Virus record (IMG/VR): IMGVR_UViG_3300029825_000006 | Coordinates: 2,646 to 66,645 of that record | From: a virus | Taxonomy: Duplodnaviria > Caudoviricetes | DNA length: 64,000 nt | Strand: one strand, 5' to 3' | In this document: one piece after another, positions 1 to 64,000 of the stretch | Layout: every line of letters starts with the position of its first letter | Position numbering within the stretch: position 1 is the stretch's first letter | Program-made: the position numbers and the translations under genes | Notes under the pieces: model-generated | Told to the model about the DNA's origin: nothing | The model's database searches: none | Seen by the model: the letters and a program-made list of their open reading frames with translations, nothing else

Positions 1-218
1 TTATTATAAGTTTTATTTATAGTTTCTTTTATATCATCTCTAGCATAGTCATCGTAGAAACCCATTTCGACTCTTAGCCCTACGTGCGAATTATTTGTTG
101 ATTTGTTTAATTTACGTTTTTGTCTACGTGTAAGTTTGATGCCTAGATACACTTTTGCAAACTCGGCTGGGTTATTTTTAAAATATGCTATCCATTCAGC
201 CATTGTTTTTTCTTCCAT
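1..218 (-). CDS. Hypothetical protein, runs off the left edge; N-terminus resembles the start of some terminase large subunits
   Basis: ATG at 218 after AAGGA; my translation MEEKTMAEWIAYFKNNPAEFAKVYLGIKLTRRQK..., open to position 1; not in the supplied ORF track. Confidence 0.55.
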   Translation of the reverse strand, partial: MEEKTMAEWIAYFKNNPAEFAKVYLGIKLTRRQKRKLNKSTNNSHVGLRVEMGFYDDYARDDIKETINKTYN

Positions 219-230
219 AACACTTTATCC

Positions 231-503
231 TTATTCAATCTCAATAAAAATACGAGTAAATATTTCTTCTTTATTAAAATTTTCACTATAACAGTCCCAG
301 CCTGTTCTAATTGAAATTACTTCGTTTCTTATATATTTATAAACATCTTTTAATAAAATCTCATCAATGTGTTTATTGTCGACAACCATACCATGACTAG
401 TGCGACTATATTCATGTGAGAATACACTAACATAAGTATCTTTACATAGTTCTAATAATTCGATTAATTGCATTTTCTTTAATCCGTATATCCATCTCGA
501 CAA
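231..503 (-). CDS. Hypothetical protein
   Basis: 90 aa ORF in a tightly packed minus-strand run. Confidence 0.55.
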   Translation of the reverse strand: MSRWIYGLKKMQLIELLELCKDTYVSVFSHEYSRTSHGMVVDNKHIDEILLKDVYKYIRNEVISIRTGWDCYSENFNKEEIFTRIFIEIE

Positions 504-721
504 CCAAATAAAAGTAATCGACCTTTTATGTCATATGTTTCATCTTTATATTCTTTTAATTCTTTTTCATAGTAATTACTACGCCAATAACTGTTATCAG
601 CCTGTATTTCTTCTATTACTTTGTCTTTATCGTCATCTTGTTCTAGCAAAACCAACATAGAGCCAACACTGTCAGCATATGCTCTTAGTTGTCTTGTATA
701 TCTAAAAATTATCTTAGCCAT
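479..721 (-). CDS. Hypothetical protein
   Basis: 80 aa ORF with GAGAGAA upstream, packed run. Confidence 0.6.
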   Translation of the reverse strand: MAKIIFRYTRQLRAYADSVGSMLVLLEQDDDKDKVIEEIQADNSYWRSNYYEKELKEYKDETYDIKGRLLLFGCRDGYTD

Positions 722-876
722 TTTATTTTTTCTCTCTCTTTTTCTCTCGTTATTTTTCTACTTTGTTTCTATCCAGCACAACGTTTGCAAACAAATGCTT
801 TTTTCTTACTATTGTAATAAAGTTTTCCGTTGCATATAGGACAACGAACGTCATATGTATTCATAAATTTCCCCCC

Positions 877-1110
877 TTACTCATAATCAACATTACAACC
901 TAAATAATTTAATATCTGAATTATAAAATCTTGCCCATAATTATCAAAAGTATATGCATATGAATCACCTAAATCACTACCCAATTCGCCATCTGGATAT
1001 ATATACTCTACATATATATTATCATTGTCAACATAGATTCTATATGTTTTTGGATTAGATTTACACTTCTCTAACCAAAACTTGTCTTTTTTGCTAAATT
1101 TAAAAATCAT
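877..1110 (-). CDS. Hypothetical protein
   Basis: 77 aa ORF, AAGGGG SD. Confidence 0.65.
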   Translation of the reverse strand: MIFKFSKKDKFWLEKCKSNPKTYRIYVDNDNIYVEYIYPDGELGSDLGDSYAYTFDNYGQDFIIQILNYLGCNVDYE

Positions 1111-1125
1111 TATTATTCCCCTTTT

Positions 1126-1437
1126 TTAATAATCATCTTCTTGTGAACGAACTCTATATGCAAGTTTTCGTTCGATTACGCTATTGTCATCTTCAGGACT
1201 TCTAAAAGTTAAATTAACCATATGATCATCAGAATAAAAACTTAATCTATTACCTAATTCTCTTTTAGATAAAGAATTGCCATATAACCCACCAACAAAA
1301 TCTTTCAATCCCATAGGAACTGAATTTTTTAAACAAAACACATAATCTTTCCAACTTTCAACTTCGACAACTCTTGATTGAATATCGGTAATTTGACCGT
1401 TTACTTCAATTAAGCTAGTTTCGATAATTGTTACCAT
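1126..1437 (-). CDS. Hypothetical protein
   Basis: 103 aa ORF abutting its neighbours. Confidence 0.65.
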   Translation of the reverse strand: MVTIIETSLIEVNGQITDIQSRVVEVESWKDYVFCLKNSVPMGLKDFVGGLYGNSLSKRELGNRLSFYSDDHMVNLTFRSPEDDNSVIERKLAYRVRSQEDDY

Positions 1438-1438
1438 T

Positions 1439-1657
1439 TTACGTCAACTCTAATCCGTTCCCATTTAATCTAAAGAAATTCTTTTTACTCAATACATTTA
1501 TTTTTCCATCAACTATTAAAGAAACACTATCGTTAAACACTTCAGTAACAGTGCCAACATCCCCGATTTCTAAACACTTGTAATGTTCAGGAATTTCATC
1601 GTGGTTAATTGGGATTATCTCTTTGATTATAACTCTATCCCATAATTTAAAATTCAT
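1439..1657 (-). CDS. Small hypothetical protein, possibly SH3/KOW-like
   Basis: 72 aa; pattern DRVII...IGDVGTVTEV typical of small beta-barrel phage proteins. Confidence 0.55.
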   Translation of the reverse strand: MNFKLWDRVIIKEIIPINHDEIPEHYKCLEIGDVGTVTEVFNDSVSLIVDGKINVLSKKNFFRLNGNGLELT

Positions 1658-1670
1658 TTGTTTCCCATTT

Positions 1671-2180
1671 TCAATATTCCTTTTTAACTCTATCTTGATA
1701 AACCCAAGCGTCTAATCCTTCGCAAGACCAAACAGGTACTAGACAACCACTAGCCCATTTGTAGATTGTCTGAATTTCTATTTCATCCAACGACTCGGAA
1801 TCTCCATAACTGTTTATTTGCTCAACTCTAAATTCGTCAAAAATATTACCGTTTTCTTCATTAAAGCCCGTTCCGTATGATGTATAGATTCTATATAGTT
1901 TATTATTTTTATTGATTAGCGTTATGTAGTCATTTTCTCTAACCAAGTCTTTTGGATCGTCAGAAGCATCAATGATTTGATACGTACTATATAAAGACAA
2001 TTCGTATTCGATTGATATTTCATCAATATATCCATAACGTCTTTTAGTATATGCCAAATAAGGTACATCATCTTCAATATACAATTCTGGTTTATAAATT
2101 CTTCTTTGCGTATCAATAAACTCATTATTAGCAAGTAAAACGTAACGCTTTAATTCTTTAATTTCTTTTTGTTCTCTCAT
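1671..2180 (-). CDS. Hypothetical protein, paralog A of 63563..>64000
   Basis: 169 aa, AAGGAG SD; 79 bp identical to 63922..64000 and near-identical C-terminal codons. Confidence 0.8.
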   Translation of the reverse strand: MREQKEIKELKRYVLLANNEFIDTQRRIYKPELYIEDDVPYLAYTKRRYGYIDEISIEYELSLYSTYQIIDASDDPKDLVRENDYITLINKNNKLYRIYTSYGTGFNEENGNIFDEFRVEQINSYGDSESLDEIEIQTIYKWASGCLVPVWSCEGLDAWVYQDRVKKEY

Positions 2181-2205
2181 TAATTTACTTCTCCTTCGTT
2201 TTCAA

Positions 2206-2463
2206 TTAATACCAACCAATTGCACTATTTTTCAAATGCTTTTTTATCATTCTTCTCAAATCATTTTTATGCCAATCTTCCACAATTAAATTTTGTGCGG
2301 GAACTAAATCCATTAGTTTTCCAATTGAGTGGTCTGATAAATAAAATAAATCAATTTGTTTTGTTACACATATATCGGTTCTTCTATATAATTCTAAATA
2401 AGCGATTCCAACCATGCCATAAATTTGCTTTGTTTTGGTGTTTTGATATATTCCTACTGTCAC
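2206..2463 (-). CDS. Hypothetical protein
   Basis: 85 aa ORF; overlaps the 3' end of 2384..2704. Confidence 0.45.
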   Translation of the reverse strand: MTVGIYQNTKTKQIYGMVGIAYLELYRRTDICVTKQIDLFYLSDHSIGKLMDLVPAQNLIVEDWHKNDLRRMIKKHLKNSAIGWY

Positions 2464-2704
2464 TTATTTGTCCCCTTTTTTTAAGTTCTTCCATAGTCAC
2501 AAGTTCTGGAAGTTTTAAATTTCCTAGATTTAACTTTTCACAAATCTCCAATAAAGATTCTTTTCTTCTTTGTTTAGATTCTTCATCTCTACAAATGATA
2601 CAAACTTTTTCGTCAAAATAATTAACACGCACAAGCATTTCAATATTTTGCGCTAGTGTTTTCCCAAATCTTCTTCCATAATCAATGAACATTTTTCTTA
2701 TCAC
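2384..2704 (-). CDS. Small protein with a P-loop-like motif
   Basis: 106 aa, GAGAGG SD, motif GRRFGKT near the N-terminus. Confidence 0.55.
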   Translation of the reverse strand: MIRKMFIDYGRRFGKTLAQNIEMLVRVNYFDEKVCIICRDEESKQRRKESLLEICEKLNLGNLKLPELVTMEELKKRGQISDSRNISKHQNKANLWHGWNRLFRII

Positions 2705-2739
2705 CCTCTCTACAATAGTTCGTTATGACATATAATAGT

Positions 2740-3231
2740 TTATTGATTTTTTGGTGTTTTATTTTCATTTATATATTTAATAGTTGAGAAGCTGCCTACC
2801 TTTGCTTTGTCCCCAAATATTAATACACACATTGGCAACCACAAACCTCTTTCTTCATTGTTAAAATTTACTTCTCCTATAATAAACCTAACTTCAGCGT
2901 CCTTAATAACTTCTTCCCACCATTTTGTGTTTGACCTAACTGGAACCAAACACACTTTTGTACCACTGAAACTTAGAGAGTCCTTATGAGCCTTCTTGAC
3001 CCATTTAGATAAAGCTCTTGAAAAAGGGGGGTTCATCCAGCAGTTACCTTCCCAGTCTTGTTTTAAACCGTCTTGTTCTTCTGTGAAGTATTTATCTAGT
3101 TTATGGTTCTCTTCATTAGCACAAACATCTATGTCTAAATCAAACTCGTCTTTAAGAGGCGTGAATAAAGACAGTGGTGTGCTGTATTCAACTTTTTTAC
3201 TATTAAAATTGTTTATTTTGCCTATTCCCAT
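2740..3231 (-). CDS. Phage DNA N6-adenine methyltransferase (Dam-like, PF05869 type)
   Basis: YSTP..LF, DIDVCA, CWMNPPFS, LVPVRSNTKWW motifs. Confidence 0.85.
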   Translation of the reverse strand: MGIGKINNFNSKKVEYSTPLSLFTPLKDEFDLDIDVCANEENHKLDKYFTEEQDGLKQDWEGNCWMNPPFSRALSKWVKKAHKDSLSFSGTKVCLVPVRSNTKWWEEVIKDAEVRFIIGEVNFNNEERGLWLPMCVLIFGDKAKVGSFSTIKYINENKTPKNQ

Positions 3232-3744
3232 TTATTCTCTCCCTTTATCAACAATAATTTTTGTCTCACCTTTGTATCCACGCTTGAAGTGTATCGCACA
3301 AGCAGGAAAGCCAAAAGGGAAACCACACTTGCTTGCTCCTACAATCCATATAAATGGGACACCACCATAATTATCCACTTTTCTAATTCTCCCCATACTA
3401 GACACCACTTTTGATAAAGGGACAAGATAAACAATATTGTCTGCTATCTTAAAACTGTGTTCCAGTACTTCGTCAAAAATTGAGTAAGGAGGGTTAGAAA
3501 TTATCCAATCCACTTTTTCATTATAGTCAAAGAAATCTTTATCTTCGTCTATTTCACACCAACACTTGTCTAAATTGCTTGGATATTGGTCGTAGAACGC
3601 ACCATCACCTTTGAAGGGGTCTAATATCTTCCCTTCTATCTCAAACTGGTCTATGATTGATTTTGCTATGTGTAAAGGTGTTCTAATTTTATCATTAGGG
3701 TTTTGTACGTTTCTCCCCTTACCAAATGTTTCATGTATTGCCAT
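3232..3744 (-). CDS. DNA adenine methyltransferase (second, unrelated type)
   Basis: RTP..IA, ILDPFKGDGAF SAM motif, WIISNPPYS catalytic motif. Confidence 0.85.
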   Translation of the reverse strand: MAIHETFGKGRNVQNPNDKIRTPLHIAKSIIDQFEIEGKILDPFKGDGAFYDQYPSNLDKCWCEIDEDKDFFDYNEKVDWIISNPPYSIFDEVLEHSFKIADNIVYLVPLSKVVSSMGRIRKVDNYGGVPFIWIVGASKCGFPFGFPACAIHFKRGYKGETKIIVDKGRE

Positions 3745-4515
3745 TTACTCTCTCCCCTTATGATTGTCAATTCTCTCTTTTGCTATATTAAAATAATTCT
3801 CATAAACCCTATTAATCCATTCTTTAAATTCTGTTTGCGACATTGAGCTTTTAGCAGTGTTACAAAATTTACAACATGGAACTATATTATTTTTTAAATA
3901 CCCTTTTAAATTATCAATTCTGTCTATACCATTATAGTAAACAATCGTGTCGCTCGTTTTTCTGCCGTTTTCCTTAGTATTAAATCTGTCTGTAGCATAA
4001 TTGCTATTTTCTAAACTTTGAACGTGAATTGTTTCTACTACATCTATAAATGATTTATTAATTTTTTCAACAAATTTTTCAGCATAATGCAATCTATTAT
4101 GATACGGTTGATTTCGAATATCTTCACCGTCATAAAATAAACAATCAAATACTGCAAATTTTGCTTCATTTTCTTTTTGCAATTCAATTGCTCTTTCTGG
4201 AAGAGATTTTGTAATTCCAGCAATTGTTGACCAATCTTTTGAATATATTTCTCCATCTAATACTGTATATCCATAGTTTGGAACTGAAAATTGAAAAGTT
4301 GGCAAACTATCTTGTAATTCTCTAAATTCATTTGTCTTCTTTGAAATTCTTCGAGATGTGCAATATGTTTTATCATTATCAAAATGTAATAACATTCTTT
4401 CGCCATCAAATTTTGGTTGAAGATACATAAAATTTGTATCAAATAATCTATCAATATTTTTTTGATTTACATACTCAAGATGAGTTGCATGGTTTGGTTT
4501 TAATTGTTGTTTCAT
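3745..4515 (-). CDS. ATP-dependent DNA ligase N-terminal half (motifs I, III, IIIa) fused to an HNH endonuclease C-terminal fragment
   Basis: QPKFDGER, VLDGEIY, FAVFDCLFYDG; no motif IV/V or OB domain; after about aa 169 the sequence switches to YNGIDRIDNLKGY...VPCCKFCNTAK. Confidence 0.85.
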   Translation of the reverse strand: MKQQLKPNHATHLEYVNQKNIDRLFDTNFMYLQPKFDGERMLLHFDNDKTYCTSRRISKKTNEFRELQDSLPTFQFSVPNYGYTVLDGEIYSKDWSTIAGITKSLPERAIELQKENEAKFAVFDCLFYDGEDIRNQPYHNRLHYAEKFVEKINKSFIDVVETIHVQSLENSNYATDRFNTKENGRKTSDTIVYYNGIDRIDNLKGYLKNNIVPCCKFCNTAKSSMSQTEFKEWINRVYENYFNIAKERIDNHKGRE

Positions 4516-4581
4516 AAATATTTGTCTCCTCTATATATTATATTTATATTCATTTATTTTTTAAATATACATAGTTTTTTA

Positions 4582-4764
4582 TTAAATTTTTTCTAATCTA
4601 TCAAGAGCAACTTTTCCAAGAGTTGTTTCAACATAAAGCGAATAATTCATTCCTCGACCAACTTTTTTAATTTTACTTTTAACAATTGCTATTTGATTAT
4701 TTCTTCGATTAAGAATATCGTTTTTAATTATAATTTTGTCACCAATATTTAAATTAAATTCCAT
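4582..4764 (-). CDS. Hypothetical protein
   Basis: 60 aa, AAGGAG SD. Confidence 0.6.
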   Translation of the reverse strand: MEFNLNIGDKIIIKNDILNRRNNQIAIVKSKIKKVGRGMNYSLYVETTLGKVALDRLEKI

Positions 4765-4824
4765 ATTTTGTCTCCTTAAATGAATTACGGTTTTGAAGGT
4801 TAACCGTAAACCTTTATTAATATT

Positions 4825-5124
4825 TTAACGAACTTTATAAAGTATTAATCGTCCTGCGCATTCAATTTCATATTCGTAACCATCTTTTTTTAATACAACT
4901 TCTAATTTTTCATAAAATTTATCGTTTAAACCAAGATACTCAGCATCACCACAATCATAACCTAATTCTTCATTATTATCAATTAAATACAAAATATCAT
5001 CTTGTTGTTTTAATTTTAAATTATATGGACTTTCAATATGAAGTTCTTTATCATCTTTATCAAGAGGAGGGTATGTAATACCCTTCATCTCCTCTTTAAT
5101 TAATTTCTTAACATTTTCTAACAT
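4825..5124 (-). CDS. Hypothetical protein
   Basis: 99 aa, AAGGAG SD, stop/start overlap with the upstream gene. Confidence 0.65.
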   Translation of the reverse strand: MLENVKKLIKEEMKGITYPPLDKDDKELHIESPYNLKLKQQDDILYLIDNNEELGYDCGDAEYLGLNDKFYEKLEVVLKKDGYEYEIECAGRLILYKVR

Positions 5125-5309
5125 TATTTATCTCCTTTATTCGTTTGCATAATTCTTGCTGGAATAACATAAGTAATATTACATTTATCACAGCATTCAC
5201 CATCTTCTTTAACAGGATAAGGATTGTTTCCAAATTCCTTGTTATCACCCCAACCTAAAGAGTGTTCTCCGCAAATACAACATTTGAAACCTTCAATTTC
5301 TTTTTTCAT
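5124..5309 (-). CDS. Small Zn-finger-like protein
   Basis: CCIC...GNNPYPV...CCDKCN; first gene after a promoter. Confidence 0.7.
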   Translation of the reverse strand: MKKEIEGFKCCICGEHSLGWGDNKEFGNNPYPVKEDGECCDKCNITYVIPARIMQTNKGDK

Positions 5310-5344
5310 AAATAATATCCTCCTTATTAATTATTTATATATCT

Positions 5345-5400
5345 ATTATATCACATAACTTATTAAATGTAAATAGTTTTTTTCAATTATTTTAATTATA
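5345..5400 (-). promoter_or_regulatory. Early sigma-A-type promoter (repeat family P)
   Basis: TTTACA-17-TATAAT with TG extension and A-tract UP element; near-identical copies at 17703, 26787, 27134, 34140 and 34544. Confidence 0.8.
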
Positions 5401-5467
5401 TTTATATTATTTACTAAATTTTATCATTTATACATTAAAACTATATAAATAAAGTCCCAGAAGTAAC

Positions 5468-5527
5468 TTCTGAGAACTTTATCTTTTAATTGATTAATAT
5501 TCCTTAATAAGATTTTTATAGCATTCT
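5468..5527. repeat. Intergenic hairpin element family F1, copy A
   Basis: TTCTGAGAACTTTATCTTTTAATTGATTAATATTCCTTAATAAGATTTTT; differs from 62754..62813 at about 2 positions. Confidence 0.85.
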
Positions 5528-5532
5528 TAGAA

Positions 5533-7536
5533 TTAAGATATACCATAAAATCTTTGAGCAACTCTTAAACATGCGACAAAACCATCTCTTTCAGTACTAT
5601 ATTTCATTTCATCAGTTTTAGTTTTATTAAATTTAAACATTTCAATATCAGACCTTGTTCTAGAACAACTTTTTAATACTTTTACTTTTTTTCTTGAAAA
5701 CGCTAAATTTAAATTTGTAACACTTTTATCAAAATCTTCAATTATATATTTTTCGATAATAACTTGTTTTGAATAAATTGATTGCATCGCATCAGAATTA
5801 CTGCAATCGATAAACATTTTTTCTTTTGGCTTAAATTCTTTAAGTTTTTTAAGACCTTCGTCAATTGATGCTTTAAATTCAATTTCGTCTAAACAAATTA
5901 TTGTATCAGTACTATAATCTATAGCGATTGTAGCAACTTTCCATTTGTCACCATCTTTGTTAAAGAATGTAGTTTTTTGTAATGGGGTTTTCTCATTAAT
6001 TATCTCAATAATATTTTCATTATTAAATGAACGTGCATAAACAGAATATCGTTTATCCATAAATGTAAATAATACATTCTGAGAAAAAGCATCAACGATG
6101 TCATTGTGTTCAACAAATGGGAAGTTTAATAATCTTTGTATTAGATTTTCTAATGCTTCAGAGAGTTGATATTCTTGAATAAGTCTATTGTAATCGTCTG
6201 CGACAAATACTACATTTTTAATAACCATATATAATGAGGCTGACTCAAGTCTTTGCATTTTAGATTGAGTTCCTGGTTGATATGCGTACATACCTGAAAT
6301 TTCATCTTGTAATTGTTGAAGTATTGGAGAACCATTTGCTTTATCTTCAATAACTTGTACTATTCCAGGATATGCTTCAAATAATGCTCTAACATATTCT
6401 ACAGACTTTACAAAAGCCATTCTTTTTTCTAAACAATCTTTTATATATAATGTTGAACCAACTCTATACGATAATACTGAGCCTAAATAGTCAGAAGTTT
6501 CTTTATCTTTAACTGGGAAGTCGTGTGACCCAAAAACCATATCTGCGTCATCTATTGATGGAACTTCATTGATAGGTTTAATAATTATCATATTTTCTTT
6601 GATTACTGTTTTATCTGTTGCAATTGCATTTTGCAAATATTGAGTTTCAAAGATAGACTCTCCTACTTGTGAACGAATTGAGTCATAATTACCAAATCTT
6701 TCAGGCCATAAAAAGTCTCCTTCTGCAAAAGTGTAAATTTGTCCACTAATAGGAAATACTAAATGCGTTTTCTTTTTAAATATTGCAGGTAAGGTCACAA
6801 ACACATATTGCTGAGCCAATTTTTTTTCATTCATAATATGCCCAGTAATATCATTTGGAGCAAGTCTCTGTTGAATATTCATAATAAAACATTTACTCGG
6901 ATCGTTAATTCTAGATGGCATTGTATTTTGATAATATGCCCACGCATTTTCCATTTCTGCTTGGTCTTTACGCGCTGTTTCAGCATTTGTTAAGTCATCA
7001 TTTATAATTATGTCGCCGCCATAACCGGTAAATGCATTTCTATTTAATGAATATAATTCTCCTCCTCTAGAGTCTTTAAGAAAAGTATTACTATTTGATA
7101 CAAGTGAAATATCTGTAAATAACTCTTTAAACTTTTCAGAATTAATTATTGCTTGTCTTTTTGAATTCATTTGTCCTGCAAGTCCTGCAGTATGTGAAAT
7201 TGATACTGCTTTTATTGGATACGATAGCCATAACCATACTGGACCTAACACATTAAATCCCATACTTTTAGAATGTCTTGGAGGAACATTTAAACATAGA
7301 TTTTGTTTTCCTTGTCTGACATCTATTATTTCGCCATCTAACATTGATGTATCAATTTCAACTTCGTCATACCCAACCCATTGTTTGCACATGTATTGAA
7401 AAACTTCGCAATAATATTGAACTATAATTCCATCTACAAATTTCGTAGGGTCTGCAGTTTCCCAGAAATCTTTAACAAAATCATAAAATGACTTTTTGTA
7501 TAATTGTCTATATAATATTTTTTCTAATTCTGTCAT
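5533..7536 (-). CDS. terL: Terminase large subunit with a C-terminal extension
   Basis: NVPPRHSKS Walker A, IIINDDL Walker B, IQQRL coupling motif, GSHDF and HNDIVDAFSQ nuclease motifs. Confidence 0.93.
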   Translation of the reverse strand: MTELEKILYRQLYKKSFYDFVKDFWETADPTKFVDGIIVQYYCEVFQYMCKQWVGYDEVEIDTSMLDGEIIDVRQGKQNLCLNVPPRHSKSMGFNVLGPVWLWLSYPIKAVSISHTAGLAGQMNSKRQAIINSEKFKELFTDISLVSNSNTFLKDSRGGELYSLNRNAFTGYGGDIIINDDLTNAETARKDQAEMENAWAYYQNTMPSRINDPSKCFIMNIQQRLAPNDITGHIMNEKKLAQQYVFVTLPAIFKKKTHLVFPISGQIYTFAEGDFLWPERFGNYDSIRSQVGESIFETQYLQNAIATDKTVIKENMIIIKPINEVPSIDDADMVFGSHDFPVKDKETSDYLGSVLSYRVGSTLYIKDCLEKRMAFVKSVEYVRALFEAYPGIVQVIEDKANGSPILQQLQDEISGMYAYQPGTQSKMQRLESASLYMVIKNVVFVADDYNRLIQEYQLSEALENLIQRLLNFPFVEHNDIVDAFSQNVLFTFMDKRYSVYARSFNNENIIEIINEKTPLQKTTFFNKDGDKWKVATIAIDYSTDTIICLDEIEFKASIDEGLKKLKEFKPKEKMFIDCSNSDAMQSIYSKQVIIEKYIIEDFDKSVTNLNLAFSRKKVKVLKSCSRTRSDIEMFKFNKTKTDEMKYSTERDGFVACLRVAQRFYGIS

Positions 7537-7563
7537 ACACCCTCCTTTTCAATTGTAATATCA

Positions 7564-7641
7564 AATTTGACCTCAGATATATTTTTAATATGAATTAATA
7601 TTTATATATTAATCAGACTAAAGTTTATCTGAGGTCAAATT
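7564..7641. repeat. Intergenic hairpin element family F2
   Basis: Perfect 16-bp inverted repeat AATTTGACCTCAGATA/TATCTGAGGTCAAATT around an AT-rich core; TATAAATA on the minus strand pointing at terL. Confidence 0.85.
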
Positions 7642-7647
7642 ATTTTA

Positions 7648-8058
7648 TTACGCTCCTAATGCTGATAAAAGATATGTTACAATAATATCTGTAGCATTTG
7701 AAATTTTTGTATTTACTTCATCTTTACGATTTTCAAAAACATCAATTATCGCATATAAATATGATAGTCTTGTTTCTAAATTTTTCTTTTGATTATCGTA
7801 ATCTTTATTTTGCTCTTCGAGTGCATTGATAAAGCCCTCAAAATTACTTTCAACGTTCTCACTTGTATTTCTAATTATTTGAATTAAGTCATTTTGCTGT
7901 ACTTTTACATTAGCCATATTTTCTAATGCATTTTCCATCTCATCTCGCATTTCATAAATTCTATTAATCTTACTTTCAAATTCTTTATTTTCCATTTTCT
8001 TACCTTCCTTTTCTAAATGGTGTTGTTCTTTAAATTTTATAATCGGACAAATTTTCAT
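7648..8058 (-). CDS. Coiled-coil hypothetical protein (likely start at 7995)
   Basis: Heptad-rich sequence; SD AAGGAAGG precedes the ATG at 7995. Confidence 0.65.
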   Translation of the reverse strand: MKICPIIKFKEQHHLEKEGKKMENKEFESKINRIYEMRDEMENALENMANVKVQQNDLIQIIRNTSENVESNFEGFINALEEQNKDYDNQKKNLETRLSYLYAIIDVFENRKDEVNTKISNATDIIVTYLLSALGA

Positions 8059-8885
8059 AATTCTCCTTTCTTTAAAGCCTCTATTAATTTAATTTTACTC
8101 ATTGTTATAATTGTATGATTTCGATAATCATATACTTTATATGAAGATTTTGTCAAATCTTTTTCATCTAAAATTGGTTCTGGAGAGCATCTACAATTTG
8201 GAAATTCTCCCGCGTTACCCCACATTGTATCTAAATTTGGTTTTTCATTATCTTTATTTCTCCAAAATACTACGACATCATACATTTCTCGATGTGATTT
8301 TCTTGTTCGAATATCATTTGAAGACAGCCAAATATATGCTACACTTCCTAAATCTCTTGCACGATTTTCCATAATTGCAGTTTGTAATTTTGCAGTTTCA
8401 GTTCTAGCAATTAATTTTGAATTTTTATGACCTTGCTTTCTTAGTTCTTTTTCAAAAGAACCTCGACCAATGCTACCTTCTAAAACTTGTTCTCGTAATG
8501 TTAGAATATATTTTTGTTCATATACTTTTAATACTTTTTCAGGAATAGATTTTATCATTTTAAAGTTATGCTCAGTTGCTTTTTTTAATTGCTCTAATTG
8601 AAATTCACTAAATGATTTAACATATACTTTATAACGTCTTGCTTTAGCAGCATCAAAATATTTTCTCCAAATTCCACGTTCATGAGAAAGTCCTTTTTTT
8701 GCTAATTCTTTAGAAAACTTTTTAGCAAATCTTTCATATGCATCAGTTTCGCCTAGTCTTAAAATAGTATTTTTAATTTTATCTTCATTCATTGTTTCAA
8801 ATCTTCGAATTGTTGATGTCGAAAATACTTTCTTAAAAACTTCTTTATAAATTGCTTCGATTTGTCTTTCTATTTGTTTACTCAT
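8055..8885 (-). CDS. MuF / SPP1 gp7-like minor head protein
   Basis: LIARTETAK, YIWLSSNDIRTRKSH, PNCRC motifs. Confidence 0.92.
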   Translation of the reverse strand: MSKQIERQIEAIYKEVFKKVFSTSTIRRFETMNEDKIKNTILRLGETDAYERFAKKFSKELAKKGLSHERGIWRKYFDAAKARRYKVYVKSFSEFQLEQLKKATEHNFKMIKSIPEKVLKVYEQKYILTLREQVLEGSIGRGSFEKELRKQGHKNSKLIARTETAKLQTAIMENRARDLGSVAYIWLSSNDIRTRKSHREMYDVVVFWRNKDNEKPNLDTMWGNAGEFPNCRCSPEPILDEKDLTKSSYKVYDYRNHTIITMSKIKLIEALKKGEL

Positions 8886-10642
8886 ATTTTTAATTCCTTA
8901 ATTTTAATAATATTAACATATGTTTTAATTTTATCATATATTTTGTCAATATAAAACTGATAATCGATTTTAGTAATCAAATCATCTTTTACACTATTTG
9001 ACAATATTTCATTATTATATACGAATATATTATCAGGTAAGTTTGAAACTTTAGAACGTTTCGTTTTACCCTCAGGATTGCATTTATATAACATTCTTTT
9101 TATTTTATCGTTCGATGCAAAGACACGATTTACAGATTGAACTTCCTCAATGTTAGAATATCCTTCGTAATCTTCTTGAAGTTCTACATATTTAAATGTA
9201 CCCTTTTTTGCGATATATTGAAATAGTTTTAAGTCACTTTTATTTTCAAAGACTGTTTCTTCAGGCATTTTATCTAACATAAAATAATTTACTATAGCAT
9301 CGCCAATTATAAAAGCATCTTTACTTTGTGGGAAAATGTATCTACGAGTATAATGCGCAATGTCACCCCCTAAAGCAAATATTTTATCGTCTTGCTTATA
9401 CATATAACAATTTACATCTCTTTGAACAATATCAGAAATATGTTCAATTTTTAAATTAAATCCTGTTCGATTTTGCCATTCGTTAACAATTTCAACAATT
9501 TCTTGTTCACTGATACCTTCATTAGGGACAACGATAATACCATCAGTATTTGATTGTACTAATTCTATTTTTCCTTCTAATTTTTCTAATAAGTCTACTA
9601 AAAATATTTGACCAGTCATTGTTATAAGTCTTCCATGATATGGGTCGTAAAACCCCAAATGTTCATTTAATGACGCACCAAAAACTGCCAATAAAATTGT
9701 CTTTAATACATTTCTTTTTCGAGGGTTAATTTTTTTAAGTCGTAATTGTTCATAATACATCTCTTCGTATACTTTTTTATATTCATCAGGAATTGAACGA
9801 GGTAACAATCCGTATTTAATCATTATTAAATTATAATAACCACTAACGTCAAAATATAATGCGTTTTTTGCTTTATATATTTTTCTTGCACCATGAATAC
9901 CGCCAACACCAATAATATGTTCCACACCGCAAATAGTTGTTGTTAATTTTGCATTTTCAGATAGAAATTTTTCTTCAAGATAAAATTCTAGCACTTCTTT
10001 ATTTTTAATAATTAAATTATCGTAATGTTTAGGTTTTACAACCCAACTACTAATTCCATCAATTCTTTCAGCATGTAATACTTTTTCAGCAGTCATTGCT
10101 TCAGTATAACTCAATGCTTTCATATCAAGTTTAAATTCAGCAATTGTTTCTAATTGTAAGATAAATGCGTCTTTTACTTTAATAAAATTATCTAACGTTT
10201 GTTCTAAGTCGTCAAAGTTATATAATTCTACGATTTCTTTTTCTTCATTAGTTAATCGTCTTTGTAAATTAAATGATACTTTTGACTCAGAGATTTGTTT
10301 ACCATCAAGTGCTTCTGTAACTTTTAACGAAAAGAAACCAGCGGCTGACATTATATCATAATAGTGTAAATGTATATTTAAATATTGTCTTTTATCTCGT
10401 ATAATTATGTCATCATTAATTTTTTTCGGATCGTTATCTTTTAAACATGCTTGCAAAATAAAATTATCATAATGTTCATTATTCCAGCCTATCCATATGC
10501 TTTCTTTATTTTGTAAATAGAACTTTTTAATTTCGTCTATTGACCAAGTTTGAAATAATGTAATATCATCGTTTTCGATAATTAACGCGCCTAATAAAGT
10601 ATCATATAAAAATACTTCAAAGTCAAATATTATTATTTTCAT
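8882..10642 (-). CDS. Family-B-type DNA polymerase with 3'-5' exonuclease
   Basis: Exo motifs DFEV, WNNEHYD, YNFDD; polymerase motifs YFDVSGYY, KTILLAVFG, SNTDG. Confidence 0.88.
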   Translation of the reverse strand: MKIIIFDFEVFLYDTLLGALIIENDDITLFQTWSIDEIKKFYLQNKESIWIGWNNEHYDNFILQACLKDNDPKKINDDIIIRDKRQYLNIHLHYYDIMSAAGFFSLKVTEALDGKQISESKVSFNLQRRLTNEEKEIVELYNFDDLEQTLDNFIKVKDAFILQLETIAEFKLDMKALSYTEAMTAEKVLHAERIDGISSWVVKPKHYDNLIIKNKEVLEFYLEEKFLSENAKLTTTICGVEHIIGVGGIHGARKIYKAKNALYFDVSGYYNLIMIKYGLLPRSIPDEYKKVYEEMYYEQLRLKKINPRKRNVLKTILLAVFGASLNEHLGFYDPYHGRLITMTGQIFLVDLLEKLEGKIELVQSNTDGIIVVPNEGISEQEIVEIVNEWQNRTGFNLKIEHISDIVQRDVNCYMYKQDDKIFALGGDIAHYTRRYIFPQSKDAFIIGDAIVNYFMLDKMPEETVFENKSDLKLFQYIAKKGTFKYVELQEDYEGYSNIEEVQSVNRVFASNDKIKRMLYKCNPEGKTKRSKVSNLPDNIFVYNNEILSNSVKDDLITKIDYQFYIDKIYDKIKTYVNIIKIKELKI

Positions 10643-11070
10643 TTTCCAGTACTTCCTAAACCACGATTACCCCTTTCAGTGTTTGGTAATTCTTGAACAA
10701 TATCAAGATATGGATTTAATATTGAATAAACTACTAGACTGCAAACTCTTTGACCTGCTTTAATTTCAATTTTATTCTTTGAGCAATTTGTTATAATTAA
10801 ATGAATTTCTCCAGTATAATCTGGGTCGATTATTGAAGTTTGAATTAATAACCCTTTTTCAGCAATAGAACTCCTAGGAACTAACATACCTGCATGACCT
10901 TCAGGTATTGCTACTCCAATTTCTAGACCGATTGTCTTAGTTTCTAGTATTTCTAATTCTAAATCACAAGGCATAAAAATATCTAAACCACTATCAGGTA
11001 AATGCGATTTTTTTGGTAAAATCGTACTTTCTTTAAACAATCTAATTTTCATATTTTCCCCCCTAAACAT
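10639..11070 (-). CDS. dut: Trimeric dUTPase (likely start at 11052)
   Basis: DSGLD, PRSS, IIDPDYTGEI, RGNRGLGSTG motifs. Confidence 0.95.
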   Translation of the reverse strand: MFRGENMKIRLFKESTILPKKSHLPDSGLDIFMPCDLELEILETKTIGLEIGVAIPEGHAGMLVPRSSIAEKGLLIQTSIIDPDYTGEIHLIITNCSKNKIEIKAGQRVCSLVVYSILNPYLDIVQELPNTERGNRGLGSTGK

Positions 11071-11962
11071 TTAATAATACTTTAATATTTGCATCAACAA
11101 TTTTATCAATTGTATTGTAATATTTTCTTAAAAAATTCCATTGTTTTATTTGATTTTCCGTATAATCAATATTATCAATGTCTTTGATAAAACCAGTAAT
11201 ATCATCTGAATATTTAAAATATTTTCGCGTATTACTTCCATGAATTATAATCGTTCCACAAGGAATTGCTTCATGAACTATTGTTTCCATATGGTCAAAT
11301 GGTTGAATTAAATTTATGTCTAAATATAAAAATTGACATTTTTTAATTTCGTTATATAATTCATCATTAGTTTTACCTATATGAATATCGTATGAATTAT
11401 CTAAATTATATGTTTCATCCAATTCTTTAGAAGTTAAAATTACTTTTTTCCAATGTTTAAATTTTTCTTGAGATGTATAATTTATAAATTCGTTTAAACC
11501 TTTACTTTTTCTACCAACAAAACAAATACTATTTTTATCTTTATCTTTGAAATTAACCCAATGTTTGTTATGAATTTCATAATAATTTGAGCCTGCTTGT
11601 TCATAAGCAATTACTTTAAATTTTTTCAAAAATAATTCTTTATATAAATCACTATCTTTCGAAATAACAATATGTAAATCGATTAATTCTAATAAACCAT
11701 CGATATTAAAAATTGCATTGTTTTGATATATTCGTCTATCACAGTAATGATGTATAAATACTATTTTTTTACCATTATTTTTATAACTAGACCATTCGTT
11801 TTTAATTTCTTTATTAAATGGTATTTGTGCATAAACTAAAACATCAGCATCTTCTTTTTCTGTAAAAAGATTTCTTTTTTTGACTTCATTCAATAAGAAA
11901 CCCTGCATCTTTTGTTGCCCACTAATTTTGTCGCAAGACATATCAACGTATAACTTTTTCAT
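11063..11962 (-). CDS. GT-B-fold glycosyltransferase (GT4-like)
   Basis: IVFIHH, ICFVGRKSKG, ELYNEIKKCQFLY, ETIVHEAIPCGTIII resemble the GT4 E-X7-E donor-binding region. Confidence 0.7.
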   Translation of the reverse strand: MKKLYVDMSCDKISGQQKMQGFLLNEVKKRNLFTEKEDADVLVYAQIPFNKEIKNEWSSYKNNGKKIVFIHHYCDRRIYQNNAIFNIDGLLELIDLHIVISKDSDLYKELFLKKFKVIAYEQAGSNYYEIHNKHWVNFKDKDKNSICFVGRKSKGLNEFINYTSQEKFKHWKKVILTSKELDETYNLDNSYDIHIGKTNDELYNEIKKCQFLYLDINLIQPFDHMETIVHEAIPCGTIIIHGSNTRKYFKYSDDITGFIKDIDNIDYTENQIKQWNFLRKYYNTIDKIVDANIKVLLNV

Positions 11963-11977
11963 ATTTACCTCGTATAA

Positions 11978-12056
11978 AATTTAACTTTAGGTTAATAATA
12001 TTAATATTAATAATTATATATAAATAAATATTAAAAAATACATCTGAAGTTAAATT
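11978..12056. repeat. Degenerate F2 hairpin element
   Basis: AATTTAACTTTAG ... CTGAAGTTAAATT, 79 bp span, core TATATAAATA. Confidence 0.6.
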
Positions 12057-12061
12057 AATAA

Positions 12062-12520
12062 TTAATTATTTATAATATTCATATATCTTATAATATCTTT
12101 AGCAATATTATAAGGTGTTATTTTAGAAGTATTATAATTTAAAATTTTTAAATTATGTTCAGTTATTAAAATTTTCTCAGCATTTTCAAAAGCCATTATA
12201 TTTTCGTCATAATTAATCTTTGGCTCATTTGTATATTTACATCTAATATTCCAATCTTCTTCATCAACTGCTAAAAGAACATTTACAATGTTTTTTTGTT
12301 GAGATACTTCATAAGAATAATCTCTTTTATATAAATTTGAATATGCTATCATTGATATTATTCCTCTAGAATATACTAAATATCTTTTTTCAGATAATTC
12401 TGAAATATAGAACGCGATTAAATCTTTTCCAGTTTTATCAATACCATCTAAAACAATAGTATAATATTTTAATTTTTTATCCATTATAATACCTCTATTT
12501 AATATATTTAAAAATTTCAA
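12062..12520 (-). CDS. dNMP/thymidylate-kinase-like P-loop protein (likely start at 12484)
   Basis: IVLDGIDKTGKD P-loop; YSRGIIS at the position of the DR motif. Confidence 0.7.
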   Translation of the reverse strand: MKFLNILNRGIIMDKKLKYYTIVLDGIDKTGKDLIAFYISELSEKRYLVYSRGIISMIAYSNLYKRDYSYEVSQQKNIVNVLLAVDEEDWNIRCKYTNEPKINYDENIMAFENAEKILITEHNLKILNYNTSKITPYNIAKDIIRYMNIINN

Positions 12521-13043
12521 TTAATGAATTAACTCTAATACCATTAAATTCATAATCAATATTTTCAGAATTTATTACATTTATATATAAAGCGTCACCA
12601 TTTATTCTTTTAATATTATTTAAATTATCGACGTTGTCTTCAACAACTAAATCTACATGACCAAATTTTTCAAAAATTGTAAAGTCTTTTTTAGCAGAAC
12701 AATATATATAATCATAAATTAATCTATTTTTCTTAAGCCAATTAATAGTTCTTTCTAATTGATTATTTTTAAATAAATCTCTTGAAGTAATTATATATAT
12801 TAAATATCCGGTTTGCTTTAACAAATTTAATAAAATTACTGCATTTTCTTTAACGTTTGCATCATTTTTAAATTCTGAATTAATATAATTTTCTTTCATC
12901 TTTCGATAATCAATAAATGATAGTGCACTTTTAATTTCATGTAAAGTTTTAAAATTTGTTTTTAAAGAATAATTGCAATAATCAATAAGAGTTTGTGGAT
13001 AATTGTTTAAAACACCATCAATATCAATTATTGCTTTTTTCAT
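12495..13043 (-). CDS. HAD-family 5'(3')-deoxyribonucleotidase-like protein
   Basis: IDIDGVL motif I, IITSR motif II, K, VEDN motif IV. Confidence 0.85.
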   Translation of the reverse strand: MKKAIIDIDGVLNNYPQTLIDYCNYSLKTNFKTLHEIKSALSFIDYRKMKENYINSEFKNDANVKENAVILLNLLKQTGYLIYIITSRDLFKNNQLERTINWLKKNRLIYDYIYCSAKKDFTIFEKFGHVDLVVEDNVDNLNNIKRINGDALYINVINSENIDYEFNGIRVNSLIEIFKYIK

Positions 13044-13935
13044 AATTATCGATGTTACTCAAAATAGAGTTTTCAATTTCTTTATATTTATTATAACCAT
13101 ACATTTTAGTCATATCACCATATACAGTTTCCATATTTTCTGTATGTTCAGTCTTATTTTGCGGTAATGGTTTGTACCATTTAGAACTTAATTCATGTTT
13201 CGACTCACTGCAATAAAATTGATTTCTAGCATGAATATTAATATTTAAAGGGTATACTTTTTTTAATACTTCATAAATTCTTAACGCGAATACATTATCT
13301 GATTTTGGTTGAACTTGCATATCAATTCGTTGATTTAACATTTTCATAAAATCAAACAAACTTCCTGTAACATAATAAAATGTTTCCATCGTTCTAGGTA
13401 AAACCAATCTTGCATCTTGAATATGAACTTTATCTGTTAAATTATTACATATGTCATCATATAATTTATATGAGTCTTGCATAATTTTTACGTAACGTTC
13501 TTTATATTCTTTAGGAGTATCTTCTAAAAAACTTGGCACAATTAAGTTTCGATTTGTAATGTATTTATCTCCTGTACAATCTGCAGCAAATGACAAACCA
13601 TTATGTCGAATTAAATGCGTAACATCATGTGTTGTAATTCCCTCTAACAATATTGTTATTTGAACTGATTTCATTGCAGTTGGAATTAATTTTCCATCAA
13701 AAAATAATTGCATGATTTTATCTCTATCATTAATTGTTAAAGTATCTCTAAATTCCTGAATATTTTCGTTCCATGTACCCATAACTAATTCTGGTATATA
13801 ACTTTTCAAAATTTCATAAGGCGTATAATTTAGTAATGTTACTTTTATATTTTCTAAATCATTAACTAATTTATTGTTTGTACTAACAATATTTGTCCTT
13901 TTTTTAAATCTTTTATTTTTTAAATTAAATTCCAT
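13024..13935 (-). CDS. thyX: ThyX-like flavin-dependent enzyme with an atypical active-site motif
   Basis: LIRHNGLSF and DARLVLP...LNQR align with ThyX; RHRX7S appears as RHNX7C. Confidence 0.75.
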   Translation of the reverse strand: MEFNLKNKRFKKRTNIVSTNNKLVNDLENIKVTLLNYTPYEILKSYIPELVMGTWNENIQEFRDTLTINDRDKIMQLFFDGKLIPTAMKSVQITILLEGITTHDVTHLIRHNGLSFAADCTGDKYITNRNLIVPSFLEDTPKEYKERYVKIMQDSYKLYDDICNNLTDKVHIQDARLVLPRTMETFYYVTGSLFDFMKMLNQRIDMQVQPKSDNVFALRIYEVLKKVYPLNINIHARNQFYCSESKHELSSKWYKPLPQNKTEHTENMETVYGDMTKMYGYNKYKEIENSILSNIDNYEKSNN

Positions 13936-14717
13936 TCGTATCCCTCCCTTTTCAGTACATATTTAATTATATCTTCTTGTTTTATTTGAGTTTTTGTAGC
14001 GTATCGACCAATATAAATATATTCGACGTTATCTTTTACGTCAAACTCTGTATATATTTTTGGTTTGTCGTAATAATTTAAAATTTTTATATGTTCTATA
14101 TGAGGTTCACTGATACATTCTGTATAATTTTTAGAATATCTTTTAACGTTTGATGTTAAATTACAATCGTATACATAGTCAAAATCTAAAACATCATTGT
14201 TTGTTTTTACTACGTATTCTACAGAACCTTCATTATTTATAAATTCTTTAGTATTATCATAAACTTTTGAATTTATAACGTTTGGCATAGTATCAACAAT
14301 TTTATCTTCATATCTTAATTTTAAATCTTCAAATACTACGTTTAGTAATATTCCATAATATGAATTTAAATTGTCACTCATTGAAGATTTTGTTTTTATT
14401 CTATTTTGTTTAGATAAATAATTATTATACATTTCTTGAGTAATAATTTCATAAATTTTACCATTAAAGAAATAACCAACTTTTATTTTCTTTGTATATT
14501 TTGATATATTTTCATTATTATAATTTATTTTAAATATATCAAAATAAAATTTTAATTCTTGTTCGTCGTTATATTTTAAAAATAAAATCGGTGTTATAGA
14601 ATTACCCTTATTTATACCTTTATTTTTATCGTATATGATAAAATCTTTATTTAAATAATCTAAACATGTAGCAATAACATACGTACCTAGACTATTTCCA
14701 ACGACTATATTTTTCAT
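13920..14717 (-). CDS. Divergent Rossmann-fold protein resembling UDP-galactopyranose mutase / FAD oxidoreductases
   Basis: N-terminal IVVGNSLG...IIYDK; C-terminal YIGRYAT comparable to the UGM GRLA/GY motif. Confidence 0.45.
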   Translation of the reverse strand: MKNIVVGNSLGTYVIATCLDYLNKDFIIYDKNKGINKGNSITPILFLKYNDEQELKFYFDIFKINYNNENISKYTKKIKVGYFFNGKIYEIITQEMYNNYLSKQNRIKTKSSMSDNLNSYYGILLNVVFEDLKLRYEDKIVDTMPNVINSKVYDNTKEFINNEGSVEYVVKTNNDVLDFDYVYDCNLTSNVKRYSKNYTECISEPHIEHIKILNYYDKPKIYTEFDVKDNVEYIYIGRYATKTQIKQEDIIKYVLKREGYEWNLI

Positions 14718-15634
14718 TCATACTTCTCCTTTATATCATTAAATATATAATTAAAATATCGAAAATCATCTCTCGTCCATTTGTATAGATGTTTTTTATC
14801 TTTTGTTTTATAAAAATCAGATAATTCAAATATTTCTTTTACTCTATCACCATCTTGAGTAATATTCTCATATAAATATCTTACTAATCGATAATCTCTT
14901 TCGCTTTCATCTTTTCCAGAACCTGGTGCATGTTTAAACCATAAATCTTGAAAATCAAAACATGTTAGATAGTGATATTTCACTTTTTTCATTATTTCTT
15001 CGATTGAACGATTGTCAACAGTTTCTTTTATTTTTTTATTATTTCTAGTAATTCTTTTTTTCTTCATGTATTTTTCTAAGAATTCTAAAATTATATCAAA
15101 ATAATCTATATTCGAAGAAATTGAATTATTATATAAATATCTACCAGTAACACTAACATATCTATTTGAATGATTTGGTTGATAATATTCTACACCTATT
15201 TCTGAATTTTTAATTTTATAGTTAGATGAATATTCATCAATAGACTTTTGCTTAAATAGAATTCTTATTCCAGTTCCACTAAAACTAAATTCAATATATG
15301 CAAAGTCTTTAAACATATTAATTATTTCTAACGAAAAATCATTAATTGTATTTTTATCAAAAGGCTCTTTAACACAATTATCTATATCTATTGCACAGAT
15401 ATTACTTGCTTGAACTGATATCCCAACTCCCGAATAATCTTTTAATTTTTTGCATTCTAACAATGTTTCTAATGAAACAAAATCGTCATAATTTTTTACA
15501 GAAGCAATACTATTATCAATTTTAAACGGAAATTTTTTATCATTAATTAAACAATATTTAAGTTCTTCAAATACTAAAGAAGTGTCAAGAATTCTTTCGA
15601 TGGTTTCTATTGCAGACATAGTCACCTCTTTCAT
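14714..15634 (-). CDS. Primase-polymerase (NrS-1/P4-like N-terminal primase, no helicase domain)
   Basis: GVGI..., AIDIDNC, EFSFSGTGIRI, VEYY...RYVSVTG; helical C-terminal domain GSGKDESERD. Confidence 0.8.
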   Translation of the reverse strand: MKEVTMSAIETIERILDTSLVFEELKYCLINDKKFPFKIDNSIASVKNYDDFVSLETLLECKKLKDYSGVGISVQASNICAIDIDNCVKEPFDKNTINDFSLEIINMFKDFAYIEFSFSGTGIRILFKQKSIDEYSSNYKIKNSEIGVEYYQPNHSNRYVSVTGRYLYNNSISSNIDYFDIILEFLEKYMKKKRITRNNKKIKETVDNRSIEEIMKKVKYHYLTCFDFQDLWFKHAPGSGKDESERDYRLVRYLYENITQDGDRVKEIFELSDFYKTKDKKHLYKWTRDDFRYFNYIFNDIKEKYE

Positions 15635-15644
15635 TTATAAAAAA

Positions 15645-15675
15645 TTCTAGACTATTAATTATTAATAGTCTAGAA
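15645..15675 (-). terminator. Intrinsic terminator-like hairpin
   Basis: Perfect 15-bp inverted repeat TTCTAGACTATTAAT followed by a T-run on the minus strand. Confidence 0.6.
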
Positions 15676-15682
15676 CTATTAA

Positions 15683-16249
15683 TTATTCTAATTCTAATTT
15701 CTCAGCACGTTTCCAACTTACAAATCTTGTCCAAGTACTATTATTTTTATCAGTACTAATATGTATCCAAATACGCAACCCTTCTAAAATATCTAAAGCA
15801 TCACTCATTAGTTCTGCGGTTGAGAAATATTCTTTTTCTAAAATTGTATTTCCATCCTCGTCTTCAAATTTTAAAGCATCACTAATAAAACGTTCTATTG
15901 CACTTGCATCTTTTAATACATGAAATGCGAATATTTTTTTATTTGCAGTTTTTGGAATTTCAAGATGAGAACTTTCTTCATCAATTTGAATTCCATTTTC
16001 AACAGTTTTGAATTGCCAAGATACCATTGGTTGACCTGATGTTTTTGACTCTGTTAATTCTGCTTTTTCTAATTCTGAGAAATAATATCCGTCAGGTAAT
16101 GTTGAAAATGTATCAGAACTTTCAGAAGTAATGTCATCAGTGTTAACTTTTTTTAGTACTTCATTAACTGTACTAAAAATATTTTCTAATTTTGCTTGTC
16201 TATCATCTTCTTCACCAAAAAATTGTATATTAATTTTTTTATTTTCCAT
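15683..16249 (-). CDS. DUF669-like putative single-stranded DNA-binding protein
   Basis: LPDGYY...AELTESKTSGQPMVSWQF pattern; follows the AAA_24 gene. Confidence 0.7.
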   Translation of the reverse strand: MENKKINIQFFGEEDDRQAKLENIFSTVNEVLKKVNTDDITSESSDTFSTLPDGYYFSELEKAELTESKTSGQPMVSWQFKTVENGIQIDEESSHLEIPKTANKKIFAFHVLKDASAIERFISDALKFEDEDGNTILEKEYFSTAELMSDALDILEGLRIWIHISTDKNNSTWTRFVSWKRAEKLELE

Positions 16250-16260
16250 ATTTTTGTCTC

Positions 16261-17331
16261 CTATTTCTTTTCTTTCGTTGCTTTCATCGCAGCCAATTTT
16301 GCTTTAATCGCAGCAGTTTTATCAGTAATATTCGATGAAACTTCTTTTTCAACTTTTACATCTTCTTTTTCAACATTTACTTCTTCTTTAGTAACTTTTT
16401 CTACTTTATTGACAGTTTTTTCTTCTTCAACTTCATTTATAACTTTTTCTTCAGAAGATTTTGATAATTCTTTTTTCTCTTTAAGTTTTCTTTTTAAAAG
16501 TTCTTTTTTATCAATAACTTCTGGTTCAGACTTATCTTCTACTGGTTCAGACTTATCTTCTTCTTTTTTAACTTTTACTTTAACTTCACTAGGTTTCTTT
16601 TTAATTTCATTTGTTGCTTGAGCGACAAACGTCTCTGCATTTACTTTATGTGTTTCTAAAATATTAAATAATTCTTTAGCATTTAATGGAATATCTTCAG
16701 GAATAGTATCAACATTTACACCTCGAATAACTCCGTATTCATTTGTTTTCGGAACTAAAGATAACATTCTTGTTTGTTTTAATCTTCCTTCTTCTTCAAC
16801 ATCTTCAAAATATGCTCTTGCTAATATTCTCATTCTACCTGCAATTTGCGTTAAAAGTTTATCAGGAATTCGACTTGAAGGCTTGTACATATGTTTTTCA
16901 ATTCCTCGTCTATCTTTAACTGTGATAACTTCTTCATGCATTAATAAAATAATATGTTTATCTTTCCCCAAAAGTTTAGTTAATTCGATAAAGAAATCGT
17001 TTCTTGTAATATCGTATCCTTTTCCGTGACCTGCGTCGCCAAGATATTCAAACTTATTTCTTGTAACATACTCTTGTTCGCACCATTTAAATAAATCTTC
17101 TAATAAATCTACAACAATTGTGTCATAATTTTTAAAGTCAAATTCTTGTAAAAATTTTGTAGCCTCCAAATAACTATACACTTGTTTGTGGTCTTCTTTT
17201 TTTGCGCCAAAATCTTCCAACCAATCATAATTACCATCAGTAGTTATAAAAAATGGCTTTGGAAATCCTAATGCAAATACTGATTTTCCGACACCCCATG
17301 TGCCGTAAAATAGCCCTTTAATTTTTTTCAT
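16261..17331 (-). CDS. AAA_24 / Sak4-like ATPase
   Basis: FYGTWGVGKS Walker A, TIVVDLLE Walker B, LLMHE; charged linker with a 19-bp tandem repeat at 16521..16560. Confidence 0.85.
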   Translation of the reverse strand: MKKIKGLFYGTWGVGKSVFALGFPKPFFITTDGNYDWLEDFGAKKEDHKQVYSYLEATKFLQEFDFKNYDTIVVDLLEDLFKWCEQEYVTRNKFEYLGDAGHGKGYDITRNDFFIELTKLLGKDKHIILLMHEEVITVKDRRGIEKHMYKPSSRIPDKLLTQIAGRMRILARAYFEDVEEEGRLKQTRMLSLVPKTNEYGVIRGVNVDTIPEDIPLNAKELFNILETHKVNAETFVAQATNEIKKKPSEVKVKVKKEEDKSEPVEDKSEPEVIDKKELLKRKLKEKKELSKSSEEKVINEVEEEKTVNKVEKVTKEEVNVEKEDVKVEKEVSSNITDKTAAIKAKLAAMKATKEKK

Positions 17332-17349
17332 ACTTTCTCCCTTTCTTTC

Positions 17350-17679
17350 TTATTCAGACTCCCTAAGTCTCTTTTGAATAGTATCTATATCTAAATTTTG
17401 CTTCTCAACAATTAATTCATTAATTGCATTTTGAACATCAAAAATAGTATATTCGTTATAAAAATTTTCTTTCCAAATTTCAATTGCAAATGGATTGATT
17501 GTTACTCTTCTATTCTTAGAACGAACAGAAAATGCTTCACTCATATCATGCAAAGTTCTTTGATTTCTATTAATTAACTCAACGCAAACTTTTTCTGCTT
17601 TAATACTAATTATATATTTATTTTTTAAATATGACAATTGGTCTTTATCAAGCAATTTAATATTTCTACGATTTAACAT
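17350..17679 (-). CDS. Hypothetical protein
   Basis: 109 aa, GGAGGTG SD, downstream of a promoter. Confidence 0.7.
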   Translation of the reverse strand: MLNRRNIKLLDKDQLSYLKNKYIISIKAEKVCVELINRNQRTLHDMSEAFSVRSKNRRVTINPFAIEIWKENFYNEYTIFDVQNAINELIVEKQNLDIDTIQKRLRESE

Positions 17680-17702
17680 AATTTCACCTCCAGTCTATTA
17701 TA

Positions 17703-17731
17703 ATTATATCATATTTTTCATTAAATGTAAA
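17703..17731 (-). promoter_or_regulatory. Sigma-A-type promoter (family P)
   Basis: TTTACA-17-TATAAT with TG. Confidence 0.7.
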
Positions 17732-17740
17732 TATTAATTA

Positions 17741-18910
17741 TTAATCTTCTTCATCGAATTCATCATTAAATTCATTTAATTCTATATCAAGTTTATAAAT
17801 TATTTTTGCGATTAACGTATCCCAATATGAATTTAATAAATCATCATCTGTGATATAGATTTCTTTAATAAAGTTATTTATTTCCATTTGATTAATTTCA
17901 TTATATAGTATATAATAACTAACTACAAAAATTTCATATTGAATAAATTTATTTAATATATTATCATTATTTATTGCAAGCATATCAATTTCTTTAGCAT
18001 CTCTTAATTCTAAAAATATTGAATTATTTTCGTCGAAAATAGTATCTTTAACATTAAATAATATATAACTATCTTTTATATTGTGACAAATATCATAATA
18101 CTCACTTTTTCCATAAACATTATCACCATAATTCCACCAGTATAATTCATACTTATCGATATGTTCTGCATAATCTGCCATATCTATTAAATTATTAATA
18201 TATCTATCCATCAAATCTTTGTTAAACATATCTGGAGTATAAATATGTGTTGAGATATATGCTTCATCATTTAATTCATATTCAAATTCCAACCTTTTAC
18301 GAAATGCACTTTCACTTTCATTTTTCTTCTGACGTATTTGTGCCTTTCTTATATTAATTATTGCCAATTTATAAATTGGAACATCAGGAAATACATCTGA
18401 AACTATAAATATATATCTATATAGTTGTTCCAAATAGTCTTCATAATTCGGTCGATTTTTCGATGTTTTATAATCAACGATTATAAAACCTTTTTCAGTT
18501 AATATTAATAAGTCTATAATTCCTAAAAAATTATGAATATATCCTTTTCTAGAAGGTAATCTTGCAATGAGTTCTAACTCATGAATTTCTTCTAATAATT
18601 CTAATTGTTCACCTGTAGAACTATCATATAATAATTCTTTAAATATAGTATCCTTATGCTTAAAATATCCACCGACCATACATTCTGATAACAATTGCTC
18701 AAAAGTAAAATTATTTGCTTGATAAAAATTTCCTTCATTTTTAAAAAATTCATCCAAATGAATAGTATTATTTTCGATACCGTAATGAACACTAGAACCA
18801 ATTGTTAATGCAGGTTTTTTAGTTTTAAGAGACAATCCTATTTTATATATTGCTTTATATTTTTTTGGATTTGAAATAAGTGTTGATAACTTCGAATGAC
18901 TAAGTCTCAT
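17741..18910 (-). CDS. PD-(D/E)XK exonuclease (Cas4/RecB-like phage recombination nuclease)
   Basis: LSHSKL, GSSVH, E, GIIDLL, IVDYKTS, QLYRY. Confidence 0.85.
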   Translation of the reverse strand: MRLSHSKLSTLISNPKKYKAIYKIGLSLKTKKPALTIGSSVHYGIENNTIHLDEFFKNEGNFYQANNFTFEQLLSECMVGGYFKHKDTIFKELLYDSSTGEQLELLEEIHELELIARLPSRKGYIHNFLGIIDLLILTEKGFIIVDYKTSKNRPNYEDYLEQLYRYIFIVSDVFPDVPIYKLAIINIRKAQIRQKKNESESAFRKRLEFEYELNDEAYISTHIYTPDMFNKDLMDRYINNLIDMADYAEHIDKYELYWWNYGDNVYGKSEYYDICHNIKDSYILFNVKDTIFDENNSIFLELRDAKEIDMLAINNDNILNKFIQYEIFVVSYYILYNEINQMEINNFIKEIYITDDDLLNSYWDTLIAKIIYKLDIELNEFNDEFDEED

Positions 18911-19482
18911 ATTTTAGCAAAACCTTCTTCGATTAATTCATCTATTGTATACCATTTATTATCTTCATTTTCAAGGTCATAATCTAAACAAATTCGAAGA
19001 GACTCTTCAATTTTTCTAACGTAATAATCACTTATAATATTATTTAACCATTTTAATATTGGCTTTTGATTGATTAAAACAGCGCAAGTTTCAATATTTA
19101 TAATTTTATTTTCTTCTAATTTGCCAACAGCAATAACTTTTTCTTTATATTCTACCTTTTCTAAATATTTTTTAATTCTATTAATTCGTGTTTCAGTTCC
19201 CCAATAACAGACTTCTTTTTTTGTAGTTTCAATTAATATTTCTTCAGTTGCAATAGATATAATTTCATCGTTCTGTAAAATATTATATTTAGTTCTATCA
19301 AAAATTTCAGTAAAACTGTCTTTAGTATACTCTATAAACTCATCATTATAAGATATTAAAATAGAATTATCTTTTATAGAGTCATAAATTTCTTTAATCA
19401 TTTCAATACTTAATTTTTCTTTACCATCAATTTCTTTCAATTCTTTTTTCCTCCTATTAATACTATTATACCATATTTTCAT
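18907..19482 (-). CDS. Hypothetical protein
   Basis: 191 aa ORF coupled to the exonuclease start. Confidence 0.6.
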   Translation of the reverse strand: MKIWYNSINRRKKELKEIDGKEKLSIEMIKEIYDSIKDNSILISYNDEFIEYTKDSFTEIFDRTKYNILQNDEIISIATEEILIETTKKEVCYWGTETRINRIKKYLEKVEYKEKVIAVGKLEENKIINIETCAVLINQKPILKWLNNIISDYYVRKIEESLRICLDYDLENEDNKWYTIDELIEEGFAKI

Positions 19483-19499
19483 TAAAAAGTAAATAGTAT

Positions 19500-19937
19500 T
19501 TAATTAATTTTGATTAAATTAATATTTGCATGATTTGCAATTTTCATCGTTAACTCATATTCTTTATGATAGATTTCTTTAAAATAAATATTTTTAATAC
19601 CATGTTGAATTAAAATATTTAAACAATTATGACAGGGTGAATGAGTTATATAAATATCAGTGTCATTACAACTTATTCCCATTCTACAAGCATTTGCAAT
19701 AGCATTAAGTTCTGCATGAATTACATAATTATATTTTTCTTCAGAATGCCAATCAAATTCTAATGTCGATTTTCTTGCTGAGCCATTATAGCCAATTCCT
19801 ACTACGCAACCATCTTTAACTAATACTGCGCCAACTTTTGTTTTAGGGTCTTCAGAACGCTCTGAAACTACTTTTGCAATTTTAAAATATAATTCTTCCC
19901 AACTAATTCTATTTTCGTTTTCGTTTAATTCTAACAT
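19500..19937 (-). CDS. dCMP deaminase
   Basis: RSEDP.TKVGAV, HAELNA, PCHNC. Confidence 0.93.
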   Translation of the reverse strand: MLELNENENRISWEELYFKIAKVVSERSEDPKTKVGAVLVKDGCVVGIGYNGSARKSTLEFDWHSEEKYNYVIHAELNAIANACRMGISCNDTDIYITHSPCHNCLNILIQHGIKNIYFKEIYHKEYELTMKIANHANINLIKIN

Positions 19938-20097
19938 ATCTTATCTCCATTTTATTAATAATTATTAAATCTTGAATATTAATAAATTCAACTTGACTTT
20001 GTATTAATTTATTAAAATTATTTATATATTCTTGACTACACTCAATTGTTAATAATGAAAAGAATTTATTTTTTATATAAATTTTTAATTGATACAA
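19909..20097 (-). CDS. Hypothetical protein
   Basis: 62 aa, GAGGTG SD. Confidence 0.55.
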   Translation of the reverse strand: MYQLKIYIKNKFFSLLTIECSQEYINNFNKLIQSQVEFINIQDLIIINKMEIRYVRIKRKRK

Positions 20098-20109
20098 ATT
20101 ATCACCTCT

Positions 20110-21165
20110 TTATTTATACATATATAATGATTTTCTTGCTCTTGTAATAGCAGTGTATAGCCATTTTTTAAAATCATCATATTGCGTTCCTTCAACTACT
20201 ACAAATACTTTTTCAAATTCACTTCCTTGTGATTTATGACATGTTATTGCGTATGCATAATCAACTATATGAATATTCATACTTGTTTGATAATTTGCAG
20301 ATAATTTATTTGTAGTATCAGCAAGAATATGTGTATTAATATATATCTTTTGCGTATTACCATTATCATCTAGGACAATTACTTCTGCAAAATTATAACT
20401 ATCATTTATATTAATAATCTCAACAATTTGAACAATTGAACCATTCATTAAACCTGTCGATTTATTATTTCGAAGAACCATTAATTTTTCACCAACGTCT
20501 ATTAAATGCGTATAATGATATATCTTTTCACGAATAATCTTATTTAAATTATTTCTAGTTTTATTATATCTACAAATAACAATGCTGTCTTCATCGATTA
20601 AATTCAAATCTCTAACAATATTATTTCTTTTAAACATTACGTTTTCATATGATGTTTTTATAATTTTATCCATTCGAACATCTGTTGCAAAATCCAATAA
20701 ACCACCATCATTTCTAAAAACATGTGTTAAAAATATATCGGGATTTTCTAATATTGTGCTTGTCCCAAATACAGGTGGTAATTGCGCAGGGTCGCCAAGA
20801 CCTATTATAGGAATTCCAGTGTTAATTAAATCTTTTAACAAATCATCAGAAACCATTGATATTTCATCAACGATTAATAAATCTTCTGTAAATTCATCAT
20901 GATGTTTTTTTACAAAAATTAATTTATTATTTTCATCGAGTTTTGCAAAATATAAATATGAGTGAATTGTTTTAGCGTTTGAATGTAAAACTTTTGCTGC
21001 TTTACCAGTAGGAGTTAAAAAAGCAACATTATACTCAAGAAGATTTAAAATCTCAGGAACTTTTCTTGCAAGTGTTGTTTTACCGCATCCTGCGTATCCG
21101 CTGATAATAAAAATTCTATCGTTCTCATAATTATACCAATTAATTATTTTTTCTATATTGTCCAT
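20110..21165 (-). CDS. SF1B Dda/RecD-like helicase
   Basis: GYAGCGKTT, VDEISMV, GDPAQLPPV, YAITCHKSQGSEF, YTAITRA. Confidence 0.92.
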   Translation of the reverse strand: MDNIEKIINWYNYENDRIFIISGYAGCGKTTLARKVPEILNLLEYNVAFLTPTGKAAKVLHSNAKTIHSYLYFAKLDENNKLIFVKKHHDEFTEDLLIVDEISMVSDDLLKDLINTGIPIIGLGDPAQLPPVFGTSTILENPDIFLTHVFRNDGGLLDFATDVRMDKIIKTSYENVMFKRNNIVRDLNLIDEDSIVICRYNKTRNNLNKIIREKIYHYTHLIDVGEKLMVLRNNKSTGLMNGSIVQIVEIININDSYNFAEVIVLDDNGNTQKIYINTHILADTTNKLSANYQTSMNIHIVDYAYAITCHKSQGSEFEKVFVVVEGTQYDDFKKWLYTAITRARKSLYMYK

Positions 21166-21482
21166 TATAAGTCTCCTTCATGTTTCATAATATCATCAAA
21201 GAACTTCTTAAATTCTTCAATACTATCAACGCATATATAATATATCCCTAAATCTTTAAATCTTCTAGCCCATGTTTCTTGCATAGTAGACATTGAACCA
21301 TTTGGTTGTTTAACTTCAATTTCAATGTGTTTACCATTGAATATAACATATAAATCAGGAAGTCCTTTTTTATAAGCAAAACCTCCAGCCTGACGTCTAA
21401 ATTGTAAAATTTTATAACCATTATTTTCCAATATTGTTAAATACTTAACTATTTCTGCCTTAATTCCTCCTTCAGGTGTCAT
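21165..21482 (-). CDS. VRR-NUC-family nuclease / resolvase
   Basis: E...., GLPDL, IEIEVKQP.G.MS..Q..W. Confidence 0.88.
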   Translation of the reverse strand: MTPEGGIKAEIVKYLTILENNGYKILQFRRQAGGFAYKKGLPDLYVIFNGKHIEIEVKQPNGSMSTMQETWARRFKDLGIYYICVDSIEEFKKFFDDIMKHEGDL

Positions 21483-22231
21483 TTTAAATCAACATACTCT
21501 GAAACTAATTCTTTTATTAATTTATAAGTTTCATCATCTGAGTAAAACATTAATATTCGTTTTACATTAGTATCTTTAGGTTGAATATACATTTTTTCTT
21601 CATATTCTTCAGTAAAACCATATTCAGTTTCTTTATCTTCTGAAACTATTTCTTCCTCAATTTCGTTATCTACTTGTTTATTCATATCATATATTCTTTT
21701 TGCTTCCGCAATATCTAACACTTCTAAATAAATACTTTCTAATTCAGTGTCGTCACTAATTGTTTTAATAATATTTAATTCATTTTTAATTTTTTCAATT
21801 TTTGAAATCAATTCTTTTTTCCAGTCAGCACTTAAATTTAACCAACGATTTTCAAAGATTTTTTCAAATTCAACAGGACTTTCTAATTTTTCAAACAATT
21901 CATAAATTTCTGTTAATCTTATATCTTTTAAAACTTCTTCATACGCGCCAAGTTTTTTATCAATAATATTAATTGGTTCATCAACTAAAGCAATTAAACT
22001 ATCAATATCTTTCTTTAAATCTTTTGATAATCTTTTACGTTCTGCGTCAACTTTATTTTTTACTTTAACTAATTCCGCTCTGTCTTTTTTTACAGACTTA
22101 TAACTTTCATCATCGTCAACATCTTTTTCACTATAAACTTTTAATTCACTTTTAACTTTATTTTTAAATGCGTCGAAACCACTGATTTTTAGTGTTTCAA
22201 ATCCATCGACGACTAAAATTTCTTTTGCCAT
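21479..22231 (-). CDS. DUF1351-like coiled-coil protein
   Basis: KKDRAELVKVK..VDAERKR...; ENRWLNLS. Confidence 0.7.
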   Translation of the reverse strand: MAKEILVVDGFETLKISGFDAFKNKVKSELKVYSEKDVDDDESYKSVKKDRAELVKVKNKVDAERKRLSKDLKKDIDSLIALVDEPINIIDKKLGAYEEVLKDIRLTEIYELFEKLESPVEFEKIFENRWLNLSADWKKELISKIEKIKNELNIIKTISDDTELESIYLEVLDIAEAKRIYDMNKQVDNEIEEEIVSEDKETEYGFTEEYEEKMYIQPKDTNVKRILMFYSDDETYKLIKELVSEYVDLK

Positions 22232-22243
22232 TTTATTTCTCCT

Positions 22244-22549
22244 TTATTTTATTTCTAAATTTTCACTGCAAATATATACTTCTTTAAAATTCGATGAATA
22301 TATATAATGATTTAATTTTATTTGTAAATCTAATTTACAAGTTTCTATAAACTTATTAATATAACTACAATGATAATTATATTCATCTTCACTATAGAAT
22401 ACATAAATGTTTGGATGTAATTTTTGAATTTCTTCAATTGTTTCTTTAATTGAAATTGATACATATTCTATCACTTCAACTCGTCGTTTATTATACTGAG
22501 GTAAAGAGTTTTTAAAAGTATCCCAACTAAATACTGGTATCTTTTCCAT
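22244..22549 (-). CDS. Hypothetical protein
   Basis: 101 aa with SD. Confidence 0.55.
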   Translation of the reverse strand: MEKIPVFSWDTFKNSLPQYNKRRVEVIEYVSISIKETIEEIQKLHPNIYVFYSEDEYNYHCSYINKFIETCKLDLQIKLNHYIYSSNFKEVYICSENLEIK

Positions 22550-22733
22550 TATTTCGTTCCTTCCGATAAAAATCTTTTTTTAATTTTTTTGCTTCTCGAA
22601 TAATTTCTTTTTTATTAGAAATTTTCATAATACTCCACTGATTATCACTAATATTTACACCTTTAGGTTTTTTTAATTTCATATTTAAAATCCTAATTTC
22701 GTTACTAACGCAACAATCATAAATGCTAACCAA
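22527..22733 (-). CDS. Hypothetical protein (start uncertain)
   Basis: 68 aa ORF. Confidence 0.35.
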   Translation of the reverse strand: MVSIYDCCVSNEIRILNMKLKKPKGVNISDNQWSIMKISNKKEIIREAKKLKKDFYRKERNNGKDTSI

Positions 22734-22878
22734 AACATATTTACTATATATCCTTTAGCAAGTTCATCTTCTTCGCCAAGAATTCCAATAATGTTTGCTA
22801 CAACTTTAATAGAATAAAGTATTATTCCAATAATATAAATTACTTTCATATTTCCTCCCTTTATAATATTTTATTTAT

Positions 22879-22956
22879 AATTTAACTTCAGATAACTTTT
22901 AAATTATTTTATATATAAATACCTATACAAAATTAAAGTTTATTCTATGTCAAATT
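22879..22956. repeat. Degenerate F2 hairpin element overlapping the helicase stop
   Basis: AATTTAACTTCAGATAACTTT ... AAAGTTTATTCTATGTCAAATT, 78 bp, core TATATAAATAC. Confidence 0.5.
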
Positions 22957-24493
22957 CTAAAAATTCTTTTTTAACATCTGCCTCAAACATTTTAGTATTA
23001 TAATCTGTAGTCTCTTTTAAACTATTTAACATACTATAATCTAACCAATTTTGTTGATAAAACATATGATAAAATACTGTTTTATCTTGTCCAATTCTAT
23101 GTTGACGTTTAATTCCTTGTGCGAAATCTTTATATAATGGAACAGAAGACATTATGCATTGATTATATAATTGCCAGTTCATTCCCGTTGAACCACTTGC
23201 AAAATTTGCCAAGATTACTCGTCTATTTGAAGAAAATTTTTCTTCATTTGACATTTTCTCATATTGTTCATAAAAATATAACGATTTAACTTCACCTGAA
23301 TATACATCAATTTTATATCCTAATTTTTCGCAAATATCATATAATTCATATAATTCAGGAGTATAATTATAAAATATTATATAATTGTCTCTATAATCTT
23401 TTAAAAATTGTTGTATATCATCTAATCTAGTTTTATCAAACCATTGATGATTTTCAGAATTTCCTTGAAAACCTATTGATGCTTGACGACATCTTAACCA
23501 AAATGTTCCAGTCGTTTCTCCTAACCATGTTGTTTCCGGAAATGCTAAATTTCGATAAAATGGGTTATTTGCTAATACTTCACCTTTTGATTTTTCGATA
23601 ATAAATTCATCATCTAAATAATTATATTTTCGATTGTTTAATTCTTGTTTTATGTCATTCCAAGGTAATTTTTCATTTGTAATAAATTTAAAAGTTTTTG
23701 AAATACTTGATTTATGATAAATAAATATCTGTTTAGGTAATTTAATAACATCATCACTTTCTAAAGTTAATGCGTATCGATGAATTAACGCATACAATTG
23801 TTCAATATTTTTATATGCAACAATTGGTTGTTGCCATTCGTATAAACCTGCAATATTTCCTTTTATGCAAAAACTATCAGTGAAATAACTTTTAGTTTTA
23901 TCATATCCTAACAATTTTAATTGTGAATATAAATCAATATATCCTTGTGTAAAAGGTGTTCCTGAAAGTAAATACATATTGAGTTTTTTTGCCTTTAACT
24001 TTAGCAATTTTTTTATTTTTATAATCATTTTTGTAGTAATTGAAGATAAGTTTTTAACTCTATGAGACTCATCTAAAATAACTGTAACGTTTTGATTTTT
24101 GCAACTATTAATAAATTCTTCAATTAACGGTGATAATTTTCGTTCTTTATCACCTTTTCTATTAATAAATTGTTTGTGAATTGACTCATAATTAATTAAT
24201 AACATTTGATTATTTTCATTTATATCTTCGATTTTATCTGTTTTACTTATAAGTTCATAATCTTTTTCCATATGACAAGCCCAATTAAACCAAGAACCTT
24301 TAATATTTGCAAGTTCTATTGCTTTTGAGTTAATCGATATTACTAATATTTTTGTTGATTTATTTGCTTCTGCAAATCCTAAACTTATTGGTGTTTTTCC
24401 AAGTCCCATATCTAAGAATAAACCAAAATTATCTCTATCTTTAAATTTATCTACAATTTGTTTTTGCCAATCGTATAATTTAGAATATATCAT
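22940..24493 (-). CDS. SF2 (SNF2-like) helicase
   Basis: FLDMGLGKT, ILDESH, LSGTP, SGSTGMN, QGIKRQHRIGQ. Confidence 0.9.
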   Translation of the reverse strand: MIYSKLYDWQKQIVDKFKDRDNFGLFLDMGLGKTPISLGFAEANKSTKILVISINSKAIELANIKGSWFNWACHMEKDYELISKTDKIEDINENNQMLLINYESIHKQFINRKGDKERKLSPLIEEFINSCKNQNVTVILDESHRVKNLSSITTKMIIKIKKLLKLKAKKLNMYLLSGTPFTQGYIDLYSQLKLLGYDKTKSYFTDSFCIKGNIAGLYEWQQPIVAYKNIEQLYALIHRYALTLESDDVIKLPKQIFIYHKSSISKTFKFITNEKLPWNDIKQELNNRKYNYLDDEFIIEKSKGEVLANNPFYRNLAFPETTWLGETTGTFWLRCRQASIGFQGNSENHQWFDKTRLDDIQQFLKDYRDNYIIFYNYTPELYELYDICEKLGYKIDVYSGEVKSLYFYEQYEKMSNEEKFSSNRRVILANFASGSTGMNWQLYNQCIMSSVPLYKDFAQGIKRQHRIGQDKTVFYHMFYQQNWLDYSMLNSLKETTDYNTKMFEADVKKEFLEFDIE

Positions 24494-25157
24494 GTTCTAA
24501 AAATCCTAAAGCACATTTATCATAATAAACATCTGCAGCCAATTTTGAAAATTGATTTTTATTAAGTATTATTTTTTCGACTAATCCATTTTTCTCTGTA
24601 ATAGTAATAATTTCTAGAAAATATGCGTATGACATTTTTAAAATATTATTTTCATTAAAAATATATGTTTCGACCACTCTTTTTCTTAAATGTGTAAATT
24701 TTGGATATCGCTGTAATATTCTTTCATCATGTTCAGATAATAATTTTTCTGGTAATATATTAATCACATCAGAGTAATCAAGTAAATAGGCTAGAGCAAT
24801 TTCTCTTGATAATTCCCATTCGCCATTTTTTGATTTTTTTACGTATAAGTTTAAATCATCATCAAATTTATATATATAATCACGTAATTCAATATTAACT
24901 AAAACTTTAAATATAGAATTTGATATAACTTTTAATTTTTTAAACGCAAATTTTTTAAGTATTTTTTGAGTTTCTAAACTTAAGTTTTTATTTACATTAT
25001 AATTTATATTCATAATATTTTTTTTGAACCTCTTTTCTCTAATTTTTTCATCTACATACATGTTTTCATTTTTAATATATATCATTCCAAAAATAATAAT
25101 ACCAATTGTTACAACCAATAATATGGTAATGACTGCAATTTCTTCTATTTTATACAT
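24480..25157 (-). CDS. Hypothetical protein with an N-terminal membrane anchor
   Basis: IAVITILLVVTIGIIIFGMIYI hydrophobic stretch. Confidence 0.6.
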   Translation of the reverse strand: MYKIEEIAVITILLVVTIGIIIFGMIYIKNENMYVDEKIREKRFKKNIMNINYNVNKNLSLETQKILKKFAFKKLKVISNSIFKVLVNIELRDYIYKFDDDLNLYVKKSKNGEWELSREIALAYLLDYSDVINILPEKLLSEHDERILQRYPKFTHLRKRVVETYIFNENNILKMSYAYFLEIITITEKNGLVEKIILNKNQFSKLAADVYYDKCALGFLEHDIF

Positions 25158-25309
25158 ATTTTACCAACATTTTTACTTCAATTTTCCACTCAAGTTCTTC
25201 ATTTGTTCCTTGTCTAACTAAAGAAACGTATCTTTTTTTAGAATAAAATTTTGTAATTTTCCAAATTCCTGAAATTACATCAGTTTTAAATTTTACTAAA
25301 TCACCGACA

Positions 25310-25531
25310 TTAAAATTCATTATTTACTTCGTCCTCTTCTTTTCTATTTTCTTTAATAAATTTTGACCTACATGTGAATGAACAAAAATTTCCATAAATA
25401 TTCCACTCAGAGTAAGTTTTCCTACAACCAGAATATCCACAAATTCTTGATTTTTTTCTTTTTTCAGGAATACCATAATAATTAATAAAATCACCAAGAC
25501 CTTTTGTCGATATATTTCTAATCTCACGCAT
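25310..25531 (-). CDS. Small Zn-finger-like protein
   Basis: CGYSGC...FCSFTC. Confidence 0.6.
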   Translation of the reverse strand: MREIRNISTKGLGDFINYYGIPEKRKKSRICGYSGCRKTYSEWNIYGNFCSFTCRSKFIKENRKEEDEVNNEF

Positions 25532-25711
25532 TTTGTAATCGAATAACTAAAGTAAATAATCGTTTCGGAAATTTTTTATTCAATCGTTCAATTATAAAAA
25601 ATCCCTTTTTTATTGTTTGAATATTATTTACTCGAACAATAGCACCAGAAACTAACCGTTGTCTAACTTCAATACACATACATTTCTCCTCCTTTAAATA
25701 TAAGTGTTTCC

Positions 25712-25791
25712 AAATTTGACTTCTATTAAACTTTAATATTGTATAAGTATTTATATTAATACATGTTTAAAGTTTAATAGAAGTCAAATTT
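25712..25791. repeat. F2 hairpin element
   Basis: Perfect 24-bp inverted repeat AAATTTGACTTCTATTAAACTTTA; TATAAATACTTATA on the minus strand in the loop. Confidence 0.88.
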
Positions 25792-25809
25792 GATATTAAA
25801 TTTGTTAAA

Positions 25810-26361
25810 CTATATCACCCCTTCTTTTAAATCTATTCTAAATTCTTCTAATTGTCGTTTAATTTTCCTACTAACATGTGGTTGCGATATGTTCAATTTC
25901 TTTGAAATTTCTTTTTGTTTATAGCCAAAAAGATATAATTTTAGAACTTTTCCACAACGCGAAAGAACAAAATCATATCTTTCTTTCTTAATTAAATTTT
26001 CAGAAATATTTTCATTTTCATCAGGAATTGTATCGAGTAAATCAATATTATCAAATATTTCTTTATCATATGAAGTTACTATCATTTTATTTTCTTTAGA
26101 TTTTTTACGTCTCAAGTGGATTTTAAATAAGTTTAACCAACAAAACATAGAGAATGTTGTAAAGTTTGCTTTTTCTTCATTAAATAAATGTCGTTTATTC
26201 CATGAATGTATTACTAATTCTTGAACAAAATCTTCATCTTCATAACCTATAACATGATGCTTATGAACAAAACTCCAAGCCAATAAATATAATTGACTAA
26301 TTATCTCATTTTCTAAAGTAGAATTCATTAAGTCTACTTTCTTTACTTCGTTTAGTTTCAT
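25810..26361 (-). CDS. Phage-encoded sigma-70-family (ECF-like) sigma factor
   Basis: Region 2-like EDFVQEL...FNEEKANFTTF; region 4 HTH GYKQKEISKKLNISQPHVSR. Confidence 0.8.
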   Translation of the reverse strand: MKLNEVKKVDLMNSTLENEIISQLYLLAWSFVHKHHVIGYEDEDFVQELVIHSWNKRHLFNEEKANFTTFSMFCWLNLFKIHLRRKKSKENKMIVTSYDKEIFDNIDLLDTIPDENENISENLIKKERYDFVLSRCGKVLKLYLFGYKQKEISKKLNISQPHVSRKIKRQLEEFRIDLKEGVI

Positions 26362-26747
26362 TTATCTATCACCCAATAATTGCCGACAGCAGATTGTCCG
26401 CAATCCCAAGTATCATGAATTAAATTATCTTTAATACAACTTAAATGTTTTCTTACACTAATTATATAAATTTTATTGCTTTTTGCAAAATTCTCAATAA
26501 ATTCATTTACACTGTATCTTGTATTATCTGGTTTTCTAAGTTGTTTTTGCATTGTAAGACCTTTACGTTTCAGATATTCAGAAAATACTCTCTTAGAATT
26601 AACCATGTCATATTTCTCAATAGAAATTTCACTAAGTTCACGAAAAGTTGTTGTCCAATGTTGTTCGAGTGCACTAGATATTGCTCTAATCGCACAATCA
26701 TTGACTTTACGATTTTTTGGATTGTTGTTTTCAAATTTAAAATACAT
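26358..26747 (-). CDS. Conserved phage protein with possible papain-like Cys/His/Asp residues
   Basis: NNPK.RKVNDCAIRAIS...HLSCIKD..IHDTWDC. Confidence 0.6.
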   Translation of the reverse strand: MYFKFENNNPKNRKVNDCAIRAISSALEQHWTTTFRELSEISIEKYDMVNSKRVFSEYLKRKGLTMQKQLRKPDNTRYSVNEFIENFAKSNKIYIISVRKHLSCIKDNLIHDTWDCGQSAVGNYWVIDK

Positions 26748-26786
26748 ACTTCGTCCCCCTTATATATTTCAATTATTTATAATTCT

Positions 26787-26847
26787 ATTATACAACATAA
26801 TTAATCAAATGTAAATAGTTTTTTTAAATTATTTACATTTGATTAAT
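26787..26847 (-). promoter_or_regulatory. Family P promoter with its -35 inside an 18-bp inverted repeat
   Basis: TTTACA-17-TATAAT; ATTAATCAAATGTAAATA (26800..26817) pairs with 26830..26847. Confidence 0.8.
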
Positions 26848-26858
26848 AATTTTTTATT

Positions 26859-27095
26859 TTAACACCAAGTATTCCAACAATTTGTTAAAAAGAAAATTAC
26901 TTCAAAAATTGAGTTAACTTTTTCATAAGTTCCACCACCAACAGGACAATAAATAGATTGACCATTTCTATCAATATAAGTATTCCAATTTAATTCAGTT
27001 TTATTCAATTCACATTCGAATTGAGATGTGTTTTGAAATGGGCTTTTTGAAATGGATGCATAACCATTTTTAAATGTTACATAAAATTTTTTCAT
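26859..27095 (-). CDS. Hypothetical early protein
   Basis: 78 aa, AGGAG SD, flanked by two family P promoters. Confidence 0.65.
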   Translation of the reverse strand: MKKFYVTFKNGYASISKSPFQNTSQFECELNKTELNWNTYIDRNGQSIYCPVGGGTYEKVNSIFEVIFFLTNCWNTWC

Positions 27096-27133
27096 AAATA
27101 TTTGTCTCCTTATTTATATTTATTTATAATACT

Positions 27134-27185
27134 ATTATACCACATAATTAATCAAATGTAAATAGTTTTTTTAAGTTATTTTAAA
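27134..27185 (-). promoter_or_regulatory. Family P promoter
   Basis: TTTACA-17-TATAAT with TG and UP element. Confidence 0.8.
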
Positions 27186-27190
27186 ATTTT

Positions 27191-27272
27191 TTTGTTTCCC
27201 TGAGAACTCTATAAAACTTTTATTAATATTCCTTAATCAATAAAAAGATAAAGTTCTCTGAGGGAAACAAAA
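27191..27272. repeat. F1 hairpin element, copy B (arms inverted relative to A, C and D)
   Basis: Reverse complement matches 47458..47522; outer arms extended TTTGTTTCCC/GGGAAACAAA. Confidence 0.85.
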
Positions 27273-27277
27273 ATATT

Positions 27278-27985
27278 CTAATCTTTCAAAATTTCCAATA
27301 ATTCTTTAATTGTCAATGACTCTAAATACTCAACTTCTTCTTTTGATAATTCTACTTCGTCAGATAATTGATTTATAATATCTTCTTTCTTTGTTGAATT
27401 CGTTGTCTTAGTTCCTTTGTTGTTTAACATTGATTTTGTCGAAATCATCTGTTTAATCGTTGCAACACTTAATTGCTCTAATTCCTCTTCGATAACTTCA
27501 ACTGTTATATTTTCAGGTTTTTCAATAAATTCTTTAGATAATTTATGCCATTCCATTAGCATTTTTATTACAGTTAGTTTTTCATTATTTTTCAAACGTT
27601 CTGCTTCTGGAACTTCTGTTCCAACCAACCATCCTGTCAAGTATGCACCAATATCTTCAAATTTCATAATATTACTTGCAACTTGACGATGATATAACGC
27701 AGTACTAATTCTACGAATTTCTTGTTGAGTCGAATACATCGTAAAATATTCTTTTACTTCAGAAAATTCTAAGTCCATCAATTCTGTAACAATTGCTAGA
27801 TTTCGATATTCAACATATAATGATATAAATTTCTTTTGCTTATCGCTCATCCCATAAAAATTATCAGGGTCAACTTCTATTCGATATTGATTATCTTCGT
27901 CTAATGATTTTAAATATGTACTTCCTAATTCTTTATTTTCAAGTAACGCTGCTGTATTTTTTTTCTGAATTCCTCTTCTACCCAT
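27278..27985 (-). CDS. Putative terminase small subunit
   Basis: Basic N-terminus MGRRG; MSDKQKKFISLYVE HTH-like segment typical of TerS; helical C-terminus. Confidence 0.5.
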   Translation of the reverse strand: MGRRGIQKKNTAALLENKELGSTYLKSLDEDNQYRIEVDPDNFYGMSDKQKKFISLYVEYRNLAIVTELMDLEFSEVKEYFTMYSTQQEIRRISTALYHRQVASNIMKFEDIGAYLTGWLVGTEVPEAERLKNNEKLTVIKMLMEWHKLSKEFIEKPENITVEVIEEELEQLSVATIKQMISTKSMLNNKGTKTTNSTKKEDIINQLSDEVELSKEEVEYLESLTIKELLEILKD

Positions 27986-27995
27986 ATTTTATCAC

Positions 27996-29717
27996 CTACT
28001 TATATGTTATCGGCAACAATTTATCACCATTTAATGTGCATTCAAGATAAGATTGATTATTGTAAAATGATTTAAATTCTTTAATATTAAATATCTTTTT
28101 TATTTCTTGTGTGAATGAAATTGACGTTTGTAAATTGCCTAGTATTTTTTTCAAGATTGGTATATTTATAAATATATTATTTTCTTCAACAACTTCAATA
28201 AAATTTTCTTTTGTTAAATTTTCAAGCATTTTCTTATATGTCGTATCTTCATAAATTTTATAATATTGCGTTGAACGATATAATCTTTGTCCATCTTCAG
28301 AATATATTAATGGTTTGCATTCGTTTGTATTTTCTTTATTTCGATTTGCGTATGACGCAATATCAGTTAAAGTGACTGCGCTTATTTGTGATTTTAATTC
28401 ATGATTAATATCTGCAAAATTTTGTTTCCATTCGTTATAACTAAATGCAAAATCTGATTCAAAATTATTCGTTGCTTTTAATAAGCCATACATTCCAAAA
28501 TATACAAATATAATAGTGTTAGATATATCCCTTTTAAATTCACGTAAATCACTTGAAAAGTCAACTTCATAATAATTTCCTTTTTTTAGATATTCACCAT
28601 CTCTATCCCATCGATACCATACTTCAAATACATTTATACGTCTTCGAAAACCTACTGTCGTATCAGAAAATTTAATTTTATCTTGGTCATTTCCTGCAAA
28701 AATATATTTACAGTTTAACATTGACGTGTATTTATTTTCACCTTTTGACTCAATTGTTTGATACATTGAACCAGTTAATGCTTTCAACATTGTTGATTGT
28801 GTATATGTTTTTGCGTCAGTTTCTAGAAATATATTATGGTATCTATTTTCTAATGCTCCAGTTATAAATCTATCATTTTCTAAAGCATCTAAACTATTTG
28901 CTGCACTCTTTGGAACTAAAAATGGAGTTAAACAGCCATCAAATAAAGAGTTTTTACCATTTTGTCCATTTCCCATTAATAACACAAAGTTTTGCGTAAA
29001 TTGTTGTAATATTGAATATCCTAATATTTCACATAAATGACTAAATCGATTAAATGAAAAATTATTTGCAGTGTCAAAACTCATATTATACATTAATTCA
29101 AATGCATAGTTTCTTGTATTTTTATCATCTGTAATAATTTTCATTATATCCACAAAGTCTTCAAGAGGAACTTCAGAGATATTAATATCAAACGGGACGA
29201 AATCAATATCAATATACCACATAATAACATAACTACTATCATAAGTATAAATAATATTTGTATTATCTTTCATAATAATTTCTTCATATCGAAATAACCA
29301 ATCATTTTTTAGAAAATCGAAAACACCATTTCTAAACGCAATACATGAGTTTGGTATTAATTTAATTTGATGCAATAATTTGTTTGCCTCCCATGTAAAA
29401 GATGCTCTTAACAATGATGTTTTAAGATTTGCAGTAAATGAACTAACAATTTCTGATATACGTTTATCCGTTTCATCAGAATGTGCAGTAAAATATTTAA
29501 ATCTTAATAATGCATATAAATTATCAACTAAAATTTCTTTTGCTACATCTTTACCATGAAATGCATATTGTATATGGTCAAATCTTTTAGCAATATACGT
29601 TTCGTTATAAACATAGACTCCGCACTCTCTTGCTAAAATTTTTCTCCATTCACTTAATGAAGTATCAGTATGGAGAGAAGTTGATACTTTATTTTTTAAA
29701 TTTTCTATAGCACTCAT
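27996..29717 (-). CDS. D5-like SF3 helicase (P4/NrS-1 type, primase domain absent)
   Basis: IAFRNGVFD, GNGQNGKNS Walker A, FLETD, LKALTG, IFAGN, GFRRRI. Confidence 0.88.
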   Translation of the reverse strand: MSAIENLKNKVSTSLHTDTSLSEWRKILARECGVYVYNETYIAKRFDHIQYAFHGKDVAKEILVDNLYALLRFKYFTAHSDETDKRISEIVSSFTANLKTSLLRASFTWEANKLLHQIKLIPNSCIAFRNGVFDFLKNDWLFRYEEIIMKDNTNIIYTYDSSYVIMWYIDIDFVPFDINISEVPLEDFVDIMKIITDDKNTRNYAFELMYNMSFDTANNFSFNRFSHLCEILGYSILQQFTQNFVLLMGNGQNGKNSLFDGCLTPFLVPKSAANSLDALENDRFITGALENRYHNIFLETDAKTYTQSTMLKALTGSMYQTIESKGENKYTSMLNCKYIFAGNDQDKIKFSDTTVGFRRRINVFEVWYRWDRDGEYLKKGNYYEVDFSSDLREFKRDISNTIIFVYFGMYGLLKATNNFESDFAFSYNEWKQNFADINHELKSQISAVTLTDIASYANRNKENTNECKPLIYSEDGQRLYRSTQYYKIYEDTTYKKMLENLTKENFIEVVEENNIFINIPILKKILGNLQTSISFTQEIKKIFNIKEFKSFYNNQSYLECTLNGDKLLPITYK

Positions 29718-30139
29718 TCTATCTTCCCTTCATATAAACCTTCCTGCTTTAAAAGTCGTAATGTATTTAATTGTTTTACATTTGCTTTTCCAATATAACT
29801 ATACGTCCAAACAGAAATACAGTTTGTATTTTCATATAACCAATCTGGATACTTTCCAATAGTCAAGTTATAAATATCATTTCTAGATAGCCCTAACTTT
29901 TTCATTGCGTATTGAATTAAAAACTCATTATGAGAAGGAACAGCATAATGAACTGTTCCTTTATTATCAATAACAACTTCTAAATAATTAATAAAAGTTT
30001 TCTTATGCGTTTCAATATCAAAAGGACTATGCAATATTAATTGTTTATTCATTATCTTTATGCTCTTTAATATCATCTTCAGAAAGTTCATCGACATTAG
30101 ATATTTCATATTTAAAATTTTGAAAATCTGAACTATCAT
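29714..30139 (-). CDS. Hypothetical protein (likely start at 30052)
   Basis: FDIETHKKTFINYLEV...YAVPSH pattern. Confidence 0.6.
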   Translation of the reverse strand: MIVQIFKILNMKYLMSMNFLKMILKSIKIMNKQLILHSPFDIETHKKTFINYLEVVIDNKGTVHYAVPSHNEFLIQYAMKKLGLSRNDIYNLTIGKYPDWLYENTNCISVWTYSYIGKANVKQLNTLRLLKQEGLYEGKIE

Positions 30140-30383
30140 ATTCTATACCAATAGCATTATTTAGTGCTTCACCTTCTGTTTCAGCAATAATGTCAACATA
30201 ATATTCACATGTTATTTTTACATTATATAATTTTTTCTTATTCATATAATTTTCTCCTTTATATTTTATATTTATCTTATCAACGTTTGTCGTTGTACTT
30301 GAAGCAGTATCATGACAATAACAACATAGTTCTGGTATGAATGAACTTATAAACTTTCCGCACTTATAACAAACATTGTTCAT
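30045..30383 (-). CDS. Hypothetical protein
   Basis: 112 aa; CxxC...CxxC N-terminus; possible internal start after GGAG at about 30245. Confidence 0.55.
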   Translation of the reverse strand: MNNVCYKCGKFISSFIPELCCYCHDTASSTTTNVDKINIKYKGENYMNKKKLYNVKITCEYYVDIIAETEGEALNNAIGIEYDSSDFQNFKYEISNVDELSEDDIKEHKDNE

Positions 30384-30549
30384 TTTCTTTTACCTCTTCT
30401 ATTTCGCCGTACATACATATTTCACACATGTGTTTACATTTAGAACAATACTTATCGAAATACTTCTCGAAAGACTTTCTATTAATAACCTTTGTCTCAA
30501 ATTTAAGTCCGCAGCGTTTAGATTTATCTTTTAGTTTTTTATTTCTCAC
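30364..30549 (-). CDS. Small Cys-rich protein
   Basis: CSKC...CEIC. Confidence 0.55.
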   Translation of the reverse strand: MRNKKLKDKSKRCGLKFETKVINRKSFEKYFDKYCSKCKHMCEICMYGEIEEVKENEQCLL

Positions 30550-30826
30550 TATTTATCACCATGTCTTCGTAAATTTTTAATTTTATGACCGCAATATTTA
30601 CAACTGTTCCGTTTTTGTCAGTGTATGTTCTAACTTCTTCTTCCATTTTCTTATCTTTGGAATTGTTTACTTTCTTCCACTCTTGAAAAGCGTTCCAACC
30701 TTCTTCACTGTAAATAACATTATCTAACAATAACTCCTTATGCTCTTTTAAATAGTCTTCTATCAAAGCCCATTCTTTTTCGCCTAGTTCCTTTTTAATA
30801 ATTTCAAAATCTTGTAATATACTCAT
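30539..30826 (-). CDS. Hypothetical protein
   Basis: 95 aa, AAGGA SD. Confidence 0.6.
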   Translation of the reverse strand: MSILQDFEIIKKELGEKEWALIEDYLKEHKELLLDNVIYSEEGWNAFQEWKKVNNSKDKKMEEEVRTYTDKNGTVVNIAVIKLKIYEDMVINSEK

Positions 30827-30841
30827 TTTATTTATTCATCC

Positions 30842-31177
30842 TTATAAAAATTTATATGGTACTGCTTTTACTGAATTCACTATACCATAAATATCGTTCC
30901 ACGTTATTTTTCTAGTGTTCTTTTTTACATAAAAGTCTACTCTCCATTGTTTATTGGCTATTATTGTATATGTAGTTTTATCTGCTAATTCAACATATTC
31001 GCCACCATTACTAACAATTTCTTCCCATATTAATTCATACGGTGTTCCAACTCTAACTTCTAACCCCTCTATGTTTAATTTTTTCTTTAAAAGTATTGTT
31101 CTTTCTTCTAACAATTCTTTAACATTATTATCAAATCTATCGTCAGTTATTTGTTCAAAATATAAAGTTCTTGCCAT
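30842..31177 (-). CDS. Hypothetical early protein
   Basis: 111 aa, AGGAGG SD after a promoter. Confidence 0.65.
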   Translation of the reverse strand: MARTLYFEQITDDRFDNNVKELLEERTILLKKKLNIEGLEVRVGTPYELIWEEIVSNGGEYVELADKTTYTIIANKQWRVDFYVKKNTRKITWNDIYGIVNSVKAVPYKFL

Positions 31178-31211
31178 TTTATTTCTTTCCTCCTATTTAT
31201 TTTATACTTAT

Positions 31212-31290
31212 ATTATACACCTTTAAAACAAAAATACAAGTAAATGAAAACACTTTCATTTTATTTTAATGTGTATCATTTACTTGTATT
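31212..31290 (-). promoter_or_regulatory. Promoter plus cre-like palindrome inside an inverted repeat
   Basis: TTGTAT-16-TATAAT; TGAAAACACTTTCA at 31245..31258; 15-bp arms 31233..31247 / 31276..31290. Confidence 0.7.
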
Positions 31291-31301
31291 TACTAGTTGC
31301 T

Positions 31302-31583
31302 TTAACAATTTAACATATCTTCTAAATCAACATATGTCACATATGTTTCATAATCAATACTTGTATCGTAAATTCTAATGTCCCATATAAATAGTTTATT
31401 GTTTTTTCTACTTTGTGCAATAGTAAAAATTACATCTCCCCAAATAACATCAAACCAATCATCACTTTCATCCCATTCTAATCTATCTACTGAATTATTA
31501 CATTTCATTAAATCAAATGCTTGTTGCAATGATAAGTTCTCTATACTTTTTTCAATCTCAAATAATAAATTATAATCAACCAT
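31302..31583 (-). CDS. Hypothetical early protein
   Basis: 93 aa, GAGGG SD. Confidence 0.65.
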   Translation of the reverse strand: MVDYNLLFEIEKSIENLSLQQAFDLMKCNNSVDRLEWDESDDWFDVIWGDVIFTIAQSRKNNKLFIWDIRIYDTSIDYETYVTYVDLEDMLNC

Positions 31584-31604
31584 TGTATTCCCTCTTTCTT
31601 TTTT

Positions 31605-32045
31605 TTATTTCTTAACTCTTAAGAGTTCATTCTCAAACACTTCTACAAACTCATCGTAAAATCTTTCGATTGCTCCACCACTAATAATACTTTCAAATAA
31701 TAATACCATTTCAATAATTACTTCTTCTTTGTCTTGTTCTTTGATTGATTCAGTATCATAACCATAAAACCCAATATTAAACACTTTCACAAGTTTTTCA
31801 AAGTTCTTTTCCACAAATTTATAAATGTCTAATGTGATAGGAAATGAAGCGTTAAAATCTACGTTTTCAACTCTAACATTCTTTGCAATTATTTCTAGTG
31901 TTTTATCATAGGTATCTACTTCTTCAGTATCTCCAATATCATAACAAAAACATACTCCCATATCTACTGTATTATCGCATATATCAGTGTCAATACTGCC
32001 TTTACAATAGTCTTTTATAAAACTGTATAAAGTCTTTTTAACCAT
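31605..32045 (-). CDS. Hypothetical acidic early protein
   Basis: 146 aa, AGGAGG SD. Confidence 0.7.
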   Translation of the reverse strand: MVKKTLYSFIKDYCKGSIDTDICDNTVDMGVCFCYDIGDTEEVDTYDKTLEIIAKNVRVENVDFNASFPITLDIYKFVEKNFEKLVKVFNIGFYGYDTESIKEQDKEEVIIEMVLLFESIISGGAIERFYDEFVEVFENELLRVKK

Positions 32046-32059
32046 ATTTTAATTTCCTC

Positions 32060-32368
32060 CTAAAAATATCTTTCTATTATTTCCTCTCTTGACAACTCCA
32101 CTAACTCCATAATATCATTACTAATCTTCTCAATGTTTAAATTTTGTTCTTCACAATTAAAATTTTCTACTATATCGCTAAATGTTTCTTTATCATTGTC
32201 TTCATTTATTAATAGTTCTATGCAATAGTCTACTTCGTTATCTACTCCATTTTCTTTCTCACACCATAATAAAAGATTGTCGTTTACTCTTAAGTCGCCA
32301 ATAGTTCCACACGGTGATTGCAACACACTTCTTAAAAATGTTTTAATATCTTCTTTATTCTCTATCAT
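32060..32368 (-). CDS. Hypothetical acidic early protein
   Basis: 102 aa, GGAGG SD. Confidence 0.7.
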   Translation of the reverse strand: MIENKEDIKTFLRSVLQSPCGTIGDLRVNDNLLLWCEKENGVDNEVDYCIELLINEDNDKETFSDIVENFNCEEQNLNIEKISNDIMELVELSREEIIERYF

Positions 32369-32407
32369 ATTTAATACCTCCTACAAATATGATTTACTTA
32401 CTCTTTA

Positions 32408-32490
32408 ATTATACCATTTTATACCATATAGTCAATAGTTTTTATTACAATGAAAACACTTTCATAATTTGTTTATAAAAACTATTGACT
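32408..32490 (-). promoter_or_regulatory. Promoter plus cre-like palindrome inside an inverted repeat
   Basis: TTGACT-16-TATAAT with TG; TGAAAACACTTTCA at 32451..32464; 15-bp arms 32430..32444 / 32476..32490. Confidence 0.75.
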
Positions 32491-32534
32491 TATGATATTT
32501 TTATTTGTTGTTATTTATTCTTAACTCTTAAGTG

Positions 32535-32837
32535 TTATGCTTCTAACATTTTAATTACATTACTTACTATTTTATTATTATCACAAAAATTATTAATTCC
32601 ACCCTTAAAGTCTTTTAAACTTTTCGCTTCTCTATATAGAATCGGTGGCAACCAAATCCCACAACAAATTTCAGTATTAATATAAACTATCTTGTTGTTT
32701 CTTCCGTTCTTAATAAAACCACTGCACCCTCTTTTACTACCATTAATATTAATATTCTTCAAATGATATTCTAGTGAGTTATCTTTGTCTACTTCTTTAA
32801 ACATATTTTTTAACTTTGTCATTAGTAATACACTCAT
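32535..32837 (-). CDS. Hypothetical early protein
   Basis: 100 aa, GGAGGG SD; LKNININGSKRGCSGFI motif. Confidence 0.65.
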   Translation of the reverse strand: MSVLLMTKLKNMFKEVDKDNSLEYHLKNININGSKRGCSGFIKNGRNNKIVYINTEICCGIWLPPILYREAKSLKDFKGGINNFCDNNKIVSNVIKMLEA

Positions 32838-32838
32838 T

Positions 32839-33261
32839 TTAATTCCCTCCTAATTTTTTATTCTTAACTCTTAAATGTTTATTAATTCTTTTCACTGCTT
32901 CTAACCCATCTTGTAAATTATCAACTTCAACATTAATAAATGTATAACCTTCTTTAATATCGTTATATGCGATATTTAATTCAAGTCTTGCATCCGTTTC
33001 TTTTTCATCTTCGATTAATAGTATTTTTTTACCTTTATTATCAAAATAACTCGCTTTATAATAATATTCAATTTCTCTTAACTCTACTTCTTCTGCTACG
33101 TCTTTATAATTAATTATCGTATGTTGTAAAGTGGAATAAATATATGGGTCTTCTTGTGGTGTTTGAATTACTAAATTATCTTTATCTAGTCTAATCACTG
33201 CAAGCCCATTATTTAAAATAATATTGTTATTATCTTTAATACTTAATAAATTTACGAACAT
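32839..33261 (-). CDS. Hypothetical early protein
   Basis: 140 aa, AGGAGG SD. Confidence 0.65.
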   Translation of the reverse strand: MFVNLLSIKDNNNIILNNGLAVIRLDKDNLVIQTPQEDPYIYSTLQHTIINYKDVAEEVELREIEYYYKASYFDNKGKKILLIEDEKETDARLELNIAYNDIKEGYTFINVEVDNLQDGLEAVKRINKHLRVKNKKLGGN

Positions 33262-33292
33262 ATTTTTTACCTCCTATATGTTTTATACTATT

Positions 33293-33378
33293 ATTATACC
33301 ATATATTACCAATAAAGCAAGCATAAACTAATGAATAATCAATGAAAACGGTTTCATATATTTTATAGCTTATGCTTG
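33293..33378 (-). promoter_or_regulatory. Promoter plus perfect cre-consensus palindrome inside an inverted repeat
   Basis: TTGCTT-16-TATAAT with TG; TGAAAACGGTTTCA at 33343..33356; arms CAAGCATAA/TTATGCTTG. Confidence 0.7.
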
Positions 33379-33395
33379 TTCTTAACTCTTAAGTG

Positions 33396-33791
33396 TTAAG
33401 AGTATATTTTCTCGCCTAACCATTTTAAATATCTTTCAACACTACTATTATTAAAGTCAATTTGTACTAAAGCGTTCTTAATAATTGCTTGTGTTCTTGT
33501 GTCTGTATTTTTCATAAACTCAACGATATTTATATATTGCACCATAGTTATTTTATTTTCACTTGTTATATTTATAAACGTATCTAAATCAGTCCCTTTT
33601 TCTTCTAGGAAAGTATCAAGCCATTTCGTAAAGGCGTTTTCTACTGCTTTATTTTCTCTTTCAAGCCATTTATTAATATCTTTAATATCTTCTTCAGTAA
33701 TATCAATTATACCATTGTCGTCTTCTCTAACAAAGATTGCATTGCCAACAAAAACTTCTCCATAAGTGTTATAATTTTTTTTGTAATTCAT
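33396..33791 (-). CDS. Hypothetical early protein
   Basis: 131 aa, AAGGAG SD. Confidence 0.65.
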   Translation of the reverse strand: MNYKKNYNTYGEVFVGNAIFVREDDNGIIDITEEDIKDINKWLERENKAVENAFTKWLDTFLEEKGTDLDTFINITSENKITMVQYINIVEFMKNTDTRTQAIIKNALVQIDFNNSSVERYLKWLGEKIYS

Positions 33792-33817
33792 AATAATATT
33801 CTCCTTTTTATTTATAT

Positions 33818-34099
33818 TTATTTATTTTTTAATTCATAAGCGATATCGATAATTTCACCATCTTCACTAATTAAACTATAACAAGTTGCATCTAAATTAG
33901 AAGTTTGATTAATTATCGATGTATGAATTTCACCCGCCCACTCATAAGTTTCACCTTTATAAGTTCCAAATACTTCTTTTGCGTCATTTAAATTGGTAAA
34001 TTCATGTGTTGTAACCATAGATGAAGTGGCTGAAATTCCTTTTGATATTGAATACGTAATCTCATGTTTTGTTATAATATATTTAATTCTTTCATTCAT
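33818..34099 (-). CDS. Hypothetical early protein
   Basis: 93 aa, AAGGAG SD after a family P promoter. Confidence 0.65.
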   Translation of the reverse strand: MNERIKYIITKHEITYSISKGISATSSMVTTHEFTNLNDAKEVFGTYKGETYEWAGEIHTSIINQTSNLDATCYSLISEDGEIIDIAYELKNK

Positions 34100-34139
34100 A
34101 AATAATATTCTCCTTTATATTTATTTATTTTATAATTCT

Positions 34140-34190
34140 ATTATACCACATAACTTATTAAATGTAAATAGTTTTTTTAAATTATTTTTA
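34140..34190 (-). promoter_or_regulatory. Family P promoter
   Basis: TTTACA-17-TATAAT with TG and UP element. Confidence 0.8.
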
Positions 34191-34191
34191 T

Positions 34192-34503
34192 TTATCTTGC
34201 AGTTCTTATTGAAAAGCATTTATTCAATCCATTAATTTGTTTATCGTTTTCAGTTTTATATGCAGTATATCCACCATTTACTCCAATAAATATTAACCAA
34301 GTGTTCCGAAACCATTTTGTATTATTTTCATCATTTAATTCTATTGATACAGAATATCGATTAGTTATATTATTTCGTATACATGTTTCTTCGTTTAATA
34401 ATGGTTCTACTTCAAATTTTACAACCAAGAGTCCTTTTTCTTGTGCTCTTAATTCAACTACGTTTCTTAATTTTTTAATTGATTTTATTTGTCTCTTATT
34501 CAT
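34192..34503 (-). CDS. Hypothetical early protein
   Basis: 103 aa, GGAGG SD, first gene of the leftward unit. Confidence 0.65.
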   Translation of the reverse strand: MNKRQIKSIKKLRNVVELRAQEKGLLVVKFEVEPLLNEETCIRNNITNRYSVSIELNDENNTKWFRNTWLIFIGVNGGYTAYKTENDKQINGLNKCFSIRTAR

Positions 34504-34543
34504 AAAATAATATCCTCCATTTATTTATTTATTTTATAATTAT

Positions 34544-34610
34544 ATTATACCACATAATTAATCAAATGTAAATAGTTTTTTTAAATTATTTTAATTATAT
34601 TTATATTATA
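34544..34610 (-). promoter_or_regulatory. Family P promoter
   Basis: TTTACA-17-TATAAT; the upstream tract matches 5375..5410. Confidence 0.8.
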
Positions 34611-35080
34611 TATAGTTTTATTAAATTATATACCAATTTAATAGTGGTAAGTTAATAAACTTTTTGTATTAAATTGTGTGTATTAAACTTTTTGAAATTA
34701 TTATTAAGAAAAAAACGTTAATAAAATTATTAAATTAAAGTATGACATCTTAATAGCGAATTTAATAAAATAATTTAATAAAATAAAAAGTCAAAAACTA
34801 CCCAAAAAGTATCAATAAAGCGTCATTTTAACGTCTTTTCCTTTCTTTTTTATTCTTTTATTAAATTATTAAAATAAATATATATATATATATAAAATAA
34901 TGAAAATAGTATGAAAATATGGTAAATATATAAATATATATATATATAGTAAAAAAGTTAATAATTTAATAAATTTTTTGCTTTTCTCGAATTTTTTCAA
35001 AATATTGTAAATCTATTAAACTGCAACTTAATAAGAAAATTTTGGGGTTTATTAAATTAACTTTAATAAATTTACACTTC
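34611..35080. other. Non-coding, extremely AT-rich divergent region; candidate replication origin or control region
   Basis: No ORF; (TA)n runs at about 34880 and 34935; many TTAATAAA/ATTAAA repeats; strand switch point. Confidence 0.45.
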
Positions 35081-35085
35081 TAACA

Positions 35086-35148
35086 TTGAAATGTTAATGA
35101 TAAAAGTTTATAATATTGTTTTACTTTTTGTGTGAAATATGTTATAAT
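35086..35148 (+). promoter_or_regulatory. Tandem sigma-A-type promoters for the portal operon
   Basis: TTGAAA-17-TATAAT (35086..35114) and TTTACT-17-TATAAT with TG (35120..35148). Confidence 0.7.
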
Positions 35149-35177
35149 ATAATTATAGGAAGGAGGTGTAAAAATGA

Positions 35178-37028
35178 ATGGGAGAAACAAATCAAACAGT
35201 TAATGACTTATTTAAAAGTTATATTCTTGCTACATCTAAACCAAAGGAAACTACGTTAATCGACTCTGTCGAAACCACAAAATCTAAAGTTAAAGATGCT
35301 TATTCAAATGCAGTGTTAGGAATTGGTGGAGAAGACAAAGTAGAACAATTTTCAAAATATGGCTTAAGCAATGATACTCTCAATTGGTGGTTATGGATTG
35401 CATTATATCATGAGTCTTGGGTATTTCGCAGAGCAATTGATAAACCATCTCAAGATGTTGTTAATCATGGAATTACTTTAGAAGGGAATTCAAATAAAGA
35501 AAATGTTTATAAACAATTAAATAAACAAATTCCAGATTTAACTCAACTTGTTATGTGGGGTTCGTTATTTGGTGGTTCGGTTGCAGTAACATTATTTAAT
35601 GATATTAAATTTGAAGATATGGAAAAGTCTATCAATGTTTACTTTAATTCTAAAAAGATTAATAAAAAATCTATTTTAAAATTGTATGTTACTGATAGAT
35701 GGTATGGCTTATCACCTACAAATGATGATTTGGTTAGCGATATGAGAAGTATTGACTATGGCAAACCAAAGTATTATAATGTTACATTAGCAAATGGTTC
35801 GACGTATAAAATTCATCATAGTTGGGTATTACGATATGAACATAGAGTTGCACCAAACTTAGTTAAAAAAGGAATGCTTCAAAATTGGGGATATGCTGAA
35901 GGAGTTCACATATTTAATGAATTATCAAGGGATGATAAAATCAAAGCAAGCATACATTCTTTAATCGATAAATCTTTAATTGAAGTAATTAAGATGCCTG
36001 GTATGCGTGGTGTCTTTATGGGTTCTGACTCAGATAATGAAAATCAACTTCGAAAAAGATTAGACATGGTTAATTGGGGTAGAAACTTTAATAGTTTGAC
36101 TTTCTTAGATAAAGATGATGAATATCAACAGAATAGTTTTCCTGGTTTAACTGGTTTATCAGATTTATTAGAAAAGAATATGTGGTTAGTTGCTGCAGCA
36201 TTAGATATGCAAGGAATTCTTTTTGGAGATTTAAAAGGCGGATTTAGTAATGATACTGAGGCTATGGCAAGGTATAATGAAACTATTCAAAATCGTAAAA
36301 ACACGTACTTTAGAATGCCACTAACTCACTTGTTAGAAATTCTATATAAAATGTACGATATTAAAGATGATGTTGAATTTGAATTTAATTCATTGATAGT
36401 TCAAAAAGAAGATGATAGGTTAAAAGAATTAAGTTCATTCGGTGATTTTTTAAGTAAAATGCTTAGTGATGGTATCTTAAATCCACAACAAGTAGCAAGG
36501 TCAATTCAAAAATATTCTAAAAAATCTGGTATTGATATTGAAATTTCAGATGATGATATTGATAAACTTAAAGATACAATTGTAGAAGAAATGGAAGAAA
36601 TTGAATTTCCTGAAGATGAAGATAATAAAGATGAAAATAAAGTTAATATTAAAAATGTATCTGTTAAGAAGAACACAAAAGATACATACGTTAATGATAT
36701 AACTCATAGTAAATGGATAGAAAAAAAATGGAACAAGGAATATCCATTATTAAGAGCAGGTTGGTATGAAGTAGACCCTGAAAAACAAGCAAAATCAAAA
36801 ATACAATTACATCCATCATTTTATTTATTTAGTGATAAATTTCCACCAGGTAGACATTTCGGGGCACAGGCTCATAAGAATAGTATAAGATTTAGTAATC
36901 ATAGTTCAGTGTTTGAATGCGCTGATGATATAAGATTTAGTCAATATAATAGAACAGAATATGAACAATCTGCAGATAAATATATTGCCAATCATCCTGA
37001 GTTAATGGAAAAACTTTATAAAAAATAG
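35178..37028 (+). CDS. Portal protein (DUF1073/Acb1-portal-like family) with C-terminal extension
   Basis: ALYHESWVFRRAID.P..D, LFGGS, IHHSWVL, ILFG...GGFSN...Y.E.I..R, VEFEFNSL motifs. Confidence 0.85.
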   Translation: MGETNQTVNDLFKSYILATSKPKETTLIDSVETTKSKVKDAYSNAVLGIGGEDKVEQFSKYGLSNDTLNWWLWIALYHESWVFRRAIDKPSQDVVNHGITLEGNSNKENVYKQLNKQIPDLTQLVMWGSLFGGSVAVTLFNDIKFEDMEKSINVYFNSKKINKKSILKLYVTDRWYGLSPTNDDLVSDMRSIDYGKPKYYNVTLANGSTYKIHHSWVLRYEHRVAPNLVKKGMLQNWGYAEGVHIFNELSRDDKIKASIHSLIDKSLIEVIKMPGMRGVFMGSDSDNENQLRKRLDMVNWGRNFNSLTFLDKDDEYQQNSFPGLTGLSDLLEKNMWLVAAALDMQGILFGDLKGGFSNDTEAMARYNETIQNRKNTYFRMPLTHLLEILYKMYDIKDDVEFEFNSLIVQKEDDRLKELSSFGDFLSKMLSDGILNPQQVARSIQKYSKKSGIDIEISDDDIDKLKDTIVEEMEEIEFPEDEDNKDENKVNIKNVSVKKNTKDTYVNDITHSKWIEKKWNKEYPLLRAGWYEVDPEKQAKSKIQLHPSFYLFSDKFPPGRHFGAQAHKNSIRFSNHSSVFECADDIRFSQYNRTEYEQSADKYIANHPELMEKLYKK

Positions 37029-37037
37029 GAGGAGTAT

Positions 37038-37496
37038 ATGAGAAAAATTCTCATAGTAATAGTATTAAGTTTATTTAGTATAGTTTTAGTTGGTTGTGAT
37101 AAAAATGACAACTTTAGAAATGAATTGGTATTTACGATAAAGGCATTAGAATTTGACCGTTCTTCAATTGATGTTGCTGAAAATGATGGTTTATTTTATT
37201 CAGGTACAGCAAATATTGTTGCTCATCAAGAAAACGAAATTGCGATAATAAATATTACAAAAGATGGTAAAGCAATAATGTTAGAAATTTCAATTTTAGA
37301 AGAAACATTAAATTATTTTTGTATATCAGATGTTAGTATACAATACATTAATTTAGAAAAAAATTTAGATATTAATTTATATTATTATGCAGATTATAAA
37401 TATAAGAAACTTAGTTCATTAGATAAATTTATAGATAATTTAGAAAAACTTACTATGAAAGATTATGAATTAATTTTAAAAGATTTAGGTTATTAA
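37038..37496 (+). CDS. Lipoprotein
   Basis: Signal MRKILIVIVLSLFSIV followed by lipobox LVGC. Confidence 0.75.
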   Translation: MRKILIVIVLSLFSIVLVGCDKNDNFRNELVFTIKALEFDRSSIDVAENDGLFYSGTANIVAHQENEIAIINITKDGKAIMLEISILEETLNYFCISDVSIQYINLEKNLDINLYYYADYKYKKLSSLDKFIDNLEKLTMKDYELILKDLGY

Positions 37497-37518
37497 AATA
37501 TACGGAGGAGAAAAAAGT

Positions 37519-37944
37519 ATGAAAAAGTATATTAAAATTCAAAGTTCAGTAAATATTCAAGTAACAGCAGGTTTAGATGCATTAAATATGACTGATGCAA
37601 ATCAACCTATTGCAGACAAATTAAAAGTTCAAGCATTATGGACTAAAGAAAAAGTTTTAATTAAAACTGGTGCAGGATATTATCCTGGAATAATTAGTAC
37701 TTGGAAGACAGTTAAGGCATTGGCAAAAGACAATGTTATCACTTTAGGAGAATTTGTAGATGAACTTCCTTCAACTATGACTGAAGAAGAATATGCAAAT
37801 ACAGTAAGAATTGAAGAAAATTTAAAAAATGGTGTGGCAGAAAAAGAAAGACAAATTAAATCACAAACTGTAATTAAAGAAACTAAGGCTGAAAAGAAAG
37901 CAAAACAATTATCAGAACTTGCTTTAGATAAAACAGAAGAGTAG
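37519..37944 (+). CDS. Hypothetical protein in the virion module
   Basis: 141 aa, GGAGG SD. Confidence 0.65.
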   Translation: MKKYIKIQSSVNIQVTAGLDALNMTDANQPIADKLKVQALWTKEKVLIKTGAGYYPGIISTWKTVKALAKDNVITLGEFVDELPSTMTEEEYANTVRIEENLKNGVAEKERQIKSQTVIKETKAEKKAKQLSELALDKTEE

Positions 37945-37949
37945 CAATT

Positions 37950-38441
37950 ATGTTAAAGCAAATTGAACAACAAATAACACCATTATTTGAATTTTTAGGC
38001 ATTCCTCTAATAATTTTAACACCTTTGTTATTTATCTTGTTCTTGCTCTTTAGATATATCTTACCAAAAATGTTGAACAACAATGCTACTTTTATTGGAA
38101 GACTAGTTGCAAACATTGTTGCTCAACTTTTTGGTGAAGGTACTGGTATGGTAAAAGGTGTAGAAAGTTTGGACGTAGTTCAAGTTATTAAATCTATTCC
38201 TGAACTAACTAAAGAGTCTGAAGAAAGAACAAATGAAAAGTTAAATGATGTTTGTGAATTAGTTTCATTGTTAAGCGAAGCAATGATGAGTGAAAGACTT
38301 ATTAAACCTCAGTCATCTAGAATACTTCAAGAAATTATTAAAAAAAGTAGAGAAATTCGTGGTTTAGACGAAAATAACAATCCAATTCAAGTTGAAAACA
38401 TTGTTAATGAAGAGATTGGAACAGTGATTGAAAAAGTATGA
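37950..38441 (+). CDS. Membrane protein (holin candidate)
   Basis: Long N-terminal hydrophobic helix and coiled-coil C-terminus. Confidence 0.55.
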   Translation: MLKQIEQQITPLFEFLGIPLIILTPLLFILFLLFRYILPKMLNNNATFIGRLVANIVAQLFGEGTGMVKGVESLDVVQVIKSIPELTKESEERTNEKLNDVCELVSLLSEAMMSERLIKPQSSRILQEIIKKSREIRGLDENNNPIQVENIVNEEIGTVIEKV

Positions 38442-38950
38442 ATATAAAAGAAAGAAAACCAATAAAATATAAAAAAATTTGGTGTATACTTTTAATCACA
38501 TTGTCATATGTGTTTGCATATTTTCTTCCACTATTATTATTATATAATAGTATGAAAGACTCATTCATAAGAGATTATGTTATACGAAAAGAAATAAGTT
38601 GGTCACTCATAGGATTTATTACAATATCTGTAGTAATGACAATTATGTTAGTAATTAAAATTTGTATTAAATTATGGAAGGCTTCAGCAAGTATAGGAAA
38701 ATCTTTAACGTTTGGTTTTATTAAAATTTTTATAGTTTTGTTTATTGTATATCTATTAATCAAAGTATATAATTTTACATTCTATGTTGAGACTAATGCA
38801 TTAAAAGTTCTAGGTTCTATAAGAGGTTTCTTGGATGTTGGAAAGCAATATTTAATTATTTATAGTATATGTTTATTTCTATCAACAATATGTAATGTTA
38901 TTGCAATTGAAATTGATAAAGAATATGTTCGTTCTTTAAATTGGTTATAG
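38438..38950 (+). CDS. Multi-pass membrane protein
   Basis: About four hydrophobic segments. Confidence 0.65.
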   Translation: MNIKERKPIKYKKIWCILLITLSYVFAYFLPLLLLYNSMKDSFIRDYVIRKEISWSLIGFITISVVMTIMLVIKICIKLWKASASIGKSLTFGFIKIFIVLFIVYLLIKVYNFTFYVETNALKVLGSIRGFLDVGKQYLIIYSICLFLSTICNVIAIEIDKEYVRSLNWL

Positions 38951-38964
38951 AAAGGAGGTAAGTT

Positions 38965-40476
38965 ATGCCTACTAATAAAATTACAAATAATTTAAAAGTT
39001 CATGGAGAGAATACAACTCAAAAATATACTGATTTACAATATAGTGATAATATTGAAAGAATAAATGGAGTTCAACCTGGAACAACAATAAGTTCTAACA
39101 TTATAAATACTGGACTTAGGCAATCAACATTAGTTTCTACTGCTTTAATCGATGCGTTAAAAGCATTAATTCCTACTGAAAATGATTTGGTAAATTCTAT
39201 TACTGTTGGTTCAGATACTCAATTGACTGATTTAACTAATGCTTTTATTGATGCATTGGCTAAAATTAAAGTTCAAAATGCTATATTGGCAGATAATGTA
39301 AAATCAGGTGCAATCGTAGAAGAAACTACAAGAGCATGGAATGCTAAACAAGGTAAAAGTATTAGTTTAAATTTAAATTCAAAAACTACATATAAAGGAA
39401 CTTGGGAAGGAACTTATAAAAATAATGACATTGTTTATTATAATGTAGGAAATGTATATAAAGGTTTATACTTAGTTAAAGGCTTAACAGCAGAAACTGA
39501 AACTGCTATCGCGGGAACTTTAACTATTACTACTGGTTCAACACCACAAACATATCAAACAAATCTTACGAGATTAACATTTGAAACTAATATTGGTATT
39601 GATGGAAATTTAAGTAAGACAGATACAGTAAATGTTAGTTCTACAACAAATCAATTATTGACAGCAATAGGTGCATTTAATAATTTACAAGGTAAAGTTG
39701 CAGCAGGTGATGGAATTCTTACACAAACATCTATCGCTGGAAGTTTAGGAACTTTAGTTAAATCAACTACAATCACTTCTACTTCTACTGATGGACAATT
39801 ACCTACAAGCAAAGCAGTTTATAATCATGTACTCAATGTTTGGAATTCAAAATTGCCTGCTGGTAATAAGATTTTAACTCAATCTACTACAGGAAACTTT
39901 GGAACTTTAGAAAAAATAACATGGATTAACGATAAATCTACTGATGAACAATTACCTACAGCAAAGTCTGTTTATATGTATATTTTATCAAATATTATTA
40001 TGGGGTATACAAAGACTGTTACAAAAGATGAATATTCTAGACCAATTACTTCAGGTGGAGTATATGATTTTGCTGAAACATTAAAATCTAAAATTTTATG
40101 GGAAGGTTCACATATTATAAGTAGTAGTTCATCTGCAATTGCTCTTAATTCAGTTCATGGAGTAGATTGGTATACAAAATACAAATATGTTATAATAGAC
40201 TATTCAAATAGTCTTGAAACTGAAACTTGGTCAAGTATATTAAATATAGACCCATTTATTAAATCTGGAACAGCAGATACATATCTTTCAACACCTTTAG
40301 ACATTACTGCATCAAATGCAATTTCATATGGCTTTAATATTCATCCAGTATTTGTAAATGACGTTAGATTTGGTGGTTTTGGATTTATTAAAACAAAAAA
40401 AATCACAATTGGTACAACTACTACAACTTTTGCAGACTCAACACTTACAATAAAAAGAATAGTTGGAATAGTTTAG
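38965..40476 (+). CDS. Tail fibre protein
   Basis: N-terminal NGVQPG..ISS..INTGLRQSTL baseplate-attachment pattern; Thr-rich internal repeats ILTQ...GTL...STD.QLPT.K.VY. Confidence 0.7.
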   Translation: MPTNKITNNLKVHGENTTQKYTDLQYSDNIERINGVQPGTTISSNIINTGLRQSTLVSTALIDALKALIPTENDLVNSITVGSDTQLTDLTNAFIDALAKIKVQNAILADNVKSGAIVEETTRAWNAKQGKSISLNLNSKTTYKGTWEGTYKNNDIVYYNVGNVYKGLYLVKGLTAETETAIAGTLTITTGSTPQTYQTNLTRLTFETNIGIDGNLSKTDTVNVSSTTNQLLTAIGAFNNLQGKVAAGDGILTQTSIAGSLGTLVKSTTITSTSTDGQLPTSKAVYNHVLNVWNSKLPAGNKILTQSTTGNFGTLEKITWINDKSTDEQLPTAKSVYMYILSNIIMGYTKTVTKDEYSRPITSGGVYDFAETLKSKILWEGSHIISSSSSAIALNSVHGVDWYTKYKYVIIDYSNSLETETWSSILNIDPFIKSGTADTYLSTPLDITASNAISYGFNIHPVFVNDVRFGGFGFIKTKKITIGTTTTTFADSTLTIKRIVGIV

Positions 40477-40518
40477 ATTTTGTAATAAAGTAAATAATAT
40501 CTTAAAGGAGGTAAATTT

Positions 40519-40755
40519 ATGAATAAAAATAAAAATATTAAAATTGTTATAGATATTTTATTTCTAATAATCGTTATCGTATTTGGTATGTTTGTATTTG
40601 ATATAGTTAAAAGTATTACAAACGAATTAAATTATGATGAAACAAAATCTGCAATAGTTATTACTTTAGTTCTTATCGTATATGCAATTGTTTTTGGCGC
40701 AATATGGGCTAAAACTAGTTTATTGATTAATAAACGTTTAGGAGAAAGAAAATGA
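40519..40755 (+). CDS. Small two-pass membrane protein
   Basis: Two hydrophobic helices, basic C-terminus. Confidence 0.6.
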   Translation: MNKNKNIKIVIDILFLIIVIVFGMFVFDIVKSITNELNYDETKSAIVITLVLIVYAIVFGAIWAKTSLLINKRLGERK

Positions 40756-41069
40756 AATATTACGAAACGTCTTTTAAAATTAAAGACTATCCAAAAGAAT
40801 TTAGAATTAAAAAAATTTCTCCAGTAAAGATTTTAAGTATTGCAACGCAATTCGGTGAAGACTCTTTAGAAGCGACTGAAAGAATATTTACATTTGCTTT
40901 AGAAAATACTGAAGTTTTAATCTTAGACAAATATTTGCCTGTTAAAGAAGAAGGAAAAGAAGTTTATTGGCCAAATGATATTGAAGACAATATTCTTGTT
41001 CTTCAAGAATTAGTTACATATTTTGTTAAAAATGTTATAAACATAGTTTTTCAAAAGTCCAGCGAATAA
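40752..41069 (+). CDS. Tail assembly chaperone (G-like)
   Basis: Position directly before the tape measure gene; ends GTT TTT CAA AAG. Confidence 0.7.
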   Translation: MKYYETSFKIKDYPKEFRIKKISPVKILSIATQFGEDSLEATERIFTFALENTEVLILDKYLPVKEEGKEVYWPNDIEDNILVLQELVTYFVKNVINIVFQKSSE

Positions 41070-41287
41070 ATTCAACTAACTCTAATAACTTCTCTGGACA
41101 AGAACAAAATATTGAATATGCATTACCTTCTAGCACTCATTATATTATTTATACGTTAATCGTTAATAATTTTGCAACATATAAAGAATTAAGAGATGAC
41201 TATGATATATATGAAGTGCTAGAACTTTATGAAATGTGTGTTGTTAGTTCACACAATAAATTTATTGCTACAAAAGGGGTGAGATAG
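41048..41287 (+). CDS. -1 frameshift extension of the tail chaperone (GT-like)
   Basis: Open -1 frame from the T5 run at 41047..41051 to TAG at 41285; encodes ATYKELRDDYDIYEVLELYE, typical of second chaperone segments. Confidence 0.7.
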   Translation, partial: FSKVQRINSTNSNNFSGQEQNIEYALPSSTHYIIYTLIVNNFATYKELRDDYDIYEVLELYEMCVVSSHNKFIATKGVR

Positions 41288-42225
41288 TGAATAAGCAATC
41301 TTTTGTAAAAGAATTAAAAATCAAAGTTGATGATAAAGAAGTAAAAAATCTTCAAGAGCAACTTGATAAAATTTATTTTGATACTATTAAATCCGCTATG
41401 GGAGATATTAAAGGTAGTTCAAAAGAAGAAATCGAAAAACTTAAAGAACTTAAAGAAATGATAGGCGAATTAAATGAAGATAATAAACCTAGAGATAATA
41501 ATTTAATTCGAAATTTAGTTAAGGATAAATTAAGTTCAACGTTAGAGTCATTAAGTGATAATTTAAAAGACTTTTTTACAGATACATTTAATGAAGCAAA
41601 AGAACGAATATTTGATATGGCTTCATATGATTTAGAAAATTCTATGTTTTCAAATTCAACTGCAAGAAATCAAACATTAAAATATGGTCTTACAAATCCT
41701 GCTGAAAACTATGCTTTAACTCAAAGCATGTCTGAACTTGGAATGAATTCTGAAGAAGATTTAATGTATATGAATGAAAATCAAAGAGATAAATTTGCAG
41801 AACGTATGGGATATTGGACTTCAAAATATCAAGAACTTGCAAATAAAGATTTCTTTGCCACTGTTCAAAACTTTGCTTTAGAGTGGAATGAATTTAAGAC
41901 TGAATTCCAATTAGATTTTATTGAATTCTTTATACAAAATAAAGATACGATACAAACTGTTATGAACGTTGGTTTACAATTTATGGAAAGTACTCTTAAT
42001 ATTTTATCAGATATTCTAAACTTTTTACAAATATCTAGAAGTGATAGTCAAAAAAATGCTGCTTCAATGGAAGTCATTAGAAATTATTCAAATAATGCTA
42101 CTTCAAATAAAGTAACTATAAATAATACGCTCAATCCTGCATCACAAGTTTTAACAGACAAATCAATGTTAGAACAAGCAGGACGTTTGTCATATTCTCA
42201 AATAATTGAAGCATTAAGGGAGTGA
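41287..42225 (+). CDS. Short tape measure protein
   Basis: Helical; N-terminal LKIKVD..EVK.L; C-terminal VTINNTLN; lies between chaperone and Dit-like genes. Confidence 0.65.
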   Translation: MNKQSFVKELKIKVDDKEVKNLQEQLDKIYFDTIKSAMGDIKGSSKEEIEKLKELKEMIGELNEDNKPRDNNLIRNLVKDKLSSTLESLSDNLKDFFTDTFNEAKERIFDMASYDLENSMFSNSTARNQTLKYGLTNPAENYALTQSMSELGMNSEEDLMYMNENQRDKFAERMGYWTSKYQELANKDFFATVQNFALEWNEFKTEFQLDFIEFFIQNKDTIQTVMNVGLQFMESTLNILSDILNFLQISRSDSQKNAASMEVIRNYSNNATSNKVTINNTLNPASQVLTDKSMLEQAGRLSYSQIIEALRE

Positions 42226-42231
42226 TTTAAT

Positions 42232-43542
42232 ATTAAAAATAAAAGATTAGTTCTATCGACAACATTAGATGATATTAAATTATACTTAGATTTAGATACA
42301 ATTTCATCTACAAATATAACTTTAAATTCTGCAGTTTCAGAATATCCTTTAGTTGAAGGTGACTCAATCTCTGACCATATGTATAGACAACCTGGTACAA
42401 TATCAATTTCAGGAACATTTAGTCAACAAGGTAGATTTAGTAATACGTTTACTGATACTGGAAATAGATTACAATTACTTCAGCAATTATTTGAAAGAAT
42501 TAAAGATGAAAGTGTTTTTGTTGATATTTTAAGTATATATAATGTTCGTAAAAATTGTGTTTTATATGGAATTGCTTGGAATGAAGGTGCTAACACTTTA
42601 GATTATACATTTTCATTTAAAGAAGTTTATACGGCAAATATTACTGAAATTGAATATGAAGTTGATGTTACTGATGAAAATTTACCTGCATTAACTGACC
42701 CATTGCAATTAGATTTAACTGACACTTTAATCGATTGGGAAGAAGTTGATACAATCGTAATTAAGGCATTACAAGATGCTGGATTAGTAGATGATGAATT
42801 TCTATTGGCAGTGCAATCTTTAATATCAAATGACAATGTTAGAACGACTGTATTAATTGGTGGTGTTGTAACTGTTGCTATTGGTGCAAAAGTTATTACA
42901 ACTGCTTTAGCAATGGGTGCTGCAATTCCAGGTGTTGGATGGATATTAGTAGGTGTTGGTGCATTAGCAGTAGGACTTTATTTTGGTTTAACTGCAATTA
43001 AAAAATCTGTTGAACAAAAGAAATATTTAGTTAAAGCATTTAAAAATTATAAAGATGATAGACGACAACAAGCAGAAGCAACTAGATTTTTAAATTTTAT
43101 TGGAACAATACATCAACAATTGGAAGTTTTGGAACAATCTGGTAAAGTCTATTCGATACCTTCAAATATTAATCAGGAATGTATTATAAGTATTGATGGT
43201 AATTATTATATATTTAAGTTTGAAAAGAATAACACAAGTCAATTTTGGGCCTTAGAAGTTAAAGATATGAATGAAGAAATTGTTTGCGAAGTAAGTTCTA
43301 TGGTAGGATTGAAATCTATCGCTGATGCAACGCAACGTAATAATTTATTTGCTTCAAAAAATGGTTCATATGTATATCTTATTAATACAAAACTTATTGA
43401 AGAAGACCAATATAAAGATTGGGACGATGAACTTAAATACTATGGAGATTTACGAAATTTTGTTTTCTTTATAACTTCTGTCGACATGGAAAAATGGAAT
43501 GATTTAATATTAGACATAGTTGTCAATGCAATTACGGTGTAA
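42232..43542 (+). CDS. Dit-like baseplate protein fused to a hydrophobic hairpin and a plug-like domain (start uncertain; track start 42379)
   Basis: In-frame upstream SAVSEYPLVEGDSISDHMY..P..ISISG Dit pattern; central Gly-rich hydrophobic stretch; C-terminal IDGNYYIFKFEKN...W.LEV.D. Confidence 0.65.
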   Translation: MKNKRLVLSTTLDDIKLYLDLDTISSTNITLNSAVSEYPLVEGDSISDHMYRQPGTISISGTFSQQGRFSNTFTDTGNRLQLLQQLFERIKDESVFVDILSIYNVRKNCVLYGIAWNEGANTLDYTFSFKEVYTANITEIEYEVDVTDENLPALTDPLQLDLTDTLIDWEEVDTIVIKALQDAGLVDDEFLLAVQSLISNDNVRTTVLIGGVVTVAIGAKVITTALAMGAAIPGVGWILVGVGALAVGLYFGLTAIKKSVEQKKYLVKAFKNYKDDRRQQAEATRFLNFIGTIHQQLEVLEQSGKVYSIPSNINQECIISIDGNYYIFKFEKNNTSQFWALEVKDMNEEIVCEVSSMVGLKSIADATQRNNLFASKNGSYVYLINTKLIEEDQYKDWDDELKYYGDLRNFVFFITSVDMEKWNDLILDIVVNAITV

Positions 43543-43545
43543 ATT

Positions 43546-44481
43546 ATGAAAGTTTGGAAAAGAAAATTAATCGTAAAATTTAAATCAAGTCTTTCAAAAA
43601 AAATTATGAGTTTTGGTGAAAACGAAAAAAGTAATTTATTAATAGAAATCAAAGGTTCAAAATATTTATCTTCATTAAAAGACGAATTCGTAATTGATAT
43701 ATTTAATCTTACATACGCTGAAATTGCTAAACTTATTTCATTAAAATATGATGACATCGAAATATTTGCTGGATATGAAACAATAGGTATTCGTAAAATC
43801 TTTAGTGGAAAAGTCATTTATATTTCAAATGAAAGAGAGTCTAGAGAAACAAATATAGTTCATGTAATTTGTGTTAGCAAATTGTTAGGGATTTATAATT
43901 CAAGACTTAATTTAACTTTAAATTCAGGAATTAATATGTACGCTGCTTTAAATTTTATTATAAAAAGAGGCGGGGTTAAAAATTCAAATGTTTCTGAAGA
44001 ATTTAAAAGAAAATTTGTAACTGATGTAATGTCAGCAAAAGGAAAAGTGAGTTCAATATTGGATACATTTACTAACAATTCTAATTCTTATACTGTTCAA
44101 GCAGATGCAAGTCAAGAGTCAATTGTTAGTATATGGGATTTAAAAAGAAGTGATGCAAGAATAGTTGAAATAAAGCCAGAAAATGGAATGCTAATAAATG
44201 GATTTCCAACATTAACAACAGATGGAGTTATGTTACAAAGTTTACCTGTATTTAATTTTATGCCTGGTGATACTTTAATTATAGATAATAGATTAATTGA
44301 TATGAGTATAAATTCTGTTAGTCAAGCGACATCTTCTCAATTGGGTACATACTTAGATAAAAACAATAAGTACGTATTATATCAAATCAATTATTCATTA
44401 TCAAATCAAGATGGAGATTTTAAATTAATATTAAAATCAAAAGCAAAATCTATTTTAATGAATATCTTTGGAGGAAATTAA
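43546..44481 (+). CDS. Baseplate hub protein (gp27-like)
   Basis: WKRKLIV..., IDIFNLT, IEIFAGY, IFSG.V, GMLINGFPTLT..G, Y.L..I.Y pattern. Confidence 0.75.
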   Translation: MKVWKRKLIVKFKSSLSKKIMSFGENEKSNLLIEIKGSKYLSSLKDEFVIDIFNLTYAEIAKLISLKYDDIEIFAGYETIGIRKIFSGKVIYISNERESRETNIVHVICVSKLLGIYNSRLNLTLNSGINMYAALNFIIKRGGVKNSNVSEEFKRKFVTDVMSAKGKVSSILDTFTNNSNSYTVQADASQESIVSIWDLKRSDARIVEIKPENGMLINGFPTLTTDGVMLQSLPVFNFMPGDTLIIDNRLIDMSINSVSQATSSQLGTYLDKNNKYVLYQINYSLSNQDGDFKLILKSKAKSILMNIFGGN

Positions 44482-44846
44482 TGAAATATGCAAAGCAAGA
44501 TGATTTATTGTCAGTCTTATTACAATTAGAAAAACGTATAATGAAAAAATTAAATGTTGCAACATTTGGTTTAGTAACAGAATTAAATACAATTGAAAAG
44601 ACTTGTTATGTTAAAACATTTCCTTCTGATGATAATAATGAAATTGCTTGTAAATATCCAGATGATATGGAAATAAACTTAACGATTAATTCAATTGTGA
44701 TTGTTTTATTTATCGATAAAGATTTCAGACAACATTTAAAATTAGTCGAAAATGGAAATCTTGATGCAAAGACTCAAATCTCTGAAATATTGCATAGTGA
44801 TATTTCTGGAGTTATCATTCAAATCTTTAAAAAAGGGGGAATATAA
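44481..44846 (+). CDS. Baseplate spike (gp138/gpV-like), OB domain only
   Basis: LNVATFG.V....., IVIVLFIDKDF, LHS..SG pattern; 121 aa. Confidence 0.6.
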   Translation: MKYAKQDDLLSVLLQLEKRIMKKLNVATFGLVTELNTIEKTCYVKTFPSDDNNEIACKYPDDMEINLTINSIVIVLFIDKDFRQHLKLVENGNLDAKTQISEILHSDISGVIIQIFKKGGI

Positions 44847-44850
44847 TTAA

Positions 44851-46116
44851 ATGCAATCATCAAATTATTTAGGTCTTATTACATTTAATGCAAATGGAAT
44901 TGTCGTTGCAAATTATCAACAAGTTAGAGCAGTAATAACGCAACAATTTAAAAGCATTTATGGAAGTGATATTGATTTATCTAGTAATACTGCAGATGGA
45001 ATTTACATCGAAACATTAAGTTTATTAATAAATAATATGTTGCAAACTATAAAAACGATGTATTCAAATCTAGATGTTAGAACAGCAAATGGAAAATATT
45101 TGGACACTCTGTGTGCATTAACAAATATTACAAGACGTCAAGCAACAAAAAGTTCAGTATATGTTACAATTACTGGTTTAGACTCAAACTTTACATTTGG
45201 TCCTGGAAATCAATTAGTATTATTAGATAAAAATGGAACAACTTGGACATGTGACGTATTTACAACAAATTTAAATGGTGAGGCTACAGTATTAACATTT
45301 TGTGATGAATATGGTCCTGTTTCTGCTCCAGTTGGTTGGATATATACAACAGTCGAAGTTTTAGGAAATGTAACAATTACAATGAATGGTGACGCAATTC
45401 TAGGTTCATTTATCGAAAGTGATAGTGAATTAAGGTCTAGAAGAGATAATGTTTTATCAATGAAAAGTTCAACTGTTTTAGAAGGACTAGTTGCGTCATT
45501 ATTAAACATTTCAGGAATTGAAGATTGTAAAATTTATAATAATGATACTGCTGCATCAATTACAGCAAAAGATGGAACTATTATAAATAAATCAAATATA
45601 TATATTATCTTAAGAAAAACTCAAAATATACCAATCGAAGATAGTATGATTGGTTCGATTATTTATAGTAAAAAGACTCCTGGTGTTCATACTACAGAAA
45701 CTACTGATTTAACTGGTACATTAAAAAGTTATAACTATCCGAACTCTTTAGGAGTAACTCAAACAATTCATTGGAAAGAATGTGTTAGAATTAACCCAAC
45801 AATAGTTGTTAAAGTTCAACCATCAGAATATTTTGTTAGTGGAGATAATGCATCTTCTACAAGTATAAAAATTGCAAATGATGTTATTAAATTTGCTAAT
45901 GGTTTAAGAATTTCTGAAAATATAAATATGTTTGAACTGCAATCTGTAATACATTTTGCTGACCCAAAATATAGAGGACTTTCGACATACACACTAAATT
46001 CTGTTACAATAGATGCTCTTAATACAAATTATATTAATAAAGATACTTCATTTAATTATACAAATATTGTAATAACAGGTTCTGCTCCTGGAGAAATAAC
46101 TATTACTATATCATAA
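44851..46116 (+). CDS. Baseplate J-like protein
   Basis: YGSDIDLSSNTADG, A.GKYLD.LC, ESDSELRSRR, LLNISGIEDCKIYNN. Confidence 0.88.
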   Translation: MQSSNYLGLITFNANGIVVANYQQVRAVITQQFKSIYGSDIDLSSNTADGIYIETLSLLINNMLQTIKTMYSNLDVRTANGKYLDTLCALTNITRRQATKSSVYVTITGLDSNFTFGPGNQLVLLDKNGTTWTCDVFTTNLNGEATVLTFCDEYGPVSAPVGWIYTTVEVLGNVTITMNGDAILGSFIESDSELRSRRDNVLSMKSSTVLEGLVASLLNISGIEDCKIYNNDTAASITAKDGTIINKSNIYIILRKTQNIPIEDSMIGSIIYSKKTPGVHTTETTDLTGTLKSYNYPNSLGVTQTIHWKECVRINPTIVVKVQPSEYFVSGDNASSTSIKIANDVIKFANGLRISENINMFELQSVIHFADPKYRGLSTYTLNSVTIDALNTNYINKDTSFNYTNIVITGSAPGEITITIS

Positions 46117-46424
46117 TGAAAAAAATAAAAAAGTTATTATTAAAATGTATTGATTGGGCTAAACCTTACTTTACTTGGAAAATGTTACCTTGTTTAATTC
46201 TTGCTTGGATAATTACAAATGGATGGGCTTATATATTTATTATCTTAGGCTCTAAACTAGGAATAAATTGGATGACAATCGCTGGTACAACTTGGGCTAC
46301 AATATTATGGATGCCTTGGACATTAGAAAAACCTTTAGTGACAATTCCACTTTCATTATTATTTTATAGATTAATCTATCGAAAAAAATTTGTAAAAAAG
46401 GAGGTCGATAAAAATGATAATTGA
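46116..46424 (+). CDS. Small membrane protein
   Basis: Trp-rich hydrophobic helices; WMPWTLEK. Confidence 0.6.
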   Translation: MKKIKKLLLKCIDWAKPYFTWKMLPCLILAWIITNGWAYIFIILGSKLGINWMTIAGTTWATILWMPWTLEKPLVTIPLSLLFYRLIYRKKFVKKEVDKNDN

Positions 46425-47016
46425 TAAATTAAAACAAAAAGAATATTATTTAAGTAAACTAACATTGTTTATGAGAAATTCATATGGAATTGAAGAACAA
46501 TTTACAATATTTTGGAAACTATTAATCGATATTGATAGTTCAATCGATGATATATTTGATGCTCTGACATTGTTAAAAGATATAGATGTCGATGATACTT
46601 TAGATAAATTAGCAGAATTGGTCGGTTCGAAACGTCAATTAGATGTTGTATATGAAATCAATTTGACTCCTACTAGATTTACTCTTAATTTAACGAATAA
46701 AGAACTTCTTCGATCGATTAAAACAAGAATTCTACAAAATAATTACTTTGGAACGTATCAAGAATTTGTAGATAATTATCAAAAAATTGGTTTTAAAGTA
46801 TTAATCTATGATAATGTAAATCCTAACACTGTATCAATTGTTTTAAATGATAGTACAAGTTTAACTGAAAATGATAGACATATGTTTTTATCAGGAAATT
46901 ATACAATTCGTTCAATGGGAATTGAGTATATTCATTTTATTCAATCGATTGAACTTCTGGGAGTATGGAATAACTTAACAAGTACTTATGACTCTAATAC
47001 TCAATGGGGTGAATAA
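46414..47016 (+). CDS. Baseplate wedge protein (DUF2612/gpI-like)
   Basis: LDKLAELVG..R, L....L...IK.RIL.N...GT. Confidence 0.7.
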   Translation: MIIDKLKQKEYYLSKLTLFMRNSYGIEEQFTIFWKLLIDIDSSIDDIFDALTLLKDIDVDDTLDKLAELVGSKRQLDVVYEINLTPTRFTLNLTNKELLRSIKTRILQNNYFGTYQEFVDNYQKIGFKVLIYDNVNPNTVSIVLNDSTSLTENDRHMFLSGNYTIRSMGIEYIHFIQSIELLGVWNNLTSTYDSNTQWGE

Positions 47017-47018
47017 AT

Positions 47019-47450
47019 ATGAGATGTAGAAAAATTCATTTTGAAAGAAATGGTGGAAATATTTTATCTAGAACAATAGTTTGGTTTGGCTCATATGGTT
47101 TAACGCAAGATGGCAAGGCGAAATTTTATTCGGAAGATAAATCAAGTTATAGTGTTGGAACTCAGGCTGTTTCAGACTCATTAATGCAAAGATTAAATGT
47201 TTTACAAGGGGAATTATGGTACAATGTTAACGAAGGAATTCCGTTATGGGATAATCATCGTAATACTTTAGTATTAGATACATATATAACGTCAACGATT
47301 TTAAAACATCCTGATGTTGTATCAATTACTGAATTTAATTCAAAAATAACTAAAGTTGAAAAAGAAAACTATTCGATGTATAGTGCAAATATTAAAATCG
47401 CTTCTAAATATGGTTCTGTAGATATAAATATTTCGCAAAACATATCATAG
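47019..47450 (+). CDS. Baseplate gp25-like / sheath initiator
   Basis: QRLNVLQGELWYNVNEGIP...ILKHPDVVSITEF. Confidence 0.75.
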   Translation: MRCRKIHFERNGGNILSRTIVWFGSYGLTQDGKAKFYSEDKSSYSVGTQAVSDSLMQRLNVLQGELWYNVNEGIPLWDNHRNTLVLDTYITSTILKHPDVVSITEFNSKITKVEKENYSMYSANIKIASKYGSVDINISQNIS

Positions 47451-47457
47451 AAGTTAA

Positions 47458-47522
47458 TTCTGAGAACTTTATCTTTTTATTGATTAAGGAATATTAATAA
47501 AGATTTTATAAGGTTCTCAGAG
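47458..47522. repeat. F1 hairpin element, copy C
   Basis: TCTGAGAACTTTAT...TTAAGGAATATTAA...ATAAGGTTCTCAGA. Confidence 0.85.
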
Positions 47523-47546
47523 AATATTAAAGTAAGGAGAAGTTAT

Positions 47547-48653
47547 ATGAAAGTATTAATTACTGAAAAATTAAGTAAGCATAGGTACAAAACATCTGAA
47601 GGTTATCTAATTTGTGTCGACGCTATACTTGCAAGAACGGGTAAACAAACTTATAAACATAATCAAGTTTATAAAGACTCTGATGATGAATTTACTGATG
47701 TTGAAGTTAATCGTAGAGCAGAAGAAGTATTTTCACCTAAAGCAATCGCATCTTTTGAAAATAAACCTATAACGATTCAACATCCTGATGTCGCTGTAGA
47801 TATTACAAATCATAAAGATTTATCTGTAGGATTTGTAAGAGATGTTAGAAAAGCATCATTTGAAGGTAAAGATGTTTTAGTTGGAAATCTTGTTATTACA
47901 GATAGTGATGCTATTGAAAAAATTGAAGATGGTTTAGAATATTTAAGTTGCGGGTATGATTGCGATATAAGTCAAGACTCTCATCCAGAACAAACTAACA
48001 TTAGAGGAAATCATGTTGCATTATGCGAAAATCCTAGAGCAGGTATTACAAAAATTTTAGATAGTGAAATAAGTAAAAGTAAAGAAAACATATCAATTGT
48101 TAATATTTTAACTGATGCATTAGATAGTTTCGTAACAGATGAGCAATTCATATTTGAAACTCCAGAATATCCTAGAGATAGTAAAGAATGGCTTTTATGG
48201 ATGGCAGATGATTTAAATTTAAAAACAATTAAAGTAAAAGTTAAAGAATTATATAAAGATGATAAAGTATATATCGAAGGAAATTCACAAGAAGTTAAAA
48301 AATTGATTGCAGAATATAATGCATTATATCCAAATAGAAAATTAGTTAGAACAACTTCAACTGAAGTAAATCGTAATCGAATTTATAATAAAGGATACAT
48401 TTTAGCAGATATGTTAACGATGGCTTTAGATGAACAAAATAAAATTAAAGGCGGTTTGGCAGATAAAATGACAGTTGAAGAAATTGCTGAAAAACATCAT
48501 GTAGAAAAAGAAGTTATTGCAAAGCAACTTATCAAAGGTATTGAAGTTGAATTTGAACATACTCACGATAGAGATAAAGCAAAAGAAATTGCTATGGACC
48601 ATTTAGTTGAAATGTATGATTATTATGATAAGTTAGAAAAAATGGAAAATTAA
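47547..48653 (+). CDS. DUF2213-family prohead protease with C-terminal cargo domains including a DUF5661-like domain
   Basis: TSEGYLIC...[27 protein letters not shown]...RAG; C-terminal [11 protein letters not shown]...A.EIAMDHL.E..DYY.KL. Confidence 0.88.
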
Positions 48654-48665
48654 GTGGGTGATTAA

Positions 48666-49841
48666 ATGGACAATCAACAAATTGATATTCGTGATGTTTC
48701 TATAGAAAAAGTTAAAAGTGCTAAAACTCATACAGTAAGTTGGTTAAAACGATATGGTTATTGGGCAATGATAATTGTCTTATTTGTTTTAGGAATATTC
48801 TTATCTTTAATTACTATAGGAGATGTTTATCAAAGAACTGACTTAACTGAAGAAGAGGTTTATCAAAAATATATTTCTTCAGGTCATATTATGACTGAAC
48901 GAGATATGATAATTGTTAAAGATATTATTATGGAAGCATATTCAAAAGATGAAGTTATTGATTTTAATGAATATGAGAGATTTGTAAAGAATATACAAAC
49001 ATATAATTATGAAGAAGTTAGATTTGACTCATTATCATTTTATATTTATACGAAAGAAGCACAAGAATTTATTAATTTTAGAACTTTATCTAAATGGAGA
49101 ATAATGTTAGTCGCAGTAAATTCTATTTTAGGAATTTTGGCAACAATAACATTTATGCAAACTGGAATTCAAGATGCTTTAAATACTAAAAAATTAAAAG
49201 ATGGCAAAAAAGACTTAACACAAGCAAGTATGGACGCTTCAAAATATAGATTAAAAGGTGAAGAATATTTCTCAAAATTATATAAAAATCAATTGGAGTC
49301 TGTTAGAAGAAATGAATTGTCTGTTGCAGGACTAATATATGAAGATTATTTTGATAAAGATGGGCGATATATTGAAGGAAAGTATGCAGAGCCTATTCAA
49401 AATGTATTAAATGAAGCATTAAAATTAAGAGTAGTTCAATTATCATTTGATGTATTAGCAACAAGTATTACTGCAAATAATAAAGATGTGAATAATTTTA
49501 ATGGAATTAATCAATATAAATCAAAAGTTGCTAGAAAATCAATTATTATGAAGACAATTTCTATAATATTTGTATCATTTATCAGTATTTCGTTAATTGT
49601 TAGTGCTCAAAGTGCGTATCAAGCATTTATGAATATTATATCGATAATATTAATGTTTACAGCAGGTTTCTTAGAATATTTAAATGCATATGCTTATATT
49701 ATAGATGATTATTCAGAAACATTGTCATCAAAAGAAAGACATTTACGTTCCTTTATTTCTTGGTGTGAATTACCAAAAGCGTCTGTTATAAGTGATGAAC
49801 AAATTAAAGTTAAGGGAGGTGGCTCACCTAGTGAATTATAA
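48666..49841 (+). CDS. Multi-pass membrane protein
   Basis: About four hydrophobic segments separated by large soluble domains. Confidence 0.7.
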   Translation: MDNQQIDIRDVSIEKVKSAKTHTVSWLKRYGYWAMIIVLFVLGIFLSLITIGDVYQRTDLTEEEVYQKYISSGHIMTERDMIIVKDIIMEAYSKDEVIDFNEYERFVKNIQTYNYEEVRFDSLSFYIYTKEAQEFINFRTLSKWRIMLVAVNSILGILATITFMQTGIQDALNTKKLKDGKKDLTQASMDASKYRLKGEEYFSKLYKNQLESVRRNELSVAGLIYEDYFDKDGRYIEGKYAEPIQNVLNEALKLRVVQLSFDVLATSITANNKDVNNFNGINQYKSKVARKSIIMKTISIIFVSFISISLIVSAQSAYQAFMNIISIILMFTAGFLEYLNAYAYIIDDYSETLSSKERHLRSFISWCELPKASVISDEQIKVKGGGSPSEL

Positions 49842-52800
49842 TCGAAATGATTTATTAGATGTTATTGGAAATGCACCAAAACTATTATACACATATAGAG
49901 GCGATATTCTTTCAACAATATTTGATATTAGTAATTATGTATTAGAAGTTGATACAGTATTATTTGTTTGCGAAGGTTTATCAACACCAATAGAATTAGT
50001 AGAAATATCTCAAAATAAATGGCAATTAACTTTATCTAGAGCGCAAACAACAATGATGGTTCCACAAAATTATAAATTTTCGATTAATGTTAGATATATC
50101 GATTTAACTGAAGAAACATTATATAATGGTACTTTAGAAATTTATAGCAAAGCAAATACTAATAATTCAAATCTTCATTATCAATCTACATTTTTAGAAG
50201 AACGTGCACCAATAAATACTGATAATACGTATTTAATTGGAAGTCTTTGGATTGATACTATTAAAAATAATGCATATATTTTATCTTCGATTGATGCTAA
50301 CAATAATGCAAATTGGGTATCACTATTTATTGGAGAAGTATTTGATAATATAGAACAATTAACTATTGCGCTTAATTCTTTTACAGATAAATTTAATTTA
50401 GATTTATCTCAACTGGATACAAAAATAGATAATGTTGAAATAAATATAAATAATAATTTAAATACTTTCAAAACTAATACTGTAAATAATATTGTCAGTT
50501 TAAACAAAAGAATTGATGACGAAACAATTAGATTCGAATATTATAATTTAATCTCAGAATTTCCGACAATAGGTATAGAAAATGTAATTTATGTTGTAAA
50601 ACCTTCTTTAGAGGAAGACGATTACTTATTATATTATTATAATAAAGATATAAATAAATATGTAGAATTTGGTTCATCTAGTAAAAAGAATATTCCATTA
50701 TTTGAAACTTTAGAAGAAGTGAACGTAAAAATTGGAGAATATTTCTTACTTAAAACTAACACAAATGTTGTACAATTTATGCAAAAAACTTCAGATACGC
50801 AAATCGTTGATATTCATTATAACGTAGATGCAAATTATGTAATTGAAAATTCTAACAAATTATTTATGCTAGAAACTGAAAGAAATAAATTATCAAATAT
50901 TGAAAGCGGTTCGCAAGTAAATAAACTTGAAGGAATTCAAATTGATGGTACAGATAAACAAATTACTAATAAAATTATAAATATTACGAAACAAGATATT
51001 GAAACTACTATTAAAAAAGGTAGTCCTAATGGGGTTGCAGAATTAGATACAGAAGGTTTTGTGCCATCGAGTCAATTACCAAGTTTTGTAGACGATGTAT
51101 TAGAATTTGATACACTTATTAATTTTCCAATTACTGGTGAAAGCGGAAAGATTTATGTTGCTTTAGACAATCACTTGGCATATCGTTGGGGTGGAACAAC
51201 TTATAATGAGATAAGTCCATCAATTGCACTAGGAGAAACATTTTCTACAGCCTATCCTGGAAATAAAGGTAAATTAAATGCTGAAAATATTGCTTTATTA
51301 GATGATAAAATTAGTAATTACGAAACAAATACTGATGATACATTGACTGGAATAACGACAAATATTAGTAATATATTAAATATAGAATTACCTAAAAAAG
51401 TTGATAAAACGATAATATTACCATTAAACACTGACTTAAATAACATAGTTGAAAGTGGTTTTTATACAATTATGTCAAGTCCTATAAATGCGCCAGAGTT
51501 TGCTAATTATAGTCAAATGATAGTTTCGAGAGGTAATGATACTATTATACAAATTGTATTTATATATAGTACTAAAAAAATGTTTTATCGTACAGGTAAT
51601 ATAACAACATTTATTAACGATGATTGGCATGAAGTATCAAAAGATTTGGCAGATTGGACTAAAACTCCATTAAAACCAACATATACTGCTAGTGAAGTTG
51701 GTGCAATTACACCTATTGAAGTCGATACTAAAATTAGTGATATTAAAATTGGTGGAAGAAATTTAATTTTAAATACTTCTGCATCAAGAACTAAAAGTTC
51801 TTCTGGATGGGTCGCTAATGATTGGTTTTTATCAGATGTAATGAAAAGTGGTACGTTTATGTTATCATTTAAATACGATTGTGATGTTTCTAATGATGTT
51901 GGTTTTAGTTTAGGAACTGACGGTATATGGGATAATACTTATGAATTATTAGTAAATCTTCCAGCCGGTAATAATATGTATTTTTCATCCCCTATTACTT
52001 TTGTAAGAGATACTCAAAATTCTTTTGCTTTTTATACTAATAACGTAATAACGATATACGATTTAAAACTTGAAATTGGTAATAAATCTACTGACTGGTC
52101 GCCCGCTCCTGAAGATAAACAAAATACATTAATCTCAGGAATAAATATTAAGACATTGGCTATGACATCATTGTTAGGTAATGGAAATTTAACTTTAGAA
52201 AGTTTAGGAATTGCAGATAGAGTACATTTACATGATAATTATTTACAATTATCTGGCGGAACTTTAACTGGTAATTTAAAAACGACAACTCTTTCTAATA
52301 CATATAATGTTCAAAATGTTTATAGATTTTTTATAAGTGACACTCCAGTTGAAACAGTTATCTATACTGGTATAAAATATTTATCGGCAACACATATGCC
52401 TGTCGTACGTATATATGGATACGCTTATGGAATGCAAAGTCCGATAGAATTAAAAATAGGTTTCTATATTTTCGATGGAATTCTTGGTTGGTCTGGTGCA
52501 ATTAGTATGGGTTCTTGGAGACCAGAAATATATTTATATAAGTATAATTCTGGAGGTATAGATTATGTCGCTATAGGATTGAACGGTTCAGTATATTATC
52601 TAGGTTTTCAAGTTGATGTACAATTAGCAAATAATGGGAGTTTTGGAAATACTGTAATGATTGACAATTGGTCGTCATCATATAAAATTAAAGCGCAAGT
52701 CGACATTGGTGATACTTTAATTCCAGCAATAGGAACTTCAAATTGTATACGAGTTTTTTATAAATCGACCATAACTATTGATGATATACCATCTTTACCA

Positions 52801-53817
52801 ATCTCTCAAATTACAAATTTACAATCAAATTTGAATTTAAAAGCACCGTTGGCAAGTCCAGTTTTTACAGGTATTCCTAAAATAAATGCAGACGATATTG
52901 CAACGACAATTTATGTTGATAATAAAGTTGCAGGAATAGTTAATTCTGCTCCAGAGACTTTAGATACATTAAATGAATTGTCTATTGCTCTAGGAAATGA
53001 CCCTAATTTTGCAACAACTATGAGTACAGAATTGGGTAAAAAAGCAACAACAGTATATGTTAACGATGAACTTGCTAAAAAGGCAAATCTGGTTCATAGT
53101 CATAATTCTCTCTTGGCTATAGATAATAGATTAATTAAGCCTATAGATTTTGTAGATATGAAAAGACAATTATTATTATATTTTACATCAATGGGAGGTT
53201 TATTAACTCCTTCAGGAAATACAGATTATCAGGACCTATTAATTTTAAATACTTATTCTGATGCAACCGGAGGAAAAATTAATGCTCTAAGTTTTGATAA
53301 ATCTGAAAGTAAAATTACTCATATTCAAGCAAATATTGGTGCAGAAGAATGGGATGCAAACCCTAAAGTATTAGCATATACATCAGATATAACTAATCCT
53401 AAACAACTAAAAATAAATTATCGAGGACAATCATATATATATGATGGCTCTGTAGAAAGTGAATATACTTTTGACTTTGACCATGGTCACACAGAGGAAG
53501 ATACAAGATTATCTCTTGTGACAATAACTGATTTAAATGCATCTAGTAATACATATCCAAATGGTAAAACAATACTAATGAATAATACTACTGCGAGTGT
53601 AAAGACATTTACAATTGATGAAGGTGGAACACACATTGTTGGCACTGAACTAACAATAATAAGAACTGGAACGGGTGAAGTAGAAATTGTTGCTGGAACA
53701 AATGTTACTATTAATTCGTTCGATAATATGAAATTTATAAACGGTCAATATCAAGCAGTAACGTTAATTAAAACTGCACCAAATAATTGGTTATTGATAG
53801 GAGCGTTGAAACCATGA
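49831..53817 (+). CDS. Large mosaic tail fibre / receptor-binding protein (likely GTG start at 49831)
   Basis: Modules GVAELD..G.VPSSQLP, DLNNIVESGFY, IKIGGRNL...KLEIGNKSTDWSPAPED, KAPLASPVFTG...APETLDTLNEL..ALGNDPNFATT. Confidence 0.85.
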   Translation: MNYNRNDLLDVIGNAPKLLYTYRGDILSTIFDISNYVLEVDTVLFVCEGLSTPIELVEISQNKWQLTLSRAQTTMMVPQNYKFSINVRYIDLTEETLYNGTLEIYSKANTNNSNLHYQSTFLEERAPINTDNTYLIGSLWIDTIKNNAYILSSIDANNNANWVSLFIGEVFDNIEQLTIALNSFTDKFNLDLSQLDTKIDNVEININNNLNTFKTNTVNNIVSLNKRIDDETIRFEYYNLISEFPTIGIENVIYVVKPSLEEDDYLLYYYNKDINKYVEFGSSSKKNIPLFETLEEVNVKIGEYFLLKTNTNVVQFMQKTSDTQIVDIHYNVDANYVIENSNKLFMLETERNKLSNIESGSQVNKLEGIQIDGTDKQITNKIINITKQDIETTIKKGSPNGVAELDTEGFVPSSQLPSFVDDVLEFDTLINFPITGESGKIYVALDNHLAYRWGGTTYNEISPSIALGETFSTAYPGNKGKLNAENIALLDDKISNYETNTDDTLTGITTNISNILNIELPKKVDKTIILPLNTDLNNIVESGFYTIMSSPINAPEFANYSQMIVSRGNDTIIQIVFIYSTKKMFYRTGNITTFINDDWHEVSKDLADWTKTPLKPTYTASEVGAITPIEVDTKISDIKIGGRNLILNTSASRTKSSSGWVANDWFLSDVMKSGTFMLSFKYDCDVSNDVGFSLGTDGIWDNTYELLVNLPAGNNMYFSSPITFVRDTQNSFAFYTNNVITIYDLKLEIGNKSTDWSPAPEDKQNTLISGINIKTLAMTSLLGNGNLTLESLGIADRVHLHDNYLQLSGGTLTGNLKTTTLSNTYNVQNVYRFFISDTPVETVIYTGIKYLSATHMPVVRIYGYAYGMQSPIELKIGFYIFDGILGWSGAISMGSWRPEIYLYKYNSGGIDYVAIGLNGSVYYLGFQVDVQLANNGSFGNTVMIDNWSSSYKIKAQVDIGDTLIPAIGTSNCIRVFYKSTITIDDIPSLPISQITNLQSNLNLKAPLASPVFTGIPKINADDIATTIYVDNKVAGIVNSAPETLDTLNELSIALGNDPNFATTMSTELGKKATTVYVNDELAKKANLVHSHNSLLAIDNRLIKPIDFVDMKRQLLLYFTSMGGLLTPSGNTDYQDLLILNTYSDATGGKINALSFDKSESKITHIQANIGAEEWDANPKVLAYTSDITNPKQLKINYRGQSYIYDGSVESEYTFDFDHGHTEEDTRLSLVTITDLNASSNTYPNGKTILMNNTTASVKTFTIDEGGTHIVGTELTIIRTGTGEVEIVAGTNVTINSFDNMKFINGQYQAVTLIKTAPNNWLLIGALKP

Positions 53818-55250
53818 GTTGGCTAGTAGGAGTAATTGCAAATCAAACAATTTATGCGTCTAGTAACCCAACTGTGGTAGTCCAGCAAGCACAAGCAAAA
53901 GGCGAAGCAAGGTTTTTAATTACTAATAAAAATAAAAAAACATCAATGATTTATTATCGTAAAGTCGGAGATGCATTATGGAACCCAGTATCGTTGGAAT
54001 ATAATGAAACTAGATTGGCAACTTTTAATGGCACAGCAGGAGTTAGTATTTCACTAGAATGTTATGCTCAGGCTCCTGCTGAAAAGCCTAGTGATTTAAT
54101 TACTATTACGACGCAATATTATCAACCACGTATTACAACTAAACCGACTGTTGAATTTGTTTCAGTAAATACACCAGGATATGCGCAATTTAAAATTACT
54201 AATAATGATTTTGATAATGTCGAAATATTTTATAGCGTTAATGGTGGTAGTAGTTGGGTTGGAGGAAATTATGTGTCAAGTGGTGGTAAATTAGAGCCAA
54301 TGCTGCAAGGCACACCAAATTCAACAATAACTTTAGAAGCATATGCAGTTGCAATAAGTGATATAAGCGACCCATCCGAAATAGTGTCAGCAACAGGTAC
54401 ATATGGTGATATGTATATTGCAAATGCGCCAGCAATATCAGTATTAACTGGTACACCAATAGAGGGGCAAGCAAGATTTGCGATTCAAAATATGGATAAC
54501 AGTGAAGGATTTTTGTATTATAATGTTGATAATGGCAGTTGGAATGAAGCAATTGTTGGTATATATAGTGCTATTGAAATTACAATTACTGGTACACCAG
54601 GTACTAATTATATATTAAAAGCATTATATTCGACAAATGGTAAATATGATAGTAATATAACAATGTATAATGGTACATATTACATAAAACCACAAGCAAC
54701 TGAACCAACAATTACTAATGTTACGACAACAGTTGAAGGGCAAGCAAGATTTACGGTTAAAAATAATGAAGCAACTAGTGGAACCATTTACTATAAACAT
54801 AATGGTACGTTAACTTGGTCATCTACGTCAATAGGTAGTGGAGCAACGATTACGTTAAATTACACTGGTGTACCAGGTTCGTCAATTATTGCTGAAGTTT
54901 ATTATGCGACAAATGGCAAGCGAGATAGTGAAATTGCAACAGCAAATGGTATACATTATCAACTACCACCAAAAACTGCGACACCCGCAATTATGGCGGG
55001 ACCGCAATATTATAATGATATGGCTGGTATGATGGCAATAGATGTTGAGTTTGGTAATGCAGATGCATTGCCTGTAACTATATATTATAAACGTTCCACA
55101 ACTTCAACATGGACAAATGGTGGTACAGTACAACCAAATAATAGTATTATCGCGACTTATTTATTGACAACAAGTGGTATAATAGTACAAGCATATGCAG
55201 TAGCAACTGGAAAGTTAGATAGTGATATAAATCAAACGACAATTAATTAA
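53814..55250 (+). CDS. Adhesin-like protein with five Ig/FN3-like repeats
   Basis: Roughly 95-aa repeats P.I...G.ARF.I.N.....IYY; ATG at 53814 overlaps the fibre stop. Confidence 0.65.
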   Translation: MSWLVGVIANQTIYASSNPTVVVQQAQAKGEARFLITNKNKKTSMIYYRKVGDALWNPVSLEYNETRLATFNGTAGVSISLECYAQAPAEKPSDLITITTQYYQPRITTKPTVEFVSVNTPGYAQFKITNNDFDNVEIFYSVNGGSSWVGGNYVSSGGKLEPMLQGTPNSTITLEAYAVAISDISDPSEIVSATGTYGDMYIANAPAISVLTGTPIEGQARFAIQNMDNSEGFLYYNVDNGSWNEAIVGIYSAIEITITGTPGTNYILKALYSTNGKYDSNITMYNGTYYIKPQATEPTITNVTTTVEGQARFTVKNNEATSGTIYYKHNGTLTWSSTSIGSGATITLNYTGVPGSSIIAEVYYATNGKRDSEIATANGIHYQLPPKTATPAIMAGPQYYNDMAGMMAIDVEFGNADALPVTIYYKRSTTSTWTNGGTVQPNNSIIATYLLTTSGIIVQAYAVATGKLDSDINQTTIN

Positions 55251-55261
55251 AGGAGGAGCAA

Positions 55262-55732
55262 ATGTTAGAAGAAGAAATAAAATTAATTGAGACTTTAACA
55301 AATTATGTTATATTAATTGGTGTCGTTTCAAATGATACAAATAGAAAAAGTACTATTGCTAGTGTTGGTATAACAAATGCTGAACTAATGTTTATACATG
55401 AAAATGGTTCACCATTAAGAAATATTCCTGCTAGACCAGTATTAGAAAAAACAATTAAATGGGCAGAATTGAAATTTTTAGATGTTATTAACATTTGTAT
55501 TGAAGGAATTTTTAATGGTTGGCAAAAAAATGAAATTGAAAAAGAATTAAATAAATTATGTATGCGAATGGAAAAATATGCTAGACGACTAATATACGAT
55601 AACGACGGTCGTTTAGCATCAAACGCACCTAGTACAATAAAAAAGAAAGGATTTAATCATCCATTATTTGTTACAGGACAATTGGCTAGGAGTATTACAT
55701 GCACGTTATCGACAAAATTAAATCTAGAGTAA
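55262..55732 (+). CDS. Neck / tail-completion protein
   Basis: NAELMFIHENG....IPARP.L, NAPSTIKKKGFNHPL..TGQL..SI. Confidence 0.82.
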   Translation: MLEEEIKLIETLTNYVILIGVVSNDTNRKSTIASVGITNAELMFIHENGSPLRNIPARPVLEKTIKWAELKFLDVINICIEGIFNGWQKNEIEKELNKLCMRMEKYARRLIYDNDGRLASNAPSTIKKKGFNHPLFVTGQLARSITCTLSTKLNLE

Positions 55733-55796
55733 ACTTTTAAGTTTTATATAAATATTTATATTAATTAAACTTAAAAGTTTATCTAGAGTCAAATTT
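55723..55796. repeat. F2 hairpin element
   Basis: 15-bp inverted repeat TAAACTTTTAAGTTT plus TCTAGA; right end TCTAGAGTCAAATTT; core TATATAAATATTTATA. Confidence 0.75.
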
Positions 55797-55838
55797 GATG
55801 TCAATTTGGAAAAATTTGTAAATAAATTATAATAATTA

Positions 55839-55867
55839 TTTACATTTCGTTTCAAATATGATATAAT
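55839..55867 (+). promoter_or_regulatory. Sigma-A-type promoter for the capsid operon
   Basis: TTTACA-17-TATAAT with TG; the -35 lies in a short inverted repeat. Confidence 0.75.
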
Positions 55868-55893
55868 ATAATTATAATAGGAGGAGGAATTCT

Positions 55894-56298
55894 ATGCGAA
55901 TTAAAGTTAAAGATGCTAACGAAGATGTTATTGAAATTGAAGAAAATAATACTGCGTCAGTTGAACTTAGTGATAGTGAATTAGCGGGTTTAAGAAAACT
56001 TTTACCAATTGCTAATAAGTTGTCAAAACTTGTTTCAAAAGACTCTAAAGAGGAAATCTTAGAAGATGAGGATGAAGACGAAGATGAAACAATTAATGAC
56101 GAAGATGAAGAAGTTGAGGATGAAGAAGAAGAAGAAGAAGTAGAAGTCGAAGATAAAAAATCTAAAAAGAAAAAAATGAAAAAAGACTCTACAACAGATG
56201 CTTTCAAAATGCATAAGAAAACTAAGACTCATGATAGTTTAGATAAAGACTTGGCTATTTCTGATGCTTGGGCAAAAAGATATGGGGGTAATAAATAA
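55894..56298 (+). CDS. Scaffold-like acidic protein
   Basis: Long D/E tract, several xD[AS] motifs, C-terminal AWAKRYGG; directly upstream of the head genes. Confidence 0.6.
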   Translation: MRIKVKDANEDVIEIEENNTASVELSDSELAGLRKLLPIANKLSKLVSKDSKEEILEDEDEDEDETINDEDEEVEDEEEEEEVEVEDKKSKKKKMKKDSTTDAFKMHKKTKTHDSLDKDLAISDAWAKRYGGNK

Positions 56299-56798
56299 TG
56301 CCGAATAAAATGATTATCAAAAATAAAATCGACCAACTTAGAAAAGGCTATCCTACAATTAGTGATAAGTATAATGTTGCTGGTGGAATTTTAGAGTCTA
56401 GTTCTGCAGATGCAGAATATGGTGATTTAATTATGTATGGTACTACAACAGGATATTATAAGAAAGCGGTAAATATTGCTGCTGCTACTGATATTGCTGG
56501 AGTATTACTTGCAACAAATGTTAAATTGACTGGAACTTGGCCAGATGATGGAGCAACTACAACTAAAACTAAAAAGGGTGAGGCATTCAACCTAATGTTA
56601 GATGGTTATGTCGCTATACAATTAGATGCTGCTTATACTCCTGCTGAAACTATGGCTGGAAAAAAATTGGCTGTAATCTTAGCAACAGGTAAACTAACAA
56701 CTTTAGATAAAGTCGCTGCAGGAATTATAGAAATGCCAGGATATTATTTTACTGGTATTGTAGAAAATGGTCTAGCAGAAATTGAAATTAGACGATAG
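56298..56798 (+). CDS. Head decoration / cement protein
   Basis: Beta-rich, GVLL, lies immediately before the major capsid gene. Confidence 0.7.
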   Translation: MPNKMIIKNKIDQLRKGYPTISDKYNVAGGILESSSADAEYGDLIMYGTTTGYYKKAVNIAAATDIAGVLLATNVKLTGTWPDDGATTTKTKKGEAFNLMLDGYVAIQLDAAYTPAETMAGKKLAVILATGKLTTLDKVAAGIIEMPGYYFTGIVENGLAEIEIRR

Positions 56799-56814
56799 GA
56801 AGGGGAAAAGATAA

Positions 56815-57936
56815 ATGAATAACCAATATTTCAAGCCTACTGAAGTAGAAAAGAATTTTTATGTTGATAGCGTCCCTGCTACAAATCGTGGAAAAACATT
56901 TTCAATTACTGATATGTTTGGGGGAAATTTAAAGAAGGCTTATGTAAATGATGCTCAAGTTCATGATGCAAACTTTGCATTCTTATCTACAACTTTAGCA
57001 AAATTACATGAAACTTTATATGAACCAAAATATTTCGTAACATATGCAAATGATATTCCAATTGATGTTGGTGGTGGATTTGTAGATTATGTATCATATT
57101 TTACAGTCGATTGGTCTGGAATTATGAATGAGTTTAGAAATGTAATGGGGAACAACGCAAACTTTATTCCAAGAGTAAATGCTGGAATGAGTCAAAAACG
57201 TGTAAACGTTTATACTTTTGAAGTTGCATACGATTTACGTTTTGTTGAATTAGAAAAAATGAAGAAGTTAACTCTTCAAAAATCTATCCAAGACATTTAT
57301 TCAAATATAATTGTTGCAGGATGGGATTTATTTGTTCAAAAAGTTGCTTATGAAGGAATTCAAGGTTCCCATGGACTTTTTAACAATCCAAATGTTTTAG
57401 TTACTACTATTGATAATAGCGCATCGACCGTTGCAAATAAAGGTTTCTTCGGAATGGATGATGCTTCAATCGTTTCATTCTTTAATGGACTATTTGAATT
57501 ATGTTTAGATGAAACTAACATGAATTTACCATTATTATTTGATACAATTTTAGTTCCATCATTTGTTGGTTCAGACTTATCTTCTAGATATTCTGCGCTA
57601 TATACTTCAACTTTACGTCAATTTATTTTAAAACATAACTTGGCTGTTGATGAAAGTCAATCTGATAATTTTAAATTAACCATTGTTTCTAGACCAGGAC
57701 TTAATGCTTTGGGTGCTGGAGGACATGGTAGAATTGTTGCCTATAAGAAAGACAAATCATTCCTTCGCTTAGATATTCCTTACCCAATGCAACAATATAT
57801 TACATTACCTAATATTGAACGTATGGCTTATACAACAGCATTTGTTGGACAGGTATCAGAAGTTCAAATGCCTTATAATGATAGCAATACAAGTTCTGAC
57901 TTTGGTCCAGTAACTTATTGGGATTTTACAAAATAA
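56815..57936 (+). CDS. Major capsid protein (HK97 fold, DUF2184-like)
   Basis: FL...LA.L...LYEP, IPIDVGGG, EL.K.., G...HGLFNNPN, GRIVAY.K pattern. Confidence 0.88.
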   Translation: MNNQYFKPTEVEKNFYVDSVPATNRGKTFSITDMFGGNLKKAYVNDAQVHDANFAFLSTTLAKLHETLYEPKYFVTYANDIPIDVGGGFVDYVSYFTVDWSGIMNEFRNVMGNNANFIPRVNAGMSQKRVNVYTFEVAYDLRFVELEKMKKLTLQKSIQDIYSNIIVAGWDLFVQKVAYEGIQGSHGLFNNPNVLVTTIDNSASTVANKGFFGMDDASIVSFFNGLFELCLDETNMNLPLLFDTILVPSFVGSDLSSRYSALYTSTLRQFILKHNLAVDESQSDNFKLTIVSRPGLNALGAGGHGRIVAYKKDKSFLRLDIPYPMQQYITLPNIERMAYTTAFVGQVSEVQMPYNDSNTSSDFGPVTYWDFTK

Positions 57937-57945
57937 TAAATTTAA

Positions 57946-57986
57946 TACACCTACTATAATTAATTATTTGTAGTAGGTGTAATTTT
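57946..57986 (+). terminator. Terminator hairpin after the capsid gene
   Basis: 11-bp inverted repeat TACACCTACTA/TAGTAGGTGTA followed by ATTTT. Confidence 0.65.
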
Positions 57987-58004
57987 ATATAAATAGGAGG
58001 AAGT

Positions 58005-58289
58005 ATGAAAGAATATATAGTTACTGATAAAAAAGGCAATAAGACTAAAATTATAGCAGACTCATTTGAAGAGGCTACTGAAATTTATAATACTGGATTG
58101 AAAGATTATGATTATGGCGATCGTTCTTATGAAGATATGGGTTCTGGTGTAAAAGTTTATTATAGTGGGGAGTCAAAAAAATTTAAAAAATTAACAATGA
58201 ATGGTTTTGACGTTGGCATAGATGAAGTGAAAAAGTTAATAGTTTCATTAAATAAAGCAATTTCTATGATTGAAAAAATGCCGAAATAA
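58005..58289 (+). CDS. Small protein sharing a module with 59728..60969
   Basis: AGGAGG SD; KEYIVTD..G...KIIADSFEEA.E.YN. Confidence 0.65.
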   Translation: MKEYIVTDKKGNKTKIIADSFEEATEIYNTGLKDYDYGDRSYEDMGSGVKVYYSGESKKFKKLTMNGFDVGIDEVKKLIVSLNKAISMIEKMPK

Positions 58290-58301
58290 GAGGTGATTTA
58301 A

Positions 58302-58784
58302 ATGCCTATTATCGGAATTGATTTAGATAGAACAAATCCGTCATTTACAATAAATGATTTTTGTTTATGGTTACCACAATTTAAAAATTATATGCAAACT
58401 GAAGAAGGTTTGGCTTATTTCAATAAACTTTATAACGTCGCAAATAATAAAATTTTTTCTTCAATTTACGGAATTGACTGGGAATTAGCAATGAGTTATT
58501 GTATTGCACATTATCTAACGTTAATCGCACAACAAACACAATCACCTTCAGGAAGTTCATTAAGTCAAATCGCTGGTGGTGGAGTTCATCGAGGAATTCT
58601 ATCAAGTTCATCTATTGGAGGGTTTAGTAAAAGTTTAGATTTTTCTAAAACTATGGGTGACTCTGAAGAAATGTTATTTTGGAACCAAACTAGTTATGGT
58701 TCAAGTTTAATGGCTTTATATAAAACTAAAGCAGTCCCATCGATTTTTGTCGTTAGAGGTGGACCGAATGAACCATATAATTGA
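58302..58784 (+). CDS. Head-tail adaptor (DUF4054-like)
   Basis: F....[28 protein letters not shown]. Confidence 0.88.
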
Positions 58785-59175
58785 CCCGACTTATTTTAAT
58801 GATTTAATTAACATGTTTGGTTTTAATTATGATGCGTATATTGTAGTAGGAATTGAACGTGATGATTACGGAATTCAAAAATCAAAATTTAATAAAATGA
58901 ATATTTTTGGTTCTTTACAAACTCAAGGTCTTAGAAAAGTTCAACGTAATGATGGAAACTATACTGTAGAAAGTTATAAATTTTATTGTTCAAGTTTATA
59001 TCGACTTAATGAAGGCGATTTCATTCAATATCAAAATAAATTATTACATATAACAGCAGTCTTTTCATATGATGAATATGGTGTTAGAGAAGTTGATTTA
59101 GAAAGAACGCAATTAGATAATCATAGAGATTTACAAGAATTTGTTAAATTTATATCGGGAGATAAGATAGTATGA
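58768..59175 (+). CDS. Head closure protein
   Basis: Position after the adaptor; GSLQ, GDFIQY...L..ITAV..YD.YG. Confidence 0.75.
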
Positions 59176-59726
59176 CATATTTAAATTCAATTGAAGATGC
59201 TATAAAAATTCTACGAAAAATAATATCTATACAATCAGAAATTGATATAAACGATATTATTAACGCAGACTCTATAAGAGGTCCTGAACTAACAAAAATT
59301 GTAAATGACCAAAAAGTTCCGTATGCTCCAAATGAAAATGTTATTGTATTTGAATTAAGAGAAACTCAAGATTTTGACTTGAGTATGGAATTAAACAATG
59401 ACAATATGCATGATGTATCATCGCATCAATTACGTTTAGTAATATATGGTGATAATGCTAGAACAGTTGCTAGAAAATTGAAATCTAGAATGTTAACACA
59501 AAATGTTATTAAAATATTATCTGAAAATGGACTTAGTTTAGTCAATGTTTCAAATATTGAATCTACTACGGAGATGATTAATACAACGCGATATATTCGT
59601 AGAGATATGCAAATTAATTTTATTGTATCAATGAATATCGATGAAGTTGATACAACTGCAGCTATTGAATTAGCTGAAACTCATGTGATTAGAGCACCAC
59701 GAATAAGTGCTCAGAAAGAGGAATAA
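59172..59726 (+). CDS. Tail terminator / neck protein
   Basis: QLRLVIYG..AR..A..LK, N..RY..R.D..I.F; lies before the sheath gene. Confidence 0.7.
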   Translation: MTYLNSIEDAIKILRKIISIQSEIDINDIINADSIRGPELTKIVNDQKVPYAPNENVIVFELRETQDFDLSMELNNDNMHDVSSHQLRLVIYGDNARTVARKLKSRMLTQNVIKILSENGLSLVNVSNIESTTEMINTTRYIRRDMQINFIVSMNIDEVDTTAAIELAETHVIRAPRISAQKEE

Positions 59727-59727
59727 A

Positions 59728-60969
59728 ATGAATAAAAAACCTATTCAAGATTCAATTAATCAATCATTAAAAAAAGCATTATTCGACTGGCTTGATACAG
59801 GTTTAGATGGTCAAGCAAGTGATGAAGATAAAAACTTATCTTATAAAAATTTTATAAATAGATGGGTTTATAACGATTTTAAAAATTTCGATGCGCTAAA
59901 GAAAATGTTAATTAAACATTGGAACGTTACAGAAAAAGATTTTATTAATACTACTGAAAGTGAATGTTTACAGTTTTTATATCAAGAATTTAAAAAACTT
60001 ATTAATAAATATGTTAAAGACTCAATTCAGCTAAAGCCTTACGTTATAACAAATCATGATAGCGGCAAAACTTATAAAGTTAAAGCTGTTAACTATCAAG
60101 ATGCGTTGGATAAATATAATAAATTTATTGTACAAGACTCTAAATTAAACGAGAAAGTTGTAAAAGCAATGATAGGAGAGGAAGTATTTAATAAACTGCC
60201 TGCAGGATATAAAAACACTCTTCTTGAAAGTGGTATGGATGAACTTGCAGATATTATTAAGAAAAAAGGTGTTGAAGGAACTCTTACTTATCTGTTTGGT
60301 AACAAAGTTAATAAGTACACTACAAAAGATGCATTATCAAAATTTGTCCAATCATATTTAAGTACAAAGAAAGTTTCATCAAAAGCTGAGCAAGACGAAA
60401 TTATAAAGTTTTTATTAGAACGAAATAAAATTGTTGCTGAAGATATACCAAAAGTAAGATCATTATTAAAAATAGTTAAAGATTCAATCACAGAAGATGC
60501 TGACATTGCTCAAACAGATATCAAATCTACGTATTTGCCTGAAGATGCAAACGCCGATAATATACGATATATTGGTTTTAACGAAGATCGAAAAATTAGT
60601 TTCTATCAATACGGTGATGACTATTTTGCGTATCATGAATTAGATAATCGTTCTGAAAAACTTGATAAAGACACAGTTCAAAGAATTCTTAAGAAAAATA
60701 TTTTGGATAGTAATGTTTTCGAAGATGCTAACGAAGATATTTCTTTATATGAAAAATGTAAAAAATTACTCGAATCTGTTTCATATGATAACGTTACGAT
60801 TGAAGAATTGAAAAAATTAACGACTCGTAATATTAATGATATTATGAGGTATTGTAAGTTAATAAATAAAATTATGAAAGACCCTAAAGGTAATTTAAGT
60901 GGTTCTGGACCACAATTGTATTCTTACAATAGTTATTATAATAGCATTAAACAAATATTAGGTAGATAA
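59728..60969 (+). CDS. Putative polyprotein of small head-cargo modules
   Basis: GAGGA SD before ATG 59728; eight xxD[SA] motifs spaced between short unrelated segments. Confidence 0.6.
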   Translation: MNKKPIQDSINQSLKKALFDWLDTGLDGQASDEDKNLSYKNFINRWVYNDFKNFDALKKMLIKHWNVTEKDFINTTESECLQFLYQEFKKLINKYVKDSIQLKPYVITNHDSGKTYKVKAVNYQDALDKYNKFIVQDSKLNEKVVKAMIGEEVFNKLPAGYKNTLLESGMDELADIIKKKGVEGTLTYLFGNKVNKYTTKDALSKFVQSYLSTKKVSSKAEQDEIIKFLLERNKIVAEDIPKVRSLLKIVKDSITEDADIAQTDIKSTYLPEDANADNIRYIGFNEDRKISFYQYGDDYFAYHELDNRSEKLDKDTVQRILKKNILDSNVFEDANEDISLYEKCKKLLESVSYDNVTIEELKKLTTRNINDIMRYCKLINKIMKDPKGNLSGSGPQLYSYNSYYNSIKQILGR

Positions 60970-60981
60970 GGAGTAGATACA

Positions 60982-62055
60982 ATGGGAATTGATGTTAGAA
61001 AATTTATCGATGTAAATATAACGCATGCTTCTAGACCATCATCAACAAATGTTAGAGATACTGTAGTTTTAATTACATCTGAAGGGACTGCTGGAGTTAG
61101 ATTTCTTGCAAATTCAAAAGCAGAATGGGATGAACATGCTAAAGGTTCTATCTTTACATCAACAAATCAGTATGTTGATATTTTCTTTGCAAATGGTGGT
61201 TCAAAAGTTTTAGTTATTGAAGCAAGTTCTGGAAGTATTGCAACAACTTTAGATGATATTCATATTCTTATAGTTGTTGTAAATCAAACTTTAAACGATG
61301 CTAAAACATTAGCAACAACTTTTGACTCAACTTTGCAAGGACCTCATCGTAAAATACTTATTGCTAGAGCAACAAATGCAGATATTTCTGTTGACCCTTT
61401 AACAAATGGTATTAATAGTTTGGCTGTTAAGTATTCAGAAACTTTAGGTGCTGAAATGTGTATCGCAGCGTATTTGTCAAAAATTAAGATTTATGGTAAT
61501 AATACCGTTCATGATTATGCGTTTACTCAAGAAACAATTTCTTCAGATATAGTAAACGTTATTGACAATACATTATTTGATACATTATCTAGTTATAATT
61601 TTAACTTTAATATTCCTTTGGGTGGTGCTACAAGAAATATTGGTGGTAATATGACTTCGGGACATTCTTTAGTAAATGAATATATGCTAATTGTATTAAA
61701 TCAAACAGTAACTGAACAATTATTATCATTATTAGTAACAAAAATTAAGGGCAATAAGGCGCTGTCCTCAATTGTTACAGTCTTATCTCAAGAATTAAAT
61801 TCATACGTTCAAAATGGATATTTGACAACAAATAAAAGTTGGTCATATGATGACTGGACTGTAGTTCATAATAATATTGAATATATAATTATTGAAAAAA
61901 ATACGCAATTAAATTTAGGCTATCATGTTCAAGTTTTACCTTGGTCATCTTTAAATTCTCAAGATATTGCTCAACATAAAGCACCGCCAATTTATATCGT
62001 TATTGCTGATGCGTACAGTGTTAGAAAATTAGCAATTTATGGGGAGGCGATTTAA
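60982..62055 (+). CDS. Contractile tail sheath protein (short, DUF3383-like)
   Basis: FIDVNI, GGATRNIGG.MTSG..L...Y....L.Q.....L..LL..K, ....GY; lies before the tube gene. Confidence 0.75.
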   Translation: MGIDVRKFIDVNITHASRPSSTNVRDTVVLITSEGTAGVRFLANSKAEWDEHAKGSIFTSTNQYVDIFFANGGSKVLVIEASSGSIATTLDDIHILIVVVNQTLNDAKTLATTFDSTLQGPHRKILIARATNADISVDPLTNGINSLAVKYSETLGAEMCIAAYLSKIKIYGNNTVHDYAFTQETISSDIVNVIDNTLFDTLSSYNFNFNIPLGGATRNIGGNMTSGHSLVNEYMLIVLNQTVTEQLLSLLVTKIKGNKALSSIVTVLSQELNSYVQNGYLTTNKSWSYDDWTVVHNNIEYIIIEKNTQLNLGYHVQVLPWSSLNSQDIAQHKAPPIYIVIADAYSVRKLAIYGEAI

Positions 62056-62501
62056 TGAAATATTCTTTAGTCGAATATCTATTAACTATAACATTTCCTG
62101 CACAAATGGAACGTGAAATGGGAATTAAAACTCTAACAATTGGTGGAGAAGGTTCATATACAGATAGTTTTGAGTTTAATCAATCTAGAGATGTTTACTC
62201 TACTACGGGTGATGCTACTGGAAGTTGGATACATTCTAAATCAATGGATAGAACTGGAACTGCGGCGATTTCATTAAGTCAAGTTTCCAATCAAATTGTT
62301 CAGTTGACTAGACTATTCAATTTATATTATAATTCAGATGTAATTGATGAAGGTGTAACTATAACTTTAAGAGATAACTCTTCAAAAACAATTGCTACAT
62401 GTAATGACTGTTTCATTACAAAAGTTCCAGCGATTAATATTCGAGAGACACCTCAAAATAGAACATGGACATTTACTTGTGGTCAGATTATCATAAATTA
62501 A
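62055..62501 (+). CDS. Tail tube protein (DUF3277-like)
   Basis: GDATGSW.HS.S.D.TG...ISLSQ.S, N..C.I.K.P......T...RTWTFTC. Confidence 0.85.
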   Translation: MKYSLVEYLLTITFPAQMEREMGIKTLTIGGEGSYTDSFEFNQSRDVYSTTGDATGSWIHSKSMDRTGTAAISLSQVSNQIVQLTRLFNLYYNSDVIDEGVTITLRDNSSKTIATCNDCFITKVPAINIRETPQNRTWTFTCGQIIIN

Positions 62502-62514
62502 TTAAAAAGACTTC

Positions 62515-62594
62515 AAATTTGACTCTAGATTTACTTTAAATAGTTTAATATATAAATACTTATATTAAATAAAAGTAAATCTAGAGTCAAATTT
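62515..62594. repeat. F2 hairpin element
   Basis: Perfect 23-bp inverted repeat AAATTTGACTCTAGATTTACTTT; loop TATATAAATACTTATA. Confidence 0.88.
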
Positions 62595-62606
62595 TTTATT
62601 TCTAGA

Positions 62607-62664
62607 TATAAAAAATCCCATATTAATCGAAGGAGACGACAACGATAATATGGGATTTTATATA
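62607..62664. terminator. Hairpin at the convergence of the two transcription units
   Basis: 14-bp perfect stem AAAATCCCATATTA/TAATATGGGATTTT. Confidence 0.5.
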
Positions 62665-62753
62665 GAATAGAGAATATTATTTTGGCCGTAATCGTTTGAC
62701 CCAGTTTAACTTGCACCCATACATAAAGTGTAATAGCAAGCACCAAAACCAAT

Positions 62754-62813
62754 TTCTGAGAACTTTATCTTTTTATTGATTAATATTCCTTAATAAGATT
62801 TTTCTAGCATTCT
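62754..62813. repeat. F1 hairpin element, copy D
   Basis: Near-identical to 5468..5527. Confidence 0.85.
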
Positions 62814-62992
62814 TTAATAATTAATTCATCTAATTCAGTTTCATTTAAAAATATAATTTCACCAATATCTTCTAGAAATAAACCATATTTATATTTATAA
62901 TAACAATTAATTTCGAATATTTTTGCTTTATGCATAATACCATTTATTGCAATATTAAGTATATCATATAATTTATATTTCGTATTATTCAT
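62804..62992 (-). CDS. Hypothetical protein
   Basis: 62 aa, coupled to the ligase C-half stop. Confidence 0.55.
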   Translation of the reverse strand: MNNTKYKLYDILNIAINGIMHKAKIFEINCYYKYKYGLFLEDIGEIIFLNETELDELIIKEC

Positions 62993-63549
62993 TATTCTTC
63001 ATCTCGGAAAATTGTTTCTTTCGTACACATTGTGTAATCTTTATCATTTCGAATTCTAACAATTACTGGATGTCTTAATGAACGTTTTGTAATTTCTTGA
63101 CATTTAACTTCAATAACAGTATTTTTCATTTCATTCCAATTTTCAAACCAATTTTTTCTTTCTTCATCGGTTCCAGGAGCAACATTTGACATATGAATAA
63201 AAGTATCTTTTTCTTCGTCATAATATCCAATTTTTAAAGCACCAATTGTGTTAGAATATTTGCCGTTTCCAATTTCATAATCATATACGACAACGTCTAC
63301 TGTTTCAAATTTTTTAATTTTTAAAGTTGCAAATTTATCTTCATATTTTAAATGCGAACCTTTAAGAACTGAACCTTCAAAACCTTCTTCGATTAAATGT
63401 TCTGTAACTTCTTTTGCTTTTTCAATCTTATTCACCAGTCTATTCAAAACATCTATGGCTTCTTGCATTTTTTCTTTATTTCTATGTTGCCATATCTCGT
63501 TCATTATAGCGTATTCTCTAATAAAATTAATCGCTTGTCGTGGTGTCAT
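62992..63549 (-). CDS. ATP-dependent DNA ligase C-terminal half (motifs IV, V and OB domain) with a foreign 43-aa leader
   Basis: EGFEGSVLK, LKIKK, TVDVVV..YEIGNGKY...IGAL, VAPG, EVKCQE...SLRHP...RIRNDKD; own SD GAGAGG and ATG. Confidence 0.85.
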   Translation of the reverse strand: MTPRQAINFIREYAIMNEIWQHRNKEKMQEAIDVLNRLVNKIEKAKEVTEHLIEEGFEGSVLKGSHLKYEDKFATLKIKKFETVDVVVYDYEIGNGKYSNTIGALKIGYYDEEKDTFIHMSNVAPGTDEERKNWFENWNEMKNTVIEVKCQEITKRSLRHPVIVRIRNDKDYTMCTKETIFRDEE

Positions 63550-63562
63550 TAATTTTCCTCTC

Positions 63563-64000
63563 TTAATATTCCTTTTTAACCCTATCTTGATAAACCCAAG
63601 CGTTTAATCCTTCACAAGACCAAACAGGAACAAGGTAGTTACCAGCCCATTTATAAATTGTTTGGATTTTTATACTTTGCAGTTTGTGGTAGTTGTCATA
63701 GTAGTCTACGGCACATAGCCCATAGTAAAAGCTATTAAAAACTTTACACAAATCCCTATCTCTTTCGCCTTCTACTGATATATAATCACCTTCTCTTAAT
63801 AAATCTTTTGGGTCATCAGAAGTATCAGTAATTTTATAAGTGCTGTAAAATGACAGTTCGGTCATTTCTGCAAGTTTCGAGTTTGTATATCCCCCACGTA
63901 TATCATATCTTTTATAATATACCAAATAAGGTACATCATCTTCAATATACAATTCTGGTTTATAAATTCTTCTTTGCGTATCAATAAACTCATTATTAGC
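63563..64000 (-). CDS. Hypothetical protein, paralog B of 1671..2180 (5' end beyond the window)
   Basis: Open frame to the right edge; shares YIEDDVPYL, SDDPKDL and QTIYKWA...VPVWSCEGL.AWVYQDRVKKEY. Confidence 0.8.
   Translation of the reverse strand, partial: ANNEFIDTQRRIYKPELYIEDDVPYLVYYKRYDIRGGYTNSKLAEMTELSFYSTYKITDTSDDPKDLLREGDYISVEGERDRDLCKVFNSFYYGLCAVDYYDNYHKLQSIKIQTIYKWAGNYLVPVWSCEGLNAWVYQDRVKKEY

Follow-up and report, generated by a model that had tools for sequence, protein, structure and literature searches.

A DNA ligase gene in pieces, divided by a fragment of a mobile HNH-methyltransferase cassette, in an uncultivated tailed phage

The stretch of DNA analysed here (64,000 nucleotides, hereafter the window) corresponds to bases 2646-66645 of one 66,645-bp IMG/VR scaffold, which contains a 10-N gap, is classed as linear and is given as 100% complete by CheckV. 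Two open reading frames (ORFs) on its minus strand, both of them open and translatable with a ribosome-binding site (RBS) and an ATG each, encode complementary portions of an ATP-dependent DNA ligase. The first (3745-4515, 256 aa) aligns through residues 26-173 with positions 18-169 of the 204 positions of the Pfam domain DNA_ligase_A_M (E 4.7e-17). Its ligase part, codons 1-169 (4009..4515), has the RBS GAGGAG, matches in both Pfam and PHROGs, and motifs I (KFDGER), III and IIIa, and it runs in frame into a tail of 87 codons plus stop (3745..4008) with homology to HNH endonucleases (PHROG 1035 and 3322); orf60 lies nearby at 4582-4764. The second ORF (62992-63549, 185 aa), next to orf62 (62804-62992), aligns through residues 34-74 with positions 156-196 of the same domain and additionally matches DNA_ligase_A_C and OB. 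Here the ligase part, codons 44-185 (62992..63420), holds motifs IV (EGSVLK), V (LKIKK) and VI as well as the OB domain, and is fused in frame to a foreign leader of 43 codons (63421..63549) that supplies the RBS GAGAGG and the ATG. PHROG 114 is divided between the two halves in the same way as the Pfam domain, and both ORF coordinates and motif placement, as given in the initial annotation of this DNA, were borne out by Pfam, by PHROG 114 and by a profile of relatives.

This profile HMM was derived from 43 intact relatives of 299-324 aa that had been retrieved with the C-half. When N(1-169) and C(44-185) were joined, the resulting protein of 311 aa aligned to the profile without gaps over nodes 5-311 with 474 bits, a value close to the sum of the scores of the N part (231 bits, nodes 5-172) and the C part (238 bits) taken singly. 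The ligase is truly divided at E169/K44 (...VQSLE169 | K44AKEV...), with no codon lost or duplicated; the joined ligase of 169+142 residues that had been proposed agrees with this gapless alignment, and the breakpoint letters quoted in its support, GAAAATAGCAA at 4011-4001 and GAAAAAGCAA at 63423-63414, are those of the DNA. The signature of the rejoined ligase would be ...CAAAGTTTAGAAAAAGCAAAAGAAG..., and that of an intact or rejoined allele in reads CAAAGTTTAGAAAAAGCAAAAG. Comparison with 28 relatives showed that all family-invariant positions are present in the two halves, including motif I (K35-F-D-G-E-R40), which is invariant in the 28, and in the C-half there are motif IV (E58-G-S-V-L-K63), motif V (K77/K79) and motif VI (R159-H-P...D169-K170). 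We take the motif names to apply by analogy to the enzymes of the Chlorella virus and T7 type. Like those minimal ligases, composed of a nucleotidyltransferase and an OB domain, the joined 311-aa protein has motifs I, III, IIIa, IV, V and VI with PF01068 and PF04679, whereas here they are carried not by a single polypeptide but by two ORFs, the cut lying between motifs IIIa and IV. No second ligase was found in the phage, where PF01068 matched the two halves alone and PF01653 matched nothing, and our literature search found no report of a split DNA ligase in a phage.

The scaffold starts inside an RNR gene and ends inside a gene that we call paralog B. Its first and last bases do not overlap, and closure at the scaffold ends was rejected; closure is internal instead, since 79 nt at 2054..2132 are identical to 63922-64000 and close the contig as a circle of 61,868 bp, which bears on the question of circularity that had been raised as a point to check. 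On this circle path the ligase halves are 2,456 bp apart. The distance of 59 kb between them on the scaffold is unreal, because the scaffold was opened within the insert, and the two ORFs, neither distant nor separated by unrelated genes, form one ligase locus. In intact relatives, whose ligases of 315-323 aa are encoded between TerL-side ORFs and the tube and sheath genes on contigs of 57-58 kb, the order is dUTPase, polymerase, Mu F, TerL, small ORFs, ligase, in some arrangements a further ORF, tube (-) and sheath (-), and the window gives the same order once its end is joined to position 2133. The split gene is the only ligase gene of the phage and occupies the ligase locus of the relatives, between terminase-side small ORFs and convergent tube and sheath genes.

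Contig break points in other assemblies were used as indirect evidence of adjacency, with run data taken as Logan contigs from one DNA run at about 5x, the only run found to contain the stretch; no RNA run was found. In two other assemblies the ligase halves are linked directly. Contig L016 of assembly ERZ27283042 is 100% identical to window 4873-3898 and crosses the ligase|HNH join by 119 nt. It overlaps contig L002, which begins at window 4016, by exactly k = 119. Over its positions 1-1963, L002 is identical to window 4016-2054, and over 1885-12893 it matches 64000-52993 at 99.99%, so that this contig passes unbroken from 4016 to 2054 and then from 63921 to 52993, in the order HNH remnant, methyltransferase, Dam, ORFs, paralog B, leader/ligase C, orf62, tube and sheath. 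The left join is also present in a third assembly, in contig L003, which ends at 2054. On this reading the genome is that of an uncultivated tailed phage of fermentation metagenomes, about 62 kb long and probably circular or circularly permuted. Its TerL is at most 26% identical to that of any cultured phage; a megablast search of window 1-9000 against phages gave no match, and neither did a search of viral contigs for loci related to the ligase N part.

Window 1-2053 on the minus strand, with paralog A and the genes downstream of it, is left outside the circle. Together with scaffold 1-2645 it appears to be a spur of 4.8 kb that entered through the repeat and continues into contigs L011 and L013, whose genes on this path (path A) comprise a Thg1-like gene, RNR, a second dUTPase and further ORFs, and do not resemble anything else in the window. 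Paralog A itself matched no Pfam or PHROGs family and no phage. All assemblies break at or near the point where the paths to paralogs A and B diverge, L003 ending at 2054 and L013 starting 55 nt before, and a single-nucleotide difference of L011 at window 2133 travels with path A. The spur is probably part of a co-occurring element that shares the cassette, and does not belong to the ligase locus. The 10-N gap (scaffold 2311-2320) falls in the Thg1-like gene, and both L011 and L013 read across it. The RNR of L013 (4510-7767, followed by the second dUTPase) is a protein of 1,085 aa with an intein and a LAGLIDADG endonuclease domain, another gene of DNA metabolism invaded by a mobile element in the same community. 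For annotators, a scaffold listed as linear and 100% complete may conceal a circle plus a spur, and may thereby fake a separation of 59 kb.

To judge from its genes, the insert is a 2,456-bp (~2.5-kb) fragment of a mobile endonuclease-methyltransferase cassette. Following the HNH tail on the minus strand are a putative DNA methyltransferase of 170 aa (3232..3744; PHROG 799, E 7.8e-29), a predicted Dam-type N6-adenine methyltransferase of 163 aa (2740..3231; Pfam PF05869, E 4.9e-27), two ORFs of 106 and 85 aa without a family match (2206..2704) and, as the last full gene of the insert, paralog B, of 161 aa on the circle path (63563..64000, with its first codons at 2133-2180). Nearly the whole insert codes for protein, and no gap between its genes is longer than about 35 nt. 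The paralogs form a family of 161-169 aa (1671-2180; 63563-64000) with identical 5' ends and remainders that are 77-82% identical.

Over residues 167-241, the N-half ORF shares 73% identity with the C-terminal 75 aa of an HNH protein (174 aa) of a Lactococcus 936-group phage. Full-length members of this HNH family have 189-224 aa and the motif ...PCxYCG[LI]xxSNYATDR..., and the tail begins just past CG, without about the first 115 aa. It is a remnant, because it has neither the N-terminal domain nor the first of the zinc-site Cys pairs (CxxC). As with the free-standing HNH genes of the Lactococcus 936 group (e.g., PhiM1127 gp03, NC_049368), methyltransferases are found nearby; those genes, however, are of full length (174-190 aa) and intergenic, whereas here the gene is truncated and fused. 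The methyltransferase beside the Lactococcus HNH was considered as a homolog of that of the cassette and proved not to be homologous. No near-identical HNH was found in the protein database, where the best full-length match was 76% and no partial product occurred. By the HMM of relatives the 43-codon leader is not ligase-like, and a search of 1.84 billion representative proteins gave no homolog of it. Two derivations of the leader were rejected, one from the missing HNH N-terminus by reciprocal exchange, since the two show no likeness, and one from a diverged duplicate of ligase residues 157-169, for which the gain in HMM score was almost nil.

At the left join, ligase and HNH gene have in common the 10-nt microhomology GTTTAGAAAA (4007..4016, minus strand), and contig L002 starts at 4016. 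The initial annotation had pointed to a microhomology of GAAAA at both breakpoints, which is real; taken alone it is weak, with 460 copies in the window when both strands are counted, and on the left side the shared sequence is longer, namely GTTTAGAAAA, which has 2 copies by the same count. Window 1-4900 was compared with the Logan contigs of X1, a fermentation-metagenome run from 2024. One of these contigs is identical to window 3901-4016 and then enters a full-length HNH gene (...TINKPCYYCG|LENSNY), the two diverging exactly at 4016/4017, where the window reads A-GTTTAGAAAA-T and X1 reads G-GTTTAGAAAA-T. There is thus another context in which the same cassette follows an HNH gene that is complete. 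Ligase N had no coverage in X1, 4101-4900 being a hole that is not proof of absence, and the run contains 0.63 of the sampled words, approximately the share expected from positions 1-4016 alone. Its cassette also branches at 2741/2743 and 3220/3247, and mosaic paralog variants occur in it, with loose ends at 1918 and 2091.

Since the C-half resumes as ...GAAAA-AGCAAAAG, the ancestral ligase would have read AGTTTAGAAAAAGCA, sharing the 10-mer GTTTAGAAAA with the HNH gene. The letters on either side of the break identify it as a microhomology join into the middle of the HNH gene, and not as a clean insertion by a homing endonuclease. In ERZ27283042 the cassette of L002 is identical to the window copy across all 1,963 nt, and L011, on path A, equals this block across the shared 191 nt except for the one difference at window 2133; as L002 is unbroken, the path-A copy presumably matches the whole block of 1,963 nt. 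The cassette copy of X1 shows about 10 differences from the window. The insertion event is young, because donor and insert copies are near-identical, and the earlier suggestion of a recent insertion is in this respect, its recency, well founded.

[quoted passage not shown] The Aeh1 NrdA protein is split by mobE between two active-site beta-strands and is fully active, its insertion-derived tails being essential (PMC3045599). In the ligase as in Aeh1 nrdA, a phage gene of DNA metabolism has been cut, within the fold of the active site, by DNA that goes with an HNH-family endonuclease, no codon has been lost or gained, as the gapless alignment over 311 aa indicates, and both pieces are separately translatable, each with a foreign tail made by the insertion. 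Unlike in Aeh1, the endonuclease is not a complete ORF: only its last 87 codons are left, fused to the upstream ligase half, and it cannot be the current agent of mobility. The insert is moreover a multi-gene fragment of 2.5 kb with two methyltransferase genes that was joined through microhomology, and whereas the Aeh1 RNR is proven to be active, the ligase pieces are known from sequence and model. A further comparison is offered by the fractured genes outlined by Dassa et al. (2009, PMC2677866), in which split inteins have a homing endonuclease between their halves. In the features outlined there, these resemble the present locus in consisting of two halves in metagenomic phage-like DNA with an endonuclease-bearing insert between them, and differ from it in that neither ligase junction has intein blocks, which makes trans-splicing impossible. 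We conclude that the ligase is a real gene in pieces, which probably arose when part of a mobile HNH-methyltransferase cassette was captured.

The most likely reading of this locus is a young, tolerated disruption of the ligase, to which we assign a probability of about 0.55. In this reading, 2,456 bp copied from an HNH-methyltransferase cassette interrupt the ligase gene between motifs IIIa and IV, and a co-occurring phage-like element has the cassette behind a complete HNH gene. The left join formed through the 10-nt ligase/HNH microhomology; at the right join the ligase resumes in frame at K44 behind a 43-codon piece of an unknown cassette gene, which brought along its RBS and ATG. The data show the split, the adjacency of the halves, the source of the insert and the left junction, whereas the way of capture and the functional state are inferred. 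This may have occurred during co-infection, either by one-step capture of a donor fragment of 2.46 kb at a break or by a template switch out of the ligase and back at the same ligase site. The outcome would be one transcription unit encoding two fragments, 169 aa with the 87-aa HNH remnant and the 43-aa leader with 142 aa. Co-transcription of both halves is plausible, given that promoter-like sites precede the unit and that no terminator-like site was found within the insert. Ligase function would have been recently lost or crippled, a state that the phage may tolerate while the host ligase seals nicks. Some phage ligases, such as that of T7, are dispensable when host ligase is sufficient. Against a dead ligase are the in-frame start with a good RBS that the C-half has kept, the intactness of every family-invariant residue, a divergence of the halves from relatives that does not exceed that among intact ligases, the occurrence of the same split allele in at least two assemblies from different samples and the retention of the gene in all relatives.

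Alternatively, two polypeptides made from one operon may reassemble the nucleotidyltransferase fold by beta-sheet complementation, possibly helped by their foreign tails, a reading that we hold to be a real though minority prospect. In its more specific form, a natural split ATP-dependent ligase in which the HNH remnant and the 43-aa leader serve as assembly tails, the proposal is rather unlikely and draws on the analogy with Aeh1 NrdA (PMC3045599). A working two-piece ligase is favoured by the in-frame leader with RBS and ATG, by conservation at this locus across relatives in a phage without any other ligase, by the retention of all invariant and catalytic residues and by the lack of excess divergence. 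Identity to relatives is 50-52% for ligase N and 61-64% for ligase C, compared with 60% between two intact ligases and 58-66% for TerL, and the divergence of the halves from relatives is no greater than that between intact ligases. The modelled complex of N(1-169) and C(44-185) obtained a score of 0.89, a mark reached in 58 of 80 solved complexes and in 2 of 110 mismatched pairs, with 0.00 for the best of 3 controls, and this pass reflects likeness to single-chain ligases rather than binding of fragments, because single-chain structures have been solved. The model runs agreed in at least 98% of contacts with a partner pLDDT of at least 85, and the predicted pairing is between residues 55-63 of the C-half, the motif IV strand, and residues 27-38 of the N-half, the motif I strand. 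Intact motifs and normal divergence, however, carry no weight on function, because the event is too young for either of them to reflect selection, and an in-frame right join is expected by chance in 1 of 3 cases. The cut furthermore lies within the catalytic domain and not between domains, and appendages of 87 and 43 aa have been added. Enzymes cut at random within a catalytic domain and burdened with two appendages are usually inactive.

The extent of the interruption would be different if the scaffold order were correct and a single genome of at least 80 kb carried a ligase interrupted by about 20 kb or more, in the order cassette copy 1, paralog A, Thg1-like gene, RNR, dUTPase and, further on, full HNH, cassette copy 2, paralog B and ligase C, the 62-kb circle then being a deletion derivative or an assembler shortcut. 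The scaffold indeed leads from ligase N through the cassette to paralog A and not to paralog B, paralogs and paths A and B occurred together in 4 of the 4 samples examined, the sample in which ligase N is found also has the branch at 4016, and the path-A genes are not redundant with the window. We nevertheless consider this arrangement improbable. Relatives with homologous capsid and terminase genes have contigs of 54-58 kb, and a genome about 40% bigger than theirs (at least 80 kb) would probably not be packaged easily with homologous head genes; nor would two identical direct repeats of 2 kb be stable. The cassette, the full HNH gene and path A are all present in run X1, yet its share of sampled words is about that given by positions 1-4016 alone, and L013 goes 14 kb beyond paralog A, through convergent genes, without a return to the ligase. 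That the split exists in no real phage and is an artefact of assembly is very unlikely. The scaffold does have a gap of N and ends in a repeat, and the apparent split of a relative's ligase into ORFs of 143 and 193 aa (L008:387-1483) is false, its break being a run of N, for which reason the 193-aa 'C-half' (P0046) was rejected as a scaffold artefact. Here, by contrast, both joins lie inside contigs, the left in three assemblies (k = 119-127) and the right in two, and a false left join is ruled out because a de Bruijn assembler at k = 119-127 cannot join on 10 nt. Least probable of all, to the point of being scarcely credible, is that a 311-aa ligase is restored through excision of the block from the DNA or through its removal by splicing of RNA or protein. 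The precise in-frame complementarity of the halves and the 5-nt direct repeat GAAAA at both edges speak for it. An Rfam search of L002:1-3200 at E <= 1 detected no group I or group II intron, and nothing else except a chance sRNA, and there is no non-coding room for a ribozyme. The junctions (...SLE|NSNY and ...NKIE|KAKE) have neither the C, S or A start of an intein nor its HN followed by C, S or T at the C-junction, and the tail is HNH by homology. No recombinase was found among the cassette ORFs in Pfam or PHROGs, as an excisable element of the skin/sigK type would lead one to expect, and its only repeat would be the common GAAAA. No rejoined or uninterrupted, near-identical allele was present in 5.8 billion proteins, where the best match was 67% to the C-half. 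The idea of an excisable block that switches the ligase on, put forward at first, is not supported.

If the ligase is inactive, as under the preferred reading of a tolerated disruption, the locus would be a dated snapshot of a phage whose ligase is being lost to a cassette captured from a neighbour through 10 nt of microhomology, and would be informative on how phages that infect the same cell recombine illegitimately. Were the halves active, a minimal DNA ligase would be available with a split site made by nature, and the Aeh1 RNR, the sole known example of a fragmented enzyme rescued by tails from a mobile element, would have an independent counterpart; the locus would then also be a second test case of how phages neutralise the fragmentation of genes by mobile DNA.

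Two kinds of repeated element were also observed. The unit that holds both halves is flanked by two copies, 90% alike, of a hairpin element (5452-5528 and 62738-62814), and a terminator-like stem (5475-5455, minus strand) and a strong promoter-like site (5373-5345, minus strand) were also detected. A repeat of 42 nt, which includes an RBS and an AT-rich promoter-like region, is located at 4507-4548, 27087-27128, 30235-30276 and 34091-34132; it precedes ligase N and three other genes and may be a shared regulatory cassette.

Follow-up and report, generated by a model that had tools for sequence, protein, structure and literature searches.

The glucosyl-5-hydroxymethylcytosine of phage T4 is produced with the dCMP hydroxymethylase gp42, the dNMP kinase gp1, the dCTPase/dUTPase gp56, the dCMP deaminase cd and alpha- and beta-glucosyltransferases. 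The 5-hydroxymethyluracil pathway of SPO1 and SP8 comprises a dUMP hydroxymethylase, a dCMP deaminase, an hmdUMP kinase, a dUTPase/dTTPase and a dTMP nucleotidase. A dNMP-degrading enzyme is a hallmark of the known replacement pathways (SP5C dTMP nucleotidase, PBS2). In Bacillus phage SP-15 the Thy1-domain protein gp130 has been hypothesised, without enzymology, to be a hydroxymethyluridylate synthase (PMC5977210). The Pbunaviruses F8 and 14-1 contain thymidine hypermodified with sugar-like groups, for which the genes are unassigned; in 14-1 such a moiety is present on about a quarter of T (PMC12191111). RB69 and DLP3 encode flavin-dependent 5-hydroxy-dCMP synthases of the ThyA superfamily together with arabinosyltransferases (PMC13326640).

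The window, a stretch of 64,000 nucleotides, derives from the complete 66.6-kb genome of an uncultured tailed phage with 25% GC. As described in the initial annotation, seven adjacent co-oriented open reading frames occupy positions 8882-14717 on the minus strand, and a dCMP deaminase gene, placed there 5 kb away, is located 4.8 kb upstream of this cluster. The features of the region are:

8882-10642, minus strand: DNA polymerase, 586 aa (phrog_1252, 3.1e-97)
10639-11070, minus strand: trimeric dUTPase, 143 aa (PF00692, 2.4e-29; phrog_135, 7.5e-33)
11063-11962, minus strand: GT-B glycosyltransferase (GT) of a new sequence family, 299 aa (AF2 model, structure searches)
11963-12061, minus strand: AT-rich spacer containing a hairpin and a ribosome-binding site, GAGGT (direct sequence reading)
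12062-12520, minus strand: minimal Tmk-like P-loop dNMP kinase (weak Thymidylate_kin match, PF02223, 0.005)
12495-13043, minus strand: NT5C-type HAD 5'(3')-deoxyribonucleotidase-like protein, 182 aa (PF06941, 6.6e-5, 23.3 bits)
13024-13935, minus strand: non-canonical ThyX-family enzyme of the C[TS]GD clade, 303 aa (Pfam Thy1, 3.8e-15, 56.6 bits)
13920-14717, minus strand: compact FAD/NAD(P)-Rossmann flavoprotein-like protein, 265 aa (AF2 model, fold search)
14714-15634, minus strand: primase-like protein, 306 aa, heading the tightly coupled gene string (phrog_1829 DNA primase, 3.9e-23)
15643-15677, minus strand: putative terminator-like 16-bp hairpin upstream of the gene string (consensus scan only)
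19500-19937, minus strand: dCMP deaminase, 145 aa (PF00383, 5.7e-25; phrog_174, 4.6e-42)

The genes of the cluster overlap by 4-26 nt at all junctions save one; this sole non-overlapping junction, the spacer of about 100 nt at 11963-12061, divides the cluster into two coupled strings. The primase-like gene shares 4 nt with the gene that follows it and is syntenic in the loci L007, L008, L010, L011-L016 and L026. The polymerase was recognised by its PHROG profile; Pfam and PDB sequence searches gave no match. Within a phage replication operon, the locus forms the section that tailors nucleotides, and the dCMP deaminase is a probable feeder of the dUMP pool.

Judged by its sequence, the ThyX-like protein differs from ordinary ThyX. 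It scores 31.5 bits with the thyX equivalog model TIGR02170, far below the cut-off of 87.9, whereas three ordinary phage ThyX proteins used as controls reach 128.8-179.4 bits. In ThyX, substrate contacts are made by Ser, Arg and Tyr of SxRY. This substrate loop reads CTGDKY in the window protein, the extended motif being RHN-X7-CTGDKY instead of RHR-X7-SxRY, and the C[TS]GD signature is common to 120 of 120 window-type and 120 of 120 GR1-type relatives among the matches listed. The protein retains the positions that align with RH in the RHR motif and with two arginines further downstream in M. tuberculosis ThyX. The clade comprises more than 1,100 clusters, and across relatives the identity is 72-82%. 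These data support the initial annotation in setting the enzyme apart from an ordinary synthase.

The nucleotidase-like protein falls slightly below the PF06941 cut-off (24.8 bits), carries DIDGV as motif I and has orthologues that are recorded as NT5C. These are 58-64% identical and are in every case encoded immediately downstream of the ThyX-like gene. The kinase would be 152 aa long if started at TTG; a 140 aa protein starting at the ATG at 12484 is probably the correct version. Its P-loop GIDKTGKD and an RG..S..Y motif are common to its homologues, which match the thymidylate kinase profile phrog_761 with values from 9.4e-5 down to 1.2e-14.

The GT has no sequence-family match in the libraries searched; neither the PHROG alpha-glucosyltransferase profile nor a PDB sequence search recognised it, and no sequence-level tie to any DNA GT family was found. 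The AF2 model (pLDDT 92.5, pTM 0.87) nevertheless bears out the proposed GT-B fold. Foldseek returned T4 DNA alpha-glucosyltransferase (AGT) as best match (TMq 0.72), and VIA aligned 294 residues to it with a Z of 24.1 and an rmsd of 3.4, compared to a Z of 19.4 for the next GT-B protein. The closest structure is therefore a DNA-acting enzyme; a common fold does not prove a common substrate. The motifs GRxxKG and HxE...EA..CG are invariant in this rare family, which has only 13 clusters among 5.8 billion proteins.

No match to the 265-aa protein was obtained in Pfam, PHROG or NCBIfam searches, and its family has 35 representative clusters among 1.84 billion proteins. The AF2 model (pLDDT 91) shows a two-domain FAD/NAD(P) Rossmann fold. 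UDP-galactopyranose mutases (UGM) are nominally the best structural matches (Z 12-12.8), closely followed by protoporphyrinogen oxidase (PPO, Z 11.4) and D-amino-acid oxidase (DAAO, Z 11.2). Altogether, profile and structure searches supported the gene identities proposed initially, with the resemblance to UGM reduced to a near-tie at the level of the fold.

The trio of flavoprotein, ThyX-like and HAD genes was found again in all related loci with sufficient flank, and the cluster arrangement is no chance adjacency. Complete 45-kb relatives carry the trio, and homologues of this kinase and this GT were not detected in them; locus L023 has the kinase and lacks the GT. The link between the GT and this ThyX clade is thus not an obligatory one. 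The conserved core is the trio, to which some lineages add kinase and GT. Absence of the GT from homologous clusters had been named beforehand as counting against the pathway: it is indeed missing from many ThyX clusters, but it behaves as an optional add-on to the core. Where the GT is present, it is always part of a cassette. All five GT contexts with enough upstream DNA (window, L007, L008, L010, L035) contain a non-canonical thymidylate-synthase-family gene that scores below the equivalog cut-off, and a Tmk-like kinase homologue is present in seven of seven GT cassettes. The synthase gene of L007 is ThyX-like and different from that of the window, and this locus also carries a TAGT-like second GT. 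Those of L008, L010 and L035 are ThyA-like with the sequence G[LF]PYD, the Asn-to-Asp cytosine signature, and their best PDB matches are CMP and dCMP hydroxymethylases.

A similar combination is encoded by the cultured Geobacillus phage GR1. Its C[TS]GD ThyX-like protein is 39% identical to that of the window, and the gene is adjoined by one for a nitroreductase-type flavoprotein. Further GR1 genes specify a Tmk-like kinase, a dUTPase, an HD domain protein, a protein resembling nucleoside 2-deoxyribosyltransferase, and a GT whose annotation is alpha-glucosyltransferase (phrog_2888, 6e-53). This is an independent recurrence of the ThyX-like/GT/kinase/nucleotide-degrading combination. Across the wider clade the dNMP-degrading neighbour is NT5C, a YfbR-type HD protein or a deoxyribosyltransferase-like gene.

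An altered ThyX, a nucleotidase, a kinase and a T4-AGT-like GT encoded beside a DNA polymerase make a sugar-decorated pyrimidine in the DNA probable. On balance we predict that the locus specifies a pyrimidine replacement with glycosylation in the style of T4 and SPO1, with a ThyX-family enzyme standing in for the usual ThyA-family one. The dCMP deaminase and dUTPase would raise the dUMP pool, or dCMP would be used directly. The ThyX-like enzyme would transfer a one-carbon group onto C5 of the pyrimidine dNMP, most likely yielding 5-hydroxymethyl-dUMP or 5-hydroxymethyl-dCMP, and the adjoining flavoprotein probably serves this step, for instance by keeping the flavin reduced. The minimal kinase would phosphorylate the modified dNMP, while the nucleotidase would remove the competing canonical dNMP. 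After incorporation by the phage polymerase, the new hydroxyl in the DNA would be glycosylated by the GT. The overlapping junctions that couple the genes speak for base replacement. So does the finding that neither ThyA nor TET/JBP, which might otherwise create a hydroxyl acceptor, was detected in the complete genome of the window phage or in that of GR1. If this is true, a sugar-decorated pyrimidine would arise by an uncharacterised enzyme route. In agreement with the initial annotation, the literature searched contained no characterised ThyX-based glycosylation route, and the only hypothesis of this kind concerns SP-15 gp130 (PMC5977210).

The locus might instead provide an ordinary thymidylate supply, which we consider rather unlikely. 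The ThyX-like protein would then be a true, if divergent, flavin-dependent thymidylate synthase that boosts dTTP, the nucleotidase would balance pools and the target of the GT would not be a ThyX product but, for example, a protein or a glycan on the host surface. Deaminase, dUTPase, ThyX-family enzyme and Tmk-like kinase are exactly the textbook dTTP route, which accounts for four genes and counts against base replacement, and a genome with 75% AT requires much dTTP. Since the window genome, G001, G002 and GR1 have no gene of the thymidylate synthase family besides the ThyX-like one, this could encode the real thymidylate synthase of these phages. The size of the clade would suit a housekeeping phage function, and the retained arginine and RH positions and the complete genomes that have the trio without the GT fit as well. 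A genuine synthase would, however, not be expected to miss the equivalog model so widely when the control proteins pass, nor to have all three residues of the SxRY loop substituted, and a dNMP-degrading enzyme systematically adjoining the synthase would be counter-productive for supply. The nearest structure of the GT is moreover a DNA GT, and its orthologues in sister phages are paired with the cytosine-type hydroxymethylase-like ThyA homologues.

Two further explanations turn on the flavoprotein. In a two-step oxidation, the ThyX-like enzyme would methylate C5 to dTMP or 5-methyl-dCMP and the flavoprotein, as a monooxygenase, would hydroxylate the methyl group or the ring to give the GT acceptor. 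Strict co-conservation with the ThyX-like gene, fold neighbours that include class A flavin monooxygenases and halogenases (Z about 10), the different flavoprotein beside the ThyX-like gene of GR1 and a ThyA homologue shown to hydroxylate C5 of dCMP in a flavin-dependent manner (PMC13326640) are compatible with this scheme. We regard it as improbable: the flavoprotein matches none of the monooxygenase families specifically, the scores of UGM, PPO and DAAO are as high or higher, the GR1 nitroreductase suits a flavin-reductase helper better than an oxygenase, and the rebuilt ThyX loop is left unexplained. The initial annotation had assigned to the 265-aa protein the supply of the sugar donor, that is, it would be a shortened UGM-type enzyme making a furanose nucleotide sugar for the GT. 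UGM is the nominal top match in both VIA searches (Z 12.8 over 248 residues, Z 12.5 over 244), and the C-terminal GR.AT....D..I motif may resemble the one at the C-terminus of UGM. The sugar-like groups on Pbunavirus thymidines, which come from unassigned genes (PMC12191111), could also be cited for it. But the protein accompanies the ThyX-like and HAD genes also in complete 45-kb genomes without this GT, which leaves the donor role unsupported, and it is missing from the other GT cassettes L007, L008, L010 and L035. In addition, UGM leads PPO and DAAO by about one Z unit only, with UGMs at 365-390 aa the protein falls about 100 residues short of their length, it matches no Pfam family and hence not GLF, and in the Atlas it neighbours generic clusters of the NAD_binding_8, DAO and halogenase types. 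A donor role is thus very improbable.

Compared with the described systems, the predicted replacement pathway shares with RB69 and DLP3 the repurposing of thymidylate-synthase-type enzymes with flavin chemistry for a hydroxyl acceptor that GTs decorate on DNA; the fold is ThyA there and ThyX in the window, and the sugar-donor genes differ. SP-15 offers the only published suggestion found of a ThyX-family protein feeding a glycosylated thymine hypermodification. It was absent from the tblastn matches of the window protein at E <= 1e-3, and its sugar genes are in a separate teichoic-acid-like cluster. In 14-1 the ThyX variant gp60 is followed by a gene annotated as polynucleotide kinase/phosphorylase, an exonuclease and a DNA polymerase, an order that recalls the window. 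However, gp60 is 18% identical to the window protein with ETSRA instead of C[TS]GD, and none of the eight 14-1 proteins tested proved homologous in sequence to the 265-aa protein or the GT; the resemblance is analogy, not membership. For SPO1 and SP8, each enzyme class of the pathway has a counterpart in the window, including the otherwise puzzling deoxynucleotidase; these phages use a ThyA-homologue hydroxymethylase and have no GT, whereas the window has a ThyX-like synthase and a GT. The window differs from T4 in the unrelated ThyX fold of its synthase, the Tmk-like kinase of 140-150 aa, the additional NT5C nucleotidase and flavoprotein, and a GT that is 100 residues shorter than AGT and 16% identical to it in the structural alignment. 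The predicted pathway follows the logic of T4 in having a synthase that would modify C5 of a dNMP and a kinase for dNMPs, with dCMP deaminase and a dUTPase-type enzyme alongside, and a GT-B enzyme with AGT as nearest structure, and sister phages have the cytosine-type ThyA homologue at the position of the window's ThyX-like gene.

The IMG/VR virus record is 66,645 bp long and has a completeness rating of 100%; the window comprises its bases 2646-66645. The contig is complete, viral and carries structural genes, for which reason a prophage or cellular origin was rejected. The window has a GC content of approximately 25% and its coding strand switches near 34 kb. Library searches placed genes of replication and nucleotide metabolism in the minus-strand half; they encode a primase-like protein, a DUF669 SSB-like protein, a Sak4-like AAA_24 protein, a PD-(D/E)XK exonuclease, a dCMP deaminase, a Dda-like helicase, an SNF2 helicase, a sigma factor and a D5-type primase-helicase. 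A search of the window for tRNA genes gave none. Seven adjacent genes form the cluster under study, and their ORFs lie exactly where the initial annotation had placed them:

8882-10642, minus strand: DNA polymerase
between the polymerase and glycosyltransferase genes, minus strand: dUTPase
11063-11962, minus strand: glycosyltransferase (GT), 299 aa
12062-12520, minus strand: kinase, Tmk-like
12495-13043, minus strand: HAD protein, NT5C-type
13024-13935, minus strand: ThyX-like protein, 303 aa
13920-14717, minus strand: compact flavoprotein, 265 aa

A blastn search of 50,697 phage records revealed no DNA-level match to the cluster. Neighbouring genes overlap by 4-26 nt with a single exception, an AT-rich spacer of approximately 100 nt (11963-12061) that contains a hairpin; a ribosome-binding site, GAGGT, then precedes the GT gene. 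The cluster therefore falls into two strings of genes with coupled translation. The first runs through primase, 265-aa protein, ThyX-like protein, HAD protein and kinase, the second through GT, dUTPase, polymerase and the Mu-F-like head protein, whose gene comes after the polymerase gene. Elsewhere on the same strand, a 163-aa Dam-family DNA N6-adenine methyltransferase is encoded at 2740-3231 (PF05869, 4.9e-27); adenine methylation is probably a second DNA modification of this phage, separate from the cluster. The protein encoded at 3745-4515 (minus strand) comprises only the adenylation domain of an ATP-dependent DNA ligase (PF01068, residues 26-173 of 256).

The ThyX-like protein matches the Pfam family Thy1 (3.8e-15, 56.6 bits against a gathering score of 24.8) over profile positions 52-190 of 191 only, and is 75-90 residues longer than three ordinary phage ThyX proteins used as controls. 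It scores 31.5 bits with the thyX equivalog TIGR02170, below the cut-off of 87.9 by which NCBI names a protein thyX. The controls from phiCP34O, S-CRM01 and APT65 reach 179.4, 163.5 and 128.8 bits, respectively, and the failure of the window protein is therefore not merely due to its phage origin. Profile and multiple alignments showed that the ThyX signature RHR-X7-SxRY reads RHN-X7-CTGDKY in the window, which changes Ser to Cys, Arg to Gly and Tyr to Asp in the substrate loop, barring a two-residue insertion or register shift that aligns KY with RY. R176 and R203 align with downstream arginines of the M. tuberculosis ThyX (the Arg of ARxVLP and a later one). The CTGDKY sequence is present in 120/120 listed close relatives, and C[TS]GD[KR][WYF] in all 120 relatives listed for the homologue from GR1, a cultured Geobacillus phage. 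The wider clade with this altered loop (C[TS]GD) comprises more than 1,100 protein clusters at E <= 1e-10, mostly from phage contigs.

The 265-aa protein has no match in Pfam or NCBIfam and thus none to GLF or NAD_binding_8. A phmmer search of 1.84 billion representatives returned 35 clusters, all of similar size, none of which could be linked to a named family. It was modelled, with pLDDT 91, as a compact FAD/NAD(P) Rossmann protein of two domains. UDP-galactopyranose mutases (UGMs) are nominally the top structural matches (Z 12.0-12.8), followed within approximately 1.5 Z by PPO (11.3-11.4), PF1083 (11.3) and DAAO (11.1-11.2); further down come renalase (Z 10.9) and, at around 10, class A monooxygenases and halogenases. 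The top viral structural matches are uncharacterised phage proteins, and the Atlas neighbours are viral hypothetical proteins of 250-290 aa in which NAD_binding_8, DAO or halogenase signatures are partly present. At the N-terminal loop, the window protein has GNSLGT and most relatives have G[ND]G[ILV][ST][AG]. The protein had been described as a UGM-like Rossmann protein. The fold is borne out by the model, which does not establish the specific assignment to UGM, given the near-tie with PPO and DAAO, the length of 265 aa versus 363-392 aa for the matched bacterial UGM chains and the missing Pfam match. A complex prediction for two ThyX-like chains and the 265-aa protein, run without controls, scored 0.00 and informs neither way.

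The 299-aa GT is similarly isolated in sequence: it has no Pfam or NCBIfam match, a single weak match to a PHROG of unknown function and only 12 relatives among 5.8 billion proteins. tblastn found no match in isolate phages, nor did the GT alignment reveal any relative when scanned against IMG/VR. Across the family, the only Pfam match at E <= 1 is that of one member to Glycos_transf_1 (0.01), and the family profile has no PDB sequence match. Retaining GT-B enzymes have donor motifs of the GRxxxxKG type and of the E...EA..G type, the latter with EX7E glutamate spacing. The invariant motifs of the family alignment are F-x-G-R-x-x-K-G and H-x-E-x4-E-A-x-x-C-G, in which the glutamate spacing is shorter than EX7E. 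The AlphaFold2 model (pLDDT 92.5, pTM 0.87) gave structures of the T4 DNA alpha-glucosyltransferase (AGT) as best Foldseek matches (TMq 0.72-0.73). VIA-align placed 285-294 of the 299 residues on five AGT entries with Z 23.3-24.1, an rmsd of 3.2-3.4 A and 16-17% identity; PimA follows at Z 19.4 and other GT4-like enzymes at 16-18.5. The GT-B call made at the outset was right, and by the predicted model the nearest known structure is that of a DNA-modifying enzyme. Since a sequence-level link to AGT is missing, the window GT represents a new sequence family, and this compact family would, judging from its modelled fold, join the short list of DNA glycosyltransferases.

The HAD protein scores 23.3 bits with NT5C (PF06941), slightly below the cut-off of 24.8, and carries the motif DIDGV, which corresponds to the DxDGV catalytic motif of NT5C-type enzymes; orthologues with 62% identity are recorded with an unmarked PF06941 match. 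The kinase marginally matches Thymidylate_kin at E 0.005 (16.9 bits, cut-off 27) and has a P-loop of the form GxDxxGK-D, not GK[ST]. Its homologues match phrog_761 (GR1 1.2e-14, L008 2.3e-11, L037 1.6e-5 and L007 9.4e-5, the latter three being loci of our survey). The trimeric dUTPase is recognised by PF00692 (2.4e-29, 102.2 bits versus a cut-off of 22) and scores 100.1 bits with TIGR00576 (cut-off 102.55). The polymerase matches phrog_1252 (3e-97); at E <= 0.01 it has neither a Pfam family nor a PDB sequence match.

For a comparative survey, loci were fetched from viral and metagenome collections. The genes for the 265-aa protein, the ThyX-like protein and the HAD protein occur together in every locus with sufficient flank; we assign the flavoprotein to the ThyX-like enzyme and not to the GT. 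The trio is found in two layouts, one like that of the window after the primase, and one in phages of a 45-kb type, with two small intervening genes and a D5 primase following. Across relatives, identity to the window protein is 72-82% for the ThyX-like protein, 58-64% for HAD and 38-50% for the flavoprotein; the polymerases of the 45-kb type are 27-30% identical to that of the window. Between the window and six loci (L004, L005, L019, L021, L022 and L024) the ThyX-like proteins are 73-75% identical, yet the polymerases only 28-29%. This pattern of sequence identities suggests either cassette exchange between phage lineages or an unusually strong constraint on the ThyX-like protein. Homologues of the kinase and of the AGT-like GT were not detected in complete 45-kb genomes, and one locus, L023, has the kinase and lacks the GT. 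Two further proteins are shared with the 45-kb relatives. A sigma-70-family factor with Sigma70_r2 and r4 matches is encoded in the early/replication arm of the window (25810-26361, minus strand), and the relatives also have a protein with a weak Sigma70_r2 match. A small VRR-NUC nuclease (21165-21482, minus strand; PF08774, 1.9e-5) has its homologue there between the flavoprotein and ThyX-like genes.

Conversely, different cassettes, each containing the GT, occupy the place between primase and polymerase in syntenic phages, and a homologue of the Tmk-like kinase is present in all seven GT contexts (7/7). The cassette of L007 encodes a deoxyribosyltransferase-like protein, a YfbR-type HD nucleotidase, another ThyX-like protein, a kinase, a GT and a TAGT-like second GT. 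Its ThyX-like protein is only 19% identical to that of the window and is likewise under the equivalog cut-off. The second putative DNA GT (L007:3751-4653, plus strand) lies alongside the AGT-like one and matches PF20691 (1.4e-5) and phrog_842, beta-glucosyl-HMC-alpha-glucosyltransferase (3.5e-4); the two GTs recall the paired GTs of T-even phages. Three other cassettes (L008, L010 and L035) combine a ThyA homologue of 235-240 aa with a kinase, other genes and a GT. These ThyA homologues contain G[LF]PYD, in which Asn is replaced by Asp as in cytosine-specific members of the family. The L010 protein, the only one searched against the PDB, matches the CMP hydroxymethylase MilA (1.5e-22) and the T4 dCMP hydroxymethylase (1.7e-13), with true thymidylate synthases ranking behind (approximately 1e-9 to 1e-10). 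In L010 (8883-10004) and L035 (4518-5711) the Tmk-like kinase makes up the N-terminal portion of a larger fusion protein of 373-397 aa, and no family match was found for the C-terminal part (approximately 230 residues). L008 and L036 contain a cytidylyltransferase-like gene and others that possibly make a donor sugar: at L008:6418-9893 and L036:312-2756, a cytosine-type ThyA homologue, a HAD-like 357-aa protein, the cytidylyltransferase-like protein and a 286-316-aa protein are encoded upstream of the GT. The 357-aa protein matches phrog_1238, annotated as phosphoheptose isomerase (1e-20). Judged by its sequences, this gene set looks like a donor-sugar branch and suggests that different phages may attach different glycans.

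A dNMP-degrading enzyme adjoins the ThyX-like gene in four of four further contexts from the wider clade: NT5C in L039, a YfbR-type HD protein in L040 and L041, and in L042 a deoxyribosyltransferase-like protein and an HD protein together with a 458-aa GR1-like protein. Among isolate phages, GR1 (OK896991) alone has a C[TS]GD ThyX, which is 39% identical to the window protein. Its neighbourhood includes a nucleoside 2-deoxyribosyltransferase-like gene, an HD protein, a 459-aa GT (phrog_2888 "alpha-glucosyltransferase", 6e-53), a Tmk-like P-loop protein (phrog_761, 1.2e-14), a nitroreductase-family flavoprotein and the ThyX-like gene, with a dUTPase further along. The GT of GR1 shares the motif LE...QEAI..G with the window GT family (hhalign probability 70%), and phrog_2888 detects the GR1 protein, not the window GT. 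As phmmer searches with the GR1 GT found no sequence link to T4 AGT, the label of phrog_2888 is annotation only. By analogy with the nitroreductase in GR1, the 265-aa flavoprotein might be a flavin-reducing or oxidative helper.

Taken together, these findings are consistent with base replacement by a pathway of the T4/SPO1 kind, and the base-hypermodification pathway proposed in the initial annotation is supported in part. In such a pathway the ThyX-like enzyme would synthesise a C5-modified pyrimidine dNMP, a dedicated dNMP kinase would phosphorylate it, nucleotide-degrading enzymes would clear away the canonical competitor, and a DNA glycosyltransferase would have been added in some lineages. 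Neither the window genome nor GR1 has a ThyA or TET/JBP gene, which leaves the ThyX-like enzyme as the only candidate maker of the hydroxyl acceptor in both. The same genes allow another explanation: deaminase, dUTPase, ThyX and Tmk together also make up an ordinary dTTP route, as required by a phage rich in AT. These genomes have no thymidylate-synthase-family gene other than the ThyX-like one, many of its carriers have no GT and the C[TS]GD clade is very large; all of this speaks for plain dTTP supply and holds our confidence in base replacement at a moderate level.

We propose only tentatively, as a reading that may well prove wrong, that the C[TS]GD clade is a flavin-dependent synthase of C5-functionalised pyrimidine dNMPs and not a thymidylate synthase, and that here its product is incorporated into the DNA and glycosylated by the AGT-like GT, yielding glycosyl-hmU or glycosyl-hmC. 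On this reading the enzyme would probably be a hydroxymethylase, possibly one that employs the invariant cysteine of the loop. The cytosine-type ThyA homologues of the sister cassettes and the new acidic loop residues suggest cytosine as the modified base; the window's dCMP deaminase, dUTPase, NT5C and Tmk-like kinase mirror the SPO1-type hmU route. Since the clade is large and widespread, many uncultured phages as well as GR1 may carry modified bases, which may hide behind the current annotation "thymidylate synthase". Such bases would matter when resistance to restriction enzymes and CRISPR is predicted and when sequencing bias is considered. Both GR1 and its host, G. stearothermophilus ATCC 10149, are in culture, and the question is therefore open to direct test.

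All characterised phage pathways to C5-modified pyrimidine nucleotides that we found start with a ThyA-fold enzyme. A ThyX-fold counterpart would, if confirmed, mean that this strategy had been invented independently, and would bring a new reaction class to a flavoenzyme family that has been studied well. The literature searched contained no characterised ThyX-based hydroxymethylation or glycosylation route and no paper on GR1. The Pbunaviruses F8 and 14-1 contain sugar-like thymidine derivatives, to which no genes have been assigned (PMC12191111). In 14-1, a ThyX variant precedes a polynucleotide-kinase-like gene and the polymerase, an order that recalls the window; this variant, however, shares only 18% identity with the window protein and has no C[TS]GD loop, and no sequence homologue of the flavoprotein or the GT turned up among eight 14-1 proteins tested. 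We therefore rejected 14-1 as the same system and regard it as an analogy only. In RB69 and DLP3, ThyA homologues produce 5-hydroxy-dCMP using flavin (PMC13326640), and for gp130 of SP-15, a Thy1 protein, a role as hydroxymethyluridylate synthase has been put forward as a hypothesis (PMC5977210).

Follow-up and report, generated by a model that had tools for sequence, protein, structure and literature searches.

A phage-borne family of ThyX-fold proteins with a rewired active site, proposed to functionalise C5 of pyrimidine deoxynucleotides

What is the product of a ThyX relative in which the residues that normally handle flavin carbinolamine and folate have been replaced? This question is raised by an open reading frame (ORF) located at 13024..13935 (- strand) of the window, which is the entire 64,000-nucleotide stretch of phage DNA analysed here. 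Pfam and profile matches, together with a structural model, assign its 303 amino acid product to a rewired phage subfamily of ThyX-fold proteins, and we propose that the protein may serve as a pyrimidine-deoxynucleotide C5-hydroxymethylase. The product is a real but heavily rewired ThyX relative whose homology and fold are secure. It matches the Pfam Thy1 family (PF02511) at an E-value of 3.8e-15 and 56.6 bits, relative to a cut-off of 24.8, and this match is limited to amino acids 86-229. A profile of the subfamily matches ThyX from Mycobacterium tuberculosis (Mtb) at an E-value of 7.8e-30. A preliminary description of this DNA, made by inspection of the sequence, had proposed that the fold is preserved. 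This is confirmed by an AlphaFold model (pLDDT 95.5) that VIA-align superimposes on M. tuberculosis and T. maritima ThyX structures with Z scores of 15-16 over approximately 200-210 residues; for PolB the structural Z score is 14.9. The ThyA fold, with its equivalent of the catalytic Cys146, is absent from this protein, and PF00303 is unmatched genome-wide. When compared with the NCBIfam thyX equivalog TIGR02170, the protein reaches 31.5 bits, which is below the cut-off of 87.9.

The altered ThyX motif and active-site loop, T106-H107...R110-H111-N112...A118-D-C120-T-G122-D123, are defined by translation and column statistics and are encoded at 13567..13620 (- strand), which translates as THLIRHNGLSFAADCTGD. 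HMMER alignment to solved ThyX chains places LIRHNGLSFAADCTG opposite LVRHRHFSFSQLSQR, and thus the pattern RHR-x7-S-x-R becomes RHN-x7-C-x-G. With T. maritima numbering, R74 and Q75 are replaced by T106 and H107, R80 by N112, E86 by A118, S88 by C120 and R90 by G122, while R78-H79 are unchanged as R110 and H111. The preliminary description had aligned T-H..R-H-N..A-D-C-T-G by eye with the canonical R-Q..R-H-R..E-x-S-x-R. The translation and the HMMER alignment agree with that reading, as does a MAFFT alignment with canonical ThyX families, wherein the register is identical and RHN-x7-C is again recovered. Likewise, the arginines noted as retained in ARxVLP and LNxR are conserved as R176 (equivalent to R147, within ARxxLP) and R203 (equivalent to the dUMP-activating R174). 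Three changes had been missed, namely His53 to Ile84, Tyr91 to Asp123 and a new Arg181, which forms LPR where canonical ThyX reads LPN. The first of these is evident from the translation and alignment of the segment GKLIPTAMKS (13666..13695, - strand), which stands in place of the canonical GH.S..EH, such that the folate/flavin-stacking His53 corresponds to Ile84 and Glu58 to Lys89.

The replacement of H53, E86, S88, R90 and Y91, residues concerned with flavin carbinolamine and folate handling, is coordinated. In canonical ThyX, the S88A, R90A and Y91A mutations slow carbinolamine consumption by up to >100-fold (PMC8316439), mutation of Y91 makes flavin oxidation ~1000-fold slower, and H53 stacks on folate or reduced flavin (PMC11940539). 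One possibility is that the protein, although divergent, is an ordinary flavin-dependent thymidylate synthase that provides dTMP for an A+T-rich phage, with Arg181, Asp123 and other residues compensating for the losses. The retention of R78, H79, R147 and R174 is consistent with this explanation. However, H53, S88, R90 and Y91 are all lost, single mutants at the last three positions cut turnover by orders of magnitude (PMC8316439, PMC11940539), and the equivalog cut-off is failed. We therefore consider an ordinary synthase unlikely, and return below to additional evidence on both sides.

The rewired subfamily comprises 114 clusters at 50% identity, is phage-borne and has its own conserved signature. 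Its hallmarks are H53 to L/I, Q75 to H, E86 to A, S88 to C, R90 to G and Y91 to D, and additional gains are a QPxxDN motif and Arg/Lys181. At the position of His53, 43 of the 45 representatives of the subfamily have Leu or Ile. All of the 120 closest relatives and all of the 85 loci compared carry the sequence C-T-G-D, as do 35 of the 45 distant cluster representatives, and this conservation argues that the rewiring is not chance drift. Canonical ThyX proteins form a single clade (SH-aLRT 100) that is separate from the rewired subfamily. Relative to the canonical enzymes, of which T. maritima TM0449 and M. tuberculosis ThyX are examples, the window protein shares the fold plus R78, H79, R147 and R174, but it lacks H53, Q75, E86, S88, R90 and Y91. 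Its clade also lacks R80, E58 and R165, and the protein itself gains Arg181, the QPxxDN motif and a C-terminal extension of ~70 amino acids.

The preliminary description had further suggested that the cysteine could serve as a nucleophile, and had placed weight on the RHN triplet. Cys120 is invariant within the clade of the window protein, where it may possibly act as a nucleophile. Across the family, this position is Thr, Ser, Ala or Gly in 10 of 45 representatives, and these are interspersed in the tree among members that carry Cys. Thus, the residue cannot be an obligatory nucleophile for the whole family. The emphasis on RHN proved to be misplaced because its third position varies among N, S, T, Q and R, with Arg in most of the subfamily. 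Among the 120 nearest relatives there are 108 with Ser and 11 with Thr, and Asn is unique to the product of 13024..13935, which rules out RHN as a meaningful motif. S88 mutants of canonical ThyX were studied by Koehn et al. in 2009, and both S88A and S88C reportedly retained activity. Structures of ThyX carrying S88A and S88C are included in the PDB.

There are 46 long phage records that bear a member of the subfamily, and 14 of these contain a second Thy1 gene, which scores 118-182 bits compared with 39-87 bits for the subfamily gene. Twelve of these 14 second genes were checked at the residue level, and all twelve keep the canonical S88, R90 and Y91. A ThyA gene is present in three of the 46 records, giving a total of 16 with ThyX or ThyA, and the canonical gene is often situated within 4 kb of the subfamily gene. 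The rewired subfamily is therefore paralogous to canonical thymidylate synthases in other phages. The coexistence in 16 of 46 records indicates that the subfamily gene is probably not a redundant dTMP synthase, and argues against an ordinary synthase more generally. Counting against this argument from paralogy is the fact that ThyA and ThyX can also coexist in bacteria without neofunctionalisation.

In the window, the ThyX-like gene is part of a co-oriented run that encodes, in order, an orphan flavoprotein-like protein, the ThyX-like protein, an NT5C-type protein, a TMK-like protein, a glycosyltransferase, a dUTPase and a DNA polymerase. The stop codon of the first ORF (13920..14717, - strand; 265 amino acids) overlaps the start of the ThyX-like ORF by 16 nucleotides. 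The 265 amino acid protein has no match in profile searches of Pfam, PHROG, NCBIfam and PDB, and hhalign gives no match to a 361 amino acid neighbour from other loci. Its ESM Atlas neighbours (score 0.91, TM ~0.55) carry families that bind FAD/NAD(P), and this lead suggests that the protein might possibly be a Rossmann-type flavoprotein and redox partner. The gene accompanies the ThyX-like gene in the window and in loci L012 and L013, and is absent from locus L099. On the other side, a gene for a predicted HAD-superfamily NT5C-like 5'-deoxy(pyrimidine)nucleotidase (12495..13043, - strand) overlaps the ThyX-like stop by 20 nucleotides. The Pfam NT5C match has an E-value of 6.6e-5, just under the cut-off, and the protein also matches PHROG 2643, a 5'-3' deoxyribonucleotidase. 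Homologues adjoin the ThyX-like gene in loci L009, L012, L013 and L014. This is followed by a small thymidylate-kinase-like P-loop kinase (12062..12520, - strand), wherein the match to Thymidylate_kin is weak (E-value 0.005) and the P-loop carries an unusual G-K-D. Of 85 loci, 24 have a homologue of this kinase next to the ThyX-like gene.

The next gene encodes a GT-B glycosyltransferase of 299 amino acids (11063..11962, - strand) that we consider to be a putative DNA glycosyltransferase on the basis of its fold. The closest solved fold to its model (pLDDT 92.5) is T4 DNA alpha-glucosyltransferase (AGT), with Z scores of 23.3-24.1 and 285-294 of 299 residues aligned, and the next GT-B protein after the T4 AGT entries reaches 19.4. 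There is no Pfam match, including to PF11440, and hence we describe the protein as AGT-like at the level of fold only. For this family, IMG/VR yielded no relatives and a metagenome scan yielded one. The remainder of the module consists of a trimeric dUTPase (10639..11070, - strand; Pfam dUTPase E-value 2.4e-29, PHROG 135) and, directly downstream, a phage DNA polymerase (8882..10642, - strand) that matches PHROG 1252 at an E-value of 3.1e-97 and has no Pfam match. A dCMP deaminase is encoded elsewhere, at 19500..19937 (- strand; PF00383 87.6 bits, PHROG 174 E-value 4.6e-42).

The ThyX-like gene is the sole member of the thymidylate synthase families in this 74% A+T genome. Together with the dUTPase, the dCMP deaminase and the TMK-like kinase it would complete a route to dTTP, which favours an ordinary synthase and argues against a hydroxymethylase. 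Other sources of hydroxymethylated bases were also sought, and no ThyA, TET/JBP or C5-cytosine methyltransferase is present in the genome, a point in favour of a hydroxymethylase role for the ThyX-like protein.

Locus L099, which is syntenic with the window, still encodes the AGT-like glycosyltransferase at 39% identity, the dUTPase at 77% and the polymerase at 52%, as well as the TMK-like kinase. In this locus, the flavoprotein-like, ThyX-like and HAD genes are replaced by a gene for a 247 amino acid ThyA homologue whose best solved relatives are the CMP hydroxymethylase MilA and T4 dCMP hydroxymethylase. The homologue has Asp at the position of ThyA Asn177, and the TMK-like homologue is fused downstream of it. 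A ThyX-like gene was not found within the 20.8-kb locus. In this syntenic phage, the slot of the ThyX-like gene is held by a ThyA-type cytosine hydroxymethylase. This swap supports a hydroxymethylase function for the ThyX-like protein, as does the loss of residues at which single substitutions severely impair canonical ThyX, and it weighs against an ordinary synthase. The changed substrate or chemistry envisaged in the preliminary description receives indirect support only, from the failed equivalog cut-off, the separate clade, the coexistence with canonical synthases and this exchange for a ThyA-type enzyme.

Relatives L009 and L014 favour a hydroxymethylase function in that each carries a TAGT gene (PF20691) no more than ~220 bp downstream; it comes directly after the ThyX-like gene in L014 and follows an 81 amino acid ORF in L009. 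In L012 and L013, which are the nearest relatives (74% identity) and come from records with a completeness rating of 100%, no kinase or glycosyltransferase belonging to the two families searched was detected, and this favours an ordinary synthase over a hydroxymethylase. TAGT is also absent from all 46 long records, and no family-wide link with glycosyltransferases was found, which is a further point against a hydroxymethylase function. Across the family, genes commonly found nearby encode a deoxyribosyltransferase-like protein, an HD nucleotidase and an enzyme of the dUTPase_2/MazG type, and a nitroreductase is a neighbour in the GR1 clade. Geobacillus phage GR1 itself (OK896991) has a subfamily member (38.6% identity), with the nitroreductase adjacent, and its annotation includes a glycosyltransferase.

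On balance, we favour the view, with a probability of about 0.55, that the window protein is a ThyX-fold C5-hydroxymethylase of dCMP or dUMP that feeds the production of glycosylated DNA. It would represent a large phage-borne family of flavoenzymes making hydroxymethyl (or otherwise C5-functionalised) pyrimidine deoxynucleotides, and hence a second independent route to the precursors of hypermodified DNA. In the window, this route would supply the T4-AGT-like glycosyltransferase, with Cys120 possibly acting as the C6 nucleophile for cytosine. We infer the use of flavin and folate, the hydroxymethyl outcome, the identity of the base and the modification of DNA at all. Most likely, the neofunctionalised enzyme still uses reduced flavin and a one-carbon donor. 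The one-carbon unit would be delivered to C5 of a pyrimidine deoxynucleotide and, rather than being reduced to a methyl group, would be released as a hydroxymethyl group to yield 5-hm-dCMP or 5-hm-dUMP. Perhaps this occurs through attack by water, which might be activated by Asp123, or through transient capture by Cys120. Phosphorylation of the product would then fall to the TMK-like kinase, and the phage polymerase would build it into DNA, where the T4-AGT-like enzyme would glycosylate the modified base. The dUTPase, dCMP deaminase and NT5C-like nucleotidase may shape the pyrimidine pool.

Hydration does not follow from the rewired carbinolamine loop and the missing folate-stacking His alone. 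Different C5 chemistry can be envisaged, such as conversion of dCMP to 5-methyl-dCMP, O2-dependent 5-hydroxylation by reduced flavin, or a reaction in which the methylene passes to a different nucleophile. A flavin-binding ThyA homologue is known to make 5-hydroxy-dCMP for glycosylation (PMC13326640), and putative flavin-reductase-type proteins are encoded nearby in the form of the nitroreductase of the GR1 clade and the 265 amino acid protein of the window. However, the replacement enzyme in L099 is of the hydroxymethylase type, the adjoining AGT/TAGT-type glycosyltransferases use hydroxymethyl bases, or glucosides of these, as substrates (PMC13216743), and 5-methylcytosine would give a glycosyltransferase no handle. 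These observations cause us to consider other C5 chemistry rather unlikely.

It is quite improbable that the protein acts on a different substrate, such as a nucleoside, a ribonucleotide (as does PolB) or a polynucleotide, or that it is a paralogue without catalytic activity that has a structural or regulatory role. The equivalent of the phosphate-binding R147 is kept and Arg/Lys181 is gained, a nucleotide kinase follows the ThyX-like gene in many loci, and the conserved new polar signature (C-T-G-D, QPxxDN) points to catalysis. These features are to be set against changes at R74, Q75, S88 and R90, which contact phosphate or ribose, and against family-wide deoxyribosyltransferase-like and 5'-nucleotidase neighbours that handle nucleosides. 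PolB, in addition, provides a precedent for a ThyX paralogue with shifted sugar specificity. This UMP/dUMP C5-methylase of polyoxin biosynthesis is likewise a ThyX-fold paralogue that has neofunctionalised and changed its substrate preference, but it has a reported ThyX flavin/folate mechanism, makes a methyl product and belongs to bacterial secondary metabolism.

To our knowledge, all characterised pyrimidine hydroxymethylases that feed phage DNA hypermodification have the ThyA fold. The genomic logic of the window resembles that of such ThyA-fold enzymes (T4 gp42, MilA, SPO1-type dUMP hydroxymethylase) and their T4 partners, the gp1 kinase and the alpha- and beta-glucosyltransferases. Like T4, the window would combine an enzyme acting on C5 and a putative kinase for dNMPs with a DNA-type glycosyltransferase, a dUTPase and a polymerase. 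A conserved Cys is also available in the ThyX-like protein. However, the fold is unrelated to that of ThyA, the protein would by homology be flavin-dependent, and its Cys, which some family members lack, belongs to the active-site loop of ThyX.

A similar functional idea has been put forward for Bacillus phage SP-15, whose Thy1 family protein gp130 was hypothesised to be a hydroxymethyluridylate synthase (Kropinski et al. 2018, PMC5977210). In that phage, gp130 is a paralogue found beside a canonical-looking ThyX (gp9), and the DNA contains glucosylated hypermodified uracil (PMC5977210). The function is a prediction for both gp130 and the window protein. Kinship between the two was considered and rejected, given that hhalign assigns a probability of 0.9% to their relationship and that gp130 (413 amino acids) does not share the signature.

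If our proposal is correct, these proteins would add a new reaction outcome to a well-studied flavoenzyme mechanism, wherein the exocyclic methylene is trapped by water or a thiol and not by hydride. Modified DNA is relevant to the evasion of restriction and CRISPR systems, to sequencing artefacts and to the choice of phages for therapy. Annotated members of the family are called thymidylate synthase, as in the GenBank entry for Geobacillus phage GR1 and one JGI record, and consequently modified DNA in such phages would be missed. The family is common in phage metagenomes. Its cultured member, GR1, makes the question of hydroxymethylase activity directly testable.

The 303-aa protein encoded at 13024-13935 (-) is a secure ThyX homologue with the ThyX fold. 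It lies in a 66.6-kb virus record that is rated complete by CheckV, has a G+C content of about 26% and is covered almost entirely by the window. The Pfam Thy1 match of this protein (E 3.8e-15, 56.6 bits) is restricted to residues 86-229, and a single-sequence search against solved structures barely detects ThyX (E about 0.01-0.1). The profile of its relatives matches M. tuberculosis ThyX at E 7.8e-30, and its AlphaFold model (54 sequences; pLDDT 95.5, pTM 0.91) superposes on ThyX structures with Z 15-16 and an rmsd of 2.5-3.0 over about 200-210 residues, and on the PolB structure with Z 14.9. Homology and fold are therefore secure; at the C-terminus, an extension of some 70 residues reaches beyond the canonical fold. 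The preliminary description had proposed a preserved fold with changed substrate or chemistry; the first part is borne out by the model, and the second is one that we infer.

The same description had read the canonical RHRX7S as RHNX7C, and the translated DNA confirms this. The translation of 13567-13620 (-), THLIRHNGLSFAADCTGD, pairs with canonical Q-L-x-RHRxxSYSQxSQRY in the HMMER and MAFFT alignments alike. In T. maritima numbering, R74 and Q75 are replaced by T106 and H107, R80 by N112, E86 by A118, S88 by C120, R90 by G122 and Y91 by D123. The segment 13666-13695 (-) translates as GKLIPTAMKS, and H53 and E58 are replaced by I84 and K89. The changes at H53 and Y91 were absent from the first list of replacements. 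R78, H79, R147 and R174 are retained as R110, H111, R176 and R203, and the Asn of LPN has become a new arginine, R181.

In canonical ThyX, activation of dUMP depends on R174, which promotes deprotonation at N3, and S88 and Y91 hydrogen-bond the hydroxyl of the flavin carbinolamine and aid its departure (PMC8316439). Mutation of Y91 slows flavin oxidation about 1000-fold, and H53 pairs with Y91 and stacks against the folate pterin or the reduced isoalloxazine (PMC11940539). The subfamily to which the phage protein belongs thus retains the arginines that bind and activate the nucleotide, with the entire set of methylene-transfer and folate-stacking residues exchanged.

When 1.84 billion cluster representatives were scanned exhaustively with HMMER, only 114 clusters of this subfamily were found at E <= 0.001, 61 of them reaching 1e-10. 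A word-indexed search for relatives of the query returned 279 proteins, the best 120 of which are 72-100% identical. A common signature is kept among 45 full-length representatives: L/I-P-T where canonical ThyX has G-H-x-S, followed by T-H-L-x-R-H-R, S-F-S-A-x-C-[TS]-G-D, A-R-x-x-L-P-[RK] and Q-R-x-D-x-Q-x-Q-P-x-x-D-N. The Cys and the G/A-D pair are found in 85/85 phage loci compared, and C-T-G-D in 120/120 of those best relatives; 10 of the 45 representatives have Thr, Ser, Ala or Gly instead of the Cys at the S88 position. The Asn of RHN is found in the query alone, its place being taken by Ser (108) or Thr (11) among the best 120 of the 279 relatives and by Arg in most of the family. The 24 canonical sequences group as a single clade (SH-aLRT 100) on a long branch of a maximum-likelihood tree, separate from every subfamily row, including one shortened row that carried a wrong label assigned by length. 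The query falls in a fast-evolving clade of 11 rows. Judged from these sequences, the rewired ThyX-like proteins are a family and not a one-off, and a literature search found no publication describing it.

The main alternative is that the query is an ordinary, though divergent, dTMP synthase. Its genome has no other Thy1 gene, and ThyA was not found there. Against the NCBI thyX equivalog model, the query scores 31.5 bits versus a cut-off of 87.9. Within about 4 kb of the subfamily gene, 12 loci encode another ThyX, which has the canonical size of 210-230 aa and retains H53, E58, S88, R90 and Y91. Among 46 long contigs, taken as whole records, 14 carry a second Thy1 match of 118-182 bits, where the subfamily gene scores 39-87 bits. 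A ThyA-family gene exceeds the Pfam cut-off in three of the 46, and in two of these three it also exceeds the ThyA equivalog cut-off. Overall, 16/46 records encode a further thymidylate synthase (5/26 among those rated at least 90% complete). We count this coexistence as evidence that the subfamily protein may not simply be the phage's thymidylate synthase, and we regard the alternative as unlikely.

We instead favour, with a probability of roughly 0.55, a ThyX-fold pyrimidine-nucleotide C5-hydroxymethylase that would supply glycosylated DNA, all of its chemistry being predicted. The gene is second in a run of seven co-oriented minus-strand genes, several of whose stop and start codons overlap. 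In transcription order, these encode a 265-aa orphan (13920-14717), the ThyX-like protein, an NT5C-like HAD nucleotidase (12495-13043), a TMK-like P-loop kinase (12062-12520), a 299-aa protein (11063-11962), a dUTPase (10639-11070) and a DNA polymerase (8882-10642) with a strong match to PHROG 1252 and none in Pfam. A dCMP deaminase is encoded at 19500-19937 (-). No TET/JBP dioxygenase, C5-cytosine methyltransferase or MazG-/dUTPase_2-type enzyme was found in this genome.

The 299-aa protein has no Pfam match and a confident model (pLDDT 92.5), whose best solved matches are five T4 DNA alpha-glucosyltransferase entries (Z 23.3-24.1, 285-294 of 299 residues aligned); the next-best GT-B enzyme gives Z 19.4. 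For the 265-aa protein, 20 homologues were found in metagenomes and no family was detected; the ESM Atlas places it near FAD/NAD(P) Rossmann flavoproteins. The kinase P-loop reads G-K-D, not G-K-T/S.

A 56.9-kb metagenome contig (L099) is syntenic with the window. The two share a primase-like gene (47% identity), an SSB-like gene, an AAA_24 ATPase, a nuclease, dUTPase (77%), polymerase (52%), MuF and TerL (62%), and an AGT-like glycosyltransferase (39%) in the same position. In L099 the TMK-like kinase, again with a G-K-D P-loop, is the N-terminal portion of a protein of 379 aa (L099:8857-9996) and is followed by an additional C-terminal domain of about 240 aa. The slot of the 265-aa, ThyX-like and nucleotidase genes is occupied in L099 by one 247-aa ThyA-family protein (L099:8148-8891; PF00303, 95 bits). 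Among solved structures it matches the CMP hydroxymethylase MilA best (79 bits), followed by T4 dCMP hydroxymethylase (67 bits), and no thymidylate synthase exceeds 60 bits. It has Asp at the ThyA Asn177 position, the classical cytosine determinant in this family. Neither a ThyX-like gene nor a homologue of the 265-aa protein was found within the 20.8-kb L099 locus. By gene content, this is a non-orthologous swap, in which either a putative ThyA-type hydroxymethylase or the ThyX-like protein stands beside the same kinase, glycosyltransferase and polymerase. The same comparison links the 265-aa protein and nucleotidase to the ThyX-like gene, not to the glycosyltransferase.

In L012 and L013, which are closest to the query (74% identity), the 265-aa gene and nucleotidase are present; kinase and glycosyltransferase were not detected among the families searched. 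Two other loci of its clade, L009 and L014 (ThyX-like proteins 50% and 39% identical), share the gene order nucleotidase, kinase, ThyX-like, TAGT and dUTPase, and the TAGT matches PF20691 above its cut-off; in L009 the ThyX-like gene and the TAGT have an 81-aa ORF between them. The T2/T6 glucosyl-hmC glucosyltransferase belongs to PF20691 (PMC13216743). Two weak GT25-like genes lie near the ThyX-like gene in L072-type phages.

Across 85 loci (L012-L091), the usual neighbours are a nucleoside-deoxyribosyltransferase-like protein (71/85), a YfbR-like HD nucleotidase that typically abuts the ThyX-like gene (57/85), a TMK-like kinase (24/85), an NAD-dependent sugar epimerase/dehydratase (17 loci), a dUTPase_2/MazG-type enzyme that in some cases is a fusion with NT5C, and a replicative polymerase. 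The recurrent order is dUTPase_2/MazG, deoxyribosyltransferase-like, HD nucleotidase, ThyX-like and TMK-like kinase, and it accompanies PolIII-alpha, PolA or PolB replication modules. In large phages with both a canonical ThyX and a subfamily gene, a fusion of a dUTPase_2/MazG-like pyrophosphatase with an NT5C 5'-nucleotidase (L081:8991-9926) lies directly upstream of the latter, near genes for an Fpg/Nei-like DNA glycosylase and the epimerase/dehydratase. In the cultured Geobacillus phage GR1 (OK896991, 22824-35432), where ThyA was not found in the genome, two TMK-like paralogues flank the subfamily member, the gene immediately upstream encodes a nitroreductase, and a 459-aa protein annotated as a glycosyltransferase, without a Pfam match, is encoded nearby.

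In the proposed hydroxymethylase reaction, a one-carbon unit would pass from CH2-H4folate or formaldehyde to reduced flavin, for which the 265-aa protein in the window and the nitroreductase in the GR1 clade are candidate reductants. C5 of the bound pyrimidine nucleotide would receive this unit, with R176 and R181 holding the nucleotide and R203 polarising it. The flavin would be eliminated and the exocyclic methylene would stay unreduced; water may then add with Asp123 as candidate base, or Cys120 may form a transient trap. The 5-hydroxymethyl nucleotide would be released and the flavin would remain reduced. Cytosine as the base is favoured by the cytosine-type L099 enzyme, the AGT/TAGT precedents and the canonical thymidylate synthases that coexist elsewhere. 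Cys attack at C6 would be chemically sensible for cytosine, because activation by N3 deprotonation is impossible for that base. Uracil is favoured by the retained R174 equivalent and by the dUTPase and dCMP deaminase that produce dUMP in this phage; that no obvious dCTPase is present also favours it.

Only one neofunctionalised ThyX has been characterised, PolB from the polyoxin pathway, which remains a methylase. The 5-hydroxy-dCMP synthase described recently (PMC13326640) is homologous to ThyA. The Thy1-family protein gp130 of SP-15 is a candidate hydroxymethyluridylate synthase, as hypothesised by Kropinski et al. 2018 (PMC5977210); we rejected it as kin of the subfamily, to which it is no closer than fold. 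Elsewhere in the window, a small protein (25810-26361 (-)) has PHROG matches to RNA polymerase sigma factors.
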